Sequence record: ON529853.1
DNA: 64,000 nucleotides
Direction: 5' to 3' (one strand)
Of the stretch, positions 1-64,000 are shown in pieces (position 1 is the first letter of the stretch; each line of letters starts with the position of its first letter). Position numbers and translations under genes: made by a program. The notes under the pieces are model-generated. The model worked only from the letters and a program-made list of their open reading frames with translations. It was not told where the DNA came from and made no database searches.

Positions 1-251
1 CCATCCCCCAGGTCGTAGGCGTCCGCCCAGGCCGTCCACTCGCCGAAACGGCCCATCTCGTAGGGAGGCTCCGCCGGCCAGTCGCTCGGAAGGTAGCGCG
101 CCTCGGTGATAAAGGGCGCTTCGGCGTAGTTGCGCTGGTTGGCGAGAACGCCGTAAATGGCGTAGCTGGTCCATGCAGGCGTGAACCCGACCGGCTCCCA
201 CAGGCCTGCGCCGTTGCGTCGCTGCGCGATCAGTTTGATGAAAGCGCTCAT
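1..251 (-). CDS. phage hypothetical protein (3' truncated by window edge)
   Basis: Read by eye: MSAFIKLIAQRRNGAGLWEPVGF...; ATG overlaps stop of upstream ORF; not in ORF track. Confidence 0.7.
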   Translation of the reverse strand, partial: MSAFIKLIAQRRNGAGLWEPVGFTPAWTSYAIYGVLANQRNYAEAPFITEARYLPSDWPAEPPYEMGRFGEWTAWADAYDLGD

Positions 252-571
252 GACGACAGGCTCGCAAGAGCCTCTCGCGCCTTCCCGTACTCGATCTCCA
301 GGAGCCCGGCGATGTGCGTCTCAGGGTCGTATTGATGGGCGAAGTCCGGGTGGAACCAGAACCGGGCGTGGTCCGAAATCCCGTCCGGCTCGCGGTAGGT
401 CCAGAGCCCGCCATGACCCTGCATCAGTCCTTCCGACAGGCTGTAACCAGGGCGTCGCGTGACGCCGTCGAAATGTCCGCCGTCGATGTATCCGGGCATC
501 GCCGGACCCCCGAACGCCGCATAGATGGTCCGGAACATCAGACGTTCCTGGTTGGTGGCGTAGCGGATCAT
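248..571 (-). CDS. hypothetical protein
   Basis: 107 aa, stop/start overlaps with neighbours. Confidence 0.75.
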   Translation of the reverse strand: MIRYATNQERLMFRTIYAAFGGPAMPGYIDGGHFDGVTRRPGYSLSEGLMQGHGGLWTYREPDGISDHARFWFHPDFAHQYDPETHIAGLLEIEYGKAREALASLSS

Positions 572-993
572 GCGGCGGCCTCGAACAGGCGTTTCAAATC
601 ACGGACCGCGAGGCGCACCCCCCGTCGTGTCCAGACCGGGGTCCCGGCGTGCTCAGCCAGAAGCTGCGTGACCTGAGGGTCCCACGGCGACAGCCCCGCG
701 TTGAAGGTCCGGAAGAGGTCCCGCTGCGCCTTGAGGAAGGCGGAACCAGGCAGGCCGTATTCCTCGCGCACGAGGCCACACCAGAAATGCATCATCCGCT
801 GGACGTGTACGAAGTCGGCGCGATAGGCTTTGCGGGGATCGATGCAGCAGCGCCGGCCGTCCCATCCGGTCGCGGCGACCGCCTCACGGAACTCGCGCCG
901 AAGCCGCGCTTCGGCCGTGACGATCAACTCGCCCTGGAAGGTTTCGACCTGCGCCCGCAGGCGCGCCCAGGTGTCTTCGGAGACGGCGGTCAC
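568..993 (-). CDS. hypothetical protein
   Basis: Start re-called at GTG overlapping upstream TGA (MTAVSEDTW...). Confidence 0.7.
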   Translation of the reverse strand: MTAVSEDTWARLRAQVETFQGELIVTAEARLRREFREAVAATGWDGRRCCIDPRKAYRADFVHVQRMMHFWCGLVREEYGLPGSAFLKAQRDLFRTFNAGLSPWDPQVTQLLAEHAGTPVWTRRGVRLAVRDLKRLFEAAA

Positions 994-1205
994 GACGCTA
1001 ACCGGACCAGCCAGGCGATTGATCCCGTGACGCCCGCAAGCCCCCCGGCCAACAACACGGTGTAGAGGCCGTAGCGGACCCAAAGCCCGCAATCCCCACG
1101 ACCTTCTCCGCCGAAGCGCAAAACGCCGCCCACGCCCACGCAGACCAAACCCGTGAACAGGAGAATCGCGGCGATGCTGTAGTAAATCACTTCGTTCTGG
1201 GTCAT
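990..1205 (-). CDS. small membrane protein
   Basis: MTQNEVIYYSIAAILLF..., two hydrophobic segments. Confidence 0.7.
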   Translation of the reverse strand: MTQNEVIYYSIAAILLFTGLVCVGVGGVLRFGGEGRGDCGLWVRYGLYTVLLAGGLAGVTGSIAWLVRLAS

Positions 1206-1495
1206 GCGGTGGCCTCCCGCGCCAGGAACCGCCGCCTCGCCTCTCGCGCCTTCATCCCGCATTCGGTCGTGATGGAGCCGAACGGCTCCCCGTCGCCCTC
1301 CAGGCAGGCGTCCTCGTCGTTGGCGTAGCGGGCCAGGGCTTCGTCAACCAGGGCCAGTTCGGTTTCCAGTGCGGCGATGTGCGCCGCAGCGTCCTTGACG
1401 ACGGCCGGGCCGCGCCACTCGTCGCAGCCCAGTTTGCCGGCCTTGTCCAGGAAGTAGGCGGCGCGGGGTTTGATCAGATCAGGACCCATAGGCAT
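1202..1495 (-). CDS. hypothetical protein
   Basis: C-terminal part of ORF 1202..1855 (MPMGPDLIK...). Confidence 0.6.
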   Translation of the reverse strand: MPMGPDLIKPRAAYFLDKAGKLGCDEWRGPAVVKDAAAHIAALETELALVDEALARYANDEDACLEGDGEPFGSITTECGMKAREARRRFLAREATA

Positions 1496-2186
1496 CGCCC
1501 AGCTTGATCTCCAGATTGGCGTACACGGCCTCGGCGGCGGGCTTGAACCATTCGTGGCCGGGACGGAAGGCGTTGAAGTCGATCTCCGACCCGGTCTCGC
1601 GAGGCTGGAGCGCGGCGTTGTGCCACTCGTTCGGATCGATGCCGGCCTTCCGCGCCAGGGCGAACGAAATGCGGCGGATGGCGGACGAACGATGATCCAT
1701 GGAGCCGTGCTCCAGCGCCGACACCATGACCTCGACCAGATCGACCAGGGCCACAACCACCGCCGGGTCCGCTTCGGCGACGAAGTCGTTCTCTTCGCTG
1801 CCGTCGAAGGTGGCGATCCACCCACCGTCACGGTCCGCCAGATAGCCCGATTCATTGCCGTAGAGCGTGCGGGTGCGTTCGGTATGCTGCCAAGGGGTCG
1901 GCGACAGTTCCTGGGCGTCCTGGGCGGCCGCCCGCAAGCGGCGCAGGCGCGCCCGGTCGATCACGGTGTCGTCGGGTTTGTCGGCTGCGGGCGCGTAGCC
2001 GACCTGTCGGGCCGCCGCCGGCCCCAGCACCAGAGCATAGTGACGCGCGCAGACATAGGCCGTCAGGTTGTGACGGGAGGGGTTGGGGTCGTCGTGCGGG
2101 ATTTCCTCACCGATCTTGGCGACGGCGGGCGCGCCGCAGCGGCAGGTCTCGCCCTCGCAGGTGTTGGAGACAAAGGGCGCGCTCAC
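1479..2186 (-). CDS. Ead/Ea22-like domain phage protein
   Basis: GTG start overlapping upstream stop; SPTPW...FVAEADPAVVVALVD resembles the Ead/Ea22-like motif; N-terminal Cys/His cluster. Confidence 0.55.
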   Translation of the reverse strand: MSAPFVSNTCEGETCRCGAPAVAKIGEEIPHDDPNPSRHNLTAYVCARHYALVLGPAAARQVGYAPAADKPDDTVIDRARLRRLRAAAQDAQELSPTPWQHTERTRTLYGNESGYLADRDGGWIATFDGSEENDFVAEADPAVVVALVDLVEVMVSALEHGSMDHRSSAIRRISFALARKAGIDPNEWHNAALQPRETGSEIDFNAFRPGHEWFKPAAEAVYANLEIKLGDAYGS

Positions 2187-2722
2187 AGTTCCAGCCCCGC
2201 GCCAAACAGCACCGACTTGGCCCGCTCGATTTCGGGCGCGTCTTCCTGATCCTCGGCCAGCATGCCTTCGCCTACCGCCCAGTCCATCGTCGGATAGATG
2301 CTTTCCCATGCTGCGCCCCAGTCGTCGCCTTCGCCGGCGGCACGCGCCATCTCCATGGCCCATTGCGCCATGGGCAGGACGCCTTGCAGCGCCAGGGCGG
2401 CTTCGGTGGGTATCGGCACGCCCGTGATCCAGCCCTCCAACGCCAGGGCGTTGCCGCGCACGCGTTCGACCAGGGTGGGGTAGGACGAGGCGAGCGCGCC
2501 CGCCTCCTCGGCGTTGAAGCCTTGCAGGAAGACGTGCAGGTCGCACAGGTCGCTGTAAGTCTCGCGGATGTGCTCCTCCTGGACCGCGATGACGGCGCGG
2601 GCGCGCTCCAAGGAGGAATCGGTCGTGATCCCCAAGAACTGAGCCTTATCGGCGCCCTCGGCGTCGAGGATTTCCCAAGCGAGCGGGTCGATGATGCGGG
2701 CCAGGCGTTCGGTCGGGTTCAT
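2183..2722 (-). CDS. hypothetical protein
   Basis: 179 aa, overlap-coupled. Confidence 0.75.
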   Translation of the reverse strand: MNPTERLARIIDPLAWEILDAEGADKAQFLGITTDSSLERARAVIAVQEEHIRETYSDLCDLHVFLQGFNAEEAGALASSYPTLVERVRGNALALEGWITGVPIPTEAALALQGVLPMAQWAMEMARAAGEGDDWGAAWESIYPTMDWAVGEGMLAEDQEDAPEIERAKSVLFGAGLEL

Positions 2723-3138
2723 TGCGCAGCCTTCCAGATGGCGTCTTTGTTGGCGGCGTGCAGGCGCGGCGCCAGGGTGTCTTCAATCGCGGCGTAGATG
2801 ACGTAGCGGCTGGCGTCGTTGAGCCCTGCGCTGTCCCCGAAGCATTGCTTCGTGTTGGCGCAGACCGCCACACCCCAGGCCCCGTTCGGCCACCAGACCG
2901 ACAAGGAGCCGTCGGAGCGGGCCGCCATATACGGGTCGATCTCCCATCGATCAGGGCGTTCACGGATGTCGCGGGCGACCGCCACGGCGGCGGGATCGGG
3001 TTTGATCCAGAAGGGGTATATCAGCCCCTGCTTAGCCGTGAAAACGGCGATGCACACCACCATGCTGCCGAGGCAAAGGAAGGCGAAGGCGCTGAAAAAG
3101 ACGTTATACGCTTTGCTGGAATCTCGCCCATACGTCAT
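2719..3138 (-). CDS. membrane-anchored hypothetical protein
   Basis: N-terminal TM segment VFFSAFAFLCLGSMVVCIAVF. Confidence 0.75.
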   Translation of the reverse strand: MTYGRDSSKAYNVFFSAFAFLCLGSMVVCIAVFTAKQGLIYPFWIKPDPAAVAVARDIRERPDRWEIDPYMAARSDGSLSVWWPNGAWGVAVCANTKQCFGDSAGLNDASRYVIYAAIEDTLAPRLHAANKDAIWKAAQ

Positions 3139-3413
3139 GGGATGACCTCGCGAATCAGTGCGGCGGCGCGCCGGTAAATGGTGTCGTGCGGCGCGCCTTC
3201 ACGCGCGGTGCGGTCGATCGTGTCGGCGATATGGTCGAGGATGGCGGCGACCGCGTGTCGCTCTTCAGGGGCGTCATGGTCGTTCGCCAGAAGCTGCAAA
3301 GCGCGCCGGTAGACGTTGGTGGCGCGATAACGCACGTCCATCTGAAGCGCCTTGAAGATGAAGACTTCGGCGATGTCGCCGCAGCGCTGCGGCGTCACGT
3401 AGAGGAGTGTCAC
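3135..3413 (-). CDS. hypothetical protein
   Basis: 92 aa, overlap-coupled. Confidence 0.7.
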   Translation of the reverse strand: MTLLYVTPQRCGDIAEVFIFKALQMDVRYRATNVYRRALQLLANDHDAPEERHAVAAILDHIADTIDRTAREGAPHDTIYRRAAALIREVIP

Positions 3414-3787
3414 CGTTGGAGGTCCTCGTAGGCGCCGAGACGGCAGCCCGCATGGAAGATCGTTCCGTTGCGGGTCCGCGCCATGTTGGGTTCCAGGTCT
3501 TCCGCCGAGGTCATCAGAAACTCGCAGCCCGTTTCGGGTTGGGTGATGATGTAGATGGTGCCCTCGCCCCCTGACGGATACCGGACGGTGAAGGTCCGAA
3601 CGGCTCCGGGCGCGGGCGCCGTCGTGACGGTGCGCCCCAAGGGGGCCGGCTTGGCTTCCGCCGCTGCCGGCTCCGGGCTACACCCCTCCAGGGCCACGCT
3701 CGCGCCGAGCAAGGCCGCCAACATCAACACACCCACGGCGCGACGGCTGAAGAAAAAAGCGCTCAAGGCGTCAACCGGATCACGCAT
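3410..3787 (-). CDS. putative lipoprotein
   Basis: RR + hydrophobic stretch + LEGC lipobox-like site; IITQPETGCEFL motif. Confidence 0.65.
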   Translation of the reverse strand: MRDPVDALSAFFFSRRAVGVLMLAALLGASVALEGCSPEPAAAEAKPAPLGRTVTTAPAPGAVRTFTVRYPSGGEGTIYIITQPETGCEFLMTSAEDLEPNMARTRNGTIFHAGCRLGAYEDLQR

Positions 3788-3983
3788 GGCGGCGCCTCCC
3801 CAGGCAATGAAAGAACAGTCCCACCACGACGGCGGTCAGACCCGCCGTCACCTGGGTCTCGATGGTCAGGGCGCGCGTTACGCCGAACAGCGGCAGCACG
3901 GCGTAGAGAGCCGCCACCCCTGAAACGGCCACGAAGAAGAGGGCAGCAGCGAGCGACAGCCCGGCAAAGACGCGATCGACCAT
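3780..3983 (-). CDS. small membrane protein
   Basis: MVDRVFAGLSLAAALFF..., two TM segments. Confidence 0.7.
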   Translation of the reverse strand: MVDRVFAGLSLAAALFFVAVSGVAALYAVLPLFGVTRALTIETQVTAGLTAVVVGLFFHCLGRRRHA

Positions 3984-4177
3984 CAGCGCTTGCCGAAGTC
4001 CACCGAGATGACGCGGCCGGAAACCCCCGTCACCTGAGGATGACGCTCGCGCGTCGCGGCCTTCTGGCGCGCCGCGATGGTTTCGTGGGCCTTGTCGATG
4101 GCGCGGGCGGCCTTGGACGCCGGGCGCAGCAGCGTCCCCAGGGTGTATTCCAGGTCGGGTTCGAAGGTGTTGCTCAT
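3983..4177 (-). CDS. hypothetical protein
   Basis: 64 aa, TGATG coupling. Confidence 0.65.
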   Translation of the reverse strand: MSNTFEPDLEYTLGTLLRPASKAARAIDKAHETIAARQKAATRERHPQVTGVSGRVISVDFGKR

Positions 4178-4863
4178 CAGTCCGCGCTCCTCGCCAGTGC
4201 AGCGGCCTCAGCCTCTGCGAATTCCGTTTCGTCGAACCGATCACGCAGATAGGTCCGCATTTCTTCACCGACCCGCGACAGGCGCACGCCCTCCGGGGTC
4301 ATCGGATCGGCGATCACGAGCCCCTTCATCTGGAGATACTTCAGCGTGCGGTCGTAACTCATCGCCGGGCGACTTGATTGCTCGATCGCCTTGGCAAGGC
4401 CGACCTCCGGCATCAAGCGGATGACCTGCCGGACCTCCAACCCGAGCATGACGGCGCGGCCGTACATCAGCGAATCTTCATCCCGGACGCGCGCGGCCTC
4501 GGCGACAGCGTCAGAGGCGCCGCGCATGTTCATTTCGGCCAGAGAGCGCAGCATGGTGCGAGCGAGGGTATTGGACTGTTCGGCGGCCTCGACCTGTTCG
4601 GGGAGAATCCGATACGCCGACCAGACTTCCATCCCGAAGTGGATGTAGTCGCGTCCGCTGTCCGGGTCGATCGTGCCGTCAGAGTTCAAGCCGGCCGACC
4701 CCTGGACGCGGAACCGCGCCGTCTGCATGAGCCCGCGCCACAGGCGCGCATCCTCCAACGCCTCCATGACCGTCTCCAGGGCGGCGTAGGGCACGTTCGC
4801 CATATTCTCGACGGCCGTGCGCAGTTCGGCTTCGGCGGCGTTCAGTTCAATGGTCTGGGTCAT
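4177..4863 (-). CDS. hypothetical protein, possible C-terminal winged helix
   Basis: GGAGGACCC RBS; first gene after promoter. Confidence 0.75.
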   Translation of the reverse strand: MTQTIELNAAEAELRTAVENMANVPYAALETVMEALEDARLWRGLMQTARFRVQGSAGLNSDGTIDPDSGRDYIHFGMEVWSAYRILPEQVEAAEQSNTLARTMLRSLAEMNMRGASDAVAEAARVRDEDSLMYGRAVMLGLEVRQVIRLMPEVGLAKAIEQSSRPAMSYDRTLKYLQMKGLVIADPMTPEGVRLSRVGEEMRTYLRDRFDETEFAEAEAAALARSAD

Positions 4864-4893
4864 GGGTCCTCCGTGGCGTCGTCATCTGGTCGC

Positions 4894-4919
4894 GTAAAGG
4901 AACCTCCCGCGACTGTCAA
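4894..4919 (-). promoter_or_regulatory. conserved early promoter (TTGACA-N11-TTCCTTTAC)
   Basis: Plus strand gtaaaggaa-N11-tgtcaa; 17-nt spacer to TAC-type -10. Confidence 0.8.
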
Positions 4920-4989
4920 TGGTGCTGGCAATCGACGCCGTTGTTTTTCACACCGGCTTGAGGCCGCTACCCGGCAAAGCTGTTCCAGG

Positions 4990-5565
4990 TCATAGGCCCT
5001 CCTTGGCGATGCGGTTTTCCAGAAGCTGGAGCAGGTAGAGGTAGGCGTCGAAGTCGGTCAGCACCGGCTGGGTCGGCGTCCCGTCGATTTTTACATAGAC
5101 CCATTCCGGGTCGCCCTCGGCTTCGAAGGGTCGGTTGTCGCGCTGGTAGATCATGACATGCAGGGCGTGGTGGACCTTCTCCACCAGCTTGCGCGCGCCC
5201 ATCCGTGTCAGGCTGGCGTAGCTGAAGCGGACATTCGCCTTATGCGCGTCGCCCATGCCTTTCGGATAACCGACATAGGGCTCCCAGGGCAGGGACAGCT
5301 TGATCAGGTAGAAGAGGTAGCGCAGCGCCACCAGGCGCCCGCCAAGCATCTCGTCCCCACGCAACACGAGAACGGTCGTCCAGATATGCTCGCCGTAGTG
5401 ATGGCGCGCCGCTTCGTCGTAGTCGGGGGCCAGGGAATGCGGGTCGCGGTGCGCTTGCACGCCCAGGCGCAGCGCCGAAAGCAGTTGCGCACGGCTCATC
5501 GCCTTCAGGTCGTCCACCTGATAGGCGAGGACGTGCCGCTGCCAAGGCTCTCGGCTGTAGGTCAA
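4990..5565 (-). CDS. hypothetical protein
   Basis: TTG start overlapping upstream TGA (MTYSREPWQ...). Confidence 0.7.
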   Translation of the reverse strand: MTYSREPWQRHVLAYQVDDLKAMSRAQLLSALRLGVQAHRDPHSLAPDYDEAARHHYGEHIWTTVLVLRGDEMLGGRLVALRYLFYLIKLSLPWEPYVGYPKGMGDAHKANVRFSYASLTRMGARKLVEKVHHALHVMIYQRDNRPFEAEGDPEWVYVKIDGTPTQPVLTDFDAYLYLLQLLENRIAKEGL

Positions 5566-5756
5566 AGCGTGGAACCCCCGTCTTCGTCCAGATTGGACCA
5601 CCATTCGCCGATCGTGCCGCGACTCAAAGCCTCGACCATCTCTGCGGTCAGGGTGCACCCGGTCCCGCGTTCGCTGGCGCGCTTCATGCGCCGCAGCGCG
5701 TCGCCCTGGAGTCGCAGCACCCGAGCGTTCTCCGCCCGCCAGTCCTCCATCATCAC
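5562..5756 (-). CDS. hypothetical protein
   Basis: 64 aa, coupled. Confidence 0.65.
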   Translation of the reverse strand: MMMEDWRAENARVLRLQGDALRRMKRASERGTGCTLTAEMVEALSRGTIGEWWSNLDEDGGSTL

Positions 5757-6553
5757 CAGTAGGCCGTGACGCTGCGATGCTCGGGGAAGTGGGCGTCGAG
5801 CCAGACCAGGGCCTCGGCCTTCAGCGGCTCCTCGGCGATCTCGTGGTCGCGGTAGGCCATGGGCTCACACTGGTAGGTGCCGGTCTCGAACACGAAGGCG
5901 TCGCCGGCGCGATCCTTGACCCCGAAGCCCTTGGCGTAGGCCTGCGGCTGCGGCTGCTGGTCATCCGGCAGCGGCTCTTCGACCTCGCGCATTTCGTAGC
6001 GCGGCGCCGGCTCATAGCGTTCGCCGTAGAAGCCGTCCAGGTCATCAGGGTAGAAACGCCCGGCGGCCTGGACCCACTCGGAATCATAGGCGGAGGCGTG
6101 GCGCGCGCGGTTTTCGTCCTTGATCCTGACCTTGCGCTTGACCTTCTGGGTCAGCGTCGCGGGGCGGTGGAGCAGCCACCAGTTCTCGGGTCGCACCTCT
6201 TCGATCTCGAAGCGGGTCAGGAAGTAGAAGCTGGCCCAGCGATCGTGGGAGGAGCCCTTGTAACCCAGTTGGCCCCGGACGCGGCCCTGGGCGTCCACGG
6301 CGTGCGAATACATGTAGTGGTCGGTCGACACCAAACCCCAGCCGGCCGGCGCCGTCACCTCGGTGAACAGGTCGTCGATGACCTCGCCGACGGTGAAGCC
6401 CAGGGCCTCAAGATCGACGCGGTTCTCCGCGACCGCGACGAACGCGGTCGGCAGGCGGTTCAGGTCACGCGGCTTGGTCGCGTGGGTCACCGTGTCAGGC
6501 CCCGTCAACAGGGTGGCTAGGGCTTCCTCTTGGATGCTCAACAGGGTCGACAT
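5753..6553 (-). CDS. conserved phage hypothetical protein
   Basis: APAGW..STDHYMYS..DAQGRVR..YK..DR motif; GGAGGACCCC RBS. Confidence 0.75.
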   Translation of the reverse strand: MSTLLSIQEEALATLLTGPDTVTHATKPRDLNRLPTAFVAVAENRVDLEALGFTVGEVIDDLFTEVTAPAGWGLVSTDHYMYSHAVDAQGRVRGQLGYKGSSHDRWASFYFLTRFEIEEVRPENWWLLHRPATLTQKVKRKVRIKDENRARHASAYDSEWVQAAGRFYPDDLDGFYGERYEPAPRYEMREVEEPLPDDQQPQPQAYAKGFGVKDRAGDAFVFETGTYQCEPMAYRDHEIAEEPLKAEALVWLDAHFPEHRSVTAYW

Positions 6554-6573
6554 GGGGTCCTCCTCGGCGGTGA

Positions 6574-6903
6574 TCAGCGGCGTGTAAAGGAATGTTTAGC
6601 GTCAGTCAAGCCGTAGTCGTTGGTCGCCTGCACGCGATCAGCATATTTGAGCCCCGTGTTGAGCAGGGCTTCCAGATGATAGGCCTGCCCCTGGGCCAAA
6701 CCGCGCCGCACCACGTATTCGTTTCGGCGCGGTCGCCCTTTCGATTCGTCGTGGACGTAGGCGACGCCGTTGAGCAAGACAACGGCGTAGCTATACCAGG
6801 GGTGGACGCGCCGCCGGCGCTCGACGTAGGCCTGCAAGCTGGCGCCGAGCACCAGCAGCAACAGGACGGCGTAGCCGGCGTTGAACAGGGCATGTCCCGT
6901 CAC
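6574..6903 (-). CDS. membrane-anchored hypothetical protein
   Basis: GTG start overlapping upstream stop; N-terminal TM segment. Confidence 0.6.
   Translation of the reverse strand: MTGHALFNAGYAVLLLLVLGASLQAYVERRRRVHPWYSYAVVLLNGVAYVHDESKGRPRRNEYVVRRGLAQGQAYHLEALLNTGLKYADRVQATNDYGLTDAKHSFTRR
6584..6609 (-). promoter_or_regulatory. conserved early promoter
   Basis: gtaaaggaa-N11-agtcaa. Confidence 0.8.
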
Positions 6904-7643
6904 AGGTAGCGCGCCCCGGCGTTCATCCGGCGTTCGGCGGCCTCGGCGCGATCGAACCAAGGCTCGGCCATCAGTTCGCCCGTCTCACCCGGATAGGTGC
7001 TGGACAGGTCGAGCCCCGCCGCGCGGCAGGCGCGGACATAGTCCTCCAGGGCGATCGGTCCGGCGCTGTAGTCGCTGCGCGGACGGCTCCCCGCCAGGGC
7101 GAGCCGGGCATGATAGTGGGCTTGCTGGAACAGCGGCGTGTTCTCGCGTTCGTGCAGCACCAGTTCAGTGGCGGTGAGGCCGCCCAGGAACAAGGCTTGG
7201 AGAATGCGGCCGCGCGCGCCCTCGATCGTCAGGCCGCTGAGGAAGTCGCCCAGAAGGGTGCCGGCCTGGTTGGGGCTGATGCACAGGAAGGGTCCGCCCT
7301 CCTCCGTATCCCAGGAGACGTTGGCGAAGGGCTTGCCTTCCCAATCCTCGGGCCAGTTTTCCGGCGTCTCCGCCAGCGGCGCCTCGATCTGCGTGATCTG
7401 GGCCAAGGCGGCGTCGACGGCGCTCTGACGGGCGATCAACGGCCCCTCGATCGTCTCCACCCGGCGCTGCTCGTCCAGCATGCCGTCGAACGGGTCAACC
7501 GCCAGGGTCTTGAGCCCCAGCGCGGTCATGATCTTCTGAGCGGCCTCGCCTCGCACGCGGTCGGGGTCGTCTGCCGGCTGGGCGTAGGGGCAGAACAGGC
7601 GCAAAGCCTGCTTCAGTTCGGCGGTCGGTACGGTCGTGTCCAT
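6900..7643 (-). CDS. hypothetical protein
   Basis: GGAGGACCCG-ATG (MDTTVPT...). Confidence 0.75.
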   Translation of the reverse strand: MDTTVPTAELKQALRLFCPYAQPADDPDRVRGEAAQKIMTALGLKTLAVDPFDGMLDEQRRVETIEGPLIARQSAVDAALAQITQIEAPLAETPENWPEDWEGKPFANVSWDTEEGGPFLCISPNQAGTLLGDFLSGLTIEGARGRILQALFLGGLTATELVLHERENTPLFQQAHYHARLALAGSRPRSDYSAGPIALEDYVRACRAAGLDLSSTYPGETGELMAEPWFDRAEAAERRMNAGARYL

Positions 7644-7668
7644 CGGGTCCTCCATCGTTGGCCTACGC

Positions 7669-7694
7669 GTAAAGGAACGAAATGCGGTTGTCAA
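7669..7694 (-). promoter_or_regulatory. conserved early promoter
   Basis: gtaaaggaa-N11-tgtcaa. Confidence 0.8.
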
Positions 7695-7735
7695 CCACCT
7701 CGACATTAGCCCTGAAAAGTGTCAGGTAAACGGAC

Positions 7736-8272
7736 ATGACCCAGTTGTGCCGCTACCACGTCGACCAGATCGAAATCACCGACCACCAGGAAGCGCGTCT
7801 TCCGCAGTCGGATGAATGGGCCTTCCCGATCTTCATCAACCACTCCAGGGAGATGGACGCGACCTACCTCCTGGGGGTCTGGCGCGACAGTGTGCGGCTG
7901 GATGATCGACCGGGGCAGTCGGCGCCGCATGACCCGGCGGCGGTCGCGGCGGCCCTGGAGGCCTGGTCGGCGTCCTGGAACGGCCGGTTTTTCCAGAAAC
8001 GGTTGAACGCCGTCCCCTTCGACGACGACCTGAAAACCACGCCGGGCCTGGAACGGCTGGCGATCACCCTGTTCATCCAGGATCGGGAGTTCGACGGACC
8101 TTACGAGGTCAGCGAGACGGAGGAAGGGAGCGAGATTTATCGCGCTGCTGACCCGAACGCCGTCACCTTGGTGACGGTGAACTACCTGGAGGACGAGAGC
8201 CTGGAGAACCATCAGGCGCGCGTGTCGGAGGTCATGCGCGGCATGGCCTGGGCGCTCATGAATCCCCTGTAG
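7736..8272 (+). CDS. acidic hypothetical protein (rare plus-strand gene)
   Basis: 178 aa, fills a gap in the minus-strand run; high GC3. Confidence 0.8.
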   Translation: MTQLCRYHVDQIEITDHQEARLPQSDEWAFPIFINHSREMDATYLLGVWRDSVRLDDRPGQSAPHDPAAVAAALEAWSASWNGRFFQKRLNAVPFDDDLKTTPGLERLAITLFIQDREFDGPYEVSETEEGSEIYRAADPNAVTLVTVNYLEDESLENHQARVSEVMRGMAWALMNPL

Positions 8273-8450
8273 GCGGCTCCAGCCACGACCCGAACTCGAA
8301 GACGCCAGGGCAGATTTCCCCGTCACGGCCCCGGTGTCGCCGGGGGAAGCGTTCGGAGCCATCCCCCTTATGGCGACCCAGGCGCGGCAGGCGCCCGTTC
8401 GCGGTCTGCTTGCCGCAGACGACGCACTGCACGATCAGCCAGATCGCCAT
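8256..8450 (-). CDS. small Cys-containing protein
   Basis: CxxC ... H..C; coupled start. Confidence 0.55.
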   Translation of the reverse strand: MAIWLIVQCVVCGKQTANGRLPRLGRHKGDGSERFPRRHRGRDGEICPGVFEFGSWLEPPTGDS

Positions 8451-8905
8451 CAGTCGTCCCGGTCAGCCCCCGGCTTGAGCCGCCAGGTGGCGACGGCGCC
8501 GTGCCGGGCGCCCATCAGGTTGTTCCTGCGCTCCGCCTTCTCGGCGTTGACCAGGATGCCGAGCATGCCTTGCAGCATCGCCGCACTGCTGCGCTCACCC
8601 CAGCGGCGGTGCAGGGCCACGATGTCTTCCCAGTCGTCGGACAGGATGCCGAGGGCTTCCAGAGCCAGCGGCGGGATCGCGTCCTCGGCCAGGCGTCGCG
8701 GCGGGCTCGTCGCCTCGCGCAGCGCCTTCTGGTGTTCGGCCGGCAGGCCGTAGAGCGCGACGAGGCCGTCGCGCAGCAACCTCGCCTGATGGCTCGACAG
8801 GTCGAGGGTGAAGTCGCCCAGACCGATCTCGCAGCGCCCGCTGCGATCGATCGACATGCCGCAGTCGCCGTGCGGGCGCAAACGCCCTGTGAATCCAGCG
8901 GTCAT
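8450..8905 (-). CDS. hypothetical protein
   Basis: ATG overlapping upstream stop (MTAGFTG...). Confidence 0.7.
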   Translation of the reverse strand: MTAGFTGRLRPHGDCGMSIDRSGRCEIGLGDFTLDLSSHQARLLRDGLVALYGLPAEHQKALREATSPPRRLAEDAIPPLALEALGILSDDWEDIVALHRRWGERSSAAMLQGMLGILVNAEKAERRNNLMGARHGAVATWRLKPGADRDD

Positions 8906-9351
8906 GCCATCTTCCAACGATAGGTCGGCGACCCCGCGCCCGTGGGCTTCGGGTTCTCCTCAATACGCCCTTCCGCCATCAGTGTGGCGATCGCGCGGTT
9001 CAAGCGCGGCGTCGGAATGCCGGCCTCGCCCATGGAATCGTGAATTTGCAGCGGCGTGCGCCAGAACCCGCGAATGTGCTTCGCGACCGTCTCGACGTCC
9101 TGAACGGCGACCGACACCAGGCCCATGCGCCCCAGCCATTCCTTGTAGCGCAGGTCGCAGGCGGCCTTGGCCTGCTCCACCGTCTTGAACTCGTCGGTGC
9201 GGAAGGGCTGGCTGTTGACGTAGTCGTAGACCGTGACCACCTCGCCGACCTTCTGGATGTCGAACACCGACGGGCCGGCGTGACCGTTCAGGTCCACGGC
9301 GCAGCCGTGCGCCTCGTTCTTGTGTTCCGCTTGCCAGATCAGCGCGCCCAT
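8902..9351 (-). CDS. protein with putative C-terminal winged-helix
   Basis: GGAGG RBS; ...RLNRAIATLMAEGRIEE...TYRW. Confidence 0.65.
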   Translation of the reverse strand: MGALIWQAEHKNEAHGCAVDLNGHAGPSVFDIQKVGEVVTVYDYVNSQPFRTDEFKTVEQAKAACDLRYKEWLGRMGLVSVAVQDVETVAKHIRGFWRTPLQIHDSMGEAGIPTPRLNRAIATLMAEGRIEENPKPTGAGSPTYRWKMA

Positions 9352-9382
9352 ACGGCCCTCCATGAATGTCGTTGAGGGTGAT

Positions 9383-9408
9383 GTAAAGGAATGATCTGCG
9401 GCTGTCAA
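9383..9408 (-). promoter_or_regulatory. conserved early promoter
   Basis: gtaaaggaa-N11-tgtcaa; -35 contains stop of 9405..9647. Confidence 0.8.
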
Positions 9409-9647
9409 TCCCACTGGAAGGCGTCCCATTCGATCGCCAGTCGCGCCGCGTCTTCTTCCGAGATCGGGTGGGGGTCCGAGCACACACGGTAGGGCTCTCC
9501 CCGCAGGGTGACGCGGCGAATGTGTCGTCCCTGGTGTCGTTCGTAGGCGCTGCACAGGCAATCGCCGCGCACCTCGTAAACCTCGACCACAATGCCCGGC
9601 TCGATCTTGCGCCGGCGCCGTCGGTTCATCGTCTTAAGGGTCGCCAT
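9405..9647 (-). CDS. hypothetical protein
   Basis: 80 aa. Confidence 0.65.
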   Translation of the reverse strand: MATLKTMNRRRRRKIEPGIVVEVYEVRGDCLCSAYERHQGRHIRRVTLRGEPYRVCSDPHPISEEDAARLAIEWDAFQWD

Positions 9648-9810
9648 TGCGCGCCTCCAGTTTGGTGTTGAGGTCCGCCCAGGCCTGGGCGATGCGCCGG
9701 TCGCGCTCCTGATCAGTGATGCGTCCTTGGTTCCGCAGCAGGTCTGCGTCCTCGATCTTCCAGCGGCAGTGGCGCTTCAGTTCCGCCTCAGAGACGACAT
9801 AGGCGTTCAA
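9634..9810 (-). CDS. hypothetical protein (58 aa)
   Basis: Read by eye: TTG start overlapping upstream TGA, MNAYVVSEAELKRHCRW... Confidence 0.6.
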   Translation of the reverse strand: MNAYVVSEAELKRHCRWKIEDADLLRNQGRITDQERDRRIAQAWADLNTKLEARNGDP

Positions 9811-10430
9811 TCGTCCAGTCCCCTCAAAGTCAGTTCGGCCCGTGATCCACGCCGATCCATGGCGGCTTTGGCGCGCGCCAGGAGGGTGTCGTAGGCGGCG
9901 ATTTTGTCGCGCGCGCAGTAAAGGGTGCGCAGATAGACGACGATTTCCTCATCGGACATCCGGGTCGGGTCCTTTGCGGCGTAGACCTCGGACAGGTACT
10001 CCCAACGGCCGGCGTGCGCGTGATCGTCCAGGTCCGCCATCAAGGCCGACATCAGCGACATCGGCAGGCTTTCAGGCGCCTGGGCGATGGCCCAGCAGCG
10101 ATCCGCAGCCGCCTGGACGTCAGTCGCGGCCCGAGAGTCGCTGCTGGGGTCGTATTCCCCGCCGTGACGGACGTGGAAGATGTCCCAGATGGCCTTGCCG
10201 ATCTTCTCGATCTGCGCCTGTTCGTGGGTCAGGCGCGGCTCCGGCGGCCGAACCCAGTCGGGACCTTGCGGGAAAGCCGCCTCGAATTCCACCCAGGCGC
10301 CGATCATCTCGCGCCGCGCCGCCTCACGGGGCAGGTATCCCAAACGACCCCGTCGGGCGCAGACCTCCGCCCGGTACTCGGTGATGATTCGGGCGTCCTC
10401 CTCGGACATGTCGGGATCGAGATAGGCCAT
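9807..10430 (-). CDS. hypothetical protein
   Basis: 207 aa, GGAGA RBS. Confidence 0.75.
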   Translation of the reverse strand: MAYLDPDMSEEDARIITEYRAEVCARRGRLGYLPREAARREMIGAWVEFEAAFPQGPDWVRPPEPRLTHEQAQIEKIGKAIWDIFHVRHGGEYDPSSDSRAATDVQAAADRCWAIAQAPESLPMSLMSALMADLDDHAHAGRWEYLSEVYAAKDPTRMSDEEIVVYLRTLYCARDKIAAYDTLLARAKAAMDRRGSRAELTLRGLDD

Positions 10431-10442
10431 AGGGTCTCCGGA

Positions 10443-10619
10443 TCAGGCGTTGGCGGCGGACAGGAAGTAGCGTTGGGTTTGGTCCAGCCAGAGGTGGAAA
10501 GGCCGCACCGCCGCCTTCACGCCGCCGCGCGGCTCCGTCTGGTCGAACAGGGCCTGTGCGCGGCTGACCTGGGCTGCGGTGACGCCCAGGCGGCGCATTT
10601 CAGTCTCAACAGTCGTCAT
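10443..10619 (-). CDS. hypothetical protein (58 aa)
   Basis: Read by eye: GGAG RBS, MTTVVETEMRRLG... Confidence 0.6.
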   Translation of the reverse strand: MTTVETEMRRLGVTAAQVSRAQALFDQTEPRGGVKAAVRPFHLWLDQTQRYFLSAANA

Positions 10620-10677
10620 GGGGCTCCAGATACGCAGGAGGGAAAAGAGGCGGGCCGCCGGAGCGGCCCGCCGTGGA

Positions 10678-11973
10678 TCAGGCGCGCGCCTTGTCCAGGG
10701 TCGTCGAGGTGGCGTCGCGCGGCTGGAACTTGCCGTCCTCGGCGCGGGTCATGTTGGCGAGGCGCTCGGCCGGCGAGACCTTGGGCGCCGGCATGCGCAG
10801 GTCGGCGCGCGGGAAGGTCAGGCTGCTCGGCACATAGCCCATGATCGCCAGGTCCTTCTGGGTGGGGCTGGTGATGCCCCGGATCGTCGTCAGCGACTTG
10901 TCGACCGCAAAGGCGTTCCAGGCGCGGGCGGCGGCGCCGAAGGCGACGGAAGGATGCACGATGTTGCGGCTGCGGGCGCGCTCCAGCGCCTCCCACTCAC
11001 GCAGCGTCAGGCGCGGATCGCCCTTCTCCAGCCCGGCGCCGGTTTCGAGCGCCTCCAGGAACTCGTCCACCTTCGAACTGAACAGGCCCTTGCTGTCGCC
11101 CAGCGCCAGCACGGCGGCGAGCGGACCCTTGGGGAAGCGAATCTTGCGCTTGGCGACCTTGTCGACGACGCCTTCCAGGACGGGGTTGGCTTCGATGAAC
11201 TCCAGCAGGGCGACGCGGCCCAGCGGGCCGGTCAGCGACACGTTGGCCCCGTAGTTGTGCACGAAGCGTCCGGCGGTCGCCAGCAGGCTGGAGTTCTCCT
11301 TGCCCGCCAAGGCGACGACGTCGCCGGCCGAACGGGTCTTGCCGTTGTCGATCGTGGTGAAGACTTCATCGGCCGCGTCGTAGGCGATCAGCAGCTTCAG
11401 CGTGACGCCGGCGCGGACGATGGCGTGCAGGCGGTGCTGGCCGTCCAGCAGGCGGTTGGTGAGGCTCACCACGATGGTGGCGCCGTTCTGCTGCCAGGAC
11501 CCGGCGATCATGTCTTGCGCGTACTTCCGCACCAGCGCTTCCGAGAGCGGGCGGTTGTGGGTGTTGGATTTCAGCAGGGCTTCGGCCTCGTCGGGGCCGA
11601 TCATTTCGAATTGGATACGGGGCTGCATGGGCGCGGGTTGTCCTTTCGTGGCAGGGGCGGACGAGACCAGGGTCGCGGCCGGAGCAGGTGAAGGGGTAGA
11701 CTTGGGGACCACCTTGAGCGCACGCGGTTGGGCGCCTCGGGTGGAGAAGAGCGGCGTGACGTCGCCGGCGGACGCGGCGCCGGTCGCGGAGGCGGTCGTT
11801 TTATCGGCCTTGCGGTTGGCGCGCACGCGTTCGTAAATATCGGGAGCCTTGGCTTTCACCATCTGCTGCACGCCTGTGCGGTCGACGTTGAAATGGCGTC
11901 CGAGTTGGGCGAAGGAATAGTTGCCCGTCGCGAACATCTTGATCGCTTCGTCATGGTTATACTTGGCTTGCAC
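10678..11973 (-). CDS. HTH + ParB/Srx-like domain protein
   Basis: N-terminal HTH (YSFAQLGRHFNVDRTGVQQMVK), Ala/Pro linker, NRPL...LLDGQHRLHA motif. Confidence 0.75.
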   Translation of the reverse strand: MQAKYNHDEAIKMFATGNYSFAQLGRHFNVDRTGVQQMVKAKAPDIYERVRANRKADKTTASATGAASAGDVTPLFSTRGAQPRALKVVPKSTPSPAPAATLVSSAPATKGQPAPMQPRIQFEMIGPDEAEALLKSNTHNRPLSEALVRKYAQDMIAGSWQQNGATIVVSLTNRLLDGQHRLHAIVRAGVTLKLLIAYDAADEVFTTIDNGKTRSAGDVVALAGKENSSLLATAGRFVHNYGANVSLTGPLGRVALLEFIEANPVLEGVVDKVAKRKIRFPKGPLAAVLALGDSKGLFSSKVDEFLEALETGAGLEKGDPRLTLREWEALERARSRNIVHPSVAFGAAARAWNAFAVDKSLTTIRGITSPTQKDLAIMGYVPSSLTFPRADLRMPAPKVSPAERLANMTRAEDGKFQPRDATSTTLDKARA

Positions 11974-11974
11974 T

Positions 11975-12316
11975 TCAGAACTCCTGGGACTTGGAGGCGC
12001 AGACGCGCCGGGGCTTGACGGGGGTTACGTGGTCGGGGTGGCGTTTCAGCGCCCGACCGGGATGGCCCAGACGTCGGAGCGTGGCGTGATTTGCGCGCGG
12101 GGAGACCCGACCGACCGGAAAGGCGTTTTGGACCGGGACCACCTTGCCGTAGCAATCGGGGTTCAAGGGGTCATCGCCGTACCACAGCCCCGTGAAAAGA
12201 TAGTCCCCCGGCAAACGGATCAAGGAGGTCGGGCGCTCGACGTCCGCCTTGGACAGCGTCAAACGCACCCACAGGCGGTCGCTGCGATCTCTCGGGCGGC
12301 GGTAGAGCGCGCTCAT
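11975..12316 (-). CDS. hypothetical protein
   Basis: 113 aa, coupled. Confidence 0.55.
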   Translation of the reverse strand: MSALYRRPRDRSDRLWVRLTLSKADVERPTSLIRLPGDYLFTGLWYGDDPLNPDCYGKVVPVQNAFPVGRVSPRANHATLRRLGHPGRALKRHPDHVTPVKPRRVCASKSQEF

Positions 12317-12666
12317 GCTTCGGCGCCCAAGACGGCCACGAGCGATTCGATCTGCTCGGTCGACAGATGCTCAGGCGGGTCGAAACTGTCCGCCAGCTTG
12401 CGGAACCGACGCCAGGCCGCCTTGCGGCCCTGTTCGGCCTCGTAGACGACGCGCGACGGCCAGAGTTGTGCGCGGTGTCCGATGTCGCCTTCCTGGCGCC
12501 CCGAGAAGTCATAGCGGTCGCTGGACCAGGATTCCGACTTCACCGTCAGCCAGGCGCGCCCGATTTTCTCGATCGTCGCCTCGAAGGTCTCGACCCCTTG
12601 GCGCCCCGGCCGCGAGATGACCGCCGTCTGACCTTCGCTCCAGGTGCTTTTATCGAACTTCGGCAT
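12313..12666 (-). CDS. hypothetical protein (beta-barrel-like phage protein)
   Basis: ATIEKIGRAWLTV motif; GGAGGG RBS. Confidence 0.7.
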   Translation of the reverse strand: MPKFDKSTWSEGQTAVISRPGRQGVETFEATIEKIGRAWLTVKSESWSSDRYDFSGRQEGDIGHRAQLWPSRVVYEAEQGRKAAWRRFRKLADSFDPPEHLSTEQIESLVAVLGAEA

Positions 12667-12875
12667 CAGCCCTCCCTCTCGTCTGAGGAAACGGCGTAAA
12701 GGAACGGTTTCTGTCTGTCAACGGTCTCATGCTGAATATTCGCGACATCATAGCCGCTCGCCGAGAGCAACTCGTAGGCGATGTCGCCCGCCTTCTCAAG
12801 CGGCGCGACGCCGGTGTGGACCAGACCCGCTGCGATGGCGTTCAGTTGCCGCCGCGTCGCCGTCGGCGCCGTCAT
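12666..12875 (-). CDS. hypothetical protein
   Basis: 69 aa, coupled. Confidence 0.6.
   Translation of the reverse strand: MTAPTATRRQLNAIAAGLVHTGVAPLEKAGDIAYELLSASGYDVANIQHETVDRQKPFLYAVSSDEREG
12696..12721 (-). promoter_or_regulatory. conserved early promoter (intragenic)
   Basis: gtaaaggaa-N11-tgtcaa. Confidence 0.75.
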
Positions 12876-13219
12876 GCGCGACCTCGCGACCGAACGGCTT
12901 CGCAGACCTCGCTGGCGGGGTCTCCGTCGTTATTGCGCCGGCGTTCGCTGGCGGGATGCTTGCGCCAGCCCGACGGCTCGCCCTGGAAGTCCCGCTCGGA
13001 CCATTCGATCAGGGCGAGCAAAGCGCGGCGGAAGTCCGCATAGCAGTAGCGGTCGAGATAGCCCGAACGGTCGCCCACCTCCCCGATGTGCAGGGTCCAG
13101 TGGAAAAGCAGAGGTTTGACCCCGCACCACATGGCGTCCGGCATGATCAACGCGGCGGCGTAGCCCTCGCTTTCCAGCCAGGTCAGGAACTCGGCTTCGG
13201 CGGCGTCCGGCTTAAGCAT
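12872..13219 (-). CDS. conserved phage hypothetical protein
   Basis: LLFHWTLHIG...YLDRYCY...EPSGWRKHP. Confidence 0.7.
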   Translation of the reverse strand: MLKPDAAEAEFLTWLESEGYAAALIMPDAMWCGVKPLLFHWTLHIGEVGDRSGYLDRYCYADFRRALLALIEWSERDFQGEPSGWRKHPASERRRNNDGDPASEVCEAVRSRGRA

Positions 13220-13556
13220 CGGGGGAACACGCGGCGGCGCAGCGCAGCCCCATCGCCCAGCCGGCGGCGTTCGGGCGGAACCGGGCGATAGGCGAGAGGA
13301 AGTCAGGGGATTCACTGAAGTGCGGGTCGACCACGCCGCGATTGCGCGTCACCACCGCCTCAAAGGAATCCGCCTGGAACAACATGATCTTGCGACCCTC
13401 GTAGTTGCTGGCGTCCGGGTACTGGACCTCGACGAGCACGAAGGCGCCGACGCGCAACTGCTGGATCAGGCGGAAGTTCGTGGCGACGGGATTTCCCGGC
13501 GGCGGCGCCACCGGGCGATCGAAGGTGGAGCCGCTCAACCGGTAACCGACCCCCAT
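13212..13556 (-). CDS. hypothetical protein
   Basis: VEVQYPDASNYEGRKIMLF...DPHF. Confidence 0.7.
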   Translation of the reverse strand: MGVGYRLSGSTFDRPVAPPPGNPVATNFRLIQQLRVGAFVLVEVQYPDASNYEGRKIMLFQADSFEAVVTRNRGVVDPHFSESPDFLSPIARFRPNAAGWAMGLRCAAACSPDA

Positions 13557-13885
13557 CACGACGCCCTTTCGCACAGGTAGACGACATTAGAGCCGTCGAT
13601 CGAGCCCAACCCCTGGTCCGCGTTGAGCGCGCGTTCGACGCGGCGCTGCGCGTCCAGGCGAAACTGATCGCGATCCGCCGCCGTCACCAGCGGAAGCGTC
13701 AAAGGCCCGCCGGTCAGGGCCAGACCGTGGGTTCGCGCGGCATCGGCTGCGCCGGTCCGGGAGCCGAAGGCGCCGTAGTGCGGCTGCGCCTTGCCGGGGA
13801 AGAGCGTGCTTTCGCTGACCAGACGGTATTGGTGGGGATGACTGCGGTAGCCGGTAGGCTCCTCCATGATCCAGGCCTTGCGCAT
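13556..13885 (-). CDS. hypothetical protein
   Basis: MRKAWIMEE... Confidence 0.65.
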   Translation of the reverse strand: MRKAWIMEEPTGYRSHPHQYRLVSESTLFPGKAQPHYGAFGSRTGAADAARTHGLALTGGPLTLPLVTAADRDQFRLDAQRRVERALNADQGLGSIDGSNVVYLCERAS

Positions 13886-13886
13886 C

Positions 13887-14348
13887 TCAGACCGCCTTGC
13901 TCTTGGGCCAGTGCCGCAGCACGCCATCGGCGATCTGGCGGCCGCGCGCGGACAGGATGGTGTTGGCGCCCAGCAAACCCAGTCGAATGAGGTGGTCGAA
14001 GATGGGTTGCAGACTGCCGACCTCGGCGGGCATGGGGCGCTCCTGGAGCAGCCGGATCAGGACCCGTCGGTCGTCCTCGTCGAGCGCGCTGTAGATGCGT
14101 TGACGTTCGCTGGCGTCGACTTCATTGGTGTCGATCAGCGCCGGGTCGACTTCAAGCGCCCGCGCCAGCAGCATGTCCGCGATCTCCAGCACCGTATGCA
14201 TGGCGCTGCTGCGATCCTGCGTGCGGAACGCGACGACGATTCGCTCGCCCATCTGAGCAGCGGCCCAGGCCGAAATCACCTTTGGGGAGCCTACAGGCTC
14301 GGCCGCCAGGACGGTGTCCAGCGGGACTTCGATGTCGAACTCTTCCAC
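13887..14348 (-). CDS. hypothetical protein
   Basis: GGAGG RBS, GTG start; first gene after promoter. Confidence 0.75.
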   Translation of the reverse strand: MEEFDIEVPLDTVLAAEPVGSPKVISAWAAAQMGERIVVAFRTQDRSSAMHTVLEIADMLLARALEVDPALIDTNEVDASERQRIYSALDEDDRRVLIRLLQERPMPAEVGSLQPIFDHLIRLGLLGANTILSARGRQIADGVLRHWPKSKAV

Positions 14349-14377
14349 GCAGCCTCCTATGTATCGTCGATCTCCGT

Positions 14378-14403
14378 GTAAAAGAACGAATCCCGGCTGT
14401 CAA
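14378..14403 (-). promoter_or_regulatory. conserved early promoter (variant TTCTTTTAC)
   Basis: gtaaaagaa-N11-tgtcaa. Confidence 0.75.
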
Positions 14404-14497
14404 CCACCGTCAGTTCTGCTGACGTAGCTTGTCCTTTCACTGGGCGCCCTGTTTTCAGCGCGTGCCGAAACCACCGTGGGGAGTGAAACCGGCCGTC

Positions 14498-14525
14498 TTG
14501 CGCCAGCGTCCGGCTGAGATATGGT
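14498..14525 (+). promoter_or_regulatory. sigma70-type promoter
   Basis: TTGCGC-N16-TATGGT upstream of plus-strand gene. Confidence 0.5.
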
Positions 14526-14549
14526 GTGGCGGACATGGGAGGCATCCAT

Positions 14550-14849
14550 ATGACGCATATGACCATCGGGCAGGTCGGCGCTCGGGCGCGCAGCCTGGGG
14601 ATGATATTCAGCCGCAATCCTGAGACCCTAGTGTTCCGCCTGCGGTATCGGGACCCCGTCCTTACCGACGCCGACGGACGTTCGGAATGGCGCACCCAGG
14701 ACCTGGAAGAGGTCGTCGCGATCCTGAACGCCCTGGCGCCGGCACAACCACCACCGATCGTCACCATCCCCCGTATGGTCAATTTCAGCAATCAACGGGC
14801 GTGCAGTGATCTGGCGGAGCGCGACAAGCGTTCCGCCAGTGACTACTGA
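14550..14849 (+). CDS. hypothetical protein
   Basis: GGAGG RBS then ATG; MTHMTIGQVGARARSLG... Confidence 0.65.
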   Translation: MTHMTIGQVGARARSLGMIFSRNPETLVFRLRYRDPVLTDADGRSEWRTQDLEEVVAILNALAPAQPPPIVTIPRMVNFSNQRACSDLAERDKRSASDY

Positions 14850-14925
14850 ACCAACGGACAATCTGTCCACCTAAGTATACATCCATCCCTAAAGAGTCCG
14901 ATGGTCGTCTCTCGTGGGCTTCGCC

Positions 14926-14959
14926 CCCTCGTGACCGGCTGCCGCCGGGCCTCCTTCGG
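14926..14959. repeat. 34-bp dispersed direct repeat, copy 1 (32/34 with 25692..25725)
   Basis: ccctcgtgaccggctgccgccgg(g/c)cc(t/a)ccttcgg. Confidence 0.85.
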
Positions 14960-15110
14960 ACGCCCGCGCGCCAGGACGACTACGCCCGGTACGGCCCCGG
15001 CGCCGGACACGGCCGGAACGACTCCCCAAGCCCGGCACGATCATTTTCATGTTGCTTAATCTGTTTTGATGTTGTTTAAGCCCTCACATCGCTCGAACAA
15101 GGAGAACGCG

Positions 15111-15434
15111 ATGCGCTACACGCCCGAACAGATCGCCGCTCAGGCGCAACTGGTGACCGACTCTCTGGCGGAGGCGGCCGAGCACCAGGCCCGGCTCAAC
15201 CACATGCTGACGAAGAACGCGACGCCGCAAAAACCAGGCCCGAAGCCGGCCCTGCTCAACATGTACGGCAAGCTGACCGAGCACGGCGAAAAGGTCATGT
15301 TCGATATGTTCGAGTCCGGCGATCGGGACACGGACATCGCCGTGCACTTCGACATCACGCCGTCGGCGGTCCATGCGCGTCGCCAGCGCTGGGCCTCGGC
15401 CCAGCGGAAGAAGAAGGCGCTCCAGCCGGCCTGA
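15111..15434 (+). CDS. HTH DNA-binding protein
   Basis: AAGGAG RBS; C-terminal GDRDTDIAVHFDITPSAVHARRQRW HTH; AT-rich upstream region. Confidence 0.7.
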   Translation: MRYTPEQIAAQAQLVTDSLAEAAEHQARLNHMLTKNATPQKPGPKPALLNMYGKLTEHGEKVMFDMFESGDRDTDIAVHFDITPSAVHARRQRWASAQRKKKALQPA

Positions 15435-15438
15435 CACC

Positions 15439-15474
15439 ATCGTGTTGCCGTATCGGGTGATACGGCAACACGAT
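15439..15474 (+). terminator. 16-bp perfect hairpin after HTH gene
   Basis: atcgtgttgccgtatc-gggt-gatacggcaacacgat followed by cttt. Confidence 0.8.
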
Positions 15475-15485
15475 CTTTACACGCC

Positions 15486-15621
15486 GCGCCGGACATGATC
15501 CGGACATATCCGGCCAAGGCGACCGTCCATATATGGACGCTTAGGCCCCGTGCTGATCTTAAATGTCCATATATGGGCGGTCGCAGAACCTATCCGGCCG
15601 TATCCGGCCGCGCGCCGGACA
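15486..15621. repeat. palindrome/inverted/direct repeat array (putative protein-binding site)
   Basis: 20-bp inverted repeat 15519-15538/15565-15584, each with GTCCATATATGG(A/G)C; flanking cgcgccggacat x2, tatccggcc x3. Confidence 0.8.
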
Positions 15622-16152
15622 TCAGGACGGGCGAAGCTGGCTTCGCCGCGCCTCATCGATTCCCTTCGACAGGGCGTAGTTGGAATAGGCTTGGTCCCCG
15701 GTGATCTCGGCGTCGACGGCTTCGGCGAACCAGGCCGGCATGTTGATGCCGTGGTTCTCGTCCGGCAGTTCGACCTCCAGGATCATCAGGTGGCGCAGGG
15801 CGGGGTGGTCGAACATGTCGAACTCCAGCGTCAGGTCGCCGTGCGGGATCGACCAGCGCGTCTTCTCAATACAGGCGCCTTTTGTGTGGTGGATCGCCAG
15901 GTTCAGGTAGGTCATTCCGTCGATCTCGAACTCGATCTCATGACTGGCGAAGGCCGAACCTTCGACGGGCCGCTTCATCGTCAGGTGATAGCGGGGGCGG
16001 GACAGCGCGCACGAGGTCTGGCGGATGCGCGTGATCCAGTCACCGGTCCCCTGGACGTAGGCCTGGGTGATCTTCACCTTGCGCGCGGCGTCCAGGACGG
16101 ATTCCGGCGGCAGTGTCTTGAGCCGGAACCGGCGTTCGATTTCCAGGCTCAT
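15622..16152 (-). CDS. CYTH-domain protein (triphosphatase/adenylate cyclase-like)
   Basis: LEIERRF, ITQAYV, RIR, IEKTRW, LEFD, ILEVE motifs. Confidence 0.9.
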   Translation of the reverse strand: MSLEIERRFRLKTLPPESVLDAARKVKITQAYVQGTGDWITRIRQTSCALSRPRYHLTMKRPVEGSAFASHEIEFEIDGMTYLNLAIHHTKGACIEKTRWSIPHGDLTLEFDMFDHPALRHLMILEVELPDENHGINMPAWFAEAVDAEITGDQAYSNYALSKGIDEARRSQLRPS

Positions 16153-16865
16153 GCCGGTGCCCCGCCGCTGTCGACGGCTGCCTGCATCCGGCGAAGGGCC
16201 TGCGGCCGGAACGGGACTTCAGCCCGCACAACATCGCGCGCGGCGTCCGACGGCTTGAACGTCACACGGGAGCCCTGGGGCGACCAAACCGCCCGCACCG
16301 GATAGACGAGACCCGCCTGAACGGCGCCGGCGTACTCGCCGTGAATGAACGGCTCGTGGGACCCGAACTCACCGTCGCGCGCCGGCAGCAGCAAGCGGGC
16401 CACCCGCCGGTTCACCGCCATCGGCTTAAAGGCCCAACAGCCCTGCGCGGCCACTTGCCGGAAGGTGTAGACTTGGTCTGGATCACCCTCCAGGGTCTTT
16501 TCGCAGGCGTAGAGGCGCCCTTTCAGGGTCACTTCCCACACAACGTCCTGACCCTGCCCATCCTGTTCGCACGGCCGCAGGCGGCCGTCGGCGACCGCCT
16601 TCACGACCAGGGCGCGCAGCGCCGGGTCCTCATGCATCGGCGTGCGGCGCGCCTCGCCCAGCCAACTATACCGCAGGGTGTCTGCGCCGCTGTCGGCGGT
16701 GATGACCAAGGCTCCGGCGCGGGCGACCGCCGCCCACATGGCGTCGTCCTCCATCTGGGCGCTATCGGGGTCCATGCCTTGCGGCGCGGGCGCAAAGCCG
16801 GCGGCGGCCGGGAGACCGGCCAGGGCGGCGAGCGCGGTGAAGACGGTGCGTCGGTTCAGATTCAT
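16149..16865 (-). CDS. putative Tat-exported protein
   Basis: MNLNRRTVFTALAALAGLPAAAG twin-arginine signal. Confidence 0.7.
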   Translation of the reverse strand: MNLNRRTVFTALAALAGLPAAAGFAPAPQGMDPDSAQMEDDAMWAAVARAGALVITADSGADTLRYSWLGEARRTPMHEDPALRALVVKAVADGRLRPCEQDGQGQDVVWEVTLKGRLYACEKTLEGDPDQVYTFRQVAAQGCWAFKPMAVNRRVARLLLPARDGEFGSHEPFIHGEYAGAVQAGLVYPVRAVWSPQGSRVTFKPSDAARDVVRAEVPFRPQALRRMQAAVDSGGAPA

Positions 16866-16871
16866 GACGTT

Positions 16872-16944
16872 GTTCTGCCGCGTCGATTTTTCTATGTCAA
16901 CCACCACGACGGCTGTTGACAGCAATCACGGCACATGCGAGAAG
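16872..16944. promoter_or_regulatory. back-to-back divergent promoters
   Basis: Minus: TTGACA-N17-CAGAAC (16900-16872); plus: TTGACA-N17-GAGAAG (16916-16944). Confidence 0.6.
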
Positions 16945-16950
16945 GACCAC

Positions 16951-17480
16951 CTCGGCGGCGCGGTCCCAGGACAGCGTCGTCGGGCGATCTCGACCGGCAC
17001 ACGGGCTTGGGAAGATCAGAGGAATAGATGGGGAACCACAGCAGCGCCTCGGCGGGCTGCCCGATCACCGCGCTATCCTTGCGGACCCCTCAGGGGATAG
17101 GCTCTGACGCCGCAAAGATGTCGAGAGGACGGACCCTGTTGAACGGCGCTGTAACGCCGCCTCGGCCGGGAGCAAGGACGACCCGCCGCACCTTCAGGTG
17201 CGGCCTCGCCCGGACCCGTATCTACCAAGATCGTAGGTGACTAAGCGATCGCCTCCCCCGTCCGGGACATGTACCGGCCGGACCGAGAGGTATTCGCGAG
17301 GCGAGCACGCCAGGGTTACGTCACCGAATCCGGCTCACCCGCCCGGAGCGGTCTCGGGGCCGTCCGTGGTTCCCCTTATCGGGTCCGGCGTTTCGTCAGG
17401 CCGGGTTCAGGATTTATCTGCGGACAATCAGCCTCATACCCCAAACCCCCGTCGGCTCGCGCCGGCGGGGGTCTCTTCTT
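16951..17480 (+). ncRNA. candidate ~530-nt structured RNA or long leader
   Basis: Promoter upstream, terminator at 3' end, many hairpins, 10-bp long-range pairing 17030-17039/17366-17375. Confidence 0.45.
17445..17480 (+). terminator. intrinsic terminator / attenuator
   Basis: acccccgtcggc-tcgc-gccggcgggggt + ctcttctt. Confidence 0.7.
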
Positions 17481-17488
17481 GAGGCCCC

Positions 17489-17707
17489 ATGCCGTACCAG
17501 ATCAGAATCACCGCCGCCGATTGCGAAACCCTCTCGGGCCAGACAGGCCTGAAGGGCATGATCGCCGGCCTGCGGGTCATGAAGACCTGGGCTGAGACGC
17601 ACACGCCGGGATGGGCCTATATCGCAGGGCTTCAGCGGTTCCAATTCCAGACAGCGGACGACCTGGACCGGTTCGAGGCGACGTTCAAGCGCGCGCCGGA
17701 GGCCTGA
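17489..17707 (+). CDS. hypothetical protein
   Basis: GAGG RBS, 72 aa, high GC3. Confidence 0.7.
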   Translation: MPYQIRITAADCETLSGQTGLKGMIAGLRVMKTWAETHTPGWAYIAGLQRFQFQTADDLDRFEATFKRAPEA

Positions 17708-17819
17708 CGAGTCTTCAAGGCTGTCACAGGCTCAGGCCTGGAGTTGCCGGGTCTCGCAATTATCAGGCCTGATTTTCCTGACGTTTCCTGCGTCGTATCC
17801 CAACAATTTGTTAAGATCG

Positions 17820-17990
17820 CCGAGCGCGCCTCCAGGCGGACTCGCTGCGCGTGGACCTGGCGGAGGCTTCCCTGCCGCCGGGGGGGTTGGCGGGGCCTCG
17901 CGGCCGGAGCGTAATCGGGGGGCGTCATGCGCTCGCACAGGGAAGTGTCCTGCCAAGGACCCCAGGAACATGGCATAGGCGCGCGCAAAG
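17820..17990 (+). ncRNA. candidate structured RNA (multibranch)
   Basis: gcctcc/ggaggc stem; cttccctg/cagggaag closing three hairpins; no credible ORF. Confidence 0.4.
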
Positions 17991-18025
17991 GAAAAGCCCC
18001 GCCGGCGAACCGACGGGGCTTTTCC
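17990..18025 (-). terminator. intrinsic terminator (possibly bidirectional)
   Basis: Minus: ggaaaagccccgtcgg-ttcg-ccggcggggcttttcc then ttt. Confidence 0.85.
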
Positions 18026-18233
18026 ACAAGGCCTGACGACCTCGCTCGATTCCTCTTGGCCCGAAGGCTCATCCCGCTGACGCGTGGACCCCTTGCGGGG
18101 CGGGCGGACGCTATTGCCCCAAGGGGCTCAACCGATCTGTCGTCCAGAAACAGGGTGAGACCTCGGCGGCCGCACGAGGTCTCGGGCGTCCTCAAGCCGG
18201 ATTTCCGATCCTCGTACTGACCGGCTATTGAAC
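17990..18233 (-). ncRNA. candidate ~245-nt structured sRNA
   Basis: Bounded by near-consensus promoter and terminator; UUCG/GCAA tetraloops; 9-bp hairpin 18157-18183; no credible ORF. Confidence 0.6.
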
Positions 18234-18239
18234 AGGCGG

Positions 18240-18268
18240 AGTATGGCTCAGCTTGTCAGAAAAGTCAA
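18240..18268 (-). promoter_or_regulatory. sigma70-type promoter
   Basis: TTGACT-N17-CATACT; -35 contains stop of 18265..18612. Confidence 0.8.
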
Positions 18269-18612
18269 GCCTTCGCGACGGCGCAAGCCATGGCCGTGTA
18301 GCGTCCCCCGCTGTCGCGGAAACCCTCGACGAAGATGTATCGGACGCCGTCCGCGTTTTGGAATTCATAGACGGCGCAGTGATCGCCGGTGAACACCCGT
18401 TTGAGTCCGACCGCCTGGCGTTCCTTGACGGCCTTGTCAGTCGCGATCTGGCGGCGCTCTTCTGAGGTCGTCGGCCGGGTCTGGTTGGGACCCACCTCGA
18501 CCGTGGATGGGGCAGTCTCGACCGGCGGAGCGGGGCTCTGCGGCGGCGCGTTGCAGGCGGCGGTCGTCAGCAGCAGGGCGGCGGCGGCGAGGATGAGTTT
18601 GGTCTTGGTCAT
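18265..18612 (-). CDS. lipoprotein
   Basis: MTKTKLILAAAALLLTTAA-C lipobox. Confidence 0.8.
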   Translation of the reverse strand: MTKTKLILAAAALLLTTAACNAPPQSPAPPVETAPSTVEVGPNQTRPTTSEERRQIATDKAVKERQAVGLKRVFTGDHCAVYEFQNADGVRYIFVEGFRDSGGRYTAMACAVAKA

Positions 18613-18671
18613 GGGGTCCTTTCGAGGGAGCGGCCGGGATTCCTCCCGAGGGCGGTGCCAGGGTGGTGGGG

Positions 18672-18998
18672 TTAGTCGTCTAAATCAGGATGCCAGCCTG
18701 CTGGACACGGCTCCGGCTTCCAGCGGCGATCTTCCCCGGTCGGGAAGCCGAACTTCAGCACCATTTCGTAAGAGTCCCAGAACGCACGCGCCTGGGGATA
18801 GGCGACCAGCACCAGATACAGCGCCATAAGGCCGTTCAGTGCGGGGATCAGGAAGAACAGTATCACCGGGAACATCATCATAGGTCGGATGACCGCGTTG
18901 CCGTAATCAGACCGGCTCCACCAGTGGGCGCTTTGGATGATGAAGACCCCGCAGACGCACATAGGTGCGAGCCAGTAGATCAGGAATGGATCAGGCAT
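18672..18998 (-). CDS. membrane protein
   Basis: Two to three hydrophobic segments; GGAGG RBS. Confidence 0.75.
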   Translation of the reverse strand: MPDPFLIYWLAPMCVCGVFIIQSAHWWSRSDYGNAVIRPMMMFPVILFFLIPALNGLMALYLVLVAYPQARAFWDSYEMVLKFGFPTGEDRRWKPEPCPAGWHPDLDD

Positions 18999-19007
18999 GG
19001 GGACCTC

Positions 19008-19064
19008 CTAGATACAGATCAGCGCGAGGATGAAGGTGAAGATGAAGACGCGCAGGGCGGTCAT
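19008..19064 (-). CDS. 18-aa hydrophobic micropeptide
   Basis: MTALRVFIFTFILALICI; ATGA overlap with upstream stop; its stop abuts next RBS. Confidence 0.55.
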   Translation of the reverse strand: MTALRVFIFTFILALICI

Positions 19065-19363
19065 TGGGGGGCGGCGGCCGGCACCGGGGCGAGGGCGCAG
19101 GCCATAGAACTGGCGCCGCTCTGACCCGACACGATGATAAATTCCCGCTCATTGTACGTCAGGACCCCGATGGCGCAGTCGTCAAGGGACCCAAGTTGGG
19201 CGTAAGACCACGCCCTCGACGCGTCCGTGGCTGGCGCGCCTGTGTTCGCCGTGTTTCCCGGCGCGGGGACGACGGCCACAGGCGAGGGCGGGGAGCATGC
19301 CGCGAGGGCGAGCGGCGCGGCGCCCAGGGCGGCGGCGAGCAGGATGAGTTTGATACGGGGCAT
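19061..19363 (-). CDS. lipoprotein (paralog of 18265..18612)
   Basis: LALAA-C lipobox; shared C-terminal D.CA...I.V.G...MACA(L/V)A. Confidence 0.8.
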   Translation of the reverse strand: MPRIKLILLAAALGAAPLALAACSPPSPVAVVPAPGNTANTGAPATDASRAWSYAQLGSLDDCAIGVLTYNEREFIIVSGQSGASSMACALAPVPAAAPQ

Positions 19364-19399
19364 GAAAAAGTCCTCCAGGCGTTGTCGTCTGGAGGACTT

Positions 19400-19424
19400 G
19401 TAAAGGAATGAACTGCGGTGTCAA
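19400..19424 (-). promoter_or_regulatory. conserved early promoter
   Basis: gtaaaggaa-N10-tgtcaa; -35 contains upstream stop. Confidence 0.8.
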
Positions 19425-19522
19425 CCCAGGAAGAAGCGGATCAGCAGCCCGGCGGCCCCGAACAGGCAGAAGATCAGCACCAGGTCCAACACCATGCTCG
19501 GCGGCTTGTCTCGATCAGCCAT
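19421..19522 (-). CDS. 33-aa membrane peptide
   Basis: Read by eye: MADRDKPPSMVLDLVLIFCLFGAAGLLIRFFLG; TGATG coupling. Confidence 0.6.
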   Translation of the reverse strand: MADRDKPPSMVLDLVLIFCLFGAAGLLIRFFLG

Positions 19523-20019
19523 CAAGCGCGGTTGAAGCTGAACGGGGTGAAGGGCCGCCCCTCGCCGGCGTCCAGCAGGGTGTCCAGAAGGACCTGCCCT
19601 GCCGTCGACTGCGGATCGAGGTCGGCGCCGAAGCCGCTCGCATAGAGGTCCAGGGCCAGGAACCGCAGGTTGGTTGCGGTGTTCGCAACAGGCGCGCCCC
19701 GATCCATCGCGGCGTGATAGGCTTCGTGGGCGTCCTCGTCGTGGGGAACGGCGACCGTCGTCTCGGGCTCATCCGCATCAAGCAGCAGCGGAATGTCCGG
19801 GTCCAGGGTCAGGCCGTGCTGCTTGGCGAGCGCCCGCGCATAGGCTTCTGCGCCCGGCTTGTCATCAAAGAAGTCGCGACGCGCCGCCAGGGCGTAGTCG
19901 CGTCGCTCGTAATCCAGGGCCGGGGTGATCTCGGCGATGCCGATCCGGGTGCGGTCGCCGCGCGGGTAGATGATGATCCAGGTGCTGGGGTCCTGGTTCC
20001 GCTCAAGATGGTCGGTCAT
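19522..20019 (-). CDS. hypothetical protein
   Basis: 165 aa, coupled. Confidence 0.75.
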   Translation of the reverse strand: MTDHLERNQDPSTWIIIYPRGDRTRIGIAEITPALDYERRDYALAARRDFFDDKPGAEAYARALAKQHGLTLDPDIPLLLDADEPETTVAVPHDEDAHEAYHAAMDRGAPVANTATNLRFLALDLYASGFGADLDPQSTAGQVLLDTLLDAGEGRPFTPFSFNRA

Positions 20020-20435
20020 GCGGGCGTCAGGGTCAGGTGGAGAGGCTCGAACGTCGGGTAGTCGACCCCGCCGCCCGAGGCGCTGGTCATCCGGGCCATG
20101 CCTTGCCGCTCCAGGCGAATGGCGGCGGCGATCGCCTCAGCGCGCGTCATCCAGAACCCCTTCTGGGTGTTCAGGATGTCGTTGTCCAGGCTCACGGTCT
20201 TGGCGGGGCCGGTTTCCAGCAGGGTCAGCCAGATCACGCCGGCGGCCGTTGTCACCCAGCGCTTGTTCAGCACGACTTCCCTGATTTCGGCCAGGCCCAT
20301 CCGCTCCAGCATGCGCAGTTGCGGCAGGCGGGCCAGGTTGATGGGGTGGCCCACCACCGACTCGTCGCGGGCGTAGACGGCGGCGAGGTGGCGCAGGACG
20401 TCTTCGCCCTCTCGCGCGTTGTCAGTCTTTCGCAT
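20016..20435 (-). CDS. hypothetical protein, possible winged helix
   Basis: GGAGG RBS; LRMLERMGLAE...WVTTAAG. Confidence 0.7.
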   Translation of the reverse strand: MRKTDNAREGEDVLRHLAAVYARDESVVGHPINLARLPQLRMLERMGLAEIREVVLNKRWVTTAAGVIWLTLLETGPAKTVSLDNDILNTQKGFWMTRAEAIAAAIRLERQGMARMTSASGGGVDYPTFEPLHLTLTPA

Positions 20436-20444
20436 CCTGTCCTC

Positions 20445-21461
20445 CTATTGATCGATGTCGTCGAAGATGGCCGCGAGGTCGTCGCGCTCCATCATGGCGA
20501 CCATGTTGACCGCGTTGGGTTCGATCCCTTCGTCGACGAACCCCATGGCGGAAGGCGACCAGCCGGGGCCGGTGATGAACTTCATCCACTGGGCGGACGA
20601 CAACCCATCACTATAGCGCGACCGCGCCATCCAGTGCGCCAGGCCGTTCGGGGTCGCGAACACCGGGGAGATCGGACCGTCCGAGACGGTCTGCCACATC
20701 TGCCAGCCTTCACCCTCAGGCGGCTCGGTGCGCGCCCAGGCGTCGAGCGCCGCCTTGATCTCTGGGCTATCGTAGACCACGCCGCCGTGGCAGTCGGGGT
20801 TGAGGCAGTCCCAGCTTTCGCCGGACTCGCGGATGACGCGGTCCATGCAGGCGCTCTGACCAATCTGACTGTGACTCAGGTTCATCGCCGAAATCTGACG
20901 CGCCGTGAAGACAGGCGCGGGGTCAAATGGAACCCAGACCTTAGCCTCGCGGTCGAACGTGCCCGTCAGATGCGGTGGGATGCCGTGCTCGGCCGCCAGG
21001 ATGGCTTCCAGATCGGTGTCCGTCAAGCGCGCCATCCACTTGGTGTTGTGCAGCGCCGCCAGGCGTTCGGCTTCGCGCACGATGGCGGCCTCCACCTCTG
21101 GACGATCCAGATCATCTTCGGTCAGCGGGGTCTCGGGCCGCTGCGCGGCGATGAACCGCTGCATTTCGGTCAGAGCGTCGACGTAGAAGCCCGGCGAGGC
21201 CATGACGCTCCGCTGCGCCTGATGGCGGATTTCCGGGTCCTCGGCGGTCCAGCGGTGCGCGCCGGCGGCGTCGCCCTGCTGGGTGTAATCTTCACCGCGC
21301 TGACCCCACCAGAGCGCCTGGAGGTGGTTGGCGTACGGGGATTGAGCCAGCCCGCCGCAATCGGGGCAGGTGGACACGCCTTCATCGGGACGGATGTAGC
21401 CAGCCCAGGCCGTCAAAGGGGCGTCGAAATCCAGGGCGACGCGTTTGACAGAGCGGCCCAT
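20445..21461 (-). CDS. conserved phage protein with CxxC motifs
   Basis: CPDCGG; PPEGEGWQMWQTVSDGPISPVFAT motif. Confidence 0.8.
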   Translation of the reverse strand: MGRSVKRVALDFDAPLTAWAGYIRPDEGVSTCPDCGGLAQSPYANHLQALWWGQRGEDYTQQGDAAGAHRWTAEDPEIRHQAQRSVMASPGFYVDALTEMQRFIAAQRPETPLTEDDLDRPEVEAAIVREAERLAALHNTKWMARLTDTDLEAILAAEHGIPPHLTGTFDREAKVWVPFDPAPVFTARQISAMNLSHSQIGQSACMDRVIRESGESWDCLNPDCHGGVVYDSPEIKAALDAWARTEPPEGEGWQMWQTVSDGPISPVFATPNGLAHWMARSRYSDGLSSAQWMKFITGPGWSPSAMGFVDEGIEPNAVNMVAMMERDDLAAIFDDIDQ

Positions 21462-22102
21462 CAGCAGGAAATCCCGTCATAGCCGCCGCCGGCGTGATCG
21501 GTGCTGACGCTGTCGCGCGGCGCGGGCTTCGCCATGATCGCCAGTTCAGGGAAGTCGCGCCCGGCGCAGAAGACGAAGTCGGGCTGGCCCTGGGCGACGC
21601 GCCACATGGAATGGGCCAGGTCGTCGTGCAGCTTCTCGATCGGCAGTCCGAACCGGGCGCTGTAGGCGCGGTATTGGTCGTCGAACTGCTCGAACAGGGC
21701 CTTGACCGAAGGGTCCGCCTGAAGCCGGCGATAGGCGACCGCGCGTGAATGCTGCATCACCGCGCGCATGTCGGCGACGGTGTATTGCTGGTCCTGGGTC
21801 AGGTCCCGATAAGGGGTCTCGGGCGCCGAAACGACCTCTTCAATCATCTCGTCGTCGGTCCAACGGAAGCGTTCGCCGTCCATGACGAAGTGGTCGACGC
21901 TGGAAGACAGCAGGGTGCGGAAGCCGGGGTGCTTGATTTGTCCCGCGTAGGCGACCTGCTGCGCCCGCAAATAATCGACGTCCGGCGAGCGGGTGTAGTA
22001 GGTGAACTCACGACCGCCCGGCAGGGTCAGGACCACGCCCCGATAGGAGGCCTGATCGCCCTCGTCGTAGTCGATCGCGATGTGGAAGTTCGGCGTCGCC
22101 AT
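21461..22102 (-). CDS. hypothetical protein
   Basis: GAGGAG RBS (MATPNF...). Confidence 0.75.
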   Translation of the reverse strand: MATPNFHIAIDYDEGDQASYRGVVLTLPGGREFTYYTRSPDVDYLRAQQVAYAGQIKHPGFRTLLSSSVDHFVMDGERFRWTDDEMIEEVVSAPETPYRDLTQDQQYTVADMRAVMQHSRAVAYRRLQADPSVKALFEQFDDQYRAYSARFGLPIEKLHDDLAHSMWRVAQGQPDFVFCAGRDFPELAIMAKPAPRDSVSTDHAGGGYDGISC

Positions 22103-22113
22103 GGGTCGCTCCT

Positions 22114-22311
22114 CTAGGGTTTGGCGGTCAGGGCGCAGCGCCGGCAGACATCTCCCTCGTAGACACGTTTCTCTTCGATGTTGTGCCACTCGATGGGGCC
22201 GCCGAACCCGTGGTTGGGCTCAGACTCCATCACCGAGATCGGCACCACCGAATAGCGGGGGCGCATCTTGTGGCCGAAAACTCGGCACCACCAGGGGGTC
22301 TCCTGCGTCAC
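22114..22311 (-). CDS. small Zn-ribbon-like protein
   Basis: CRVFGH...CRRC. Confidence 0.65.
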   Translation of the reverse strand: MTQETPWWCRVFGHKMRPRYSVVPISVMESEPNHGFGGPIEWHNIEEKRVYEGDVCRRCALTAKP

Positions 22312-22333
22312 GATCTGACCTTTCTAGGGTTCT

Positions 22334-22359
22334 GTAAAGGAATGGTTTGCGAACGTCAA
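22334..22359 (-). promoter_or_regulatory. conserved early promoter
   Basis: gtaaaggaa-N11-cgtcaa; -35 contains upstream stop. Confidence 0.8.
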
Positions 22360-22634
22360 GCGCCGTCATGCACGATGACGGACAAACCGTGCCGGGCGGC
22401 GTAGTCCGCCAGGCCGTTATTGACGGCGGCCTGGGCGACGCGGCAGTCGTAGCGCTGGCTGGCGCGCAGGCAGGCGTGCACCCGCTTCGCGGTCGGCGCG
22501 GGACAGCCGAAACCCTGGACGACGTCGCGCACGATAGCCCTCGTCGCCGTCCCCCGGATGGAAATGGCGACGTCGTGGGCGCGACGCGACGGCGGCGACA
22601 GCCTCAGCACGTCAGCGCCGCCGTTCAGCGACAA
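22356..22634 (-). CDS. hypothetical protein
   Basis: 92 aa. Confidence 0.55.
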   Translation of the reverse strand: MSLNGGADVLRLSPPSRRAHDVAISIRGTATRAIVRDVVQGFGCPAPTAKRVHACLRASQRYDCRVAQAAVNNGLADYAARHGLSVIVHDGA

Positions 22635-23004
22635 CCAGACGGGCGCGTTCCAGCATTTCGGGCGCGCAGCCCGTCTCGCCGGCCGCCAGGCGCTCCGCCA
22701 CGAAGGCGCGGCCTTTGTCGGTGGCCTCGTAGTCGCCTCGGCAGCCGCAGGGACAGCCGTCGATCAAGCCGCGACGGATCAGGTTCGCCATCTTGCCGCG
22801 CAGCAGTTTTTCCGGGATGTCCTCAGGAAAGAGCGGTGCGACCGAATGGAACCAGAACTGCGGGTCGGCCTGGACAGTGTCCGTCCAGCACCAGGTCCCC
22901 CAGACGCCGTCCAGGGCGGTGACGAACTGGACGATCGGCAGGTCGGGGATGTCCTTGAGTTGGCGAGGCGCGGCGCCGGTCCAGTAGGAGACGAACGTCG
23001 TCAT
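22612..23004 (-). CDS. conserved phage protein (winged-helix-like, CPCGC)
   Basis: PEKLLRGKMANLIRRGLIDGCPCGCRGDYEAT. Confidence 0.7.
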   Translation of the reverse strand: MTTFVSYWTGAAPRQLKDIPDLPIVQFVTALDGVWGTWCWTDTVQADPQFWFHSVAPLFPEDIPEKLLRGKMANLIRRGLIDGCPCGCRGDYEATDKGRAFVAERLAAGETGCAPEMLERARLVVAERRR

Positions 23005-23279
23005 CGGCCGGCGCCTTGCCGCAGACTGTCATAGACCCCCGGAGCGATGCCGGCGACTTCACAGGCGGCCTCACGGAAAATCCCGCGATAGGGCTCGGCA
23101 TGGGCTTCGATGTGCGTGATGACGTCGATGACCTCCAGATCGGTGGACGCCGGGGACAGCCGCGCGATCATGGCCGGAAGCGGCGCCTCGGGGTGCAGGA
23201 CGCCGGCCTCGCAGCAGGCGTCGTCGGGCTCCGCCTTGATCTTTTCCAGCAGCCATTCGCGGGTGATGTGCATCTTCAT
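23001..23279 (-). CDS. hypothetical protein
   Basis: MKMHITREWLLEKI... Confidence 0.65.
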   Translation of the reverse strand: MKMHITREWLLEKIKAEPDDACCEAGVLHPEAPLPAMIARLSPASTDLEVIDVITHIEAHAEPYRGIFREAACEVAGIAPGVYDSLRQGAGR

Positions 23280-23524
23280 GCCTTGATCTCCTGTGGCGAG
23301 CGGTCCAGCCAGCCCGGCTCCGATTGAAACCGGATCGGCGCGGGCTCATAGAGTTTCTCGATCGTCTCTCGGCGGCCCCAGTGCTGGACGTAGCCCTCGG
23401 CGTCGGACACGACCCAGGCCCCCACCCAAGGACCGCTGACGACGCCCTCGAATTCCGCGATGTTCTCGGCAGTGATCTGTTCGACGACGCAGGGCGCCGA
23501 GCGGCCCTTGAGCGAGACCTTCAA
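23276..23524 (-). CDS. hypothetical protein
   Basis: Start re-called at TTG overlapping upstream stop. Confidence 0.55.
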   Translation of the reverse strand: MKVSLKGRSAPCVVEQITAENIAEFEGVVSGPWVGAWVVSDAEGYVQHWGRRETIEKLYEPAPIRFQSEPGWLDRSPQEIKA

Positions 23525-23955
23525 GTGCGCCGCCCGTCGCACGCCAGACAGGCCATCAACGCCAGGACGAGCCCGACGGCGGCGCCCGCCGCGTCCACCT
23601 GGAAATAGTCGTCCGTGTGGTCGTCCGTAATGTAGCCGGGACCGGCGACCCAGGCTCTCACCTCGGTCGCGCGATCTGCGTCGGCTCCCGGCATATAGGC
23701 ATAGCCGTGCACCCAGCGCGGCAGGATCGCCTCGATCAGCCGCATGGCCGCGTCCACTGAGGCGGTGTAGCGGGGAACCGGCGTGCGGTCCCCGGCCAGC
23801 GGATACAGCAGCGCATGCAGGTCGCGGTCGATGGTGCGGTCAGGCCCCTTATCCAGTTGACCCGCCAAGGCGCGCAGATGCGCCTTGGCGTCGTGGCCGA
23901 GCAGGATGCTGGGGTGTTGACCCGCGCCCATGGCGGGATCGTAGGTCTCAGTCAA
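23521..23955 (-). CDS. conserved phage hypothetical protein
   Basis: VPRYTASVDAAMRL motif. Confidence 0.7.
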   Translation of the reverse strand: MTETYDPAMGAGQHPSILLGHDAKAHLRALAGQLDKGPDRTIDRDLHALLYPLAGDRTPVPRYTASVDAAMRLIEAILPRWVHGYAYMPGADADRATEVRAWVAGPGYITDDHTDDYFQVDAAGAAVGLVLALMACLACDGRRT

Positions 23956-24382
23956 CGGACGTGCTCCCCGGATTGATAAGGGCTTTGCCCCGACGCATCA
24001 GGTCGACCAGGAACGGACTGGGCGCGCCCAGGGCCATGAACATCCGCACGAGCAGCAGCTTGTGCGCCTTGGGGATGGTGATGGACTCGTCCGGGTTGAT
24101 GACGCACAGGCGGGTGAGGGTTTTGGCGGCCGCTTCGCCCCCGGCGCGGTCGCGATAGTGCAGGTCGAGGCGATCGACGAGCGTCTCTTCGGCCTCGGGC
24201 TCCCAGGGCTTGCCGTCCTGAAGCGCCAGCATCAGGGCGCGAAGTTGCCCGGCGACCACCGGCGCGTCGATCAGATTATCGCGCTCGGCGAACTCGTCGA
24301 GCATCCCCGCCGCCGCCGCCATGACGGCGGGCAGCGGCGTGGGGCCGATCTTGTGCGGGACCTTTCGGGTCAGATACTCCAC
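23948..24382 (-). CDS. hypothetical protein
   Basis: 144 aa. Confidence 0.7.
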   Translation of the reverse strand: MEYLTRKVPHKIGPTPLPAVMAAAAGMLDEFAERDNLIDAPVVAGQLRALMLALQDGKPWEPEAEETLVDRLDLHYRDRAGGEAAAKTLTRLCVINPDESITIPKAHKLLLVRMFMALGAPSPFLVDLMRRGKALINPGSTSVD

Positions 24383-24384
24383 GC

Positions 24385-24672
24385 TTAGGCGCTCGTCTTG
24401 ACCTTGGCGCGGGGCGCGGGGGTCAGGGCCGCCGGCCCCTCGATTTCCAGGCCCTTGTAGAAGTGGGAGACCGGCTTGCCCAGCAGGCTCGCCAAGGTGA
24501 ACAGGTTGTCCACCGTGATGCGGCGGTTGCCCTTCTCGTAGTGGTGCATCGCCACCTCGGAGATGCCCATGCCGCGCGCCAGTTCGGCGCGGCTCAGCCC
24601 GCGCTTTTCACGGGTCTCGGCGACGACGGCGCCGACGTGGTCGGAAACGCGTTGATCGATCGGTCTGGGCAT
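24385..24672 (-). CDS. XRE-family HTH transcriptional regulator
   Basis: TREKRGLSRAELARGMGISEVAMHHYEKGNRRIT. Confidence 0.9.
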   Translation of the reverse strand: MPRPIDQRVSDHVGAVVAETREKRGLSRAELARGMGISEVAMHHYEKGNRRITVDNLFTLASLLGKPVSHFYKGLEIEGPAALTPAPRAKVKTSA

Positions 24673-24685
24673 GGAATGTCCTTTC

Positions 24686-25156
24686 TTAGAACGGATTGAC
24701 GGCGGCTTCGAAGGCCGCGATGAATTGGTGGTGTCGGTCCACAGGCTTGGCGGTCATCCGCGCGGCGAGCGCGTTCAGACCCTGGCGATTGCGTACGAAC
24801 CCCGAAAGCCAGTCCGGCACCTGGTAGGCGGTGCGCCCAGTCTCCACGCACTGGATGGACAGCGAACGGTTTCGCTTGACCACGCAGTAGCTGAACACCG
24901 GCTGATCGTCCTTGGTGTAGGGCAGGGCCGGTTGGAACCACCGCAGCAGCCGCCGGGCTTGTTGACGGGCGTAGACGCCCGCCTCGAAGTCGCCCGAGCG
25001 CCCGGAGCCGATCAGGGGAATCTTGTGACGGGAGCCGTCGGGCGCGATGATGCGCGCCATGTTGTGCTTCTTGGCGGGCTCGAAGACCACCTGGAACCCT
25101 TCCGGCTCCAGCACCGCCCGGATGGCGTCAAGACCGGCTCGTTCATGTGATGTCAT
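24686..25156 (-). CDS. hypothetical protein with HicA-like N-terminus
   Basis: LEPEGFQVVFEPAKKH...APDGSRHKIP resembles the HicA fold; weak. Confidence 0.5.
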   Translation of the reverse strand: MTSHERAGLDAIRAVLEPEGFQVVFEPAKKHNMARIIAPDGSRHKIPLIGSGRSGDFEAGVYARQQARRLLRWFQPALPYTKDDQPVFSYCVVKRNRSLSIQCVETGRTAYQVPDWLSGFVRNRQGLNALAARMTAKPVDRHHQFIAAFEAAVNPF

Positions 25157-25180
25157 AGCGCCCTCCTTTCCCTCTGCGCT

Positions 25181-25206
25181 GTAAAGGAACGCGAGCAGGG
25201 TGTCAA
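25181..25206 (-). promoter_or_regulatory. conserved early promoter
   Basis: gtaaaggaa-N11-tgtcaa. Confidence 0.8.
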
Positions 25207-25221
25207 ACTATTTGTTAAGTC

Positions 25222-25608
25222 TCAGGGCGCTTTGCCAAGAATCTCGGCAGCCTTTGCCCAGGCCGATTGCGTCGGCGGCACGATCACGGGGAGGCGCTGG
25301 TTATAGCGCGATGCGCTGACCACGTTGGCGACCCACTCCAGTTGACGTTCCCGCAACCGGGCGAACCAATAGAGCGCCACCAGGCGCTCCTCGTCGCCGC
25401 CATCTTGCGCCCGACGTTTGGCGTCGCGCGTATCCTGACGCGCGGACGCCAGCAGCCCTTTCAGGTCGTCGGCGTCGACCGTCTCACGGGCCTCGCTGAA
25501 CCCGCGCAAGGCGCCGGCGCGTTTGTAGAGGTCAGTGTAGGCCCGCGACACCTCGGCCTCGCCGTCGGCGCAGATGCGGGCGACGAACTCTCTATAGGTC
25601 AGTCCCAT
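25222..25608 (-). CDS. hypothetical protein
   Basis: GGAG RBS, 128 aa. Confidence 0.75.
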   Translation of the reverse strand: MGLTYREFVARICADGEAEVSRAYTDLYKRAGALRGFSEARETVDADDLKGLLASARQDTRDAKRRAQDGGDEERLVALYWFARLRERQLEWVANVVSASRYNQRLPVIVPPTQSAWAKAAEILGKAP

Positions 25609-25639
25609 GGCGGCTCCTTCGGTTCAACAACCACCGGTC

Positions 25640-25665
25640 GTAAAGGAATGGTGTGCGTATGTCAA
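25640..25665 (-). promoter_or_regulatory. conserved early promoter
   Basis: gtaaaggaa-N11-tgtcaa. Confidence 0.8.
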
Positions 25666-25684
25666 CATCGACGTCACTCGCGCG

Positions 25685-26089
25685 CTACGCGCCCTCGTGA
25701 CCGGCTGCCGCCGGCCCACCTTCGGTCGGCTCTTTCTCCGGAACGACCATGACCCCGAGACGGCCGCGATTTTTCCATAGGTCACGGCGCCAGGTGAGCC
25801 ACCGATCGTAGAGCAGGTCCGCCAGCATATCCAGCTTGGCGCCCAGGATCGGGTGCTCCTTAATCACAAGCGCGCGCACGGCCTGCGTGTTGTGGAGACA
25901 GCCGGAGAGCAAGGCGTCGGTCAGGTCGTTGCGCCGGATCATCCGCATGGTCATGCTGCGGAACGTCTCCTCCAGCCGGTCGACCTTATCGGGGTGCTCG
26001 TCTAGGAAGGCGCGCAGGATCGCCCGCGCCTCGTCGGGCGTGCAGTCCAGGGTCTTGATGCGGTGCAGGCCAGGAAACTCAATCACCAC
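25685..26089 (-). CDS. hypothetical protein
   Basis: GTG start near upstream stop (MVIEFPGL...). Confidence 0.65.
   Translation of the reverse strand: MVIEFPGLHRIKTLDCTPDEARAILRAFLDEHPDKVDRLEETFRSMTMRMIRRNDLTDALLSGCLHNTQAVRALVIKEHPILGAKLDMLADLLYDRWLTWRRDLWKNRGRLGVMVVPEKEPTEGGPAAAGHEGA
25692..25725. repeat. 34-bp dispersed direct repeat, copy 2
   Basis: 32/34 identical to 14926..14959; encodes end of ORF 25685. Confidence 0.85.
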
Positions 26090-26345
26090 GACCTGCCTTG
26101 CGCGCCTGTTCGTCGGCGCAGTGTGGGTCGCCGTAGCCCCCATGCAGGGGAGAGGTGCAACCCGCCATGCAGGCCCAGTTGCAGGGGTGTTCTTCCGGCG
26201 CGATCGGCTCCGCCAGGGCGGCGCGCACCGACTCGACCATGACGTCGTTCTGGGTTCGGTTGTTGCGGAAGGCATGGACGCGCAGCTTCTCGGCCAGTTC
26301 GGGCGGAAGGAAGAAGGTGCGGCCGACAGGACGATCGCTCACCAA
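26079..26345 (-). CDS. ribbon-helix-helix DNA-binding protein
   Basis: RTFFLPPELAEKLRVHAFRNNRTQNDVMVESVRAAL. Confidence 0.7.
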   Translation of the reverse strand: MVSDRPVGRTFFLPPELAEKLRVHAFRNNRTQNDVMVESVRAALAEPIAPEEHPCNWACMAGCTSPLHGGYGDPHCADEQARKAGRGD

Positions 26346-26653
26346 CCGTCTCCGTCGTCACCGGGCAGGCTGCTCAGGTAGCGCTGCCGTTCTTCCTCGT
26401 CGATTTCGCGCTGGAACTCCGCCTCGCGCTCCTGCTCTTCGCGCGCCCACTTGGCTTCCAGGTAATCCTGATAGACGTCATTCGCGCCGGCGCCCCAGTA
26501 GTCGCATTCCAGGCCGCAAGAGCGGCACTTCTCCCGCGACACCGTTTCCACGTAGTCGGTGGAGTTGCACTTCGGGCAGCGTTTCTGCCGGCTGGTCGCC
26601 CGGAGCGGGGCGCCGGTGTCGACGTGGCCGTTGCTGTAGCGGGGGTAGGTCAA
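26339..26653 (-). CDS. Zn-ribbon protein
   Basis: CPKC...CRSC; acidic tail. Confidence 0.75.
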   Translation of the reverse strand: MTYPRYSNGHVDTGAPLRATSRQKRCPKCNSTDYVETVSREKCRSCGLECDYWGAGANDVYQDYLEAKWAREEQEREAEFQREIDEEERQRYLSSLPGDDGDGW

Positions 26654-27264
26654 GAGACGGACACCCGACCGCCGCCGGCGCGGACCTCGGCGAAGAACTC
26701 ACCCAGAGCGACGCGTCCGTCCGTCATCGCTAGATTGGAGCGGCGCCCGGCGTTGTTCATCACGTCGACGCGTGCGGGTTTCGGCGGGTTCAGGCGCAGG
26801 CGGCGGTCCGTCGGGTCCTCGTAGACTTCACCCTCTTCATGCGGGTCGAAATTGAGGAACTCGGGCCGCACGCCCGTGACGTCCTCTTCAATCACGTAGG
26901 TGATAGTGAATTCCAGTTCGTGGCGCGGGCGGACCGATTCGGCTCCGTCTACGTCTTCGTCCTGGATCACGCGCCCCACCACCGGCAGCCGATGGGCCTC
27001 AACGTATTGCCGCAAGGCCATCCGCGCCAGTTCATTGGCCTCGTCGTCGCTCAACAGGTCGGCTTCATCTTCGCCGTCGTGGGGTGCGTCGATGTAATCG
27101 GAATAGTAGGTCAGGCTGAACACCTGGACCCGCGTCGGGAAGGTGATCATACCCTTCCGCGCGTTAGGCTTCCGCCCTGTCTCCGCCGTCACCTCTAGCG
27201 ACGGCGCGTCGAGGATATAGCGGCTGGCGAGGAAGGCTTCAGGGGTTGTCGGGGGCGTCGTCAT
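26650..27264 (-). CDS. acidic hypothetical protein
   Basis: 204 aa, GGAGA RBS. Confidence 0.75.
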   Translation of the reverse strand: MTTPPTTPEAFLASRYILDAPSLEVTAETGRKPNARKGMITFPTRVQVFSLTYYSDYIDAPHDGEDEADLLSDDEANELARMALRQYVEAHRLPVVGRVIQDEDVDGAESVRPRHELEFTITYVIEEDVTGVRPEFLNFDPHEEGEVYEDPTDRRLRLNPPKPARVDVMNNAGRRSNLAMTDGRVALGEFFAEVRAGGGRVSVS

Positions 27265-27958
27265 GCTTGATCTCCTCGCCGTCGATAAACAGGATGCCGG
27301 CGCCGTCGTTGGCGTCCAGCGCGGCGAGGTAGGCGCGCCACCCCGCGTCCGTAATGGGCAGGTTCCCCGGCGGATCGCCCAGGATGAAGTGGGTCGTCGC
27401 AGCCGCGTAGGCTTCGAGGTCCTGCGCCATCTGCTCGGCGACCGCCTCGGGCATGACGCCGTCAGGGAACAGCGGCGGCGTCGTTTCGTCCGTCCAGAGC
27501 GGGGACGACCAGGTGGACATGGTCATGCCCATGCGGGCGGGCCACTCCTGAGGGAAGAGGCGGGTGAACCATTCCTTGGCCTTCTCGCGCTGCTCGGGCG
27601 TGTCCGGACCGCTGACGTCGTCAATGATCTGCAACGGGGGCTTGGGGTCCTCGCCGCGCCAGTGCGTCAGGAGGTCCTCCATCGCCTGCCGCTGGTGCGG
27701 GTAGAGGCCGTCGGCCTCGATGTCCATGAGGACGGTCGGCGGCGCCGCCAGACCGGCGCGGGCGCGGCTGACATGACGCCCCGTGCCGGCGCAGACGCGA
27801 CAGGGTTTGTAGTAGGGCGGCATGGTCATGTAGACGTCGGGACCGCCGCGCTTCAGTTGCGCCAGGTATTCGTCTTCCCCGTCGACACGACCGGTCCCCT
27901 CGCAGGTCCGACAGCGCAGCGGCTCCAGTTCGAAAGAGGTGACATAGGCGATGGTCAT
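27239..27958 (-). CDS. DnaJ-type Zn-finger-containing protein
   Basis: CRTCEGTG...CRVCAGTG; LYPHQRQAM motif. Confidence 0.7.
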   Translation of the reverse strand: MTIAYVTSFELEPLRCRTCEGTGRVDGEDEYLAQLKRGGPDVYMTMPPYYKPCRVCAGTGRHVSRARAGLAAPPTVLMDIEADGLYPHQRQAMEDLLTHWRGEDPKPPLQIIDDVSGPDTPEQREKAKEWFTRLFPQEWPARMGMTMSTWSSPLWTDETTPPLFPDGVMPEAVAEQMAQDLEAYAAATTHFILGDPPGNLPITDAGWRAYLAALDANDGAGILFIDGEEIKHDDAPDNP

Positions 27959-28569
27959 GCGGGCATCTCGGTGAAGACGTCTTCGGTCAGGCGATAGGAG
28001 CGCCGCGAGACAATCCGCAGGGGCTCGTCGCCTCGGCGGTAGTCGCCGCACCGGGCTTTCGCCAAGGCGAGGGAATGGAATTCCACCACGTCGCCGAGGC
28101 TCAGGCCAATGTCCCGCCACTCGTCGCCGACCTTGCGCTGTACGAAATGGGTTTCGTCCCACTGGCTTCGGCCCTGGGGTCGAACGACCGGTAGCGTCGG
28201 ATTCTGGATATGGGCGACGAGCGCCTTCAACGCCCGATCCAGATCGGGCGCCGTGTCGAGATCACCTTCGTCGTCCGGCGGCGGCGGCGTGTCCCAGCTA
28301 AAACCAGCCGTGCCCCGCATGAGGGTGGAGAGGTCCAGGGTCTCCAGGACCTTCAGGGCGAGGCTGGCGTGCTCCAAGTAGGCGGTCCAGGCCGGTCCGC
28401 CCATGTCCACCTTCCGTTTCGGATTGTAGTCGAACCAGTGTTCGTCCTCATGATGCCCCTCGGCCAGGCAGATGGCGCGCGCCATCTTCTCCAGCGCCGG
28501 GTGGATCGTCGTGATGTCGACCAGGGGCTCGCGCGGGACGGCGCAGGGCGGCGGCGCGTCAGCGGCCAT
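27955..28569 (-). CDS. hypothetical protein
   Basis: 204 aa. Confidence 0.7.
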   Translation of the reverse strand: MAADAPPPCAVPREPLVDITTIHPALEKMARAICLAEGHHEDEHWFDYNPKRKVDMGGPAWTAYLEHASLALKVLETLDLSTLMRGTAGFSWDTPPPPDDEGDLDTAPDLDRALKALVAHIQNPTLPVVRPQGRSQWDETHFVQRKVGDEWRDIGLSLGDVVEFHSLALAKARCGDYRRGDEPLRIVSRRSYRLTEDVFTEMPA

Positions 28570-29161
28570 GGAGCGCTTCCTTATGTTGATCGAGAAAGGC
28601 TTGGGCGGAGGCCCCGGCGGCGGATTGCTGCGCCCCTTCGCCGCCGCCCTGGGCGATCGCAGTCAGCACGCTGAGGGCGCGATCCAGCAAGGTCGCTTCA
28701 TGATAGGCGCGGTAAGCCATCTGCAAGGTTTGGGTCAGCAGGGTGCTTTCGCTGCGCTCCCACCCCAGGTGCTGATCCAGTAGGGTGAGGAGGCCCGCCT
28801 TGTCGTGCTGGATAAGGTCCAGCAGGGCGTCGGGCGTCATCCAACCTTCGCGGTCGGTGCGCACAAAGGCCGCATGGGTGTCGCGGGCGGTGATGCTGAC
28901 GTTGGTCCCGCCGACATGGTTGGTGCGGATGGTCAGGGCGTTGGTGTCGCGGATCACGAAGCCGAGGCTGGTCGAGCCGTCGGCGGCGAAGGCCCGGACG
29001 GTGACGTCGGACCCTTCATCCTGCTCGATTTCCGGCTCCAGATAGAGGACGAGGTCGCCGCCGGCGCAGGCCGGGCAAGGCTTCATGACCGGACCGTGAT
29101 CGGTCGGGACCTTGATCTCGTGGCGGTCGCCGCAGAGGCGGCAACGGATGTCAGCGTCCAC
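28559..29161 (-). CDS. Zn-finger-containing protein
   Basis: CRLCG...CPACAG. Confidence 0.7.
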   Translation of the reverse strand: MDADIRCRLCGDRHEIKVPTDHGPVMKPCPACAGGDLVLYLEPEIEQDEGSDVTVRAFAADGSTSLGFVIRDTNALTIRTNHVGGTNVSITARDTHAAFVRTDREGWMTPDALLDLIQHDKAGLLTLLDQHLGWERSESTLLTQTLQMAYRAYHEATLLDRALSVLTAIAQGGGEGAQQSAAGASAQAFLDQHKEALHGR

Positions 29162-29366
29162 GGCGACCCTCCAGGAGAATCAGGCCTGTATGCGCGGCTT
29201 GGGCCTCGCGCAGCCGCGTCGCCGCTTCGGTCATGCGGCTGGGCTGGGCCAGCACCATGGCGTCGATCGCCGCCGAGACACGATCCCAGGATTCGATCAC
29301 GGCGTCGGAGAGGGCGGGGCGTGGCACGTAGTCGCCGCCGAGCCCGTCCATGCCGGCCCGGCTCAC
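29151..29366 (-). CDS. hypothetical protein
   Basis: 71 aa, coupled. Confidence 0.6.
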   Translation of the reverse strand: MSRAGMDGLGGDYVPRPALSDAVIESWDRVSAAIDAMVLAQPSRMTEAATRLREAQAAHTGLILLEGRRGR

Positions 29367-29584
29367 GACGTCAGTCTCCGGTCGATCCAGTAGACATCGT
29401 CGTCGCGCGACGACGTCGCCTTGATGACGTAGCCGATCAGATCGCCGTTGTGGCGCCAGTCGACGCGCGGCGGCAGGCCGGGCACGGGGTTTTCGAAGGC
29501 GAGGCCGCCGTGGCGCATCTCGTAGCGGCGCACGGCGTCATAGAAGGCGCGCTTGCCGATGCGGCGGTAGTCGGTACGGATCAT
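29363..29584 (-). CDS. hypothetical protein
   Basis: MIRTDYRRIGKRAFY... Confidence 0.65.
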   Translation of the reverse strand: MIRTDYRRIGKRAFYDAVRRYEMRHGGLAFENPVPGLPPRVDWRHNGDLIGYVIKATSSRDDDVYWIDRRLTS

Positions 29585-29592
29585 GGTCTGGA

Positions 29593-30384
29593 TCACGAGC
29601 GCTGCGCCTGCGCGAAGATGACGTCCACGGAGCAGTCGTCGCACAGGGTGACGCCGTCCACGATGTTCTCGTTGCCCAGGGCGCCGCCGCGCGCGCCGTG
29701 GCAGCGCTTGCAGTTGTCGGGACCGGGGGCCACGGACAGGCTGCTCGCCAGTCCGCCGGCGTTCTCCAGGTCGGTGTGGATGGTATCGAACAGGGCGCGC
29801 TCGCCGTCCTGGAGGTGCAGGGCGTCCTCCACCTGGAAGAGGTCATCACGGGCGCCCTGGATCAGGGTCGCGGCCTCGGCCGCCATGGCGGCGTGCTTCT
29901 CCAGCGGCTCCAGGGTGCGGGCGATCCGCATCGACATGATCAGGTCCGACTGGGCCTTGTCCCGCAGGTCGGACGGCACGCGGTCTTCCTGGAGGGCGCG
30001 TTCCAGATCAATCGCCCATTGACGGTGATGGGTGACGATCTCGGCCAGGGTCAGCGGCGGGACTTTGTCCTCGGCGCGCCCCGGCAGATAGCCCAACTGG
30101 GTCTGGATGCCGTCCGGATAGCCCAACGCCTTGTCGCGGGCCGACATGCGCGGCGCCGGCTGGGGGTTCTTGGGGTCGTGCAGCGGCCGCGCGACGGCGT
30201 CCTCCAACTTGCGGAAGACGTCGACGAAGTCGCGTTCCTCCGACCACAACAAGGCCTGGCCGATGGAAACCGGAAGACCGTTGACGTAGGAGACCTCGTG
30301 CAGGCCGAATTCCATGCCGTCCTCGGCCTGATAACCCACCACGCGGTAGCCCCAGGTGTGCGTCGGTTCCACTTCATCAGCCAT
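29593..30384 (-). CDS. hypothetical protein, C-terminal Zn finger
   Basis: WGYRVV...FGLHEVSY; CKRC...CDDC. Confidence 0.75.
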   Translation of the reverse strand: MADEVEPTHTWGYRVVGYQAEDGMEFGLHEVSYVNGLPVSIGQALLWSEERDFVDVFRKLEDAVARPLHDPKNPQPAPRMSARDKALGYPDGIQTQLGYLPGRAEDKVPPLTLAEIVTHHRQWAIDLERALQEDRVPSDLRDKAQSDLIMSMRIARTLEPLEKHAAMAAEAATLIQGARDDLFQVEDALHLQDGERALFDTIHTDLENAGGLASSLSVAPGPDNCKRCHGARGGALGNENIVDGVTLCDDCSVDVIFAQAQRS

Positions 30385-30523
30385 GCAGATACATCTCCTT
30401 GTCGTCGTAGCGGCTCCAGTGGAGCCCGGCGTAGACCGCCAGCGCGAGAGGGATCGCCACCACCAGAAGAACCAGTGCCGCCGGGATCATCCACAGCAGG
30501 TTGAGGGCTTCGAGATCGGTCAC
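30377..30523 (-). CDS. 48-aa membrane peptide
   Basis: Read by eye: GGAG RBS, MTDLEALNLLWMIPAALVLLVV... Confidence 0.65.
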   Translation of the reverse strand: MTDLEALNLLWMIPAALVLLVVAIPLALAVYAGLHWSRYDDKEMYLHG

Positions 30524-30598
30524 GGTCGTCTCCCTTATCATTTTGTTACGACCACGCTAGTCTGTGCCGTCAATCCTGACAAGGGGCGCCAGCGATTT

Positions 30599-30820
30599 TT
30601 AAGTCCAGCCGATCGCCTTGCTGAGTTCGGGCGTCCAGTCGCCCAGGGCGCGGAACCGCGCCTGGATGCGCTCCAGGATGACGATCTCGGCGTCGAGGAC
30701 CTCATGGAAGTCGTCGCGGCCCAGGGCATGGTTGGCGGGGGACGGCAGATGCCGCAGCCAGCGGCCCAACTGCATCTTGTCGGCCGCCTCGACCTGATCT
30801 GGCGTCGGATAGCGGCTCAT
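30599..30820 (-). CDS. hypothetical protein
   Basis: MSRYPTPDQVEAAD...SKAIGW. Confidence 0.7.
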   Translation of the reverse strand: MSRYPTPDQVEAADKMQLGRWLRHLPSPANHALGRDDFHEVLDAEIVILERIQARFRALGDWTPELSKAIGWT

Positions 30821-31446
30821 GCGCACGCGCGCCATTCAGCGTGCTCGCGCAGGATCGCGGCGACTTCCCGTTCCTGCGGGGTTTCCACATAGAGGGGCTC
30901 GCTTCGCCGGCGCTCGACCCAGGACAGAGGCGGCTGGTAGGCCGCCAACGCCTTGATGAAGAAGGGCTCGATCTCGGCCCACTCCATGCAGCCGTCCAGA
31001 GGGTGGACGCTGGTGCGGCGATGCTCGGCGTGCGGATGCTTGTTGATGCCGGCGTCGATGGCGCCGTCGCGACTATGCGGGTGCAGGCCGATGCGGACGC
31101 GGGCGCCGCGATACCGGGCGTAGAAGACCGTGCCGTCGGACAGCCGCCCTTCCCACTGACTGGGGCAGACCCGACAGGTCTGGACGACCTCGGTGAACAC
31201 GTCGGGGTCCAGGCGGAAGTCACGCACGTCGAAGCGAGTCCAACTGAAGCCGAGGTGCTTGTGGATCGCCCGGCTGCGGCGGCCGGGCCGGACCTGGGCG
31301 GTCATCGAGTGGAACTGGGCGAAGACCGAGCGCGCCAGCACGGCGTCCGGCGCATTGCGCCAGCCCCGCGAAGGTTGGTTGCGGATCAGCGCCCGCTGCC
31401 CCCGTAGATGCGGGATCGGGCCGACATAAGTGGCGACAATGATCAT
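30817..31446 (-). CDS. hypothetical protein (two-domain)
   Basis: TCRVCPSQWEG...FYARYR motif. Confidence 0.7.
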   Translation of the reverse strand: MIIVATYVGPIPHLRGQRALIRNQPSRGWRNAPDAVLARSVFAQFHSMTAQVRPGRRSRAIHKHLGFSWTRFDVRDFRLDPDVFTEVVQTCRVCPSQWEGRLSDGTVFYARYRGARVRIGLHPHSRDGAIDAGINKHPHAEHRRTSVHPLDGCMEWAEIEPFFIKALAAYQPPLSWVERRRSEPLYVETPQEREVAAILREHAEWRACA

Positions 31447-31943
31447 GACTTGGCCTTCAACTGGCGTTCGACGCTGGGCGGCACGAGCCAGGACATGTCT
31501 TCACCGATGCGGGCCAGTTCACGGGCCATGCTGGAGGAGACGTGCAGGAAGTCCGACTGGCAGATCAGATAGACCATCGGCAGGTCGGGGGCGATGCGCT
31601 CCATGACGCCGTGAATGCCGAACTCGTCGTTGAAGTCGCTGGCCTGGCGGAAAGCCCTCACGAGGTGGGACGCTCCCACGGATCGGGCGGCGGCCGCCAG
31701 GCTGCCTTCGAAGGCAAGCGTAAAGATGCGTGACGCGTCCTCGGGGAACTGCGCCTTGCACGCCTCGTAGACCATAAAGGTCCGTTCTTTGGGATCGAAC
31801 AGCCCCTGTTTGGCGGCGTTGCTGCCCACCGCCACATACAGGACGTCAAAGACCGTCAGGGCCTGCCGGATCACGTCGAGGTGCCCCCGCGTGATCGGAT
31901 CAAACGACCCGGCGTAAAAGCCGATTTTCGGTCCCTGGGTCAT
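31443..31943 (-). CDS. coaD: phosphopantetheine adenylyltransferase
   Basis: YAGSFDPITRGHLDVI, LVRAFRQASDF, VSSSMARELA. Confidence 0.9.
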   Translation of the reverse strand: MTQGPKIGFYAGSFDPITRGHLDVIRQALTVFDVLYVAVGSNAAKQGLFDPKERTFMVYEACKAQFPEDASRIFTLAFEGSLAAAARSVGASHLVRAFRQASDFNDEFGIHGVMERIAPDLPMVYLICQSDFLHVSSSMARELARIGEDMSWLVPPSVERQLKAKS

Positions 31944-32173
31944 TCGTCCGCCCAGATGTTCACCGTCTCGCCCGTCCCCCGGAAGATGGAAACATCCTCG
32001 ATCCGGTGTTTGTCGTCGTCGAGGCAGTAGCTGTCCGGCGCGTCAGGGCGCATATGCCAGGGCGTCGCCCGGCGCGCGGCTTGGATCGCTTCGCCGCGCG
32101 TCAGTCCCTTGATCAAGGAGACCTTCCCGCCTTCAGTCCGGGTGTAGAGACACCAATCCGCCACCTCGCTCAC
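31940..32173 (-). CDS. hypothetical protein
   Basis: 77 aa, coupled. Confidence 0.7.
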   Translation of the reverse strand: MSEVADWCLYTRTEGGKVSLIKGLTRGEAIQAARRATPWHMRPDAPDSYCLDDDKHRIEDVSIFRGTGETVNIWADE

Positions 32174-32598
32174 GGGTGCAGGTCCAGCGGCGCCACGGCG
32201 CGTTCGATGGCGATCTTCGGGCCGAAGATGTAGGCGCAGGTGTCCAGCGGGAACAGATGCACGACCGAGCCGTCCAGCAGCGGATAGGACGGGTCGTTGA
32301 CCACGGCGCAGGGGAAGCCCAGGCGGGTGGCGATCGCCAGCGCCTCGTTCATCTGCCGGTTGTCGCAGCCCATCGTCAGCACGGTGCCGAACCCGCGCGA
32401 CTCGGCCCAGTCCCGAAGCCAGTTCTGTTGCGTGACCGTCCAGGTCTGGCGATCCTTAAGCGCCATCTGGGTGCCGGCGTGGTGCGACTGGGCATGACCC
32501 TTGCCCGCGTTCATCGACGCCATGTCGGTGCGCATCAGCAGGTAGACGCACAGCAGTTCGGGCGCGGCGCCTTCGGGCGGCGTAGTCTGGTCGGTCAA
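32170..32598 (-). CDS. peptidyl-tRNA hydrolase PTH2-like protein
   Basis: YLLMRTDMASMNAGKGHAQSHHA...W...GTVLT...VVND matches PTH2 pattern. Confidence 0.75.
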   Translation of the reverse strand: MTDQTTPPEGAAPELLCVYLLMRTDMASMNAGKGHAQSHHAGTQMALKDRQTWTVTQQNWLRDWAESRGFGTVLTMGCDNRQMNEALAIATRLGFPCAVVNDPSYPLLDGSVVHLFPLDTCAYIFGPKIAIERAVAPLDLHP

Positions 32599-32894
32599 GC
32601 TTCATGTCCTTGCAGGGCGGGGAAGGCGTCGATCAACGCGTTCGCCAGCCGGGTTTTCGAACCCCCCAGCGGACCGGGGTAAAAATGGTGGTAGATGACC
32701 TGCTCCAGGGTCTCGACCAGAGCCGGGCCGGCGGCGGCCGGCGGCCGCAACATCGCGGCGATGACCGCCTCGCGATGCTCCAGCACAAAGAGCGCCAGGA
32801 CTTCGCGGGCGTAGAGGCCTTCGGAAGACGACGCCGCGTCGCACTCCGCCATCAGCGCCCGCAGCTTCTCGACCCGCTTCAGGTCAATCGGCAT
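32595..32894 (-). CDS. hypothetical protein
   Basis: 99 aa. Confidence 0.65.
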   Translation of the reverse strand: MPIDLKRVEKLRALMAECDAASSSEGLYAREVLALFVLEHREAVIAAMLRPPAAAGPALVETLEQVIYHHFYPGPLGGSKTRLANALIDAFPALQGHEA

Positions 32895-33420
32895 CAGGAT
32901 GCTCCTGGGCGCCGGGCGTCTTCGGCAGCAACAGCCACAGGGTAGGCGCAGGTCCGTCCCAGGGAATCAGTTGATCGGTATCGGCGCGATACCACGACCA
33001 CTCATATTCATGGCCGGGGTGATGGTCGATGGAGCCGACTGCCGCCCGCCACTCCTCCGGCGTGCCCCAGCGCGTGACCATGCCGGAAAGCGGCGTTGCC
33101 CAGTCGCGGCCGCAGAACAGGACGTCCGCCTGCTGGGCGACGGCGCAGGGCGCGCGGTCGACCAATCGGTTCCAGGTCGTGACGCCGCCGTAGAGACGGT
33201 CCCGCGCGTCCTGCACGAACTCCGAACACTGACGCCCCGAGAGGGGCGCGGCCGGGTGCTCGCGCAGATGCGCTGCGATCGTCGTCATCGCGTCGTAGTC
33301 GTGCTGGTTCTGGTCGAACCGCCCCGCCAAGTCTCGGGCGATGGCGACCTGATCCACCGCAGGCGAGAGCCGTACGTTGACCATGGGCGTGACGAGGTTC
33401 ATGCGGTCCTGGATGCTCAT
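32884..33420 (-). CDS. hypothetical protein
   Basis: MSIQDRMNL... Confidence 0.7.
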   Translation of the reverse strand: MSIQDRMNLVTPMVNVRLSPAVDQVAIARDLAGRFDQNQHDYDAMTTIAAHLREHPAAPLSGRQCSEFVQDARDRLYGGVTTWNRLVDRAPCAVAQQADVLFCGRDWATPLSGMVTRWGTPEEWRAAVGSIDHHPGHEYEWSWYRADTDQLIPWDGPAPTLWLLLPKTPGAQEHPDAD

Positions 33421-33593
33421 GCGCACGCGCATTGGCCCAGCAGCAGGCGCGCGCGCTGGGCGCGTTCAGCAGCGCTCGGAATCGTCTGGCGCTTGCCGTG
33501 CTCCTGACGCCGACGCGGCGGGAGGACGGGGCTCTGGATAAAGGCTTCAAAAGCCTCGTCGCGGCCGGGGATGGTGTAGGTCGTCGAGTGCAA
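33417..33593 (-). CDS. hypothetical protein (58 aa)
   Basis: AGGAGG RBS + TTG; first ORF after promoter. Confidence 0.55.
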   Translation of the reverse strand: MHSTTYTIPGRDEAFEAFIQSPVLPPRRRQEHGKRQTIPSAAERAQRARLLLGQCACA

Positions 33594-33622
33594 TAGGTCC
33601 TCCTGAAATCGTCGGAGAGGGC

Positions 33623-33648
33623 GTAAAGGAACGATCAGCGACTGTCAA
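33623..33648 (-). promoter_or_regulatory. conserved early promoter
   Basis: gtaaaggaa-N11-tgtcaa; -35 contains upstream stop. Confidence 0.8.
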
Positions 33649-34112
33649 CCATCCTGACTCACTTTCGGCCGCCGCCGGGCCTCCTTCTCAGCCCGGCGCC
33701 ATTCGCTGATGTCGCGCGCGATCTCGATGGTGTTCTCGGTGCAGACCTTCTGGCCCACGGCCTTGACCAGGGCCTCGACCTCGTGCCGCTTAAGATCGAG
33801 GGCGCACTTCATCGCCCGCACGAACCGGTCGAATTCCACACCGGACCGTTCGCTCGCCACATAGAGACGGATGACGATCTCGATTTCCTCGGCGCTGGCG
33901 GTCGGCTTCAACCGGGCGACGCAATCCAGTCGGTAGCACTCTTCGATATAGCGCCCGAGCAGGGACAGGTTGAACCGCCCATCCAGGCCTATGTCATGGT
34001 CGTCTTCTTCCCAGACGTGGGGGGCGTGTGCAGGGTGTACGGAGTCCCCATAGAGGGCGAACGCACGCCGCAGGACTTCCGGCGTGATATGGGTCGGGTC
34101 AAGCAGGTTCAA
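33645..34112 (-). CDS. hypothetical protein
   Basis: TTG start overlapping upstream stop. Confidence 0.65.
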   Translation of the reverse strand: MNLLDPTHITPEVLRRAFALYGDSVHPAHAPHVWEEDDHDIGLDGRFNLSLLGRYIEECYRLDCVARLKPTASAEEIEIVIRLYVASERSGVEFDRFVRAMKCALDLKRHEVEALVKAVGQKVCTENTIEIARDISEWRRAEKEARRRPKVSQDG

Positions 34113-34321
34113 CGGCGCGCCTCCAGAAGCCGCAGCGCTTCTTCGAGCGCCTGCGTGCGTTTGACAAATGTCTTGTCGCTGATCTCGCCGGCGAGGTAGG
34201 CGTCGTGGGCCAGGCGCAGCCGGGCCAAAAGAAGACGCCGCACACGCTCGACGTTCGCCTGACGCCACCAACGCCAGCCGAACCAGGTCCCGATCACCAG
34301 AAGGATCAGCAGTTCAGCCAT
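34109..34321 (-). CDS. small membrane-anchored protein
   Basis: MAELLILLVIGTWFGW; GGAGGAG RBS. Confidence 0.75.
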   Translation of the reverse strand: MAELLILLVIGTWFGWRWWRQANVERVRRLLLARLRLAHDAYLAGEISDKTFVKRTQALEEALRLLEARR

Positions 34322-34354
34322 GTTCTCCTCCTGCTCTACGTCAATATCGGTCGT

Positions 34355-34711
34355 CTAGTTCGTGATCCCCTCCGATTCGGCCCGTCGATCGTAATAGGCC
34401 TGCATCCAGGGATTCGCGGCGTAACGCCAGGTCCAGGGCGTTTCGCCGAATCCGGCGCCGTTGAAAGCACACAACCATTTGTAGGCGCGCACCGACAACG
34501 GGTAGTTGTAAGCGTCGCCGGTGCGCCCGCCAAGCCTAAAACTGGCGTGAATCTGCTCCGGCGTCAGGCCTTCGGGTTGCTCCCGGCCGACCTTGATCTT
34601 GACCTCAGGGACATGAACGTCCGATGACTCAGGCGGCTCCACGCTCCACCCGGCTTTCCGCAGAAGTTTGATCGCCGCCTTGAGCGCCGACGGATCAGTA
34701 GCGGTAGCCAT
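34355..34711 (-). CDS. hypothetical protein
   Basis: 118 aa. Confidence 0.7.
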   Translation of the reverse strand: MATATDPSALKAAIKLLRKAGWSVEPPESSDVHVPEVKIKVGREQPEGLTPEQIHASFRLGGRTGDAYNYPLSVRAYKWLCAFNGAGFGETPWTWRYAANPWMQAYYDRRAESEGITN

Positions 34712-34970
34712 CGTCGATCTCGTCCAGAGGGTGGGACTCTTGCAGCAGGTTCAGCGCCTCGGCGCGCCACAGCGCCCGTTCCCGTCGCTCCAGAGCAGCC
34801 CACGGCGCGTAGCCGGCGGTAGCGACCACGGCGGCGCGAACCTGATCAGCCTGGGTCGACAGGCCGCCGCTGTGCCAGGAGGCCTTGCCCTTGTCGAAAG
34901 AGCGGCAGTCGCTCTCGTAGAGGGCGATCGCCACCGTCTCCAGTTCGGCGCGCGTCGGTTCGCCCGTCAT
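34695..34970 (-). CDS. hypothetical protein
   Basis: 91 aa. Confidence 0.65.
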   Translation of the reverse strand: MTGEPTRAELETVAIALYESDCRSFDKGKASWHSGGLSTQADQVRAAVVATAGYAPWAALERRERALWRAEALNLLQESHPLDEIDDGYRY

Positions 34971-35350
34971 TGCACGGCTTTCGGCGCCGGCGCGACCGGT
35001 CGGGTCACGGCCGCGTACTGGTTCATGAAGGTCGACACCAGGGAGGCGTCCTCCAGCGTGGCGTGGAAGGTGTAGACGCCCAGACGCCAGCGTCCGCTGT
35101 CAGCCTTGACCTCGGCGGTGACGACGCCGTCGCCGGCCTCGGGGACCCCGGTGCGCACCCAGGTCAACACGTCTTCCTTGATCCGGTCGCCCAGCCAGCG
35201 CGCCTCGACCTCGTCGAGGATGCTTTCGATCACCATGATCGCCAGGATGTGGTCGTCAGGCCCCTTCATGACGCCGACCTTGATGGCCTGGTCGGCGACC
35301 GTGAAGTGCTCGACGTTGTCGAGGTGTTTGGTCAGGTCATGCGTCAGCAT
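34967..35350 (-). CDS. hypothetical protein
   Basis: GAGGAG RBS. Confidence 0.75.
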   Translation of the reverse strand: MLTHDLTKHLDNVEHFTVADQAIKVGVMKGPDDHILAIMVIESILDEVEARWLGDRIKEDVLTWVRTGVPEAGDGVVTAEVKADSGRWRLGVYTFHATLEDASLVSTFMNQYAAVTRPVAPAPKAVQ

Positions 35351-35351
35351 G

Positions 35352-35795
35352 TCAGGCTCTCCTCGTCAGGCGGGCGAGCCAGCCTGGTTTGTCGTCGGCA
35401 GGTTCTGCGGGCTGCGGATGGTCGGGGACCCCGAAGGCGCGGGGGCTCAGGCCGCCCACCGTGACCGGCTTCACCGTAGGTTTGTGGCCCCGCTTGGCGA
35501 TTCGGTCCAGTTCCTTTCGGACATCCTTCCACAGGTGATCCTCATCGAAGTAGATTTCCCCGACCACGCGACATTCCGCACGCCGGCGCACCAGGATGCC
35601 CATGCAGAACAGCCAGAACTCGTCGCGCGCCTGGCGCTTCAGGTAGTCGGAATGACCGGTGAACAGCGTCTGCTGCTCGAACATGATGTCGAAACCGGAG
35701 AAGCCGGTCTTGCCATGTTCCGGGCACTCCCACAGGCGAGGCGCCATGTCGCCGGCGCTGGCTTTGGCGCTGCAAACGCAAGGCACACGACTCAT
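35352..35795 (-). CDS. hypothetical protein with Cys-rich N-terminus
   Basis: MSRVPCVC...WECPEHG; TGATG coupling. Confidence 0.7.
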   Translation of the reverse strand: MSRVPCVCSAKASAGDMAPRLWECPEHGKTGFSGFDIMFEQQTLFTGHSDYLKRQARDEFWLFCMGILVRRRAECRVVGEIYFDEDHLWKDVRKELDRIAKRGHKPTVKPVTVGGLSPRAFGVPDHPQPAEPADDKPGWLARLTRRA

Positions 35796-37534
35796 CAGCG
35801 GCGCTCCGCCAGGGCGTGAAGGCGCTGCTCCAGGTCGACCACGCGGTCTTCGATGACGGCGGCCTGGGAGGCGACCTTTTCGGAGGCCGCGTCCAGCATC
35901 GCCTTGGTGTCGTCCTTGATCTGCGCCATCAGGGCGGACTGGCGCGCCTCGATCTGCTCGACCTCGTGAGCGCCGTCGTCGAACAGCTTCTCCTGGAGGG
36001 TCTTCAAGACCTTGACCTCGTCCTTCAGGGCCTCGATCTCCAGGGCGTCCTGCGACGTGGCCTCGTTGACGTCGGGGCCGTACAGCATGGCCTCGCGGCG
36101 TTCCGCGACCCACTCGGCCGGAACGCCCAACAGGGCCGCCAACCCGGCGTCCGAGAAGTCGCCGATATAGTAGCCGCCTTCGCCGTTGCTGGTGGCGCGC
36201 ACATAGTGCTCGTTGAGCGCCTCGCTGATCTTGAGGCGGTCCAGGACGCCCGGCGCCGTCGGCGTCACGGTGTTGTCATGGATGGGCATGGGCGCCGGTC
36301 TGGCGTTCATCGGTTTCTCCGGCTTGGGGGTTTGAGGGGACGAGGATTCGACGAGGCGCAGCACAGGCTTGGCGGCCTTTTTGGAGGCCTTCTCCAGCCG
36401 CCGGGCCTCGGTTTCCGCCTTGCGGGCTTCATTCCGCTCGGTCCAGTCTTCGAGCGACAGCCCGGCCTTGGCGGCGAACTTCAGATTGCGCTTGATCGTC
36501 ATACGGGCCACGCGGTCCGCGTGTTCCTCGGGCGTCATGCTGTCCCAGCCGCCCGTGCGCTTGACCCGGTTGGGGGCCTTGCGCGCCGGCGCCGGCTCGG
36601 AAGGGACCGTCGACAAGACGGGGCGCGCGGCGGCCGGCTCAGGCTTGGCCGGAGGCAGCGGCGCCTTACGGGCCTTGCCGACGAGACGGACGCCGCGACG
36701 GTCGTCACGCGCCTGATCCGAGATCAGCCTGTCGAGCGTCGCCTGATCCTCGGGCGTGCGGGGCGGACGCTGGGCGCCGGCCTGCTTGATCTTGTCGGTC
36801 TGCGCCTTGACGAAGGCGGCGCCCAGCGCGGTGTCGGGGCGGACAGGACGGGAATGCATGGGTTCGGCCTCCTTTGCGGGACGGGGCTGGGGCATGTCCG
36901 TCGCGTTGACCTGCTCCATCAGGGGGATCAGCGTGACGGCTTGTTCATCCAGTTCCGCCATCAGGGTGTGGATTTGCTCAATCCGGTCATCGATCTCGGA
37001 CAGCATGGCGTCGTCCAGAAGGTGATCGCGCCGGGCGCGCTTCAACGCGGCCTGGAGCAGGACTTCTGCGCGCGTCTGGAGATTGGACGGCAGGGCGCGC
37101 CCCTGCTCGGCGTGCTCGATCTCCACGGACGCCATAAGGATCGCCAGCAGAGGGAAGTCCTGATAGAGGACGTCGTATTCCTTCTGGCGCGTGTATTCCG
37201 GGTCGAGCGCCACGCGGCTTTTCAGCTTCTCGCTGAGGTCCGCCAGCGTCGCCTGGCGCTTGTCCTGAGGCACGCAGGCGATCTTGCTGCGCGCGGCGCA
37301 GCTAGGGCAGACGTCCTTGTTGCGGTGGGCGCCCATCTTCCAGCCGAGCCGGCGGCGGAACATCTTGGAGCCGGCTTCCGGCGGCACAGACCCGGCGTTG
37401 TTTGGGATCAGGATGGCGCCCTCGGCGTCGCAGTTTCGGCAGAAGGCCAGAATATGCGATTTGTAATCGTCGGTGCCGGGGACTTTACGGGTTTCGGTCG
37501 GGAACGCGGTACGCGAAGACGCTTGACGAATCAT
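35795..37534 (-). CDS. 579-aa multidomain protein (Zn finger, basic region, coiled coil)
   Basis: CRNC...CPSC; K/R/P-rich middle; SDAGLAALLGVPAEWVAERRE; heptad tail. Confidence 0.85.
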   Translation of the reverse strand: MIRQASSRTAFPTETRKVPGTDDYKSHILAFCRNCDAEGAILIPNNAGSVPPEAGSKMFRRRLGWKMGAHRNKDVCPSCAARSKIACVPQDKRQATLADLSEKLKSRVALDPEYTRQKEYDVLYQDFPLLAILMASVEIEHAEQGRALPSNLQTRAEVLLQAALKRARRDHLLDDAMLSEIDDRIEQIHTLMAELDEQAVTLIPLMEQVNATDMPQPRPAKEAEPMHSRPVRPDTALGAAFVKAQTDKIKQAGAQRPPRTPEDQATLDRLISDQARDDRRGVRLVGKARKAPLPPAKPEPAAARPVLSTVPSEPAPARKAPNRVKRTGGWDSMTPEEHADRVARMTIKRNLKFAAKAGLSLEDWTERNEARKAETEARRLEKASKKAAKPVLRLVESSSPQTPKPEKPMNARPAPMPIHDNTVTPTAPGVLDRLKISEALNEHYVRATSNGEGGYYIGDFSDAGLAALLGVPAEWVAERREAMLYGPDVNEATSQDALEIEALKDEVKVLKTLQEKLFDDGAHEVEQIEARQSALMAQIKDDTKAMLDAASEKVASQAAVIEDRVVDLEQRLHALAERR

Positions 37535-38313
37535 AGGCGGCGCAGACCCAGGCTGGAGACGCGGCCGCCGTCGTAGAGCACTTCGCGAACGACGTAGTCG
37601 CCCCAGAGGTCTTCATTGTCCGTGCGGTCCCAGTCGAGCGACAAGGTCGCGTGGGTCTCGGCCAGGTCGATTTCGGCCTGTGTGAGGGTCAGGCTGACGT
37701 CGTCCATATCGGAGAAGATCAGCGTGACCGCGTGGCCGTCGGGCGTTTCAACCCCTGGCAGTTCACCGACCGAGGCAAAACGGCCGTCCTCCATCTCGGC
37801 GGGCGGGCGCAGGAACCAGGCGCCGTCGTTCTCGTCGCGGTAGATGGTCAGGGCGGCGCCGTCGCTCAGGGGATGTTCGGTCTGAAGCATGCCCACCGCG
37901 TGTACGGCGTAGGTGGTGCCGCGTTTCTTATGCCTCAGCGTGGGCCGCTCGGCCGCCTCCGTCAACAGGACCAGCGCGGTCTGGACGGCCTCGGCGCGCT
38001 CGTCGCGCATCCTGATCTCTCTCGCCATTTCTTCGCGCGAGAAGGAGCCCTTTTCCGTCCCTTCGGACAGGCGGTCCAGCCTCTTGGACTCGTGCCGATC
38101 GTCGATCAGCAGCGCATTGAGCACCGCCAGAGCCTTGCCGGCGCGGACGCCGTCGATGGGGCGGGTCAGTTCGTCCACGATGTCCCGGTGCTCGACCAGG
38201 GCCTGACGGGCCACGGTGCGATGGTGGTCGCTGTAGAGATTGCCGTCGGTGTCCAGAACCGCCTGATGCTGACGTATCTGCTCGCGGTGATAGGCTAGGG
38301 TGCGCTCGAACAT
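37531..38313 (-). CDS. DUF1653-like domain protein
   Basis: LRHKKRGTTYAV...TIYRDENDGAWFLRPPAEMEDGRF. Confidence 0.6.
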   Translation of the reverse strand: MFERTLAYHREQIRQHQAVLDTDGNLYSDHHRTVARQALVEHRDIVDELTRPIDGVRAGKALAVLNALLIDDRHESKRLDRLSEGTEKGSFSREEMAREIRMRDERAEAVQTALVLLTEAAERPTLRHKKRGTTYAVHAVGMLQTEHPLSDGAALTIYRDENDGAWFLRPPAEMEDGRFASVGELPGVETPDGHAVTLIFSDMDDVSLTLTQAEIDLAETHATLSLDWDRTDNEDLWGDYVVREVLYDGGRVSSLGLRRL

Positions 38314-38340
38314 GGGGCCTCCGTTGACGTTAGGGGCGTT

Positions 38341-38366
38341 GTAAAGGAACGATTTGAGGCTGTCAA
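38341..38366 (-). promoter_or_regulatory. conserved early promoter
   Basis: gtaaaggaa-N11-tgtcaa; -35 contains upstream stop. Confidence 0.8.
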
Positions 38367-39049
38367 CCGAGGGCGTCGGTGAAAGCCTTCTGGCGGTCCG
38401 GGGTCAGATGGACAAACGTCGACACCGCCCAGAACGAAAGGTCCTGGGCGCCGGCCTGATCCAGAATGACGGACTTGGCGGCGGCGAAGGCCTCGTCATA
38501 ATTCTCCGCCTCCAGCCAGGTGATTTGATCGTTGACCTCCACGCTATAGGCTTGGTCCTCCTTGACGTAACGAAGCCACCCTACGGGGTTGCCCTCGACC
38601 GCGAGGATGCATTGCAGCGACAGGTCGGAGCGGGGCGGCAGCCGGCTGGTGACGTCCTGGACTGTGATCTGATCCCGCACAGGGTAGTCGGCCGTGGCGG
38701 CGATCGTCATCAGGGCGTCGTCGCGCAGGGCCTCCAACTTGGCGCGCACCGCCGCGAACGATTCGCCCTGGAAGTCCCGCATCAGGATTTTCAGGGTGTG
38801 CAGCGTCCGCAAAGCGGCGTCGCAAACCGCCTTGTTCGGGGCCAGGCCCTCGGGGCTGGCGGCGATGAAACGCACCGGGTCATAGCCCACGACCTTGCCG
38901 TCGTCGGCGGCGACCCGGCACCATTCCTGGGCGCCGCAGCCGGAGTGTCCGTCGTAGGAGGAATGGACCCGGTAGGCGCGGCCGGCGGTCATGCGGTCGC
39001 TGTCGAGCAGGTTGACGACAAGCTGATTGGCGGGGAAGGTGAAGGACAT
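38363..39049 (-). CDS. hypothetical protein
   Basis: GGAG RBS, 228 aa. Confidence 0.8.
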   Translation of the reverse strand: MSFTFPANQLVVNLLDSDRMTAGRAYRVHSSYDGHSGCGAQEWCRVAADDGKVVGYDPVRFIAASPEGLAPNKAVCDAALRTLHTLKILMRDFQGESFAAVRAKLEALRDDALMTIAATADYPVRDQITVQDVTSRLPPRSDLSLQCILAVEGNPVGWLRYVKEDQAYSVEVNDQITWLEAENYDEAFAAAKSVILDQAGAQDLSFWAVSTFVHLTPDRQKAFTDALG

Positions 39050-39060
39050 GCGGGCTCCTG

Positions 39061-39861
39061 TCAGAAGGGGCGGATGACGGCGTCGGTCAGGCGGATCGCC
39101 AGGGGATCGCCAGAGGTGGAGTAGCGCAGGAAGACATCGGCGGCGCCTTCGGCGATCAAGCGCCGCACCGTCTTGATGTCGACGCTCCAGGCGTCTTCGG
39201 CCAGGGTGACGGCGCCGGGGTTAGAGACGTCGCCGATGACCGACTTGACCGACCACCGCCCGCCTTGGGTCTTGAACAGGCTGTAGGCGTTGCCAGGCTC
39301 CAGCATCCGGCGCATGACTTCCGCGTAGGCGGCTTCAGCCGCCTTGACCTTCTCGGCGGCGGCCCGCGCCGCACACATACGGCGGGCGGTCCGGCGCATC
39401 TCCCGCTCGTTGGGCTGGAGGCCCGACCACAGGGTGTCGCCGGCGAGACGCACGGCGAAGCCGTAGCGCCGGGTCACATTGAAGACGGACTGGTTGCGAC
39501 CCACCAAGGGCACGAAGACCTTGCGGAGCGACTGGACGTCGTCGGCGCGCGCCTCGGGCGAACGGGCGAAGAGTTCCGCACTGGTCAGGGCGACGCCGCT
39601 GTCGTCCAGACTGGCGACCCAGAACCAGCCGCGACGCCAGTCGTAGCCGGGCTCGTCGCTTTCGATCGGTCCTTCTTCCGGCTCAAACTGCGGCCAGGTG
39701 GCGTGGGTTTCGGCCCTGAGTTCGCTGGTGGCGAAATGGCTCCTGAGCGCCATGTCTTGCGCCGCTTTCAAGGCGGAGGCCTCGTCGCGCGCCATGACGT
39801 GAACCTGAATGCGGTTGGTCTGCGTGACCAAGACGCTGTAGTTCCGATATTCGTCGCTCAT
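39061..39861 (-). CDS. hypothetical protein
   Basis: GGAGG RBS, 266 aa. Confidence 0.8.
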   Translation of the reverse strand: MSDEYRNYSVLVTQTNRIQVHVMARDEASALKAAQDMALRSHFATSELRAETHATWPQFEPEEGPIESDEPGYDWRRGWFWVASLDDSGVALTSAELFARSPEARADDVQSLRKVFVPLVGRNQSVFNVTRRYGFAVRLAGDTLWSGLQPNEREMRRTARRMCAARAAAEKVKAAEAAYAEVMRRMLEPGNAYSLFKTQGGRWSVKSVIGDVSNPGAVTLAEDAWSVDIKTVRRLIAEGAADVFLRYSTSGDPLAIRLTDAVIRPF

Positions 39862-39891
39862 GAGCCCCCCTCCGAATCTATTCTACGTCAC

Positions 39892-39920
39892 TCCCTACGG
39901 CAGTGATTGCCGGCTGTCAA
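39892..39920 (-). promoter_or_regulatory. sigma70-type promoter (variant)
   Basis: TTGACA-N17-TAGGGA; -35 contains upstream stop. Confidence 0.7.
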
Positions 39921-40429
39921 CGACCTAAAGCCAGAACGTCATTCTCCGTAAGCACGGGCCTCGACGACAGCGCCTTGACCACCTCGGTCCAGAGCGTGGC
40001 CCGCTTCAGGCGAGCGTGGGCCATCAGCTTCTCCAGGGCGCCGGACGTATCGAAAACAGCCCGGATGCCGAAGTCGTGCATGGCTTGGGTCTGCGCCTGT
40101 GCGATCTTCTCACCATGTTGGGTCAAGACCGGCTCGATTTGCGCGCGATAGGTGCGGAGCCCTTCGCCGGCGTCTTCCCAGGCCTGGTCCAGCATCGACT
40201 TCAGCGTCATGATCTGGTCGACGTCGCTGCTTCGGGTGATGATGGTGTCCGGCGGGATCGGGACCAGTTCGTCCTTGGGGTCTCGATCGTGGCGTAGTCC
40301 CAGGCATCCGCCAGGAAACTCATAGAGGAGCCGGTAGACCGCACACGATCCGGGATCGCCGACGATGTCCGCCACCAGGGCATAGGCATGCTGGGTCACT
40401 GCATGGGCGGGATCAGGGGTCAGGGTCAT
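39917..40429 (-). CDS. hypothetical protein
   Basis: 170 aa. Confidence 0.75.
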   Translation of the reverse strand: MTLTPDPAHAVTQHAYALVADIVGDPGSCAVYRLLYEFPGGCLGLRHDRDPKDELVPIPPDTIITRSSDVDQIMTLKSMLDQAWEDAGEGLRTYRAQIEPVLTQHGEKIAQAQTQAMHDFGIRAVFDTSGALEKLMAHARLKRATLWTEVVKALSSRPVLTENDVLALGR

Positions 40430-40716
40430 GCGCCTTGGATGTCCTTGCGATAGTCGTCGACCACGCCGATCGACCGGCCGATCGCCTCGATCGCCTTATC
40501 CAGATCGAAAGCGGCCGCGACGAGGTAGGGGAAGATGTCGTGGTCGTACCAGCACTCCAGGACGAAGTCCCAGCCGCCGTCCTCATAGTGAGCCTGGGCG
40601 TAGGCCTGCACGTCGGCGATCAGGGCGCGCTGCTCCGGCGTCGCGGCCGCCATGGCGGCCTTGCCGGCCTCCTCCTGGGCCACGAACTCCTCGTGCGAAG
40701 TCGGCGTCTTATACAT
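40426..40716 (-). CDS. conserved phage hypothetical protein
   Basis: AYAQAHYEDGGWDFVLECW motif. Confidence 0.75.
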   Translation of the reverse strand: MYKTPTSHEEFVAQEEAGKAAMAAATPEQRALIADVQAYAQAHYEDGGWDFVLECWYDHDIFPYLVAAAFDLDKAIEAIGRSIGVVDDYRKDIQGA

Positions 40717-41059
40717 TCGGGTTCTCGCGTTGCAGCTTTTCAAGCCGGCGTCGCCAGCCTTGAATCCAGGTGTTGACGCGCCCGCGCATGTAGACGTCCG
40801 ACAGCGGCCCGGCGCTTTCGACGAAGACCACCGTGAAGGCGTCCAGCGCCTTGATGCCGTCTTCGATGCTGTGCGTCCGATTGCCGAAGGCGCGCAGGAC
40901 ATGACGTTCCGCCACGGCGTCGATCAGTGCGTTGGACGCGCCGGAGCGTTCCAGCGCCTCGTAGGCGTCCTCGTTCATCGCCTGGGCGAACTGACCGATG
41001 ATCAGATCAAGGCGCTTGCTGTGCTCGGCCTTGAGGGCGGCGTAGGCGTCGTAGGGCAT
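40709..41059 (-). CDS. hypothetical protein
   Basis: 116 aa. Confidence 0.75.
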   Translation of the reverse strand: MPYDAYAALKAEHSKRLDLIIGQFAQAMNEDAYEALERSGASNALIDAVAERHVLRAFGNRTHSIEDGIKALDAFTVVFVESAGPLSDVYMRGRVNTWIQGWRRRLEKLQRENPNV

Positions 41060-41559
41060 CAGAAGTCCACCTGGGTGCGGAAGTCGAGAATACGGAAGAA
41101 GCGCGACCCGGCGTCGTCGAAGAACCGCTGCGCCTCGCCAAGGTCGTCGAAATGACGGGAAATGCGGTGGGCCGCGAAGGCGTCGGCCCTGGCGAACCCC
41201 GCCGCCTTGACGAAGCCCTCCACGTCATAGGTGAAGTCCACCGAGTCGACCGTCAACTTCAAGGCGAAGCAGTTGGTGCGGACCTCGGCCAGGGTCGCGC
41301 TGGTGTCGCGATAGGGGTCATTGGTCAGCATCGCCGGCGCGTACCCGCCCCTGGCGTAGGTTTCATTGGCGCGCTGACGCATCATCTGCGCCGTGTCCAG
41401 CTTGGCCTGATTGACCGCGACCGTCAGCCGCGTCTTGGCCTTCAGGCGCTCGGACTCGGTAATGCGTTCGTGCAGACGTTGTTGGCTCGCCAACAGTTCA
41501 GCCATGGCGACCGGGGTCACGACGCCTTCAGGCGCTTGTTTCGGGTCCGGCGTCTGCAT
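41059..41559 (-). CDS. hypothetical coiled-coil protein
   Basis: GGAGGG RBS (MQTPDP...). Confidence 0.75.
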   Translation of the reverse strand: MQTPDPKQAPEGVVTPVAMAELLASQQRLHERITESERLKAKTRLTVAVNQAKLDTAQMMRQRANETYARGGYAPAMLTNDPYRDTSATLAEVRTNCFALKLTVDSVDFTYDVEGFVKAAGFARADAFAAHRISRHFDDLGEAQRFFDDAGSRFFRILDFRTQVDF

Positions 41560-41593
41560 GGGAAAGCCCTCCTTGTTGTCGTCAAGGTGGGCT

Positions 41594-41619
41594 GTAAAGG
41601 AATGATTCGAGGTTGTCAA
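41594..41619 (-). promoter_or_regulatory. conserved early promoter
   Basis: gtaaaggaa-N11-tgtcaa; -35 contains upstream stop. Confidence 0.8.
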
Positions 41620-41903
41620 GCGGCGACCGCCACGGGGCGTCGTTTTCTGGGCGGCCCCTTGATCCGGGGCGGTTTGAGCGTGGCCGGCGCCGTCCGCAGT
41701 CCGGCGAACTTGCCGTTGCGGGTGACGCCCACGGGATCGACGCCGGCGATATACCAGCGCTTGTCCTTCTCGTAGATGTAGGCGACCCCGTCCGGGTCTC
41801 TCATGTTATAGCAACGAAACTCGCCTTCCCACCCGCTCGGGAGCGGGACGATATAGACCGCCGCCGGCGTCCCGCGCGGCGGTTTTACGCTGTAGTCCAT
41901 CAT
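41616..41903 (-). CDS. hypothetical protein
   Basis: MMDYSVKPP... Confidence 0.7.
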   Translation of the reverse strand: MMDYSVKPPRGTPAAVYIVPLPSGWEGEFRCYNMRDPDGVAYIYEKDKRWYIAGVDPVGVTRNGKFAGLRTAPATLKPPRIKGPPRKRRPVAVAA

Positions 41904-42151
41904 TCCTTGACGGCATCCTGCATCACTTTGCGCACCCACTGCGCGGTTTCCTGGGTCTGGTAGCGCGCGATCACGATCTCGCCCTGCGCGCTGATCTCGA
42001 TGACGCCCAGGCGCCCTGAGGCGCCGGCGGGCGGCAGGGTGCGCACCTCGTAACGGGTGGCGGGACGACGTCTGCGCGGCGCGGCCAGGCGGGCGTCTAT
42101 ACGCTCCGCCAGGCGCTTCATGGCCTGCTTCTTTTCAGCCTTCTTGCCCAT
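41900..42151 (-). CDS. basic hypothetical protein
   Basis: 83 aa. Confidence 0.65.
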   Translation of the reverse strand: MGKKAEKKQAMKRLAERIDARLAAPRRRRPATRYEVRTLPPAGASGRLGVIEISAQGEIVIARYQTQETAQWVRKVMQDAVKE

Positions 42152-42153
42152 GC

Positions 42154-42390
42154 TCAGAACACCTGCTCGTGGTCGACGAAGGCGGTGCCGTCGGGCAGGG
42201 CCGTGATGAACCGGTCCGGGGATTGGACGGCGGCTTCGACGACCGCGTCGATGTCGGCCTGCCAGCCGTCGTTATGGCTGCGGCGGTCAGCCGCCATGAC
42301 GTCCTTGAAGCGCGCGATGCAGGCTTCCGGCGAGGCGGCGAAGATTTCGACCGGCAGATGGCCGCGAAACTCTGTGGTGAAACGATACAT
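42154..42390 (-). CDS. hypothetical protein
   Basis: GGGAGGACCC RBS. Confidence 0.75.
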   Translation of the reverse strand: MYRFTTEFRGHLPVEIFAASPEACIARFKDVMAADRRSHNDGWQADIDAVVEAAVQSPDRFITALPDGTAFVDHEQVF

Positions 42391-42419
42391 GGGTCCTCCC
42401 TAATGGTCGTCAGGGCTTT

Positions 42420-42448
42420 GTCCTAGAGGGGCGAATGCCGCTTGTCAA
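42420..42448 (-). promoter_or_regulatory. sigma70-type promoter (variant)
   Basis: TTGACA-N17-TAGGAC. Confidence 0.7.
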
Positions 42449-42464
42449 CGCTCTCACGCCAACG

Positions 42465-42497
42465 AAAAAAGGCGGCGGACTGGTGTCCGCCGCCTCT
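42465..42497 (-). terminator. intrinsic terminator ending the hfa-like operon
   Basis: aggcggcggac-acca-gtccgccgcc-tttttt. Confidence 0.9.
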
Positions 42498-42521
42498 CTT
42501 GTTTGCCTTAGGTCCGAAGAC

Positions 42522-43502
42522 TTACGGGCGGGTGTTGATCGAGACCGAGGTGCCGATCGACTGGGCGGCGCCCGTCAGCGACCCGAAGCTGGAACCCGCG
42601 ATCGACAGGTTCGAGACCTGGGCCGAGTTGTGGTTCTGCGTGGTCACGCCAGCCACGATGTTGCCACCGGCCGACAGGTTGACCACGCCGCCGAAGGCCG
42701 AGGCTGCCAGGTTCGTCTTGCCGTTGAAGTTCGACCCGCCGAAGACCGTCAGGTTGGCCGTCTGGGACGAGCCCTGGTAGCCGTCCAGCCCGAAGTAGTT
42801 CGAGCCACGACCGTTTGCCTGCTCGATGGCGTAGGAGCCGCTTTGGGCCGAATCGTACTCGATGATGCCGCCGACGGCGAGCGAGCGCAGGTCGGTGTCA
42901 CGGGCAAAGGCGTTCCCGCCGAAGACCGTCGTATTGGCGAGTTGGGCACCGACGTTCGACTGCTGGAAGTTGGCGCCGTTGGTCACGGTGACGCCGCCGT
43001 AGACGGATTCACCCGAGATCGCGTTGCCGAACGCCGTCGCGCCGCCCGCCAGGTCGCCCGACACCGAGGTCGATTCGATGCTGACGTTCGCGTTCTGACG
43101 CACGGTGTTCGACTGACGCAGGCCGGTGACGGACAGGCTGTCGTCGGCGGACAGGTTGGCCGAGTTGCCGCCGGCGGTGCCGGTGAACGAGGTGTCGCGA
43201 CCGACGACCGCGCCATTGACGCTCAAGTTGGCGGTCTGGCCGCCAGCGGGGCCGTTCAGTTGATCGACGCGGCCGGGGACGAAGATGTTGTCGGCGGCGT
43301 TGACCTCCAGAGAGGTGCCCATGGCGATCGCGCGGCCCGTCAGGGCCGAGCCCACCGTGATGCCGTCGATGCTGACGTTCGCGGTCTGCGGCGAGCCGCT
43401 GGCGTTATGCAGGTAGCTGCCGTTGACGGTCACCGACTGCGCCGAAGCGGCGCCGGCGAACAGGGCGACCGAAGCGGCCGCCAGAAGGAAAGTCTTACGC
43501 AT
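42522..43502 (-). CDS. secreted repetitive beta-solenoid protein, HfaD-like
   Basis: Sec signal; G/S/T/N/A-rich; about 6 repeats with QxAN(L/V)S(V/I), AxG(N/T), QxN; third gene after CsgG homolog. Confidence 0.6.
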   Translation of the reverse strand: MRKTFLLAAASVALFAGAASAQSVTVNGSYLHNASGSPQTANVSIDGITVGSALTGRAIAMGTSLEVNAADNIFVPGRVDQLNGPAGGQTANLSVNGAVVGRDTSFTGTAGGNSANLSADDSLSVTGLRQSNTVRQNANVSIESTSVSGDLAGGATAFGNAISGESVYGGVTVTNGANFQQSNVGAQLANTTVFGGNAFARDTDLRSLAVGGIIEYDSAQSGSYAIEQANGRGSNYFGLDGYQGSSQTANLTVFGGSNFNGKTNLAASAFGGVVNLSAGGNIVAGVTTQNHNSAQVSNLSIAGSSFGSLTGAAQSIGTSVSINTRP

Positions 43503-43651
43503 TGAGATATTCTCCCGTTGATGAATGGACGAGGCTCGAATGAGCCCCGCTTAATCCCGACCGCTGAACTGGGAGCGGTCGTCCCTCCCGCCGGGAAGCC
43601 CCGGAGGTTGGCGACGCGGCGACCCAGGGCCGCCGCGAATAGGGGTGCGGC

Positions 43652-44536
43652 TTACGACCGGAAGCTGGCGTCGACGAGCGGCGCGCAGTCGCGGAAGTAG
43701 TTGCCGTAGAGCGGGTTCAGCAGTTCCAGCGTGGCGTATTCCAGCGTGGCGCGGACGCCGAGTTGGAGCGGCTCCTGGCCCTGCTTGCCGGTGTTGATGT
43801 CCACCAGATAGTCGCCGAAGAAGCGGAACAGGCCGGCGCGGGTCTCGTAGCCGATGATCTGCTTCTGTACCGAGACGGTCTTGACGACCTTCAGCGACTT
43901 GGTGTCGACCAGTCGCAGGTCCACCGCCGTGTTGATCACGTAGTAGCGCATGCCGGCCTCGAACAGGCTGACGCCCAGTTCGGCGCCGCCCGAGACGATG
44001 TCGTAGTTGACCTCGGTGATGCCGCCGACGATGTAGTAGTCGGAGCCCTGATACTGACCAGCGGTCAGGTTCAGGCGGCGCAGCGTGGCGGCCTGAGGGT
44101 TCGCGGGATCGTAGGCCGGGTCCTGGATCAGTTGGTTCTGGGTCAGGGTGGCTTCGTTGGAGGCGATGTCCATGTCGAAGCGCTCGACCTGTTCGATGCC
44201 GTCCAGCTTGCCCAGAGCCGACATGACCATGAGCGAGCCGCCTTGGGTGATGCGGAAGCCGCCTTCACTGGCCTCGTTCGAGAACTTGCCGGTGTAGTCG
44301 CGGATTTGGCCCACGGCGATGCGGTTCGGAACCACGCTTTGACGCGTCGCCTGGGCGAAGCATTGCATGGCGGGGTCCATCGGGCTGGAGTTCAGCGTCG
44401 GGCGGGTGCCGACCACGACCGGGGCCTGGCCCTGGGCGTTCAGAACCGGCGAGACCGGGGCGGAGGTCGAAGCGCAGGCGGCCGTCGACAGAGCCAGCGC
44501 CGACAGCGCGGCCAGAGAGATGATGCGATTTTTCAT
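43652..44536 (-). CDS. hfaB: CsgG/HfaB-family outer-membrane lipoprotein secretin
   Basis: STAA-C lipobox; IAVGQIRDYTGK, QVERFD, YYIVGGITEVNY, VDLRLVDTKSLKVVKTVSVQKQI, EPLQLGVRA. Confidence 0.85.
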   Translation of the reverse strand: MKNRIISLAALSALALSTAACASTSAPVSPVLNAQGQAPVVVGTRPTLNSSPMDPAMQCFAQATRQSVVPNRIAVGQIRDYTGKFSNEASEGGFRITQGGSLMVMSALGKLDGIEQVERFDMDIASNEATLTQNQLIQDPAYDPANPQAATLRRLNLTAGQYQGSDYYIVGGITEVNYDIVSGGAELGVSLFEAGMRYYVINTAVDLRLVDTKSLKVVKTVSVQKQIIGYETRAGLFRFFGDYLVDINTGKQGQEPLQLGVRATLEYATLELLNPLYGNYFRDCAPLVDASFRS

Positions 44537-44542
44537 GGTGTG

Positions 44543-45040
44543 TTATGCGCCCCCGCCCGGTTGACCATTCGTCTGCGAGCCGGAGCCCGTGTTCGTGTTG
44601 GTCTGGTTGCCCTGGTTCGTGACGGTGTTGTCACGAATGGTGGTCGTGGCGTCCTGGGTGTTGCCCGTCGAGGTCTGGTTGTTGCTGACCTGATTGGACG
44701 AGCCCGAGCACGACAGCGAGGCGCCGACGGCGGAGGCCGTGCAGTTGTTGTTGGTCACCGACTGGTCGATGAACTGGAACACGTTGTTAGTGTTCGCGGC
44801 CGAGCCGCCCAGCAGGCCCCCGGCGCCGGCCACGGCGGCGGGATTGCCGGCCTGAAGCTGGTCGAAATAGCCCGCCTTGTTCAGTTCGAACAGTTGCAGG
44901 CTGTTCTGCTTGACAGCGCGGTCGCTGGCCGTCCCGAAGCGCCACGGCGCGTCTTCGCCGATGGAGCGGTCCTGGGCGTGGGCGGCGCTCGCCGCCATGG
45001 CGAGAGCGACAGCAGCCCCCGCGAGAATCTTCATCCTCAT
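44543..45040 (-). CDS. secreted N/Q/T/S/G-rich protein, HfaA/curlin-like
   Basis: Sec signal ending AHA-Q; polar low-complexity C-terminus; first gene of the operon. Confidence 0.6.
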   Translation of the reverse strand: MRMKILAGAAVALAMAASAAHAQDRSIGEDAPWRFGTASDRAVKQNSLQLFELNKAGYFDQLQAGNPAAVAGAGGLLGGSAANTNNVFQFIDQSVTNNNCTASAVGASLSCSGSSNQVSNNQTSTGNTQDATTTIRDNTVTNQGNQTNTNTGSGSQTNGQPGGGA

Positions 45041-45130
45041 GTAAAAAGTCCCTCCGTATCGGCGCGTGCGCCTTGATGATGGGCCGGGGCGCGGGAGAGT
45101 TCCCGCCGACCCCGGTCAGTGATCGAGGGT

Positions 45131-45156
45131 GTAAAGAAACCTATTGCGTCTGTCAA
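45131..45156 (-). promoter_or_regulatory. conserved early promoter driving the hfa-like operon
   Basis: gtaaagaaa-N11-tgtcaa; -35 contains upstream stop. Confidence 0.75.
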
Positions 45157-45752
45157 CACTCGACGTCATTTTTCTTGTAGCGGTTGATCGGGATGCTGTT
45201 CAGCGTCTCCAGATAGCGCGAGACCGCCGCCTCCGGTGTCAGGAACTTTGACGTGCTCAGGGTCGCGGCGATCCACAAACGCTGCGGACGCTCTGCCCAG
45301 ACGCCGCCCCAGTCTTCCGCCAGATAGCCGGAATCCCTTCGCTCCGTTCCGCACTGGGTCAGCGCGTGCAGGTGCGTCTGCTGTTTCAGGCAGATCAGGT
45401 CGCCCGCGAGATGCGGGGCGTCGAGCCCGCGCCAGACGCGCGGACCGGTCACATTGTAGCCCGAGGCCCGGAGGATCAGGAGGTAGCCGTAACGGGGGAA
45501 GCCCTGGTCGCGGTGGAAGCCGATCTCGCCGTTGGCTGAGATCACCTGGACCTCGCCAAAGGCCTGACCCATGTTGACCTCGGATTCCCACAGGCGGTGG
45601 CGCATGTGCGGCCGTTGCTGGCGAATGTAGTCGAGTTGCTCGCGCTTGAGGTTGGCGATCCACTCGGGCGGCACCAGAGGCAGCAGGGCCTTGCCGGCGC
45701 CGCGCGCCACCCAGCCGATGGCGTCGTATTTAGGCGGGCTCAGGTCGTGCAA
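45153..45752 (-). CDS. putative 2OG-Fe(II) oxygenase-like protein
   Basis: GFHRD...YLLIL...GDLICL...LHAL (HxD...H triad); TTG start re-called. Confidence 0.5.
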   Translation of the reverse strand: MHDLSPPKYDAIGWVARGAGKALLPLVPPEWIANLKREQLDYIRQQRPHMRHRLWESEVNMGQAFGEVQVISANGEIGFHRDQGFPRYGYLLILRASGYNVTGPRVWRGLDAPHLAGDLICLKQQTHLHALTQCGTERRDSGYLAEDWGGVWAERPQRLWIAATLSTSKFLTPEAAVSRYLETLNSIPINRYKKNDVEC

Positions 45753-46321
45753 GGCAGGCCTCGCCGCAGACGCCCGACACCGAGTTCGACCGCCGCCTTG
45801 GCCTCGCGCAGCGAGGGCGCTTCCCCCTCGGCGAGCGGCGGACCGCCGGGCGCGGCCGGGTTGTCGATCAACCAGGCGTAGGTCTTGCCGTCCCAGAGCC
45901 CCGAAGGCCCGATCGAGACCCGGCCCAGACGCGGCGCCTCGCGGGTGTTGCGCGGCTCGTCGAGGTCGATCACGGGGGTGTTGGACCACAGGCCGTGACA
46001 GCGATGGCCGCGCTCCCAGTGCGCGCCGCGCATCAGGTCCTTGCGCGCCTGGCGTGCGACGCGCTCCAGGACGCGCCCTTCTTCAGCGAGGATTTCCCGG
46101 CGCCCGAGGCGGGTCAGAATATAGGCCGGCTCACCGGGCGCGAGGCGTGCGTTCCGGCCCTGCCAGACGATGAAGCCCGCCCGTTCCGCCGCGCTCAGGG
46201 TCGCCCCGCGCCCGACGGTGCGAGACTGCGACCCCCGCCCGTTCACCAGCGGGACCCAGGACGGATCGTTCCCGGATTCCAGCAGCTTGAGGACGTGCAT
46301 GATTTCGGCGGAAACGCTCAA
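45740..46321 (-). CDS. hypothetical protein
   Basis: 193 aa. Confidence 0.7.
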   Translation of the reverse strand: MSVSAEIMHVLKLLESGNDPSWVPLVNGRGSQSRTVGRGATLSAAERAGFIVWQGRNARLAPGEPAYILTRLGRREILAEEGRVLERVARQARKDLMRGAHWERGHRCHGLWSNTPVIDLDEPRNTREAPRLGRVSIGPSGLWDGKTYAWLIDNPAAPGGPPLAEGEAPSLREAKAAVELGVGRLRRGLPCTT

Positions 46322-46920
46322 GACGCGAGGCTTTCAGCTTCGCGTTCCAGACCCTCGGCGCGGGCGATCACGGCAGCGCGCGCCTCACCGTCCAGAACCC
46401 TCGCGGTGTCGCGCATCTCCTGCGCGGCGCGGCGCAGGCCGGCGATCTCCAGGTCCAGGCCGTTGGACGGTTTGTCGATGACGATCACGCGGACCTTGTC
46501 GGCGCGGGCGCGATCGCTGGACTGCTTCTTGGGCTTGATCCGGTTTGCGATCGGCTTGTAGCCGCCGCTCTGGCCCTCGATCGGTCCATAGGTATGGTCG
46601 AGCGTGAACCAGCCCGGCTGCGTGGCGCTCGGGCGGAGAATCTGGCGCGCCTGGATGGGGAACTCCGGCGCGGCGATTCTCACCCAGCGCTCTTCGTCGA
46701 AGGGGATGAAGGGTTCGAACGTCTTGGGGCCGCCCATGTCGGGGCTGTCGCGGCCAATCTTGACCCCGTCCATGGCGAAGAGCACGAGGTCCATAAAGAC
46801 CGCGTCGCCGGAGAAGTAGGCCTGACGCACGCGGCCGACGCGCACGGCGCCGAGGCCATCGCGCCTTTCAGCCACCCAGTCGCCCTGCGCGATAGGGAGA
46901 ACCCGTTCTGCTTCGGTCAC
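46318..46920 (-). CDS. hypothetical protein
   Basis: GTG start overlapping upstream stop. Confidence 0.7.
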   Translation of the reverse strand: MTEAERVLPIAQGDWVAERRDGLGAVRVGRVRQAYFSGDAVFMDLVLFAMDGVKIGRDSPDMGGPKTFEPFIPFDEERWVRIAAPEFPIQARQILRPSATQPGWFTLDHTYGPIEGQSGGYKPIANRIKPKKQSSDRARADKVRVIVIDKPSNGLDLEIAGLRRAAQEMRDTARVLDGEARAAVIARAEGLEREAESLAS

Positions 46921-47144
46921 GCGGCGGCCTCCAGTTCTTCTTCCAGGGACGCCAGCGCCAGGAAATGGGTTTGACGATAGGTGCGCCACACGTCGCCGGG
47001 GCGCTTGATCCACCACATCCGTTCCAGTCCGTCGCGTCGGACCTCCACGCCCAGCTTGGCGGCGGCGGCCTCCACCTGCGCACGGGCGACGCGCGCCGCG
47101 CCTGGCGGGTTGAGCGGCGGCGGCTTGGCCTGATCCTGGCCCAT
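46917..47144 (-). CDS. hypothetical protein
   Basis: MGQDQAKPPP... Confidence 0.6.
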   Translation of the reverse strand: MGQDQAKPPPLNPPGAARVARAQVEAAAAKLGVEVRRDGLERMWWIKRPGDVWRTYRQTHFLALASLEEELEAAA

Positions 47145-47161
47145 GGTGTGACGGGTGCGCA

Positions 47162-47362
47162 TCAGAGACTATCGATCCCGATGGTGAACGCCTGGCCGTC
47201 GACCGTGACGAGGTTGATCGCCATAACGGTGACGGTCTCGACTTCGAACTCGGGGTTGACCACCGGCAGGGTGATGCCGGCGTCGGACAGGGCGCGCACG
47301 ATGCGGCCCATCAGGTCGGCTTCGTTCTCGACCTCGGCTAGGTCATGCAGGGTATGGGCCAT
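47162..47362 (-). CDS. small acidic protein
   Basis: AGGAG RBS, 66 aa. Confidence 0.7.
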   Translation of the reverse strand: MAHTLHDLAEVENEADLMGRIVRALSDAGITLPVVNPEFEVETVTVMAINLVTVDGQAFTIGIDSL

Positions 47363-47395
47363 GGTCGGGCTCCTCTGAAGGTGTGATGGGGCGCG

Positions 47396-47713
47396 TCAGT
47401 CGAAACCGTCGTCGAGGCCTTGCGCGGCGCACAGGGCGCTGTGTTCGTCCATTTCGCGATCGCCTTCGGCGGCGAAGCGGCGGCGGGTCTCTTCATCCAG
47501 ACCGGCGAAGACGCCGACGCGGAACAGACCGTAGCGGGGGTCCGCCAGGACGGCGGGATCAGGGGCGGGGATGCCCTTGAGGATGTCCGAGATCGGTCGC
47601 TCACGCCCGACGCGGACGTCGAAGATCATTTCTTCAGGCGTCTCGTCCTCCGGCGTTTGCGGCTCGCAGGCGGTCCACTGGGCGTCACAGGCGATTTCAT
47701 CGGCAGGGTGCAT
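47396..47713 (-). CDS. small acidic protein
   Basis: First ORF after promoter, 105 aa. Confidence 0.7.
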   Translation of the reverse strand: MHPADEIACDAQWTACEPQTPEDETPEEMIFDVRVGRERPISDILKGIPAPDPAVLADPRYGLFRVGVFAGLDEETRRRFAAEGDREMDEHSALCAAQGLDDGFD

Positions 47714-47742
47714 TCCATCTCTCCGTCGTTGTCGGGAAAGGT

Positions 47743-47768
47743 GTAAAGGAATGTTCTGAGGCTGTCAA
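47743..47768 (-). promoter_or_regulatory. conserved early promoter
   Basis: gtaaaggaa-N11-tgtcaa; -35 contains upstream stop. Confidence 0.8.
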
Positions 47769-48214
47769 TCACCTTCGTCTTCGAGCGCGGCGGCGCCGGC
47801 CTCCAGGGCGGCGATCACCTCTTCAGCCGTGCGTGTCTTGTCGTTGTTCCAGGCGTTGGCGCGCTGCGGCAGGTCCATGATCCGGGTCGCTTCGGCCATC
47901 ATGGCGAAACCATAGGCGTCGCCATCGGTCCAATCGGCGTCCCAACGGGATAGGCTTGCCTGGGGGTGGAGCAGGTCGAGATCGACGCCGGCGCGGACCA
48001 GGGCGCCCATGATGCAGAAGCAGGCCGCCTCGGGAGCCTCGATGTTGCACACGCGGCCGCCCTGGTCATGCGGACCGGTGGCCGCAAACACCTCGCGGGT
48101 GTGACCCTTGGTGCGGATCAGGTCGGCGGCGACGCGGTAGACGGCGGGATTGCGCACCGCCGTCTCGACCTCTTGAAGCACCCGGCTGTAGCGGGCGTCA
48201 CGCTCCGGCGTCAT
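47765..48214 (-). CDS. DUF6197-like protein
   Basis: AADLIRTKGH...FCIMGALVRA...AWNNDKTRTAEEVIAAL. Confidence 0.6.
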   Translation of the reverse strand: MTPERDARYSRVLQEVETAVRNPAVYRVAADLIRTKGHTREVFAATGPHDQGGRVCNIEAPEAACFCIMGALVRAGVDLDLLHPQASLSRWDADWTDGDAYGFAMMAEATRIMDLPQRANAWNNDKTRTAEEVIAALEAGAAALEDEGD

Positions 48215-48603
48215 CAGGCGGCGTCCTGTGCGACGCGGCACGCGTCGAGAGACTGGATCAGGAAGTCGAGGTCCTGCCCCTCGATCCAGGACGCCGAATC
48301 GGACAGGCAGATGTCGCCGACCATGCGCACGATCTCCGACAGGCAGGTGATCGAGCCGATGGGCTCCATGTCCGGCATGACGTCGTAGACGTCGGTCATG
48401 CCCTTGGCGCGGTTCGCGATGGCCGCGCGATATTTCTCGCCCCGCTGCACGGCCCTCTGGGCGTCGGCGATCAGATCATAGACCGGTCGGGCGTAGATCG
48501 TCGGCATAGGCTTCACCGCCGCGCTCATGCGGCGCAGCGCGTTCAAGCAGGCGCGCCCGCGCGCCTCGTTGGCGATCTCGGCCTTGGTCTTTTCGCGGAG
48601 CAT
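48214..48603 (-). CDS. hypothetical protein
   Basis: GGAGGACCTC RBS. Confidence 0.75.
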   Translation of the reverse strand: MLREKTKAEIANEARGRACLNALRRMSAAVKPMPTIYARPVYDLIADAQRAVQRGEKYRAAIANRAKGMTDVYDVMPDMEPIGSITCLSEIVRMVGDICLSDSASWIEGQDLDFLIQSLDACRVAQDAA

Positions 48604-48635
48604 GAGGTCCTCCTGGGTTGTCGTCGACCACCGTT

Positions 48636-48660
48636 GTAAAGGAATGATGTGCGTTGTCAA
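48636..48660 (-). promoter_or_regulatory. conserved early promoter
   Basis: gtaaaggaa-N10-tgtcaa; -35 contains Thg1 stop. Confidence 0.8.
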
Positions 48661-49484
48661 CCCGCCGCATCGCCGTAATCGCGTTCGATCGGGTCAGCGC
48701 CCGCCATGATGAACTCGGTGCGATTGACGATGCGCTGGAGCGGCGGGACAGACAGTCGGGTCATGGAGGAGCGAACCACCGACGTGTCCTCAAGTCGCGC
48801 CGGGCGCATGGCGGCGGGGATGCGGGCGACCTCGGTCGGCGTCAGGGGCCGCTCGACCGTCTCCTTACGCACGAACGTCCCCAGGCGGAACGCCTCGGGG
48901 TAGTCGGCGAACACCACGCCCTTCTCGGCGATCATGTCGATCATCGCCTGGCGCCCCTTGCCATGCATCTGGCTCGGCGAGTATTGCGCCCGGCACGCCA
49001 TGGAGGCGGCGTTCTTCTGGCAGTCGAGGTTACGCCACAGGAACATGTTGGCGGCTTCCCACGGGTGGGGAAGCTGGCAGACGCGCGCGTCGAACGCCGG
49101 CAGGCGATCGTTGAACGGCTCCCAGTAGCGGATGGCGTGCGCCATGCGCGCGGCCGCCATCGACGCCAGCACCGAGGTCATCTTGACGATCTTGCCGGAG
49201 AAGAAGATGTCGCTCTCGTAGTCGGGCGCCTCCCACACCAGGCTGATCTCGTCGGACTGGACGTAGCCGATCTTGGCGTGGGTCTTGTCGACCAGATACT
49301 CCGCCACCACGATCATCGCCTCGGTCATGCGCGGGTCAAACGGCCGCTCCATGCCCTTGGTGAACTTGGAGAAGCCTCGGCCGTCGATGCGGGCGTAGAC
49401 CGGCAGGGACGGGAAGAAGCGGCGCGCGGTCTCGCGGCGCTCATAGTCCTTCATCCGGTCGCCGAGTTCATCCTTGGTCGTCAT
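48657..49484 (-). CDS. thg1: tRNA-His guanylyltransferase / Thg1-like 3'-5' polymerase
   Basis: RMKDYE, YARIDGRGFSKFT, YVQSDEISL, FDARV, NMFLWRNLDCQKN. Confidence 0.93.
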   Translation of the reverse strand: MTTKDELGDRMKDYERRETARRFFPSLPVYARIDGRGFSKFTKGMERPFDPRMTEAMIVVAEYLVDKTHAKIGYVQSDEISLVWEAPDYESDIFFSGKIVKMTSVLASMAAARMAHAIRYWEPFNDRLPAFDARVCQLPHPWEAANMFLWRNLDCQKNAASMACRAQYSPSQMHGKGRQAMIDMIAEKGVVFADYPEAFRLGTFVRKETVERPLTPTEVARIPAAMRPARLEDTSVVRSSMTRLSVPPLQRIVNRTEFIMAGADPIERDYGDAAG

Positions 49485-49960
49485 GGGAATCGTTTCCTGC
49501 GCGCTGCGGCGACGATGGGATCGGGCTTCTTTTCGACCACTGCTCGGGGTGATCGCTCGCTGGCCTTCGGCTGCGCTCGCGCCCGGCTGCCGCCGGCCTG
49601 TCCTTCGGACGTCGAGGCGGGCGCTTCAGCCGCTGCGGCCTTCTTGGGCGTCTCGACCTTCTCGGCCTTCTTGCGCTCCGCCATCTGGGCCATCACGACC
49701 GGATCGGGCGGGGCGATCTCGTATTTGATCGGCGCCAGCTTGTCCCAGCCGAGCGTCTTTTCGTTTTCCAGGGCGGCGCGCCCGGCGTCCTCCAGCGTCA
49801 TCAGGCGCCCGACCTTCTTGGTCCGCCCCGATTCGGTCGGCAGGTGGACCTCATAGAGGACACGCCCGGTCTTGGTCTCGACCTTGCCGGTCTGGACCAG
49901 AGACATGATGACCATGCCGGCCTTGTTAATGTAGGGGCAGCTATGCAGGGGCGCGCTCAT
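49481..49960 (-). CDS. hypothetical protein with K/A/P-rich tail
   Basis: Coupled to Thg1 start. Confidence 0.7.
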   Translation of the reverse strand: MSAPLHSCPYINKAGMVIMSLVQTGKVETKTGRVLYEVHLPTESGRTKKVGRLMTLEDAGRAALENEKTLGWDKLAPIKYEIAPPDPVVMAQMAERKKAEKVETPKKAAAAEAPASTSEGQAGGSRARAQPKASERSPRAVVEKKPDPIVAAARRKRFP

Positions 49961-50211
49961 GCGCACACCTGATCGTTTTCACCGCGATCGGCGCGCTGCG
50001 GTTCAAGCCCGGCGTATAGTCGCGCGTGCTTTTCACTGCGGAAAGCGTCCATGACCTGAGCCTTTGCCGGCTCCCAACGCCCGTCGAAGCGGTCGTAATA
50101 TTCATAGGGGTTGTCGGGGGTAGGGCGGCGCGCGGCGCGACGGACAAAGAAGACCTTGCGCTCGGGATCGTAGATGACGCTGCGGGGCGGGTTGTGGCGG
50201 AACAGGCCCAT
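49957..50211 (-). CDS. hypothetical protein
   Basis: 84 aa. Confidence 0.7.
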   Translation of the reverse strand: MGLFRHNPPRSVIYDPERKVFFVRRAARRPTPDNPYEYYDRFDGRWEPAKAQVMDAFRSEKHARLYAGLEPQRADRGENDQVCA

Positions 50212-50855
50212 CAGCGGGTATTCCTCATGATGCGGGTGGCGCGAACCCAGGGGATGTAGTGTTCGATCAGGAACTCGGCCGCCTTGGCTTCGACGTCGCC
50301 GTATTCGGCAGGCCAGTGGATCGGCCAGATGGCGCCCTTATGGGTCGTGATGGAGGTATCGACGTTCATCAGGTTGAGCCACCACGGAGAGTTGCCGTGG
50401 TATTCAGCTTTGAAGCCGCCGCGCTCGGTCCAGGCCTGGATGACGCCCTTGCCGATGTCCAGTTCATAGAGGGAGGGGATGTGGGTGGTCGGCTTGAAGT
50501 CGGCGGCCTTCAGCACCTCGACCACTGTACCGCCGGCGGGGCGCGGATCACGCAGGCGCTCGATCAGGGCGATCAGCATCTCCATGCGCGAGCAGTAGAT
50601 GATTTCGCTCTGGGGCGAGATGTGCGCCCAGAGTTTGCGGAACTCGGGATCGCCGATGTGGTCGTGCGTGTCGTCCTTGGGCCAGGCCTGATAGGCCGCC
50701 ATCTTGTCCCGCGTCGTGGGCAGCGTCAGGCTGCCGTAAGCAACGTCGTCGCGGCGGTCCGCCAGCCACCAACGGCAGCCGTCGGGCTGGAACCCTTCAC
50801 GGACATCCGATGTCGAGCCCTTGATCGGGACGGTGCGGTATTGAATCGGTTCCAT
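50211..50855 (-). CDS. hypothetical protein
   Basis: GGAGGACCCC RBS. Confidence 0.8.
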   Translation of the reverse strand: MEPIQYRTVPIKGSTSDVREGFQPDGCRWWLADRRDDVAYGSLTLPTTRDKMAAYQAWPKDDTHDHIGDPEFRKLWAHISPQSEIIYCSRMEMLIALIERLRDPRPAGGTVVEVLKAADFKPTTHIPSLYELDIGKGVIQAWTERGGFKAEYHGNSPWWLNLMNVDTSITTHKGAIWPIHWPAEYGDVEAKAAEFLIEHYIPWVRATRIMRNTR

Positions 50856-50882
50856 GGGGTCCTCCGTTGCGTCAGAGGCTGC

Positions 50883-50908
50883 GTAAAGGAACGATCAGCG
50901 AATGTCAA
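50883..50908 (-). promoter_or_regulatory. conserved early promoter
   Basis: gcgtaaaggaacgatcagcgaatgtcaac, one mismatch to copy at 33623. Confidence 0.8.
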
Positions 50909-50916
50909 CTATCCTG

Positions 50917-51174
50917 TCAGCCGCATCCGCCGCAAATTCCTCCATCAGCCGGCTTGTCGTCGTGGCAGACCGCGCACGGCGCTGGCAGGTAGTCCGGCCC
51001 GCGTTCGATCGCGGCCGGGTCGGGGTCGCCGGGCTTCCAGTCGTCCGGCACGAGGGTGCGGGGACCTTGCGGATAGGCCTTGCCGCACTGTTCCTCGCGC
51101 GTCCCGTAGCGGGCGATGAAGGCGGCCTGGCGCAGGGCCTCAAGGATTTGCTCCGGTGTGCCCAGAAGGCTCAT
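50917..51174 (-). CDS. small Cys-rich protein
   Basis: CAVC...CGGC. Confidence 0.65.
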   Translation of the reverse strand: MSLLGTPEQILEALRQAAFIARYGTREEQCGKAYPQGPRTLVPDDWKPGDPDPAAIERGPDYLPAPCAVCHDDKPADGGICGGCG

Positions 51175-51515
51175 GCCAGCATCGCTTCATAGAACCGGGG
51201 CCAGGTCAGCACCGGTTCGATCACGGCCGCCTTGCCGTTCTTGATGTAGTGACGGCTCTCGTAGGTCATGTCGTATTCGACGGCCGCCTCGATCACGATC
51301 AGCACCTTGGGATGCTTGAGCGAGAAGGCCTTCATGTCTTCGGTAAACTCCCACTCGCTCCCGGCGCTGATCGGCTTCCCGTCCTCGTCGATGAAGTGCT
51401 TCGCGTCGGGAACCTGCTTGCGCAGGCTGTAGATGAAGTAGTCGAGATCGAAGTCTTCGAGGTCGCTCGGCGACAACATCGGCTTCAGGGTATAGCTGGC
51501 GGATTCAACGCCCAT
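51171..51515 (-). CDS. acidic hypothetical protein
   Basis: AAGGA RBS, 114 aa. Confidence 0.75.
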   Translation of the reverse strand: MGVESASYTLKPMLSPSDLEDFDLDYFIYSLRKQVPDAKHFIDEDGKPISAGSEWEFTEDMKAFSLKHPKVLIVIEAAVEYDMTYESRHYIKNGKAAVIEPVLTWPRFYEAMLA

Positions 51516-51536
51516 GGGTCAGTCCTTTCTGGGGCG

Positions 51537-52691
51537 TCAGCCGCCCGGCGCCAGACGCACGCCGTCGAGCGCCGTCAACATGTCTTCGCGGTTCATGGTG
51601 TAGCCGCTCAAGGCCCAGGTCAGGCGCGCCGCCATCAGGCCGCCGCCGATCTCCTTGGGTTTGAAACCCTTCGCGACGAAATCATCCCCGTTGATGGGCA
51701 GCGCCGGAACGGGCCAGGAAGAGACTTCGGTGAAGACCTCCGGAACTCCGGTCGCGCGCGCCCAGGCCTCAGCATAGGCGGGCGAGGCTTTCTCACACGC
51801 CAGGAGGTATTTCAGGTTCTTCAGGGTCGGCGGGCCGTAAAGCCGGTTCTCCAGGAACTTCGCCAGAGCCGTCTCGGATTTCGACCACCGCCAGCGCTTG
51901 GCGATCGGCGGCCAGTTCTTGGCGAGCGCGCTCATCAGGACCACAGGATCGCGGGTGTGGGCGTGCGCGATGTCCATCCGCTCGGGCAAGACTTCGCCGG
52001 AGACCTCCAGGTGATCCAGCAGCCCCAGGCGGCGCATCTCCCGCACCATGCGCGGCCCGCTGTCGTGGGCCACCACCTTCTTCATCTCGACCCAGATGCG
52101 TTCGCCGGAAATGGCGCGCAGCCCGTGTCCGAATAGAGCGCAGGCCGCCGCCGCCGCCGGGTCAAGGCGACCGCGTCCATAACGGCCGTGGAACCGGAAG
52201 AAGCGCAGGATGCGCAGGTGGTCTTCCTCAATCCGCTCGGAGGCGTCGCCGACAAATCGAACCACGCCGGCGTCCAGATCACGCTCGCCGCCGAAGGGAT
52301 CGATCAACAACCCCTGGAAGGTCATCGCCATGGCGTTGATGGTCAGGTCGCGCCGCGCCAGGTCCTCATGCAGATCACGCGTGAAGGCGACCGTGGCGTG
52401 GCGCCCGTCGTGTTCGGTCTCGGTGCGCAGGGTGGTGATCTCATAAGGCTCCGCGCCGATCACGACCGTCAATGTGCCGAACTCGATCCCCGTGGGGTAG
52501 CAGACCAGGCCCAGGCTCCTGTAGAGGGCCTGCTGCTCGTCGGGGGTGGCGTCCGTGCACAGGTCGACGTCCTTGGGCGCTTCGCCCATCAGGGCGTCGC
52601 GCACGCAGCCGCCGACGAACCACAGGCGGTAGCCGCGATCCACGAAGGCGCGCTCGACCGCCTCCAGTTCAGGGGTGACAGGCGGGCGCAT
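51537..52691 (-). CDS. cca: class II tRNA nucleotidyltransferase (CCA-adding enzyme)
   Basis: FVGGCVRD, DVD, EITTLR, EDLARRDLTINAMA, EDHLRILRFFRF; lacks the PAP-type GRRF signature. Confidence 0.9.
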   Translation of the reverse strand: MRPPVTPELEAVERAFVDRGYRLWFVGGCVRDALMGEAPKDVDLCTDATPDEQQALYRSLGLVCYPTGIEFGTLTVVIGAEPYEITTLRTETEHDGRHATVAFTRDLHEDLARRDLTINAMAMTFQGLLIDPFGGERDLDAGVVRFVGDASERIEEDHLRILRFFRFHGRYGRGRLDPAAAAACALFGHGLRAISGERIWVEMKKVVAHDSGPRMVREMRRLGLLDHLEVSGEVLPERMDIAHAHTRDPVVLMSALAKNWPPIAKRWRWSKSETALAKFLENRLYGPPTLKNLKYLLACEKASPAYAEAWARATGVPEVFTEVSSWPVPALPINGDDFVAKGFKPKEIGGGLMAARLTWALSGYTMNREDMLTALDGVRLAPGG

Positions 52692-53222
52692 CTATTCGAT
52701 CTCCAGGTCGGCTTCGGTCCAGCCGAACTCGGCCAGCAGACTGAGGCGCAGGGCGCCGCCGGTGGAACGGATGCGCTGCGCCTGTTCCGCCCGATACCGC
52801 CGGGCTTCCTCCAACACCGCCGCCACGTCGCCCGCGCGGTCTCCGGCCGTGTCATAGAGGCGCAAGGCTCGCTGGAAGGCGTTGAAGTGAACGGCGTTCT
52901 CGAACACGGTGACGTCTTCGGGATGGACAGCATAGCCGTCGATCTCCAGGACATAGCCCTCGTCCTCAGCGTAGGCGATGACGCCGTGCAGGGACCCCGC
53001 CCGCGCATACTTGCCCACCAGGCAGTCAGGATCGGTGTAATCGTCGACGCTGCGCCAGCGCCCTGACCAGGTCAGGGGATCGCCCCGCTCCAGCACACGC
53101 CACTCGCGGGTTGAGCGGCGCAGCGACGTCGCATAAGAGCCGTAGCGGGCCGGAATGCGCGGACCCGGCACGACGTCGTCGCGCTGGTGGTCAGGCAGCA
53201 GCGGCAGGTCGGACTGGCTCAC
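52692..53222 (-). CDS. hypothetical protein
   Basis: 176 aa. Confidence 0.7.
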   Translation of the reverse strand: MSQSDLPLLPDHQRDDVVPGPRIPARYGSYATSLRRSTREWRVLERGDPLTWSGRWRSVDDYTDPDCLVGKYARAGSLHGVIAYAEDEGYVLEIDGYAVHPEDVTVFENAVHFNAFQRALRLYDTAGDRAGDVAAVLEEARRYRAEQAQRIRSTGGALRLSLLAEFGWTEADLEIE

Positions 53223-53818
53223 AGGGTCACCGGGGTCTTGATGATGCGCAGGCCGTTCGCGGCGGCGTAGGCGCGATAGCGGTCGGTCTTCGTGGTGTAG
53301 CGCCCGAACGCCCGGTCATAGTTCATCTGCTGGATCACCGCCGCATGACGTCTGATCTGGAACGACCACCGTTTCGTCAGCGCCAGCTTCTCGTTGAGCG
53401 TCATCCGCGAGAAATCCACGTCCGGCTCGAAGCTGAGCGCGTATTGCGTGGCGTGGACGGCCGCCGTGTAGGGATCGGCGCCGAAGCAGACGACGTCACG
53501 CCCCTTCAAGGTGACGTAGATCGTGCGGGCGCCGTCCTGGAAGGTGAAGGTGTAGATCACGCCCGGTGCGGCCGTGCGCCGGATCAGGGTCAGGCCTTCA
53601 GCGGTCTCGCCCTTGCGCAGCTTGCTGCTCAGGCGCCGGATGGCCTTCAGGCGCTCTTCGCCGAACTGCCGCGCGAAGCCGTCGGACGGGTCCTTGACCT
53701 CGTCCTCACGAATAATCCGCTCGGTGCCGCGACGGGTGTATTTGTCGAGCACGGGCGGCGCCTTCGGCTCGGCCGGCGGCGTGCGCTTGGTGTTCCATTG
53801 AACGGTGGCGGCGGTCAC
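53219..53818 (-). CDS. hypothetical protein
   Basis: 199 aa. Confidence 0.75.
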   Translation of the reverse strand: MTAATVQWNTKRTPPAEPKAPPVLDKYTRRGTERIIREDEVKDPSDGFARQFGEERLKAIRRLSSKLRKGETAEGLTLIRRTAAPGVIYTFTFQDGARTIYVTLKGRDVVCFGADPYTAAVHATQYALSFEPDVDFSRMTLNEKLALTKRWSFQIRRHAAVIQQMNYDRAFGRYTTKTDRYRAYAAANGLRIIKTPVTL

Positions 53819-54264
53819 GACGGTTCAGGCCCTTTCGGCAGCATCGAGCCCAGGTCGATCAGGGCGTCGCGGGCTTCGACTCCTCGCGCCATCTCGGCCG
53901 TCAACGCGGCGACTTCGCCCAACTGATGTTGGAGCGCGTTGATCTGCTCATCGCGGCGGCTGACCATGTTGAACAGGTCGATGACCGTGTCGACCAGGTC
54001 GGGGTAGGATTCGTACAGCAGGTCGTGTTCGGCGTCGTCCTGCCGGGCGTCGCCGTTCTCGATGACGTCGGCCAGCAGCAGGGTCTTGACCCAGTCGTCG
54101 CTCTTCATTTCCTGCAACTGCGTGCGGGCGTTCGGGCTCAGCCAGGGGCCGTCGCGCAGCAGGGCGTTGACCAGGAGGCTCTGCACCCGGCTGGCGTCGG
54201 AACGCATCGTCCATTCGCTGTCGCCCAGGGCCGGTTCATGCCGGAGGTCGATGGTGCGGCTCAT
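53815..54264 (-). CDS. hypothetical protein
   Basis: 149 aa. Confidence 0.75.
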   Translation of the reverse strand: MSRTIDLRHEPALGDSEWTMRSDASRVQSLLVNALLRDGPWLSPNARTQLQEMKSDDWVKTLLLADVIENGDARQDDAEHDLLYESYPDLVDTVIDLFNMVSRRDEQINALQHQLGEVAALTAEMARGVEARDALIDLGSMLPKGPEPS

Positions 54265-54265
54265 G

Positions 54266-54532
54266 TCAATCTACTCCGTAGGTTCCAGGTTCGTGGATAT
54301 GCATCTCGCAGCCGTGCAGGCCCACGATTCGCTGCGCCGCTTCAAGTGGCATGCCGGCGTTTTCCACACAATATCCGAGCAGACGCCCCACCAGGTCCTG
54401 CAAATCGCTGATGTCGGCCGCCATGCGGTCAAGCGTGTCGCTGCGGTCATTCCGGTCTGGCGTCAGGGCGTCTTCCACCGCCATCACCTGGGGCGCGCGG
54501 CCGGACCATTTGCGGGTGACGACGACCTTCAT
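54266..54532 (-). CDS. hypothetical protein
   Basis: 88 aa. Confidence 0.7.
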   Translation of the reverse strand: MKVVVTRKWSGRAPQVMAVEDALTPDRNDRSDTLDRMAADISDLQDLVGRLLGYCVENAGMPLEAAQRIVGLHGCEMHIHEPGTYGVD

Positions 54533-54825
54533 CCGTACTTATCCTCGGCGACGCGCAGCAGGGCGATGACCTCGTCCTGGGTGCGCCCCTCTTCGTCCGC
54601 CCAACTCATGAGCGAGAGGGAAGCCGTCACGGCGTGCAGCATGCCTATGGCCTCCTGATACAGAAGGTCGATGACATCCTGATGGGCTTCGATCGGTTGA
54701 AGCTTCTGGGCGGCGCTGTAGACGGCGACGTGCAGATACATCCCCGAGGATTGCGGAGCGTAACGCGGCGGTTTCCAACCGAATGCCGCCAGGTTGTCGG
54801 CGGCGGCGGCGAACAGACGGTTCAT
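54529..54825 (-). CDS. DUF6197-like protein
   Basis: AAADNLAAFGW...SWADEEGRTQDEVIALL. Confidence 0.55.
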   Translation of the reverse strand: MNRLFAAAADNLAAFGWKPPRYAPQSSGMYLHVAVYSAAQKLQPIEAHQDVIDLLYQEAIGMLHAVTASLSLMSWADEEGRTQDEVIALLRVAEDKYG

Positions 54826-55118
54826 GGGGCAGGCTCCAGAGTGTCCATGGCTGCCCGCGTGGCGCGGCGCAGCAAGGCGGCGATGTCGGCCGCCGCACGT
54901 TCCGGGGCGTCATGCCAGGTGTCTAAGGCGGGACCTTCCAGCAGGGCTTCCAGGCGCTCCATCAGCGCCGCTGCGGTCAGGTCCCCGCCCAGACGCCGGC
55001 GCGCCAGGCCGACGGCCTCGTGCAGGGTCACGTTGGTCTGGAGCGCGCCCCGCGTCTCGGTGATGCGTCGCCAGCCGTGGGTTTCCACGATGTCGAGGGC
55101 GGCCGCGAACACACTCAT
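54822..55118 (-). CDS. DUF6197-like protein
   Basis: AALDIVETHGW...TWHDAPERAAADIAALL. Confidence 0.5.
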   Translation of the reverse strand: MSVFAAALDIVETHGWRRITETRGALQTNVTLHEAVGLARRRLGGDLTAAALMERLEALLEGPALDTWHDAPERAAADIAALLRRATRAAMDTLEPAP

Positions 55119-56047
55119 GACAGCGCCCCGAGCGCGTCCGGCGCCAGGAACATGCCGCACGACGCCTTCACGTCGAACCCCACGCGGGGTACGATGCGCG
55201 ACTGCGGGGCGTCAAAGGCCGTCGCCAGCTTGGCGGTCAGCCGGGTCAGCGTCTCTTCGTCCGGCTCCGACCCCTGGGTGGGGCTGTAGGGGTTGTACCG
55301 CACGCAGTTGAAACGGGTTTTCATGCCGCGCGCTTTGACCGCCGCGATGATCTCCTCGACCGTCTCGTCTTCGTCGTTCTGACCGGCGATGAAACTGTGA
55401 TGTAGGACGATTTCGCCCGGCGTATCGTACGACATCGCCGACTGCTGAAACTCCGCCAGCCGATCCAGCGCCCGTTCGGGGTCCATCGCCTTGGGCAACC
55501 AGCGGCGGCGGAACTGCGGCCGCATCGAGTAGAGGCTGTAGTAGAGGTTCACCGAGCGACGGCTGCGGCCAATCAGGTCCGCCAGCGGACGATCGGGCAA
55601 CGAGGCCGGCATGATGGTCGACAGATTGAAGACGGCGTCCGCGACGCCCAGCTTGAACACCTGCCGGCGCCAGATGTCGCGTTCCAGCTTCGCCAGGCCG
55701 CCGTCGAACAGGTGAGGATTGGCGAGCGGTTCGCCCCGCGCCATGAAGTTGAAGTTGATGCGGTTGGGGCGATTGACCCAGTCGGGGCTCTTGAACCAGT
55801 GCCGGATGACCTGGTCGGCCTGAGCGTAATAGTCCGCCAGCGTCGCCGGCGTCATCATCGTCTGCCCGGTCTGGGTCAGGTGGCACATGCGGCAGGCCCG
55901 GTCGCAGCCGGAATGGCTGGACAGGTAGACGATGAAATAGTCGTCCACACGGCGCACGAAGCGGCACTCGAAGGCGCCCCCGTCCTCGGTCTTGAGGATG
56001 TGGTTGACCGAGGCGTCCTGGTCCGAGATCAGGGTCTGGAAGGTCAC
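55115..56047 (-). CDS. rlmN: RlmN/Cfr-family radical SAM RNA methyltransferase-like protein
   Basis: SSHSGCDRACRMC (CxxxCxxC), NFMARGEPLAN, LYYSLYS, RYNP, C-terminal ASCGMF. Confidence 0.85.
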   Translation of the reverse strand: MTFQTLISDQDASVNHILKTEDGGAFECRFVRRVDDYFIVYLSSHSGCDRACRMCHLTQTGQTMMTPATLADYYAQADQVIRHWFKSPDWVNRPNRINFNFMARGEPLANPHLFDGGLAKLERDIWRRQVFKLGVADAVFNLSTIMPASLPDRPLADLIGRSRRSVNLYYSLYSMRPQFRRRWLPKAMDPERALDRLAEFQQSAMSYDTPGEIVLHHSFIAGQNDEDETVEEIIAAVKARGMKTRFNCVRYNPYSPTQGSEPDEETLTRLTAKLATAFDAPQSRIVPRVGFDVKASCGMFLAPDALGALS

Positions 56048-56373
56048 GAGTGGTCCATCCGATCCACGCCGGTCACGCGGTAGGCCTGAGCCACAATCCG
56101 GGAGCCCTTCGGCGGGGTCGCGGGAGCGGAGGCCGTCAGGCTGTTGCGGTTCAAGACGTCGATGAAGGCCTCGACCTCCGACGCCGGCACCTCCACCAGA
56201 ACGTCACGCATCTCCTGGAAGCGCAGCTTCACGGTCGGGATGTTGCTGTTGGGGCAGACCTGTTGCAGACGCGTGTCGCCGGCGGCGTCCGTCCCTCGAC
56301 AATGGATGCAGATTTCGTCGTACAGGGACGAATCCGAGGTGCGGGTCTCATGCCCCAGGCTCTCAAACGTCAT
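56044..56373 (-). CDS. hypothetical protein
   Basis: LGHETR..DSSLYDEICIHC motif. Confidence 0.7.
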   Translation of the reverse strand: MTFESLGHETRTSDSSLYDEICIHCRGTDAAGDTRLQQVCPNSNIPTVKLRFQEMRDVLVEVPASEVEAFIDVLNRNSLTASAPATPPKGSRIVAQAYRVTGVDRMDHS

Positions 56374-56572
56374 CTCGGGTCTCCGTCAGGGCCGCCCACT
56401 TGGCGGACAGCAGCGCGCCCTGGGCGGCCGTCGCCTCAATGCTGTCGGCCATGACGCCATCACCGACCACACAACCGATCTCTCGGGCGTAGGCCGTGAA
56501 GGCGTCCATCAGCGACACGGCGCTTTTCTCCTGGGCCGCCAGGGCGTCCAGATCAATCCGACGGGCGGTCAC
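56363..56572 (-). CDS. hypothetical protein
   Basis: 69 aa. Confidence 0.6.
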   Translation of the reverse strand: MTARRIDLDALAAQEKSAVSLMDAFTAYAREIGCVVGDGVMADSIEATAAQGALLSAKWAALTETRDDV

Positions 56573-56931
56573 GACCGGGCGATCCGGTTCAGCATCCGCT
56601 GTTTGTCCCAGCGCCCGACGTTGTAGAAGACCTGGACCGGAGCGCCTTCATACTGCCAGCGCGGCGGGCGTGAAGACGTGGTGCGGCGGTCGGATTCGCC
56701 CAGATAGACGACCTCGACCTGCCACTCCTCAGCGCACCACTTCGTCTTGGATTTGCCGTTGGAATCGGTGGTGGTGCCGCAGGTCCGGCGCGGACGATGG
56801 TCGATGTCGGTGATGCGTCCCTGGGCGACCTGGGTCGGCGTGCCGGCGTAGTTGCCGACCATATAGCTGACGCCGCCCACCAGCAGGAGGGCGATGGCTG
56901 CGCCGATGGCGATGAGACCCTTGTCGGTCAT
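56569..56931 (-). CDS. membrane-anchored OB-fold-like protein
   Basis: N-terminal TM segment; Cys pair. Confidence 0.7.
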   Translation of the reverse strand: MTDKGLIAIGAAIALLLVGGVSYMVGNYAGTPTQVAQGRITDIDHRPRRTCGTTTDSNGKSKTKWCAEEWQVEVVYLGESDRRTTSSRPPRWQYEGAPVQVFYNVGRWDKQRMLNRIARS

Positions 56932-56932
56932 G

Positions 56933-57136
56933 TCAGGTTTCCTCCGGAAATTCATTATGCAGGCTGAGGGCCAGGCGGATCAGCGCGTCTTTGGCCAAGG
57001 CGCGCAGTTCGGCGTAGGGCGGCGGCGACTTGTCGAGCGCGCGACACATGGATTGAATGTTTTGCTCGGCCACGCTGCGGTTCCGCTTTTCGTAGTAGCG
57101 GTAGCTGACCGAGGAGACGGTGGTGACGATAGCCAT
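56933..57136 (-). CDS. hypothetical protein
   Basis: 67 aa, coupled. Confidence 0.6.
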   Translation of the reverse strand: MAIVTTVSSVSYRYYEKRNRSVAEQNIQSMCRALDKSPPPYAELRALAKDALIRLALSLHNEFPEET

Positions 57137-57357
57137 CAGGGCAGTCCCTGGGCCACGATGACCGCGACCGCATGGTCGACGTCGCCGGTGAAGTCCACGC
57201 CGCGCTCGATCGCCAGGGCGATCAGTTCGTCGGCCTTCTGATCCACAGGGCCGCCTGCGGCGGGATAGGTCCCGCCGTTCAGCGCCGTCACCAGGGCGCG
57301 GTGGACCTTGAAGGCCCAGCCGCCGTCGTCCGTGTCGTCGAGGGTCAAGAGCGACAT
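57136..57357 (-). CDS. small acidic protein
   Basis: 73 aa, coupled. Confidence 0.7.
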   Translation of the reverse strand: MSLLTLDDTDDGGWAFKVHRALVTALNGGTYPAAGGPVDQKADELIALAIERGVDFTGDVDHAVAVIVAQGLP

Positions 57358-57947
57358 CAGTCCTTGATCCTCCGGGCGGCGTTCCAGGCGTCGACCACGC
57401 CCTGAGCGAACTCTTCGGCCTGCGCCACGGTGTCGAAGGCGTCGGAGGCGACGCGCAGGACGGTCATCGACCGGGCGTCATTCAGGCGGATGGCCGTGCG
57501 GGACACGGGCACATAGAAGCGCCCGTCATCGCGCGCGACCTTGGCGCCGACCGCCAGCTTCTGACCGGCGAAAGCGTCCTCGCCGGGGTCGCAGTAGGTT
57601 TCCGCCGCCAGCAGCAGTTCGGGACCGGACATGGACGCATCCTCGCGGATCATGCCAGCCGCGACCAGGACCTGACCCAGAGCCTCGCCCATCATCTTCA
57701 GGCGCGCTTCGGCCTGTTCCAGAGTCCCGGCGTCCCGATAGGTCGTCCGGGCGTAGGGGTAAATCCGATCGAACGCCGCGCGCTTGCCGCAAGCGGCGCA
57801 GATATGCTCGTACTTCGGCGGATCGCAGGTGTAGACCGTGCCGCCCACCTTCATGTCGCCCTTGCCGCAGGACTCGCAACGGTAGCGGACGGTCGTCACA
57901 GTGTCGGGCACCTGGGCGGGCGCCGCTGCATCCTGATACTCGGCCAT
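57357..57947 (-). CDS. Zn-ribbon-containing protein
   Basis: YRCESCGKG...YEHICAACG. Confidence 0.75.
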   Translation of the reverse strand: MAEYQDAAAPAQVPDTVTTVRYRCESCGKGDMKVGGTVYTCDPPKYEHICAACGKRAAFDRIYPYARTTYRDAGTLEQAEARLKMMGEALGQVLVAAGMIREDASMSGPELLLAAETYCDPGEDAFAGQKLAVGAKVARDDGRFYVPVSRTAIRLNDARSMTVLRVASDAFDTVAQAEEFAQGVVDAWNAARRIKD

Positions 57948-58138
57948 CAGCGCTTCTTGCTCCAGTTGAAGACGTAGGAGAGGCCGGTGCCCAGCCAGGA
58001 GAAGGTGGTGCGCACGCCGCGCCGCCCGACGTTGGTGGTGAAGCCGCGCGGACCGATCGAGGTCGACACGCCCGTCTTGGACAGGTTGAACTTCAGGCCC
58101 GGCAGGATGCGGAACGACTTACGAAAACGGAAACCCAT
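57947..58138 (-). CDS. DUF4236 domain protein
   Basis: MGFRFRKSFRILPGLKFNLSKTGVSTSIGPRG...GTGLSY. Confidence 0.85.
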   Translation of the reverse strand: MGFRFRKSFRILPGLKFNLSKTGVSTSIGPRGFTTNVGRRGVRTTFSWLGTGLSYVFNWSKKR

Positions 58139-58140
58139 GG

Positions 58141-58953
58141 TTATGCCTCTTGGAGAATGTCGGCCGCCTCCAGGCGGCCCTTGAGATAGGCGCGGGCCAC
58201 CACCTGGGAGCCGAACCCGATCGGATCGCCCAGCGGCATGTAGACGACCTCATCGTCGCCATCCCACTTGCCCCGGATCAGCCCGACGTCCGGGTCCACC
58301 AGACCGTCGGTGCGGAACAGGCGGTCGCCGTAGACCAGCCAGTTGCGCACGTAGGCGATCTTGTCGGGCGCATCGGCGCGGTAGCCGCCCCAGGCGACGT
58401 CGATGGTCTTGCAGCGGACCTCGCCGCGCGCCACCGTCTTGGACTTCTGCCGGCGGTTGTTTTTGGCCCGACGCCGCTCGTGGCGGTTGACGTCCCGCCC
58501 CGGACCCGCCGCCAGATCGCCCGGCGTCTTGTCGGACTTGAAGCGGTTACAGGGGCTGCACATGGTCTGATAGTTGAAGTCCGCGTCCGGCCCGCCTTTC
58601 GAGCGCGGCTGGATGTGGTCCTTGGTCAACATCACCAGCTTGCCGCCGGCGTCGAGCGCATAGAGGTTGAAATGCCACTTGTTGGTGGTCGCCTCCCACT
58701 GCCCGGTCGACTTGCGCAGCACCGCCGAACGCTCCTTGGCGAACCACATTCCGGTGATCCCGCAAGAGACGCAGACCGTGGACTTCTGGAAGAGGCGGTA
58801 ACGCGCCGACGTCATGTCGATCACGTCATCATCGAAGACGTGCGTATCCTTGTCCAGGTGCTGGAAGACTTCGTCGCAGGCATAGAAACCGCGCCGCTCG
58901 TAGCCTGGCACGAAGCCGTGCGACCGCACCCCTTTCGGCCCGTTGGTCGTCAC
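58141..58953 (-). CDS. HNH endonuclease
   Basis: CVSC...TKDHIQPRSKGG...NYQTMCSPCN. Confidence 0.85.
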   Translation of the reverse strand: MTTNGPKGVRSHGFVPGYERRGFYACDEVFQHLDKDTHVFDDDVIDMTSARYRLFQKSTVCVSCGITGMWFAKERSAVLRKSTGQWEATTNKWHFNLYALDAGGKLVMLTKDHIQPRSKGGPDADFNYQTMCSPCNRFKSDKTPGDLAAGPGRDVNRHERRRAKNNRRQKSKTVARGEVRCKTIDVAWGGYRADAPDKIAYVRNWLVYGDRLFRTDGLVDPDVGLIRGKWDGDDEVVYMPLGDPIGFGSQVVARAYLKGRLEAADILQEA

Positions 58954-59642
58954 TGCTCACCCGTGTAAAGATAGCCCTTGCCGACCCGCTGGAAGCTGTC
59001 CGGAGGGCCGCCGGCGGCGCCGATGGCCTCCAGGGCGGCGATGCTTTCGGGGGACGACCGATGGAAGACGCCGATGCCGCCCGCTTCCGCCCAGGCCAGG
59101 ACGTTGGCGATCCGATCGTCGACCAGGATTTGGTGGGCGCCGTGCAGGCGGTGCATGAACTCGAACTTCCGCGCCGAGGTGGTGCAGATGAAGTTCTCGT
59201 CCGGGATGGCGATCCGTTCCTTCACCTGAGCGAAGACCATGGCGTCGTCGTATTCTTCCCGGACCACCGCCGGCAGCAACACCGTCTCAACCCAGACGCG
59301 CTTATGGTAGGCCGCGCCCAGCCAGAACGGGTTGAGATAGTAGTCGTCCTCCGTCGCGCCGAACTTCGGCGCCGCCGTCACGATGACCGGCAGCCGGGCG
59401 GACCCCGCCATCAGGCGCGCCGCCGCGCGGTAGAGCGCCACAGCGCCTTCCTGGAGCGGCAGGTGACGGTAGAACTCGGTGCCCTTGATGCGCTCGTACA
59501 TCTCGCGCTTCAGCGGGTGGGAGGTGCCGGACCGGTTAAGGTCGCGACCCAGTGCGGGATCGACGTCGTAACCGAGCGCGACCATGCCGGCGGCGTAGTC
59601 AGCCTCGACGCCGTCGAGGTCCAGGGAGACAACGAATTCCAT
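58950..59642 (-). CDS. HAD-family 5'(3')-deoxyribonucleotidase-like protein
   Basis: LDLDGVEAD; ILVDDRIANVLAWAEAGG; start re-called at MEFVV. Confidence 0.85.
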   Translation of the reverse strand: MEFVVSLDLDGVEADYAAGMVALGYDVDPALGRDLNRSGTSHPLKREMYERIKGTEFYRHLPLQEGAVALYRAAARLMAGSARLPVIVTAAPKFGATEDDYYLNPFWLGAAYHKRVWVETVLLPAVVREEYDDAMVFAQVKERIAIPDENFICTTSARKFEFMHRLHGAHQILVDDRIANVLAWAEAGGIGVFHRSSPESIAALEAIGAAGGPPDSFQRVGKGYLYTGEQ

Positions 59643-59869
59643 CACGCACCTATCTTCCATACCCGGCGCGCCAGGACGGCGGCCGCAAACATGCCGACCA
59701 GGGTCAGCAGCGCCAGGGCGCCGCCCCGCACGGCGTGTTCCGCTTGACCCTCTCCGAAGCCGAAGAGGCGATTGATCCAATAGGCCGCCCCGCCCATCAT
59801 CACGAAGGTGACGTAGAGGGCGACGACCGTAGCCGCCAGCAGCCGCAGCGTTTTTAGTCCGGTGCTCAT
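59642..59869 (-). CDS. small membrane protein
   Basis: Two TM segments. Confidence 0.7.
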   Translation of the reverse strand: MSTGLKTLRLLAATVVALYVTFVMMGGAAYWINRLFGFGEGQAEHAVRGGALALLTLVGMFAAAVLARRVWKIGA

Positions 59870-60240
59870 GAGTGAATCTCGTCGCGCCCGTCCAGCGCGT
59901 CGTCGCGCTGACACAGGTCGACCAGTCGGTGGACCGAGATGTGGCGGTCGTAGATGGCGCAGCCGTCGAACTTGAACAGTTCAGAGGCCTCATGCATCAG
60001 GGCGCGCTGCACCGCCGCCCAGAGCGTCTGGACGATCTCGGTGTCGGTCATCCACTGCGACAGCTTCCACTTGCGGCCCTTCCATTCGATGGGCAGGCCG
60101 GTCTTGGTGTCGACGCCGTCAGGGCAGATGATCTGGCACCAGGGCTCGTCGATCGAGCCCGAGACCTTGAAGATGAAGCCCGGATAGCGGCATCGCGCCA
60201 CCACCGTCTCCAGTTCGGCGAGGGTCTTCGGCGACGACAT
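59866..60240 (-). CDS. conserved phage hypothetical protein
   Basis: GRKWKLSQWMTDTEIVQT...HEASELF. Confidence 0.8.
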   Translation of the reverse strand: MSSPKTLAELETVVARCRYPGFIFKVSGSIDEPWCQIICPDGVDTKTGLPIEWKGRKWKLSQWMTDTEIVQTLWAAVQRALMHEASELFKFDGCAIYDRHISVHRLVDLCQRDDALDGRDEIHS

Positions 60241-60773
60241 CAGGCGGGCGGCCTGGCTTTCGCCCGCGCTTCCAGCGCCGCCATGAAACGGCTGTTGTCG
60301 TAGTGGACCTGACCCGGCAGGGCGGCCTTCAGCGCCTTCACATCCTTGATGTGCCGGGTGAACATCGCCACAGGCGGCACTTCATCCGCCAGGGACTCGC
60401 CGGTGTAGTGGTACATCTCGGCCTCGATCACCAGGACGTCGCCCTCGAAGACCTTGACGCGCGGTCCCGTCAGTCCGGCCTTGTAGCCGTTGTGGGAATC
60501 CCAGGCCTGGCCCAGTTCGCCTTCGAAGCGGGGGTCCTTGAGGTCGACGCGCACGTCGATCGGCCAAGTCTCCTGACCCAGAACAAAGCCGTCGGCCTGG
60601 ACCTTATTGATCCAGTCCACAGCGAGCGAGGCGTGCTCATGGCGGAAGGCCTCCTGCGTGAAGGTCACGGCGCGCATCGTCGGAGGCGTGACAGCGGCCA
60701 AGGCGCCGGCGGGCAGCGCGCTGAGCGCCGCAGCGGCGCCGGCGGTTTTGAACAGGGTGCGGCGGTTCATCAA
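60240..60773 (-). CDS. putative Tat-exported protein
   Basis: MNRRTLFKTAGAAAALSALPAGALA twin-arginine signal. Confidence 0.75.
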   Translation of the reverse strand: MMNRRTLFKTAGAAAALSALPAGALAAVTPPTMRAVTFTQEAFRHEHASLAVDWINKVQADGFVLGQETWPIDVRVDLKDPRFEGELGQAWDSHNGYKAGLTGPRVKVFEGDVLVIEAEMYHYTGESLADEVPPVAMFTRHIKDVKALKAALPGQVHYDNSRFMAALEARAKARPPA

Positions 60774-60781
60774 GGACTCCT

Positions 60782-61030
60782 TCAGTCGAGAGGGATGCCG
60801 TGATAGGCGAGCCAGTCCTGGAGTTCGCCGAGCGAAGGGAAGTCATCGACCTCCAACTCGCCCGACGCGCCGGTCAGGGTGCAGCCCCAGTAGCCTTCAT
60901 CGTCATCCTGTTCGAGGAATTGCGCCGTCACATCGTCGTCTTCAGTCGCCTCGCCGAATCGCTCGAACCAGATCAGACCGAGGTCGTCGCCGGGTTGCAG
61001 GACGGGGGCGTTGAAGAAGTCCAGACGCAA
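60782..61030 (-). CDS. very acidic small protein
   Basis: GAGGA RBS + TTG; 21 D/E versus 2 R in 82 aa. Confidence 0.7.
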   Translation of the reverse strand: MRLDFFNAPVLQPGDDLGLIWFERFGEATEDDDVTAQFLEQDDDEGYWGCTLTGASGELEVDDFPSLGELQDWLAYHGIPLD

Positions 61031-61049
61031 GACGCATCCTCTGGGAAAA

Positions 61050-61340
61050 GTAAGGGTGGGAGCGAGGGCGGACGACGCATGAGCACAGGGCAAAAAGCAC
61101 AGGGCAAAAAGCATCCCAGCAAACGTGTCACAAACCCCGAGCAATAGAGCAGCGCCATTGTTTCAGGCGGCCCGAAGGCACGTTGTTTGATCGGGGCAGC
61201 ACGACACGATCCCATAAAGGGTGGTGCATCGTTGCATCATCAGCGCCCGAAGGCCCGACAACTGTTAAGGGCGCCGCCCGTATCCTCGCTCCCACCCCTC
61301 GGTTCAGGCGGCCCCGAAGGCCCGCCGTCCCCAAGCGGGT
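61050..61340 (-). ncRNA. candidate structured RNA with terminal closing stem
   Basis: 14-bp perfect IR 61054-61067/61284-61297 extended by G-U pairs; three cUUCGg hairpin repeats; 14-nt tandem repeat. Confidence 0.6.
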
Positions 61341-61344
61341 GAAA

Positions 61345-61941
61345 TCAGTTCAGCTTGAAGCGCTCGATCAGCGCCACCACGGACTCGGGGAGCGTGATGC
61401 GGTGACCGGTGTTCAGGCCGAGAAGGTCGTCGGTGATCTCGGTCTTTTCGCGCCGAATGTCGCGCAGGGCGTCTTCGATCCCTTCATAGGCCGACCGAGG
61501 GAGACGCACCGAAAACATGTCGGCGGCGGTGACGCGAACGCCGGCGGTCTTGGCGGCCTCGTGCTGCGCCAGCAGGGCGTCAAAGCGGCGCGGAGCCAGG
61601 GCGACGTCGTCGGTCGCCGTGGCGGCCGGCGCGTGGGCGAAGACCTGCGACAGCAGCTTCTCCCTGCGGTCCAGCAGCGCCTTGCGAGTCAAAACGTTGT
61701 TGATGTCCGTGGTGTGGAAGGCCTTGCCCATCAGGGCGCGGACGTCGTAGGCGGCTTCGGTCAGCGCCAGCGCGTCGTCCAGGGCCGCGCGCATCGCCTT
61801 GCTGGCGGCGTCGACCTTACCGACGAAGTCAGGGTCCGTATCGTAGATGGAGAACGCCACAGCGTGCTCGGTGGTCTGCTTCAGGGCTTCGTCTTGAAGC
61901 GATTTGGCGAGCGCGTTGGCTTTGCGCAGATTGACTTGCAT
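61345..61941 (-). CDS. helical/coiled-coil phage protein
   Basis: GGAGGACCCG RBS; MQVNLRKANALAKSL...; immediately upstream of the candidate RNA. Confidence 0.85.
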   Translation of the reverse strand: MQVNLRKANALAKSLQDEALKQTTEHAVAFSIYDTDPDFVGKVDAASKAMRAALDDALALTEAAYDVRALMGKAFHTTDINNVLTRKALLDRREKLLSQVFAHAPAATATDDVALAPRRFDALLAQHEAAKTAGVRVTAADMFSVRLPRSAYEGIEDALRDIRREKTEITDDLLGLNTGHRITLPESVVALIERFKLN

Positions 61942-61966
61942 CGGGTCCTCCGTAATTCGTTTGCCG

Positions 61967-61996
61967 TGTTTACTGGCACTTGGCGCCGTCTGTCAA
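61967..61996 (-). promoter_or_regulatory. sigma70-type promoter (variant)
   Basis: TTGACA-N17/18-(G)TAAACA. Confidence 0.6.
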
Positions 61997-62003
61997 CTCT
62001 TAA

Positions 62004-62339
62004 TCACATCGGCTTCAACTTGATCGCCAGCGGCACGCCGTTGATGTTGAATTTGACGACGTCGACGCGCCCCGCACGCACCAGCTTCTGGATCGTCGCC
62101 GCCGAGAAGCTTTTTTCCTTGAAGGCGCCGTCGGCGTCTAGGGGCTGCCCCATCACGTTGTAGAGGCCGAGGCTGTCGCGTTCCATGGAGCGGGAATCGT
62201 GGACCGCCATCATGAGTAGGGCGATTTCGGCGGCGGGGGCCACAGAGCCCTTACGCAGGCCGCCCAGGTAGCGGACGACCCGTTCCCGCTGCTGCGCCTG
62301 CATCTGCTGTCGAAAGGCGATCTGGGACGCCGTGGGCAT
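62004..62339 (-). CDS. hypothetical protein
   Basis: MPTASQIAF..., TGATG coupling. Confidence 0.7.
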   Translation of the reverse strand: MPTASQIAFRQQMQAQQRERVVRYLGGLRKGSVAPAAEIALLMMAVHDSRSMERDSLGLYNVMGQPLDADGAFKEKSFSAATIQKLVRAGRVDVVKFNINGVPLAIKLKPM

Positions 62340-62596
62340 CAGACCCCGCCCTTCATCGCGGCGACATCCAGCACGATCAGGACGCCGGTGTGAACCCGCA
62401 GGCGATCGGAGTTGATGCCGGAGAGGAAGACGGGGGCCTCGTCGGTGCCGGGGCGGATGACACAGTAAGGCTGCTGCCTCAAGCGCGTGGCGTCGGAGGC
62501 GTGCTCGACGATGGTCCAGGCGACCGCTTCGGCGTCCCCGGCGTCGTGACCCAAGCGCGTCAGCCAGCGGGCGCAGTGGGCGTGGAATTGGCGCAT
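62339..62596 (-). CDS. hypothetical protein
   Basis: 85 aa. Confidence 0.7.
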   Translation of the reverse strand: MRQFHAHCARWLTRLGHDAGDAEAVAWTIVEHASDATRLRQQPYCVIRPGTDEAPVFLSGINSDRLRVHTGVLIVLDVAAMKGGV

Positions 62597-62904
62597 CAGC
62601 GGTTTGCTCCCAAAAGCCAGAGCGCCAGCGACGCCATATCGTCATCGTCGGGGATCGAGACCACCCCGGCGGCGAGGTCGGGGCGATAGGTCATGCTGTT
62701 GATCTGCGGATCGACCAGGCCGGCGAGGGTCCAGGCGAACGGAATCCAGGCGTCGCCCGCCGCCGACTTGAAGGCCATGCGATGCTCAACGCCGGCATTG
62801 ACGGTCTTGATCAGGTCCTTACCGTGGACGACATGGCGTCCTTCGCTCAACGGGTGTTTCAGGATGAAGCGCTCCACTTCCTGGAGCAGCATCGGGTCAG
62901 CCAC
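62596..62904 (-). CDS. hypothetical protein
   Basis: GGAG RBS + GTG. Confidence 0.7.
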   Translation of the reverse strand: MADPMLLQEVERFILKHPLSEGRHVVHGKDLIKTVNAGVEHRMAFKSAAGDAWIPFAWTLAGLVDPQINSMTYRPDLAAGVVSIPDDDDMASLALWLLGANR

Positions 62905-62914
62905 GTAAGGTCTC

Positions 62915-63676
62915 CTAGCCGCCGGCAGTCTTGATCGCTTCAGCGAGGGCGGCGGCCTCGAAGTTCGATAGGTCCGGGCCGAGGCGGTCCTGAATGGAGC
63001 GGAGTCCCTCCAGTGTGTCGGCTTGAAGTTGTTTACGGGCGGCGACTTCAAGAGCGTGGATGCGATCGCGCTCTTCGCGGTCCGTCTTGTCCTGGAGCGC
63101 CTTGGCGCGCGCCCGCTCGGCGCTGTCGATCCGCGCCTGTTTCGCCTCGGCGATGATCTGCACCACCGCTGCGGCGTTCGGCAGGCGCCCGGCCTTCAGG
63201 AATCGGGGGACGAAAGACGCGATCTGCTCGCGGCTTTTCCACCCCGGCCAGCCGCTGTCCTCGCTGTCGGCCCATTGACCGTGATCCTGGTCGGGCGCGA
63301 CGTCCCGGCGCCAGGGCGTCAAGGGCGTCAACTTGCCCATGAGGCCGCCGTAGCGTCCCCAGACCGGGAGGTTGTCGCAGTCGGGGTTCGGCGGCGGCGG
63401 CTCCCAGGCGTGGATGAAGCTGTCGCTGTAGGTGTGCGTGCAGCCGTTCGGCACCAGGGCGGTGAAGACCCAGGGCTTGCCGACGCCGATCGGGTAGAAG
63501 GCGAACCCCACCAGATCGTCGCCGACCGTGATCTCCCACTTGGAGCGCTGCTGCGGCGTCAGTTCCGTCCTAAAGCTGACCCCCAGGTCGGGATCGACCT
63601 GGGTGAACACGACCTCAAGGCCGTCGACCGAATAGGTCTCGACCTTGCGCCGGCGCGGCTTGGCGTCGGCGGTCAA
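62915..63676 (-). CDS. hypothetical protein
   Basis: 253 aa. Confidence 0.8.
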   Translation of the reverse strand: MTADAKPRRRKVETYSVDGLEVVFTQVDPDLGVSFRTELTPQQRSKWEITVGDDLVGFAFYPIGVGKPWVFTALVPNGCTHTYSDSFIHAWEPPPPNPDCDNLPVWGRYGGLMGKLTPLTPWRRDVAPDQDHGQWADSEDSGWPGWKSREQIASFVPRFLKAGRLPNAAAVVQIIAEAKQARIDSAERARAKALQDKTDREERDRIHALEVAARKQLQADTLEGLRSIQDRLGPDLSNFEAAALAEAIKTAGG

Positions 63677-63900
63677 TCCAGGTCTTTTTCGTAATCGTAG
63701 GTCGAGGTCGAGTTGCCCTTGGGATCGACCGAGAAGCGCTGCGTGCGGTGTTTGCCCGTCGTGCGGTTGATCGTCTCGATCTCAACGACGGCGTTGTCGC
63801 CGTCCATGTTGTGGCCCAGGTTGGTCAGCACCCAACCGGAGCCGGACGCCCGATTCTTGATCGACTGGATGGCGGTATGTTGGAAGTCGTTCGCGGGCAT
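63673..63900 (-). CDS. hypothetical protein
   Basis: 75 aa. Confidence 0.7.
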   Translation of the reverse strand: MPANDFQHTAIQSIKNRASGSGWVLTNLGHNMDGDNAVVEIETINRTTGKHRTQRFSVDPKGNSTSTYDYEKDLD

Positions 63901-63902
63901 GG

Positions 63903-63956
63903 TCAGAAACTCAGGCAGATGATCAGGAGACAGGTCAAAAGGGGCAGGGCGCGCAT
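63903..63956 (-). CDS. 17-aa hydrophobic micropeptide
   Basis: GGAGGACCCC RBS + MRALPLLTCLLIICLSF. Confidence 0.6.
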   Translation of the reverse strand: MRALPLLTCLLIICLSF

Positions 63957-64000
63957 GGGGTCCTCCATAAAAGTCGTCGGAAGACCCCTACCGCACTGAG

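Follow-up and report, generated by a model that had tools for sequence, protein, structure and literature searches.

The window analyzed here, a 64,000-nt stretch of sequence record ON529853.1, belongs to the Brevundimonas jumbo phage vB_BpoS-Marchewka/Bambus. On its minus strand lie the gene for a 198-aa protein, called X in the following (61345-61941), a structured RNA element and an 83-aa ORF, and the element occupies the non-coding gap that separates the two reading frames (61046-61334). The gene for X starts with ATG at 61941 and is preceded by the RBS GGAGGA (61951-61946). Further upstream, a promoter-like site was read directly from the minus strand at 61970-61996; it comprises TTGACA (61996-61991), 13 nt (12 after TTGACAG) and then GCCAGTAA (61977-61970), and would serve as the promoter of the X transcription unit. 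The site is kept as GAGTTGACAG-N12-GCCA(G/C)TAAA in Marchewka, Kabachok, Domovoi, CcrPW and CcrColossus, with the remaining spacer diverging among these five phages, and resembles the Caulobacter sigma-73 consensus. A first reading of the locus, made from the sequence alone, had assigned X its own promoter and RBS. The RBS and a promoter-like site conserved in five phages are indeed present, but an E. coli-type promoter scan made no call at this site or at the RNA element. All the features described in that sequence-only reading were found in the sequence, on the minus strand. Downstream of the element, the 83-aa ORF (MARCHEWKA_03620, an annotated CDS; 60782-61030, minus strand) has a TTG start and the RBS AGAGGA (61041-61036). 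It is conserved only within the group of phages whose element belongs to the same RNA family as that of the window (W family), has no Pfam match, and no homolog of it was found near X in distant loci. The ORF is probably a neighbor of the module rather than one of its members.

Protein X matches phrog_25230 (E = 1.4e-5). Its AF2 model (pLDDT 88.7) is all-helical, with helices at residues 5-21, 39-78, 80-101, 113-133 and 153-179, in agreement with the 198-aa helical protein originally read from this ORF. Homologs in Gurke, Kikimora, CcrPW and CcrColossus share 30-35% identity with X, and a further search returned 107 relatives in IMG/VR and 40 in metagenomes. When the low-GC X proteins discussed below were compared with cultured phages by tblastn, only Brevundimonas and Caulobacter jumbo phages were found. 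X has no Pfam match and no significant PDB fold match, and a PDB sequence profile was likewise uninformative as to function; overall, searches of Pfam, PDB, BFVD, AFDB clusters, PADLOC and the ESM Atlas yielded no function for X. Its fold matches in BFVD and AFDB are uncharacterized phage or giant-virus proteins only, and its structural relatives include proteins of Erwinia phage pEa_SNUABM_47 and Vibrio phage Vp_R1. A recognizable RNA-binding fold was absent from X in PDB, BFVD, AFDB and sequence-profile searches. Basic residues are conserved at R6, K7, K/R56-57, R68, K/R119, K122, K/R124, K/R156 and K163-166, and the family overall is not basic (median pI 6.4, net charge about 0).

The RNA element begins at the stop codon of X, and its extent is given by the match of CM R1 (254 bits). 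The minus-strand fold has a free energy of -142.6 kcal/mol (z = -3.0 vs. shuffles). At the 5′ end lies hairpin H0 (61298-61335), in which an outer helix of CUUGG (61335-61331) with CCGAG (61302-61298) is separated from the inner helix GGCGGGCC-UUCG-GGGCCGCC by an internal loop of 4x4 nt (GGAC/UGAA) in which tandem G-A pairs may form. Seven of seven phages have an identical outer helix, and pairing of the inner helix is kept through two-sided changes in five of its six pairs; H0 is absent from the low-GC classes. Next comes the closing stem P1, whose 5′ arm GGGUGGGAGCGAGG (61284-61297) pairs with the 3′ arm CCUCGCUCCCACCC (61054-61067). Beyond a bulge (AUA), P1 continues for 10 bp, two of them G-U, formed by CGGGCGGCGC (61280-61271) and GCGUCGUCCG (61078-61069). 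Both the 14-bp pairing of the ends and its G-U-containing continuation had been noticed beforehand, and both hold, the latter at 10 bp. Across clades, the arms of P1 change together from GGGAGCGAGG/CCUCGCUCCC to GGGGACGGAAG/CUUCCGUCCCC and GGAAGCGG/CCGCUUCC. Two-sided changes occur in 8 of 16 pairs, 95.5% of cells are paired, and the G-U pairs 53:306 and 55:304 (A4 alignment) are possible on the minus strand only. The length of P1 is 14-16 bp, with covariation, although a closing stem is common to many RNA classes and is not diagnostic.

Enclosed by these helices is a core domain consisting of P3, an internal loop, P4 and apical hairpins (61124-61208), which was defined by direct reading and single-sequence folds. 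P3 is formed by CGUGUC (61208-61203) and GACACG (61129-61124) and is followed by the internal loop GUGCUG/UUUGU; P4 is formed by CCCCGA (61196-61191) and UCGGGG (61140-61135); and the apical hairpins are GCC-UUCG-GGC (61179-61170) and CGCC...GGCG (61169-61153). Both helices change completely between clades, P3 from CGUGUC/GACACG to GACAUC/GAUGUC and AUCUCU/AGAGAU, and P4 from CCCCGA/UCGGGG to GCCGAG/CUCGGC and CCGGAA/UUCCGG. Because MAFFT leaves the 5′ arms out of register, these changes in the W family are documented by direct reading and single-sequence folds rather than by column-wise counts. A further hairpin, GGGCC-UUCG-GGCGC (61241-61256), lies where the RNA is least conserved; its stem becomes AGGCC/GGCCU in Kabachok and Domovoi, and it is flanked on both sides by indels. 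Units of the form GCC-UUCG-GGC occur three times, near 61322-61303, 61254-61238 and 61179-61162, and the motif GCCTTCGGGSC is found four times in the window vs. 0.28 expected, with two of the four inside the element. These units had been proposed as repeated binding sites. That proposal does not survive comparison, since their loops, stems and number all vary between relatives, in which UUCG is replaced by UACG, UUAG, GAAA or GUAA and the number of hairpins differs. The UUCG hairpins behave like ordinary stable tetraloop caps.

In all seven cultured relatives, including Gurke, Kikimora, CcrPW and CcrColossus, a gap of ~285 nt follows X. Within the W family (seven phages from three clades), compensatory changes were observed in 25 of 57 pairs vs. 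at most 8 when the partners were slid, and 91.5% of cells were paired vs. at most 50% with slid partners. The 3′ two-thirds of the RNA (61054-61215) show 98.8-99.4% identity in comparisons of phages that differ more in the flanking genes (87-93% identity). Taken together, the comparisons indicate that the RNA structure is under selection and that 61054-61215 is under purifying selection. The frequency of G-U pairs fixes the strand as minus. Two candidate ORFs of 68 and 80 aa were also considered as an explanation of the gap and were rejected, as both are broken by indels in relatives. Indeed, the element differs between relatives by indels of 1, 2 and 3 nt, which marks it as non-coding.

Expression of the element was evident from a 255-nt contig covering 61073-61327 without mismatch at a depth of 59.6, which came from run X1, an RNA-seq (cDNA) library of a virome totaling about 1 million letters; being a Logan contig, it is unstranded, its termini do not mark those of the RNA, and it does not reach the P1 3′ arm. 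The depth of the same run was 0 over both flanks (60700-61028 and 61358-62100), and the coding sequence of X was not recovered from it. RNA libraries may contain DNA; the evidence to the contrary here consists of the zero-depth flanks and the fact that another 10-kb stretch of this phage is not listed for run X1. We regard it as established, or very nearly so, that the RNA of the element accumulates as a discrete species. Compensatory changes, G-U pairs and a library contig confined to the element therefore all bear out a structured RNA on the minus strand, as first supposed.

The most conserved unpaired feature across all classes of the RNA is a tract in which UG recurs every 7 nt. In Marchewka it spans 61076-61123 on the minus strand and reads UUUGCUG GGAUGCU UUUUGCC CUGUGCU UUUUGCC CUGUGCU CAUGC. 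Five of its UG dinucleotides lie at an exact 7-nt spacing (61084-61113), an arrangement reached in 3 of 1000 shuffles, and no other run of at least five UG heptads exists on either strand of the 64-kb window. Gurke, CcrPW, CcrColossus and class A have six UG heptads, a number that none of 1000 shuffles reached. Class A′ has an invariant 4+2 arrangement in which the heptads are split by a hairpin, with the UG at positions 186/187, 193/194, 200/201 and 207/208 of alignment A7 invariant in 35 sequences. The 14-mer TTTTTGCCCTGTGC, tandemly duplicated at 61083-61110, had been recorded earlier as a repeat in its own right; the duplication is real, but it forms part of the longer array rather than standing alone. 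Profile searches across families also match at this tract. The tract is the conserved repeated feature of the RNA, which the UUCG hairpins are not. For W-family members, an alternative structure is possible in which the first heptads pair with the segment 3′ of the P1 5′ arm (helices 5 and 6), and the tract may consequently be engaged in pairing.

Outside the cultured relatives, X genes were found mostly inside tRNA arrays of uncultured low-GC phages. A related RNA lies beside 82 of 89 distinct distant X genes, or 82 of the 86 with complete flanks. It is upstream of X in 63, downstream in 19 and on both sides in none. Four full-flank genes were left without an nhmmer match, one of which is that of CcrPW, where the RNA has the W form. 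In Marchewka, the RNA is co-directional with X and directly beside it. The helix order found there (P1, P2, variable hairpins, P3, loop, P4, P4′, P3′, tract, P2′, P1′) recurs with covariation in class A and class A′, together with the same P3-loop-P4 fold; 26 of 35 pairs covary in class A′ (35 sequences; 97.3% of cells pair) and 23 of 37 in class A. The class A RNA is followed in most loci by a tRNA gene and not by a protein gene, and in class A′ a spacer of 15-25 nt separates the RNA from the RBS of X or of a gene resembling rpoZ (RNA polymerase omega), a phage version of which often adjoins the locus. A second RNA class, class B, which has no Rfam match, is also encoded in these tRNA-array loci. 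Apart from a generic HNH domain, no neighboring gene is common to the Marchewka locus and the distant loci. The suggestion that X and the RNA form a conserved pair is upheld in the distant contigs and in seven of seven cultured relatives, with no other neighbor gene shared. The check first proposed had asked for a covarying RNA that always lies downstream of X homologs; such an RNA does adjoin X, but in most distant phages it lies upstream. This flipping of position argues against a purely cis role.

The window RNA and the low-GC classes agree in place, size and helix order. In nhmmer searches, the class A profile matched the CcrPW element with E = 0.0035 and the CcrColossus element with E = 0.028, and a combined A+A′ profile matched them with E = 8e-4 and 5e-4, respectively, all matches being collinear. 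Against Marchewka-type members, the matches of both profiles were likewise top-ranking and collinear, but with E values of 0.5-1.5. The best class A match in the 128 kb of window strands falls at 61162-61090 (minus), and the best foreign match of CM R1 among eight loci, with filters off, was the heptad tract of locus L011 (E = 0.03). CMs R2 (class A) and R3 (class A′) did not find the element in the window with filters off. Among cultured phages, blastn with the CcrPW element matched only itself and CcrColossus, and blastn with the L011 element gave no match. A scan of the collection with the pattern CTTGG-N20-50-CCGAGGGGYGG produced 120 chance matches, of which CM R1 confirmed none. That the W family is homologous to classes A and A′ is suggested with modest strength by the nhmmer E values together with position and architecture.

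No known family accounts for the element. Rfam 15 gave no match to it when the window was searched at the gathering score, which covers 6S, tmRNA, RNase P, SRP, GOLLD, ROOL, riboswitches and group I/II introns; when the element was searched at E ≤ 10, only a chance match to ASdes on the other strand was returned (E = 4.8). On ten related loci, Rfam found tRNAs and two GOLLDs only and left examples of class A and class B unmatched, and ARAGORN called no tRNA or tmRNA in the window or in loci L001, L002, L005, L007 and L008. The RNA and X were not described in the literature searched; one viral catalog of 10,006 motifs of 29-151 nt each may include fragments of the RNA (PMC10690425). The UG-heptad RNA is apparently a large family that has escaped description.

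Likeness to the Y RNAs had been raised from the sequence. Y RNA/YrlA with Ro60 (Rsr) occurs in phages, CcrColossus among them (PMC12135203, citing earlier work). As in those RNAs, the 5′ and 3′ ends of the element form a closing stem, the RNA adjoins the gene for a candidate protein partner, and it is borne by a phage; in contrast, it is about twice as large, and the candidate partner is a small helical protein rather than a HEAT-repeat ring. The likeness fails in its specifics, as no Ro60/TROVE gene is nearby, no tRNA-like module was found and Rfam gave no match to YrlA or Y_RNA; a TROVE domain was absent from a Pfam scan of seven neighboring proteins and from the annotations of L001-L008. 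GOLLD and ROOL are also structured non-coding RNAs of phages, typically encoded in tRNA arrays and found by comparative genomics before their function. They assemble RNA-only multimeric cages (PMC12286853). Unlike the UG-heptad RNA (~270 nt), they are ~600-800 nt long, and Rfam matches the element to neither; they have no dedicated protein partner, whereas the UG-heptad RNA is tied to one protein gene and has a periodic UG tract.

TRAP and HutP targets carry periodic triplet repeats in single-stranded RNA that wraps a ring-shaped protein, and the sites of HutP are NAG-N4, with a 7-nt period, in two blocks with a spacer between them. The 4+2 heptads of class A′, split by a hairpin, recall this two-block arrangement. 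However, TRAP and HutP targets are short attenuator segments of bacterial mRNA leaders, while the UG-heptad RNA is a closed multi-helix structure of 270 nt; the motif is UG(Y) rather than (G/U)AG; and X, an all-helical protein, has no relationship to either TRAP or HutP. CsrB/RsmZ RNAs similarly contain multiple copies of a short motif, which titrate a protein, but theirs are GGA motifs in hairpin loops at irregular spacing, and these bacterial RNAs have no closing stem and no Rfam match to the element. The pRNA of phi29 is a structured phage RNA closed by a 5′/3′ helix that acts in a protein complex; it differs in its size (~174 nt), its restriction to phi29-like phages, its loop-loop multimers and its want of heptads, and it has no sequence or model match here. 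Species 1 and species 2 of T4 are stable small RNAs of unknown function that are co-transcribed with phage tRNA genes. They are ~140 nt long with no linked protein known, and the comparison with them is by description only.

In view of these results, 61046-61334 on the minus strand very probably encodes a structured RNA that is conserved, expressed and linked genetically to X. The explanation we favor, with a probability of roughly 50% once the RNA-protein mechanism is included, is that a stable non-coding RNA of ~260-290 nt arises from the X transcript and acts together with X. X and the RNA lie in the same direction behind the conserved promoter-like site, and the RNA would be cut from the X transcript or outlive it. 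Its 5′ and 3′ ends would be held together by the closing stem P1(-P2), which would present two invariant features, the P3-loop-P4 core and a tract, mostly single-stranded, in which UG recurs five or six times at 7-nt intervals. Such a tract could act as a periodic platform for several copies of a protein or for a cyclic or filamentous oligomer, with X as the prime candidate, and such an assembly would yield a ribonucleoprotein resistant to nucleases and active in trans during infection. The conserved basic residues of X count in favor of this explanation, the near-zero net charge of the protein and its want of a recognizable RNA-binding fold against it. The residence in tRNA arrays, often beside an rpoZ-like gene, points to a take-over of RNA metabolism, translation or transcription. 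A more specific version is conceivable but tentative, namely that an X oligomer lies along the six heptads, or is wrapped by them, to form a nuclease-resistant ribonucleoprotein, so abundant as to dominate a virome RNA library, with which many jumbo phages re-program host RNA polymerase, tRNA processing or translation; the usual co-encoding with a phage omega subunit, class B RNA and a tRNA array supports it.

Several features would also fit an RNA that serves only the mRNA of X, either as a 3′ UTR that protects against exonucleases (W family and class A) or as an autoregulatory 5′ leader (class A′) at which X or the omega-like protein curbs translation of its own message in the manner of ribosomal-protein leaders, the recovered fragment then being a decay product. 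The element does start at the X stop codon within the same transcription unit, in class A′ 15-25 nt lie between the RNA and the next gene's RBS, and decay-resistant fragments typically have structured ends. Yet the same architecture occurs on either side of X, although it is rare for a 5′ leader and a 3′ UTR to have one in common, most class A loci have a tRNA gene rather than a protein gene after the RNA, and about 270 nt with an invariant periodic tract far exceeds the needs of protection. Moreover, the RNA is very abundant in a cDNA library that lacks the X coding sequence, and an autoregulatory leader would still imply binding by X, so we think this account rather unlikely. It is somewhat harder still to credit that the RNA is a decoy acting independently of X, in which the heptads titrate a host single-stranded RNA-binding factor or ring-shaped regulator, or divert RNA-directed defense, and the linkage to X reflects nothing beyond co-expression. 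Cold-shock or S1-type OB-fold proteins would be examples of targets, and OB-fold domains of these types cover about 6-7 nt each. In its favor, periodic repeats typify RNAs bound by multimers (TRAP, HutP targets, CsrB-type sponges); X is without a known RNA-binding fold; and the RNA sits in tRNA arrays, which are thought in the literature to counter host tRNA-directed defenses. Co-expression, however, hardly explains exactly one copy beside X in 82 of 89 cases (82 of 86 with complete flanks) among phages that are otherwise locally unrelated, and with hosts ranging from 35% to 66% GC a common target would have to be universal.

A role in the virion or its assembly, with the RNA and X acting like phi29 pRNA or as a scaffold or ruler for very long heads in a structural or motor-associated particle, appears improbable. 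The RNA was recovered from libraries labeled viral metagenome, the heads of the cultured carriers are 267-381 nm long, and, if run X1 belongs to the Brevundimonas virome study, its nuclease-treated phage suspensions would imply that the RNA was protected. That run X1 belongs to this study is itself our inference, though, and its authors report host rRNA contamination of their RNA preparations, which leaves protection undemonstrated; furthermore, the locus lies among nucleotide-metabolism and tRNA-type genes rather than structural genes, and long heads are known for the cultured carriers only and not for the low-GC ones. Least credible of all is an element that works as DNA, be it an iteron origin, a packaging or recombination site, or a mere cluster of terminator hairpins. 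Direct and inverted repeats typify origins as well, and the first hairpin past the X stop codon could in principle terminate transcription. Nevertheless, many conserved G-U pairs would turn into A-C mismatches if the other strand were read, compensatory changes keep pairing and not sequence, the cDNA contig is confined to the element, and a 7-nt period does not match the helical repeat of DNA. As for termination, a scan of 60000-63000 for intrinsic terminators made no call at the element, and the hairpin after the X stop codon is followed by CUGAACC rather than a U run.

Large structured RNAs of unknown role are rare, and those that have been solved gave new biochemistry, as in riboswitches, OLE and the GOLLD/ROOL cages. 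With strong covariation, direct evidence of RNA accumulation, a candidate partner and an unusual periodic motif in hand, the role of the UG-heptad RNA can be tested in cultured phage-host pairs, such as Brevundimonas pondensis with its phages or Caulobacter crescentus with CcrColossus or CcrPW. The element fills an annotation blank in about a hundred metagenomic phage contigs and in the deposited genomes of at least seven jumbo phages, and phrog_25230 becomes one of the few phage protein families for which an RNA partner is probable. Besides GOLLD, phage tRNA arrays hold at least two RNA classes that had gone unrecognized, the UG-heptad RNA and class B. GOLLD itself was found in two of the related loci, at 5199-5665 of L033 and 1496-1961 of L077.

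Positions 60700-62100 of the window are identical to the same stretch in the Brevundimonas phages vB_BpoS-Marchewka and vB_BpoS-Bambus, which have 348-kb Dolichocephalovirinae genomes of sewage origin, and share ~90% identity with Kabachok, Domovoi and Papperlapapp. The genes around the element lie on the minus strand and are annotated in GenBank only as hypothetical proteins. All features listed by the sequence-only reading were found where it had placed them, including the ORF of the 198-aa protein X at 61345-61941(-), with GGAGGA in front, and the intergenic stretch behind it, a 314-nt gap up to the next annotated gene (TTG start, 61030). ORFs within this gap were ruled out as genes because close relatives show indels of 1, 2 and 3 nt. 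The proposal that X has its own promoter held in part: an E. coli-type scan made no call, but GAGTTGACAG-N12-GCCA(G/C)TAAA is kept from Marchewka out to the Caulobacter phages while the spacer around it has otherwise diverged. Kabachok (1145-2155 of locus L002) and Papperlapapp (1143-2153 of L004) carry an additional 1011-bp ORF annotated as "major capsid protein," separating two genes that adjoin in Marchewka and Domovoi (window counterpart near 59866); it could be an insertion or a deletion, and is possibly a moron or satellite-like gene.

The element spans 61046-61334(-). Its minus-strand fold has an energy of -142.6 kcal/mol, 3 standard deviations better than shuffles. The 14-bp closing stem seen earlier pairs 61297-61284 with 61067-61054 and continues past a bulge for 10 bp more, two of them G-U. 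There are also three GCC-UUCG-GGC units, and TTTTTGCCCTGTGC is duplicated in tandem. Cultured relatives bear out the expectation that homologs of X are followed by a covarying structure. Using tblastn with X, we found homologs with 30-35% identity in Gurke and Kikimora (Brevundimonas) and in CcrPW and CcrColossus (Caulobacter); each of the four has a gap of 284-292 nt behind the gene. When the seven phages of three clades that carry the window-type RNA (the W family) were aligned and pairs were counted on the consensus structure, 91.5% of cells held standard pairs, and 25 of 57 pairs had changed on both sides with pairing kept; sliding the partner by 1-3 columns lowered these values to 38-50% and 2-8 pairs, and none of 500 shuffles reached the observed ones. 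The arms of the closing stem change together across clades (GGGAGCGAGG/CCUCGCUCCC, GGGGACGGAAG/CUUCCGUCCCC, GGAAGCGG/CCGCUUCC). Since MAFFT leaves the two inner helices out of register, P3 and P4 were read directly, and both are replaced completely between clades: P3 is CGUGUC/GACACG in the Marchewka group, GACAUC/GAUGUC in Gurke/Kikimora and AUCUCU/AGAGAU in CcrPW/CcrColossus, and P4 is CCCCGA/UCGGGG, GCCGAG/CUCGGC and CCGGAA/UUCCGG, respectively. Folding was assigned to the strand that is sense for the genes, because on the other, plus strand each invariant G-U pair would become an A-C mismatch. Among Marchewka-type phages, 61054-61215 is 98.8-99.4% identical vs. 87-93% for adjoining coding sequences, and variation within the element clusters in one variable hairpin. 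The first hairpin, 61298-61335(-), has a 4x4 internal loop, GGAC/UGAA, which is invariant in the five Brevundimonas phages; the Caulobacter phages have Watson-Crick pairs in its place. This loop has the potential for tandem sheared G-A pairing, a motif that proteins often bind.

Searches with the X alignment recovered 107 relatives from IMG/VR and 40 from JGI metagenomes, nearly all on phage contigs of low GC (35-45%), several of them 160-360 kb long. The low-GC X genes are embedded in dense tRNA gene arrays, some also with GOLLD RNA (Rfam RF02032, 204-214 bits; 5199-5665 of locus L033 and 1496-1961 of L077). In class A (e.g., L011, L043, and L054), a gap of ~270 nt lies directly 3' of X and extends up to a tRNA gene, with compensatory changes in 23 of 37 pairs. 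Class A' is an element of ~250 nt upstream of X, adjoining it or separated by an ORF of ~75 aa, and was found in 97 loci with an nhmmer profile; in an alignment of 35 diverse members, 97.3% of cells are paired and 26 of 35 pairs show compensatory changes. The covariance model of class A matches A' at E ~1e-3, and the profiles of both classes cross-match. With duplicates removed, 89 distinct X genes remained: the RNA lies only upstream in 63, only downstream in 19 and on both sides in none, three without a match have flanks that are too short, and four have complete flanks and no match, one of these being CcrPW, which carries the window's form. Genetic linkage of the RNA to X is obligatory. The earlier proposal was to test whether a covarying RNA always lies downstream of the protein gene; it does lie beside X, but in most distant phages on the upstream side. 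Except for X itself and a generic HNH domain, the proteins encoded in the 12-kb neighborhood in the window do not recur near X in distant loci.

Even when run without filters, covariance models built from the AT-rich classes miss the window element, which is GC-rich. Sequence profiles were more sensitive: that of class A finds the CcrPW and CcrColossus elements at E=0.0035 and 0.028, and a joint A+A' profile at 8e-4 and 5e-4. Marchewka-type elements score 0.5-1.1. The five best class A matches all fall inside the element, on the correct strand and collinear, and 61162-61090(-) is the best class A match of the whole window. In the reverse search, the best foreign match of the W model was the heptad tract of L011 (E=0.03). 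These matches, together with shared position, size, helix order and tract, make it probable that the W RNA is homologous to the low-GC classes. The W family differs from them in an extra 5' hairpin and a second apical hairpin, lacks their conserved P1-P2 internal loop, and its first heptads can pair alternatively with the segment after P1 (helices 5 and 6).

All three forms share one order of elements: the closing stem P1, P2, one or two variable hairpins, P3, an internal loop starting with GUG, P4, an apical part with UG(Y)...UUGCU on its 3' side, P4', P3', a tract with UG at each seventh base, P2' and P1'. Their isolated core domains all fold to the P3-loop-P4 shape. The 7-nt periodicity of the tract is invariant. 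In the A' alignment of 35 sequences, UG is invariant at 186/187, 193/194, 200/201 and 207/208, with two further UG past a variable hairpin at 238/239 and 245/246. Six consecutive UG heptads occur in class A, Gurke, CcrPW and CcrColossus (0/1000 shuffles), and five in the window (3/1000), where they are the sole such run on either strand of its 64 kb; the tandem 14-mer TTTTTGCCCTGTGC amounts to two heptad pairs of this tract.

Transcription, a further point raised earlier, is supported by run X1, a public library described as RNA-seq cDNA from a viral metagenome (~one million letters). It holds one 255-nt contig identical to 61073-61327 at a word depth of 59.6, ending six bases before the 3' arm of P1, and has zero depth over 60700-61028 and 61358-62100. 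Part of the stretch also turned up in another library from that study, and X1 is absent from the list of libraries holding another 10 kb of the phage. DNA carry-over would not produce 60-fold depth over 255 nt and none on either side, and the contig was therefore taken as evidence for a discrete, abundant RNA. It is strandless, its ends are not RNA ends, and RNA libraries can contain DNA. The two runs may belong to the Brevundimonas virome study; if so, the suspensions were nuclease-treated, the RNA fractions were then given RNase III or S1, and the authors report host rRNA in those fractions. The element is a folded, conserved RNA that accumulates.

X is all-helical (AF2 model, pLDDT 88.7), has no relative in Pfam, PADLOC or PDB, and matches phrog_25230, a PHROG of unknown function. 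It is not basic overall, with about a dozen conserved Lys/Arg positions. Its structural neighbors are uncharacterized proteins of CcrColossus and uncultured phages. By Foldseek against BFVD (E 5e-7 to 6e-4), uncharacterized proteins of Erwinia phage pEa_SNUABM_47, of Vibrio phage Vp_R1 and of the giant viruses Catovirus and Yasminevirus have the same fold; these four are large viruses reported to carry many tRNA genes. The ESM Atlas hints at a remote link with DUF6847.

We consider the new RNA class real and well supported and X its probable protein partner; how the two act is hypothetical. The RNA may be freed from the X transcript or outlast it, and with protein X it would form a ribonucleoprotein working in trans. 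The heptad tract would then be a putative platform whose several sites bind an oligomer, an analogy drawn from TRAP and HutP, whose targets are periodic too (with a period of 7 for HutP). A cis-acting UTR or leader was one of the rivals weighed; the RNA flips between upstream and downstream of the gene in different loci, which argues against a purely cis role. A decoy for a host factor was also weighed; a sponge unrelated to X is at odds with the exact one-to-one linkage of RNA and X. Further rivals considered were a DNA element and an RNA associated with the virion or its assembly. The tRNA arrays, an rpoZ-like gene and a second RNA after X point to a role in RNA metabolism or transcription.

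The RNA is undescribed in the literature searched, and Rfam 15 gave no match to 6S, tmRNA, RNase P, SRP, GOLLD, ROOL or any riboswitch. Its habitat is like that of GOLLD and ROOL and its periodicity like that of the targets of TRAP and HutP, and with Y RNA/Ro and OLE/OAP it has in common a dedicated protein gene, but it belongs to none of them. The suggested Y-RNA-like nature was abandoned, there being no Ro60 gene, tRNA-like module or model match.

An ORF that separates the class A' RNA from X (70-95 aa; MARITSQKAA...RFDLVLVASQRARE) is a homolog of RNA polymerase omega (RpoZ/Rpb6; PF01192, E=1.9e-12). It is present in about a third of loci (2742-3026 of L012, 2789-3001 of L027, 2774-3001 of L079; also L022, L053, L066, L067, L034, L031 and others), and phage omega genes in one operon with X and its RNA may hint at what these do. 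Class B, a second conserved non-coding element of ~210 nt, is found in loci with an upstream class A' RNA; it runs from the X stop codon onward, starts with CAGACCCCGG and includes GGACAGGGUAAC...GUCUAGGGC...GCUAGACAC. It occurs at 3576-3784 of L053, 1153-1359 of L078, 3575-3787 of L066 and in 28 further distinct loci (nhmmer E-values down to 1e-53), with no Rfam match even at E<=10.

Several neighboring genes were also noted. The RNA and tRNA-Trp of L011 are followed by a gene (3948-4418) for a protein resembling RNase H (PF04308, E=1.6e-17), and ~1 kb downstream of X in L026 lies a permuted, two-piece tmRNA gene (4585-4952; tag ANDELFALAA). Within the phage tRNA arrays, ARAGORN called a tRNA with anticodon CUA, labeled tRNA-Pyl (amber suppressor type; L054 4588-4662), and one with a 4-base anticodon (tgcg; L040 5009-5080), a hint of stop-codon or frameshift suppression. 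The window has an HNH endonuclease gene (PF01844/PF14279) at 58141-58953(-), 2 kb downstream; class A loci likewise have HNH genes, at ~1-2 kb from X, with a match of 35 residues only. Another apparently non-coding, hairpin-rich stretch at 17900-18200(-), without a match in Rfam, contains a GCC-UUCG-GGC hairpin at 18058-18068 and closes with the strong terminator-like hairpin AAAAGCCCCGUCGGUUCGCCGGCGGGGCUUUUCC.
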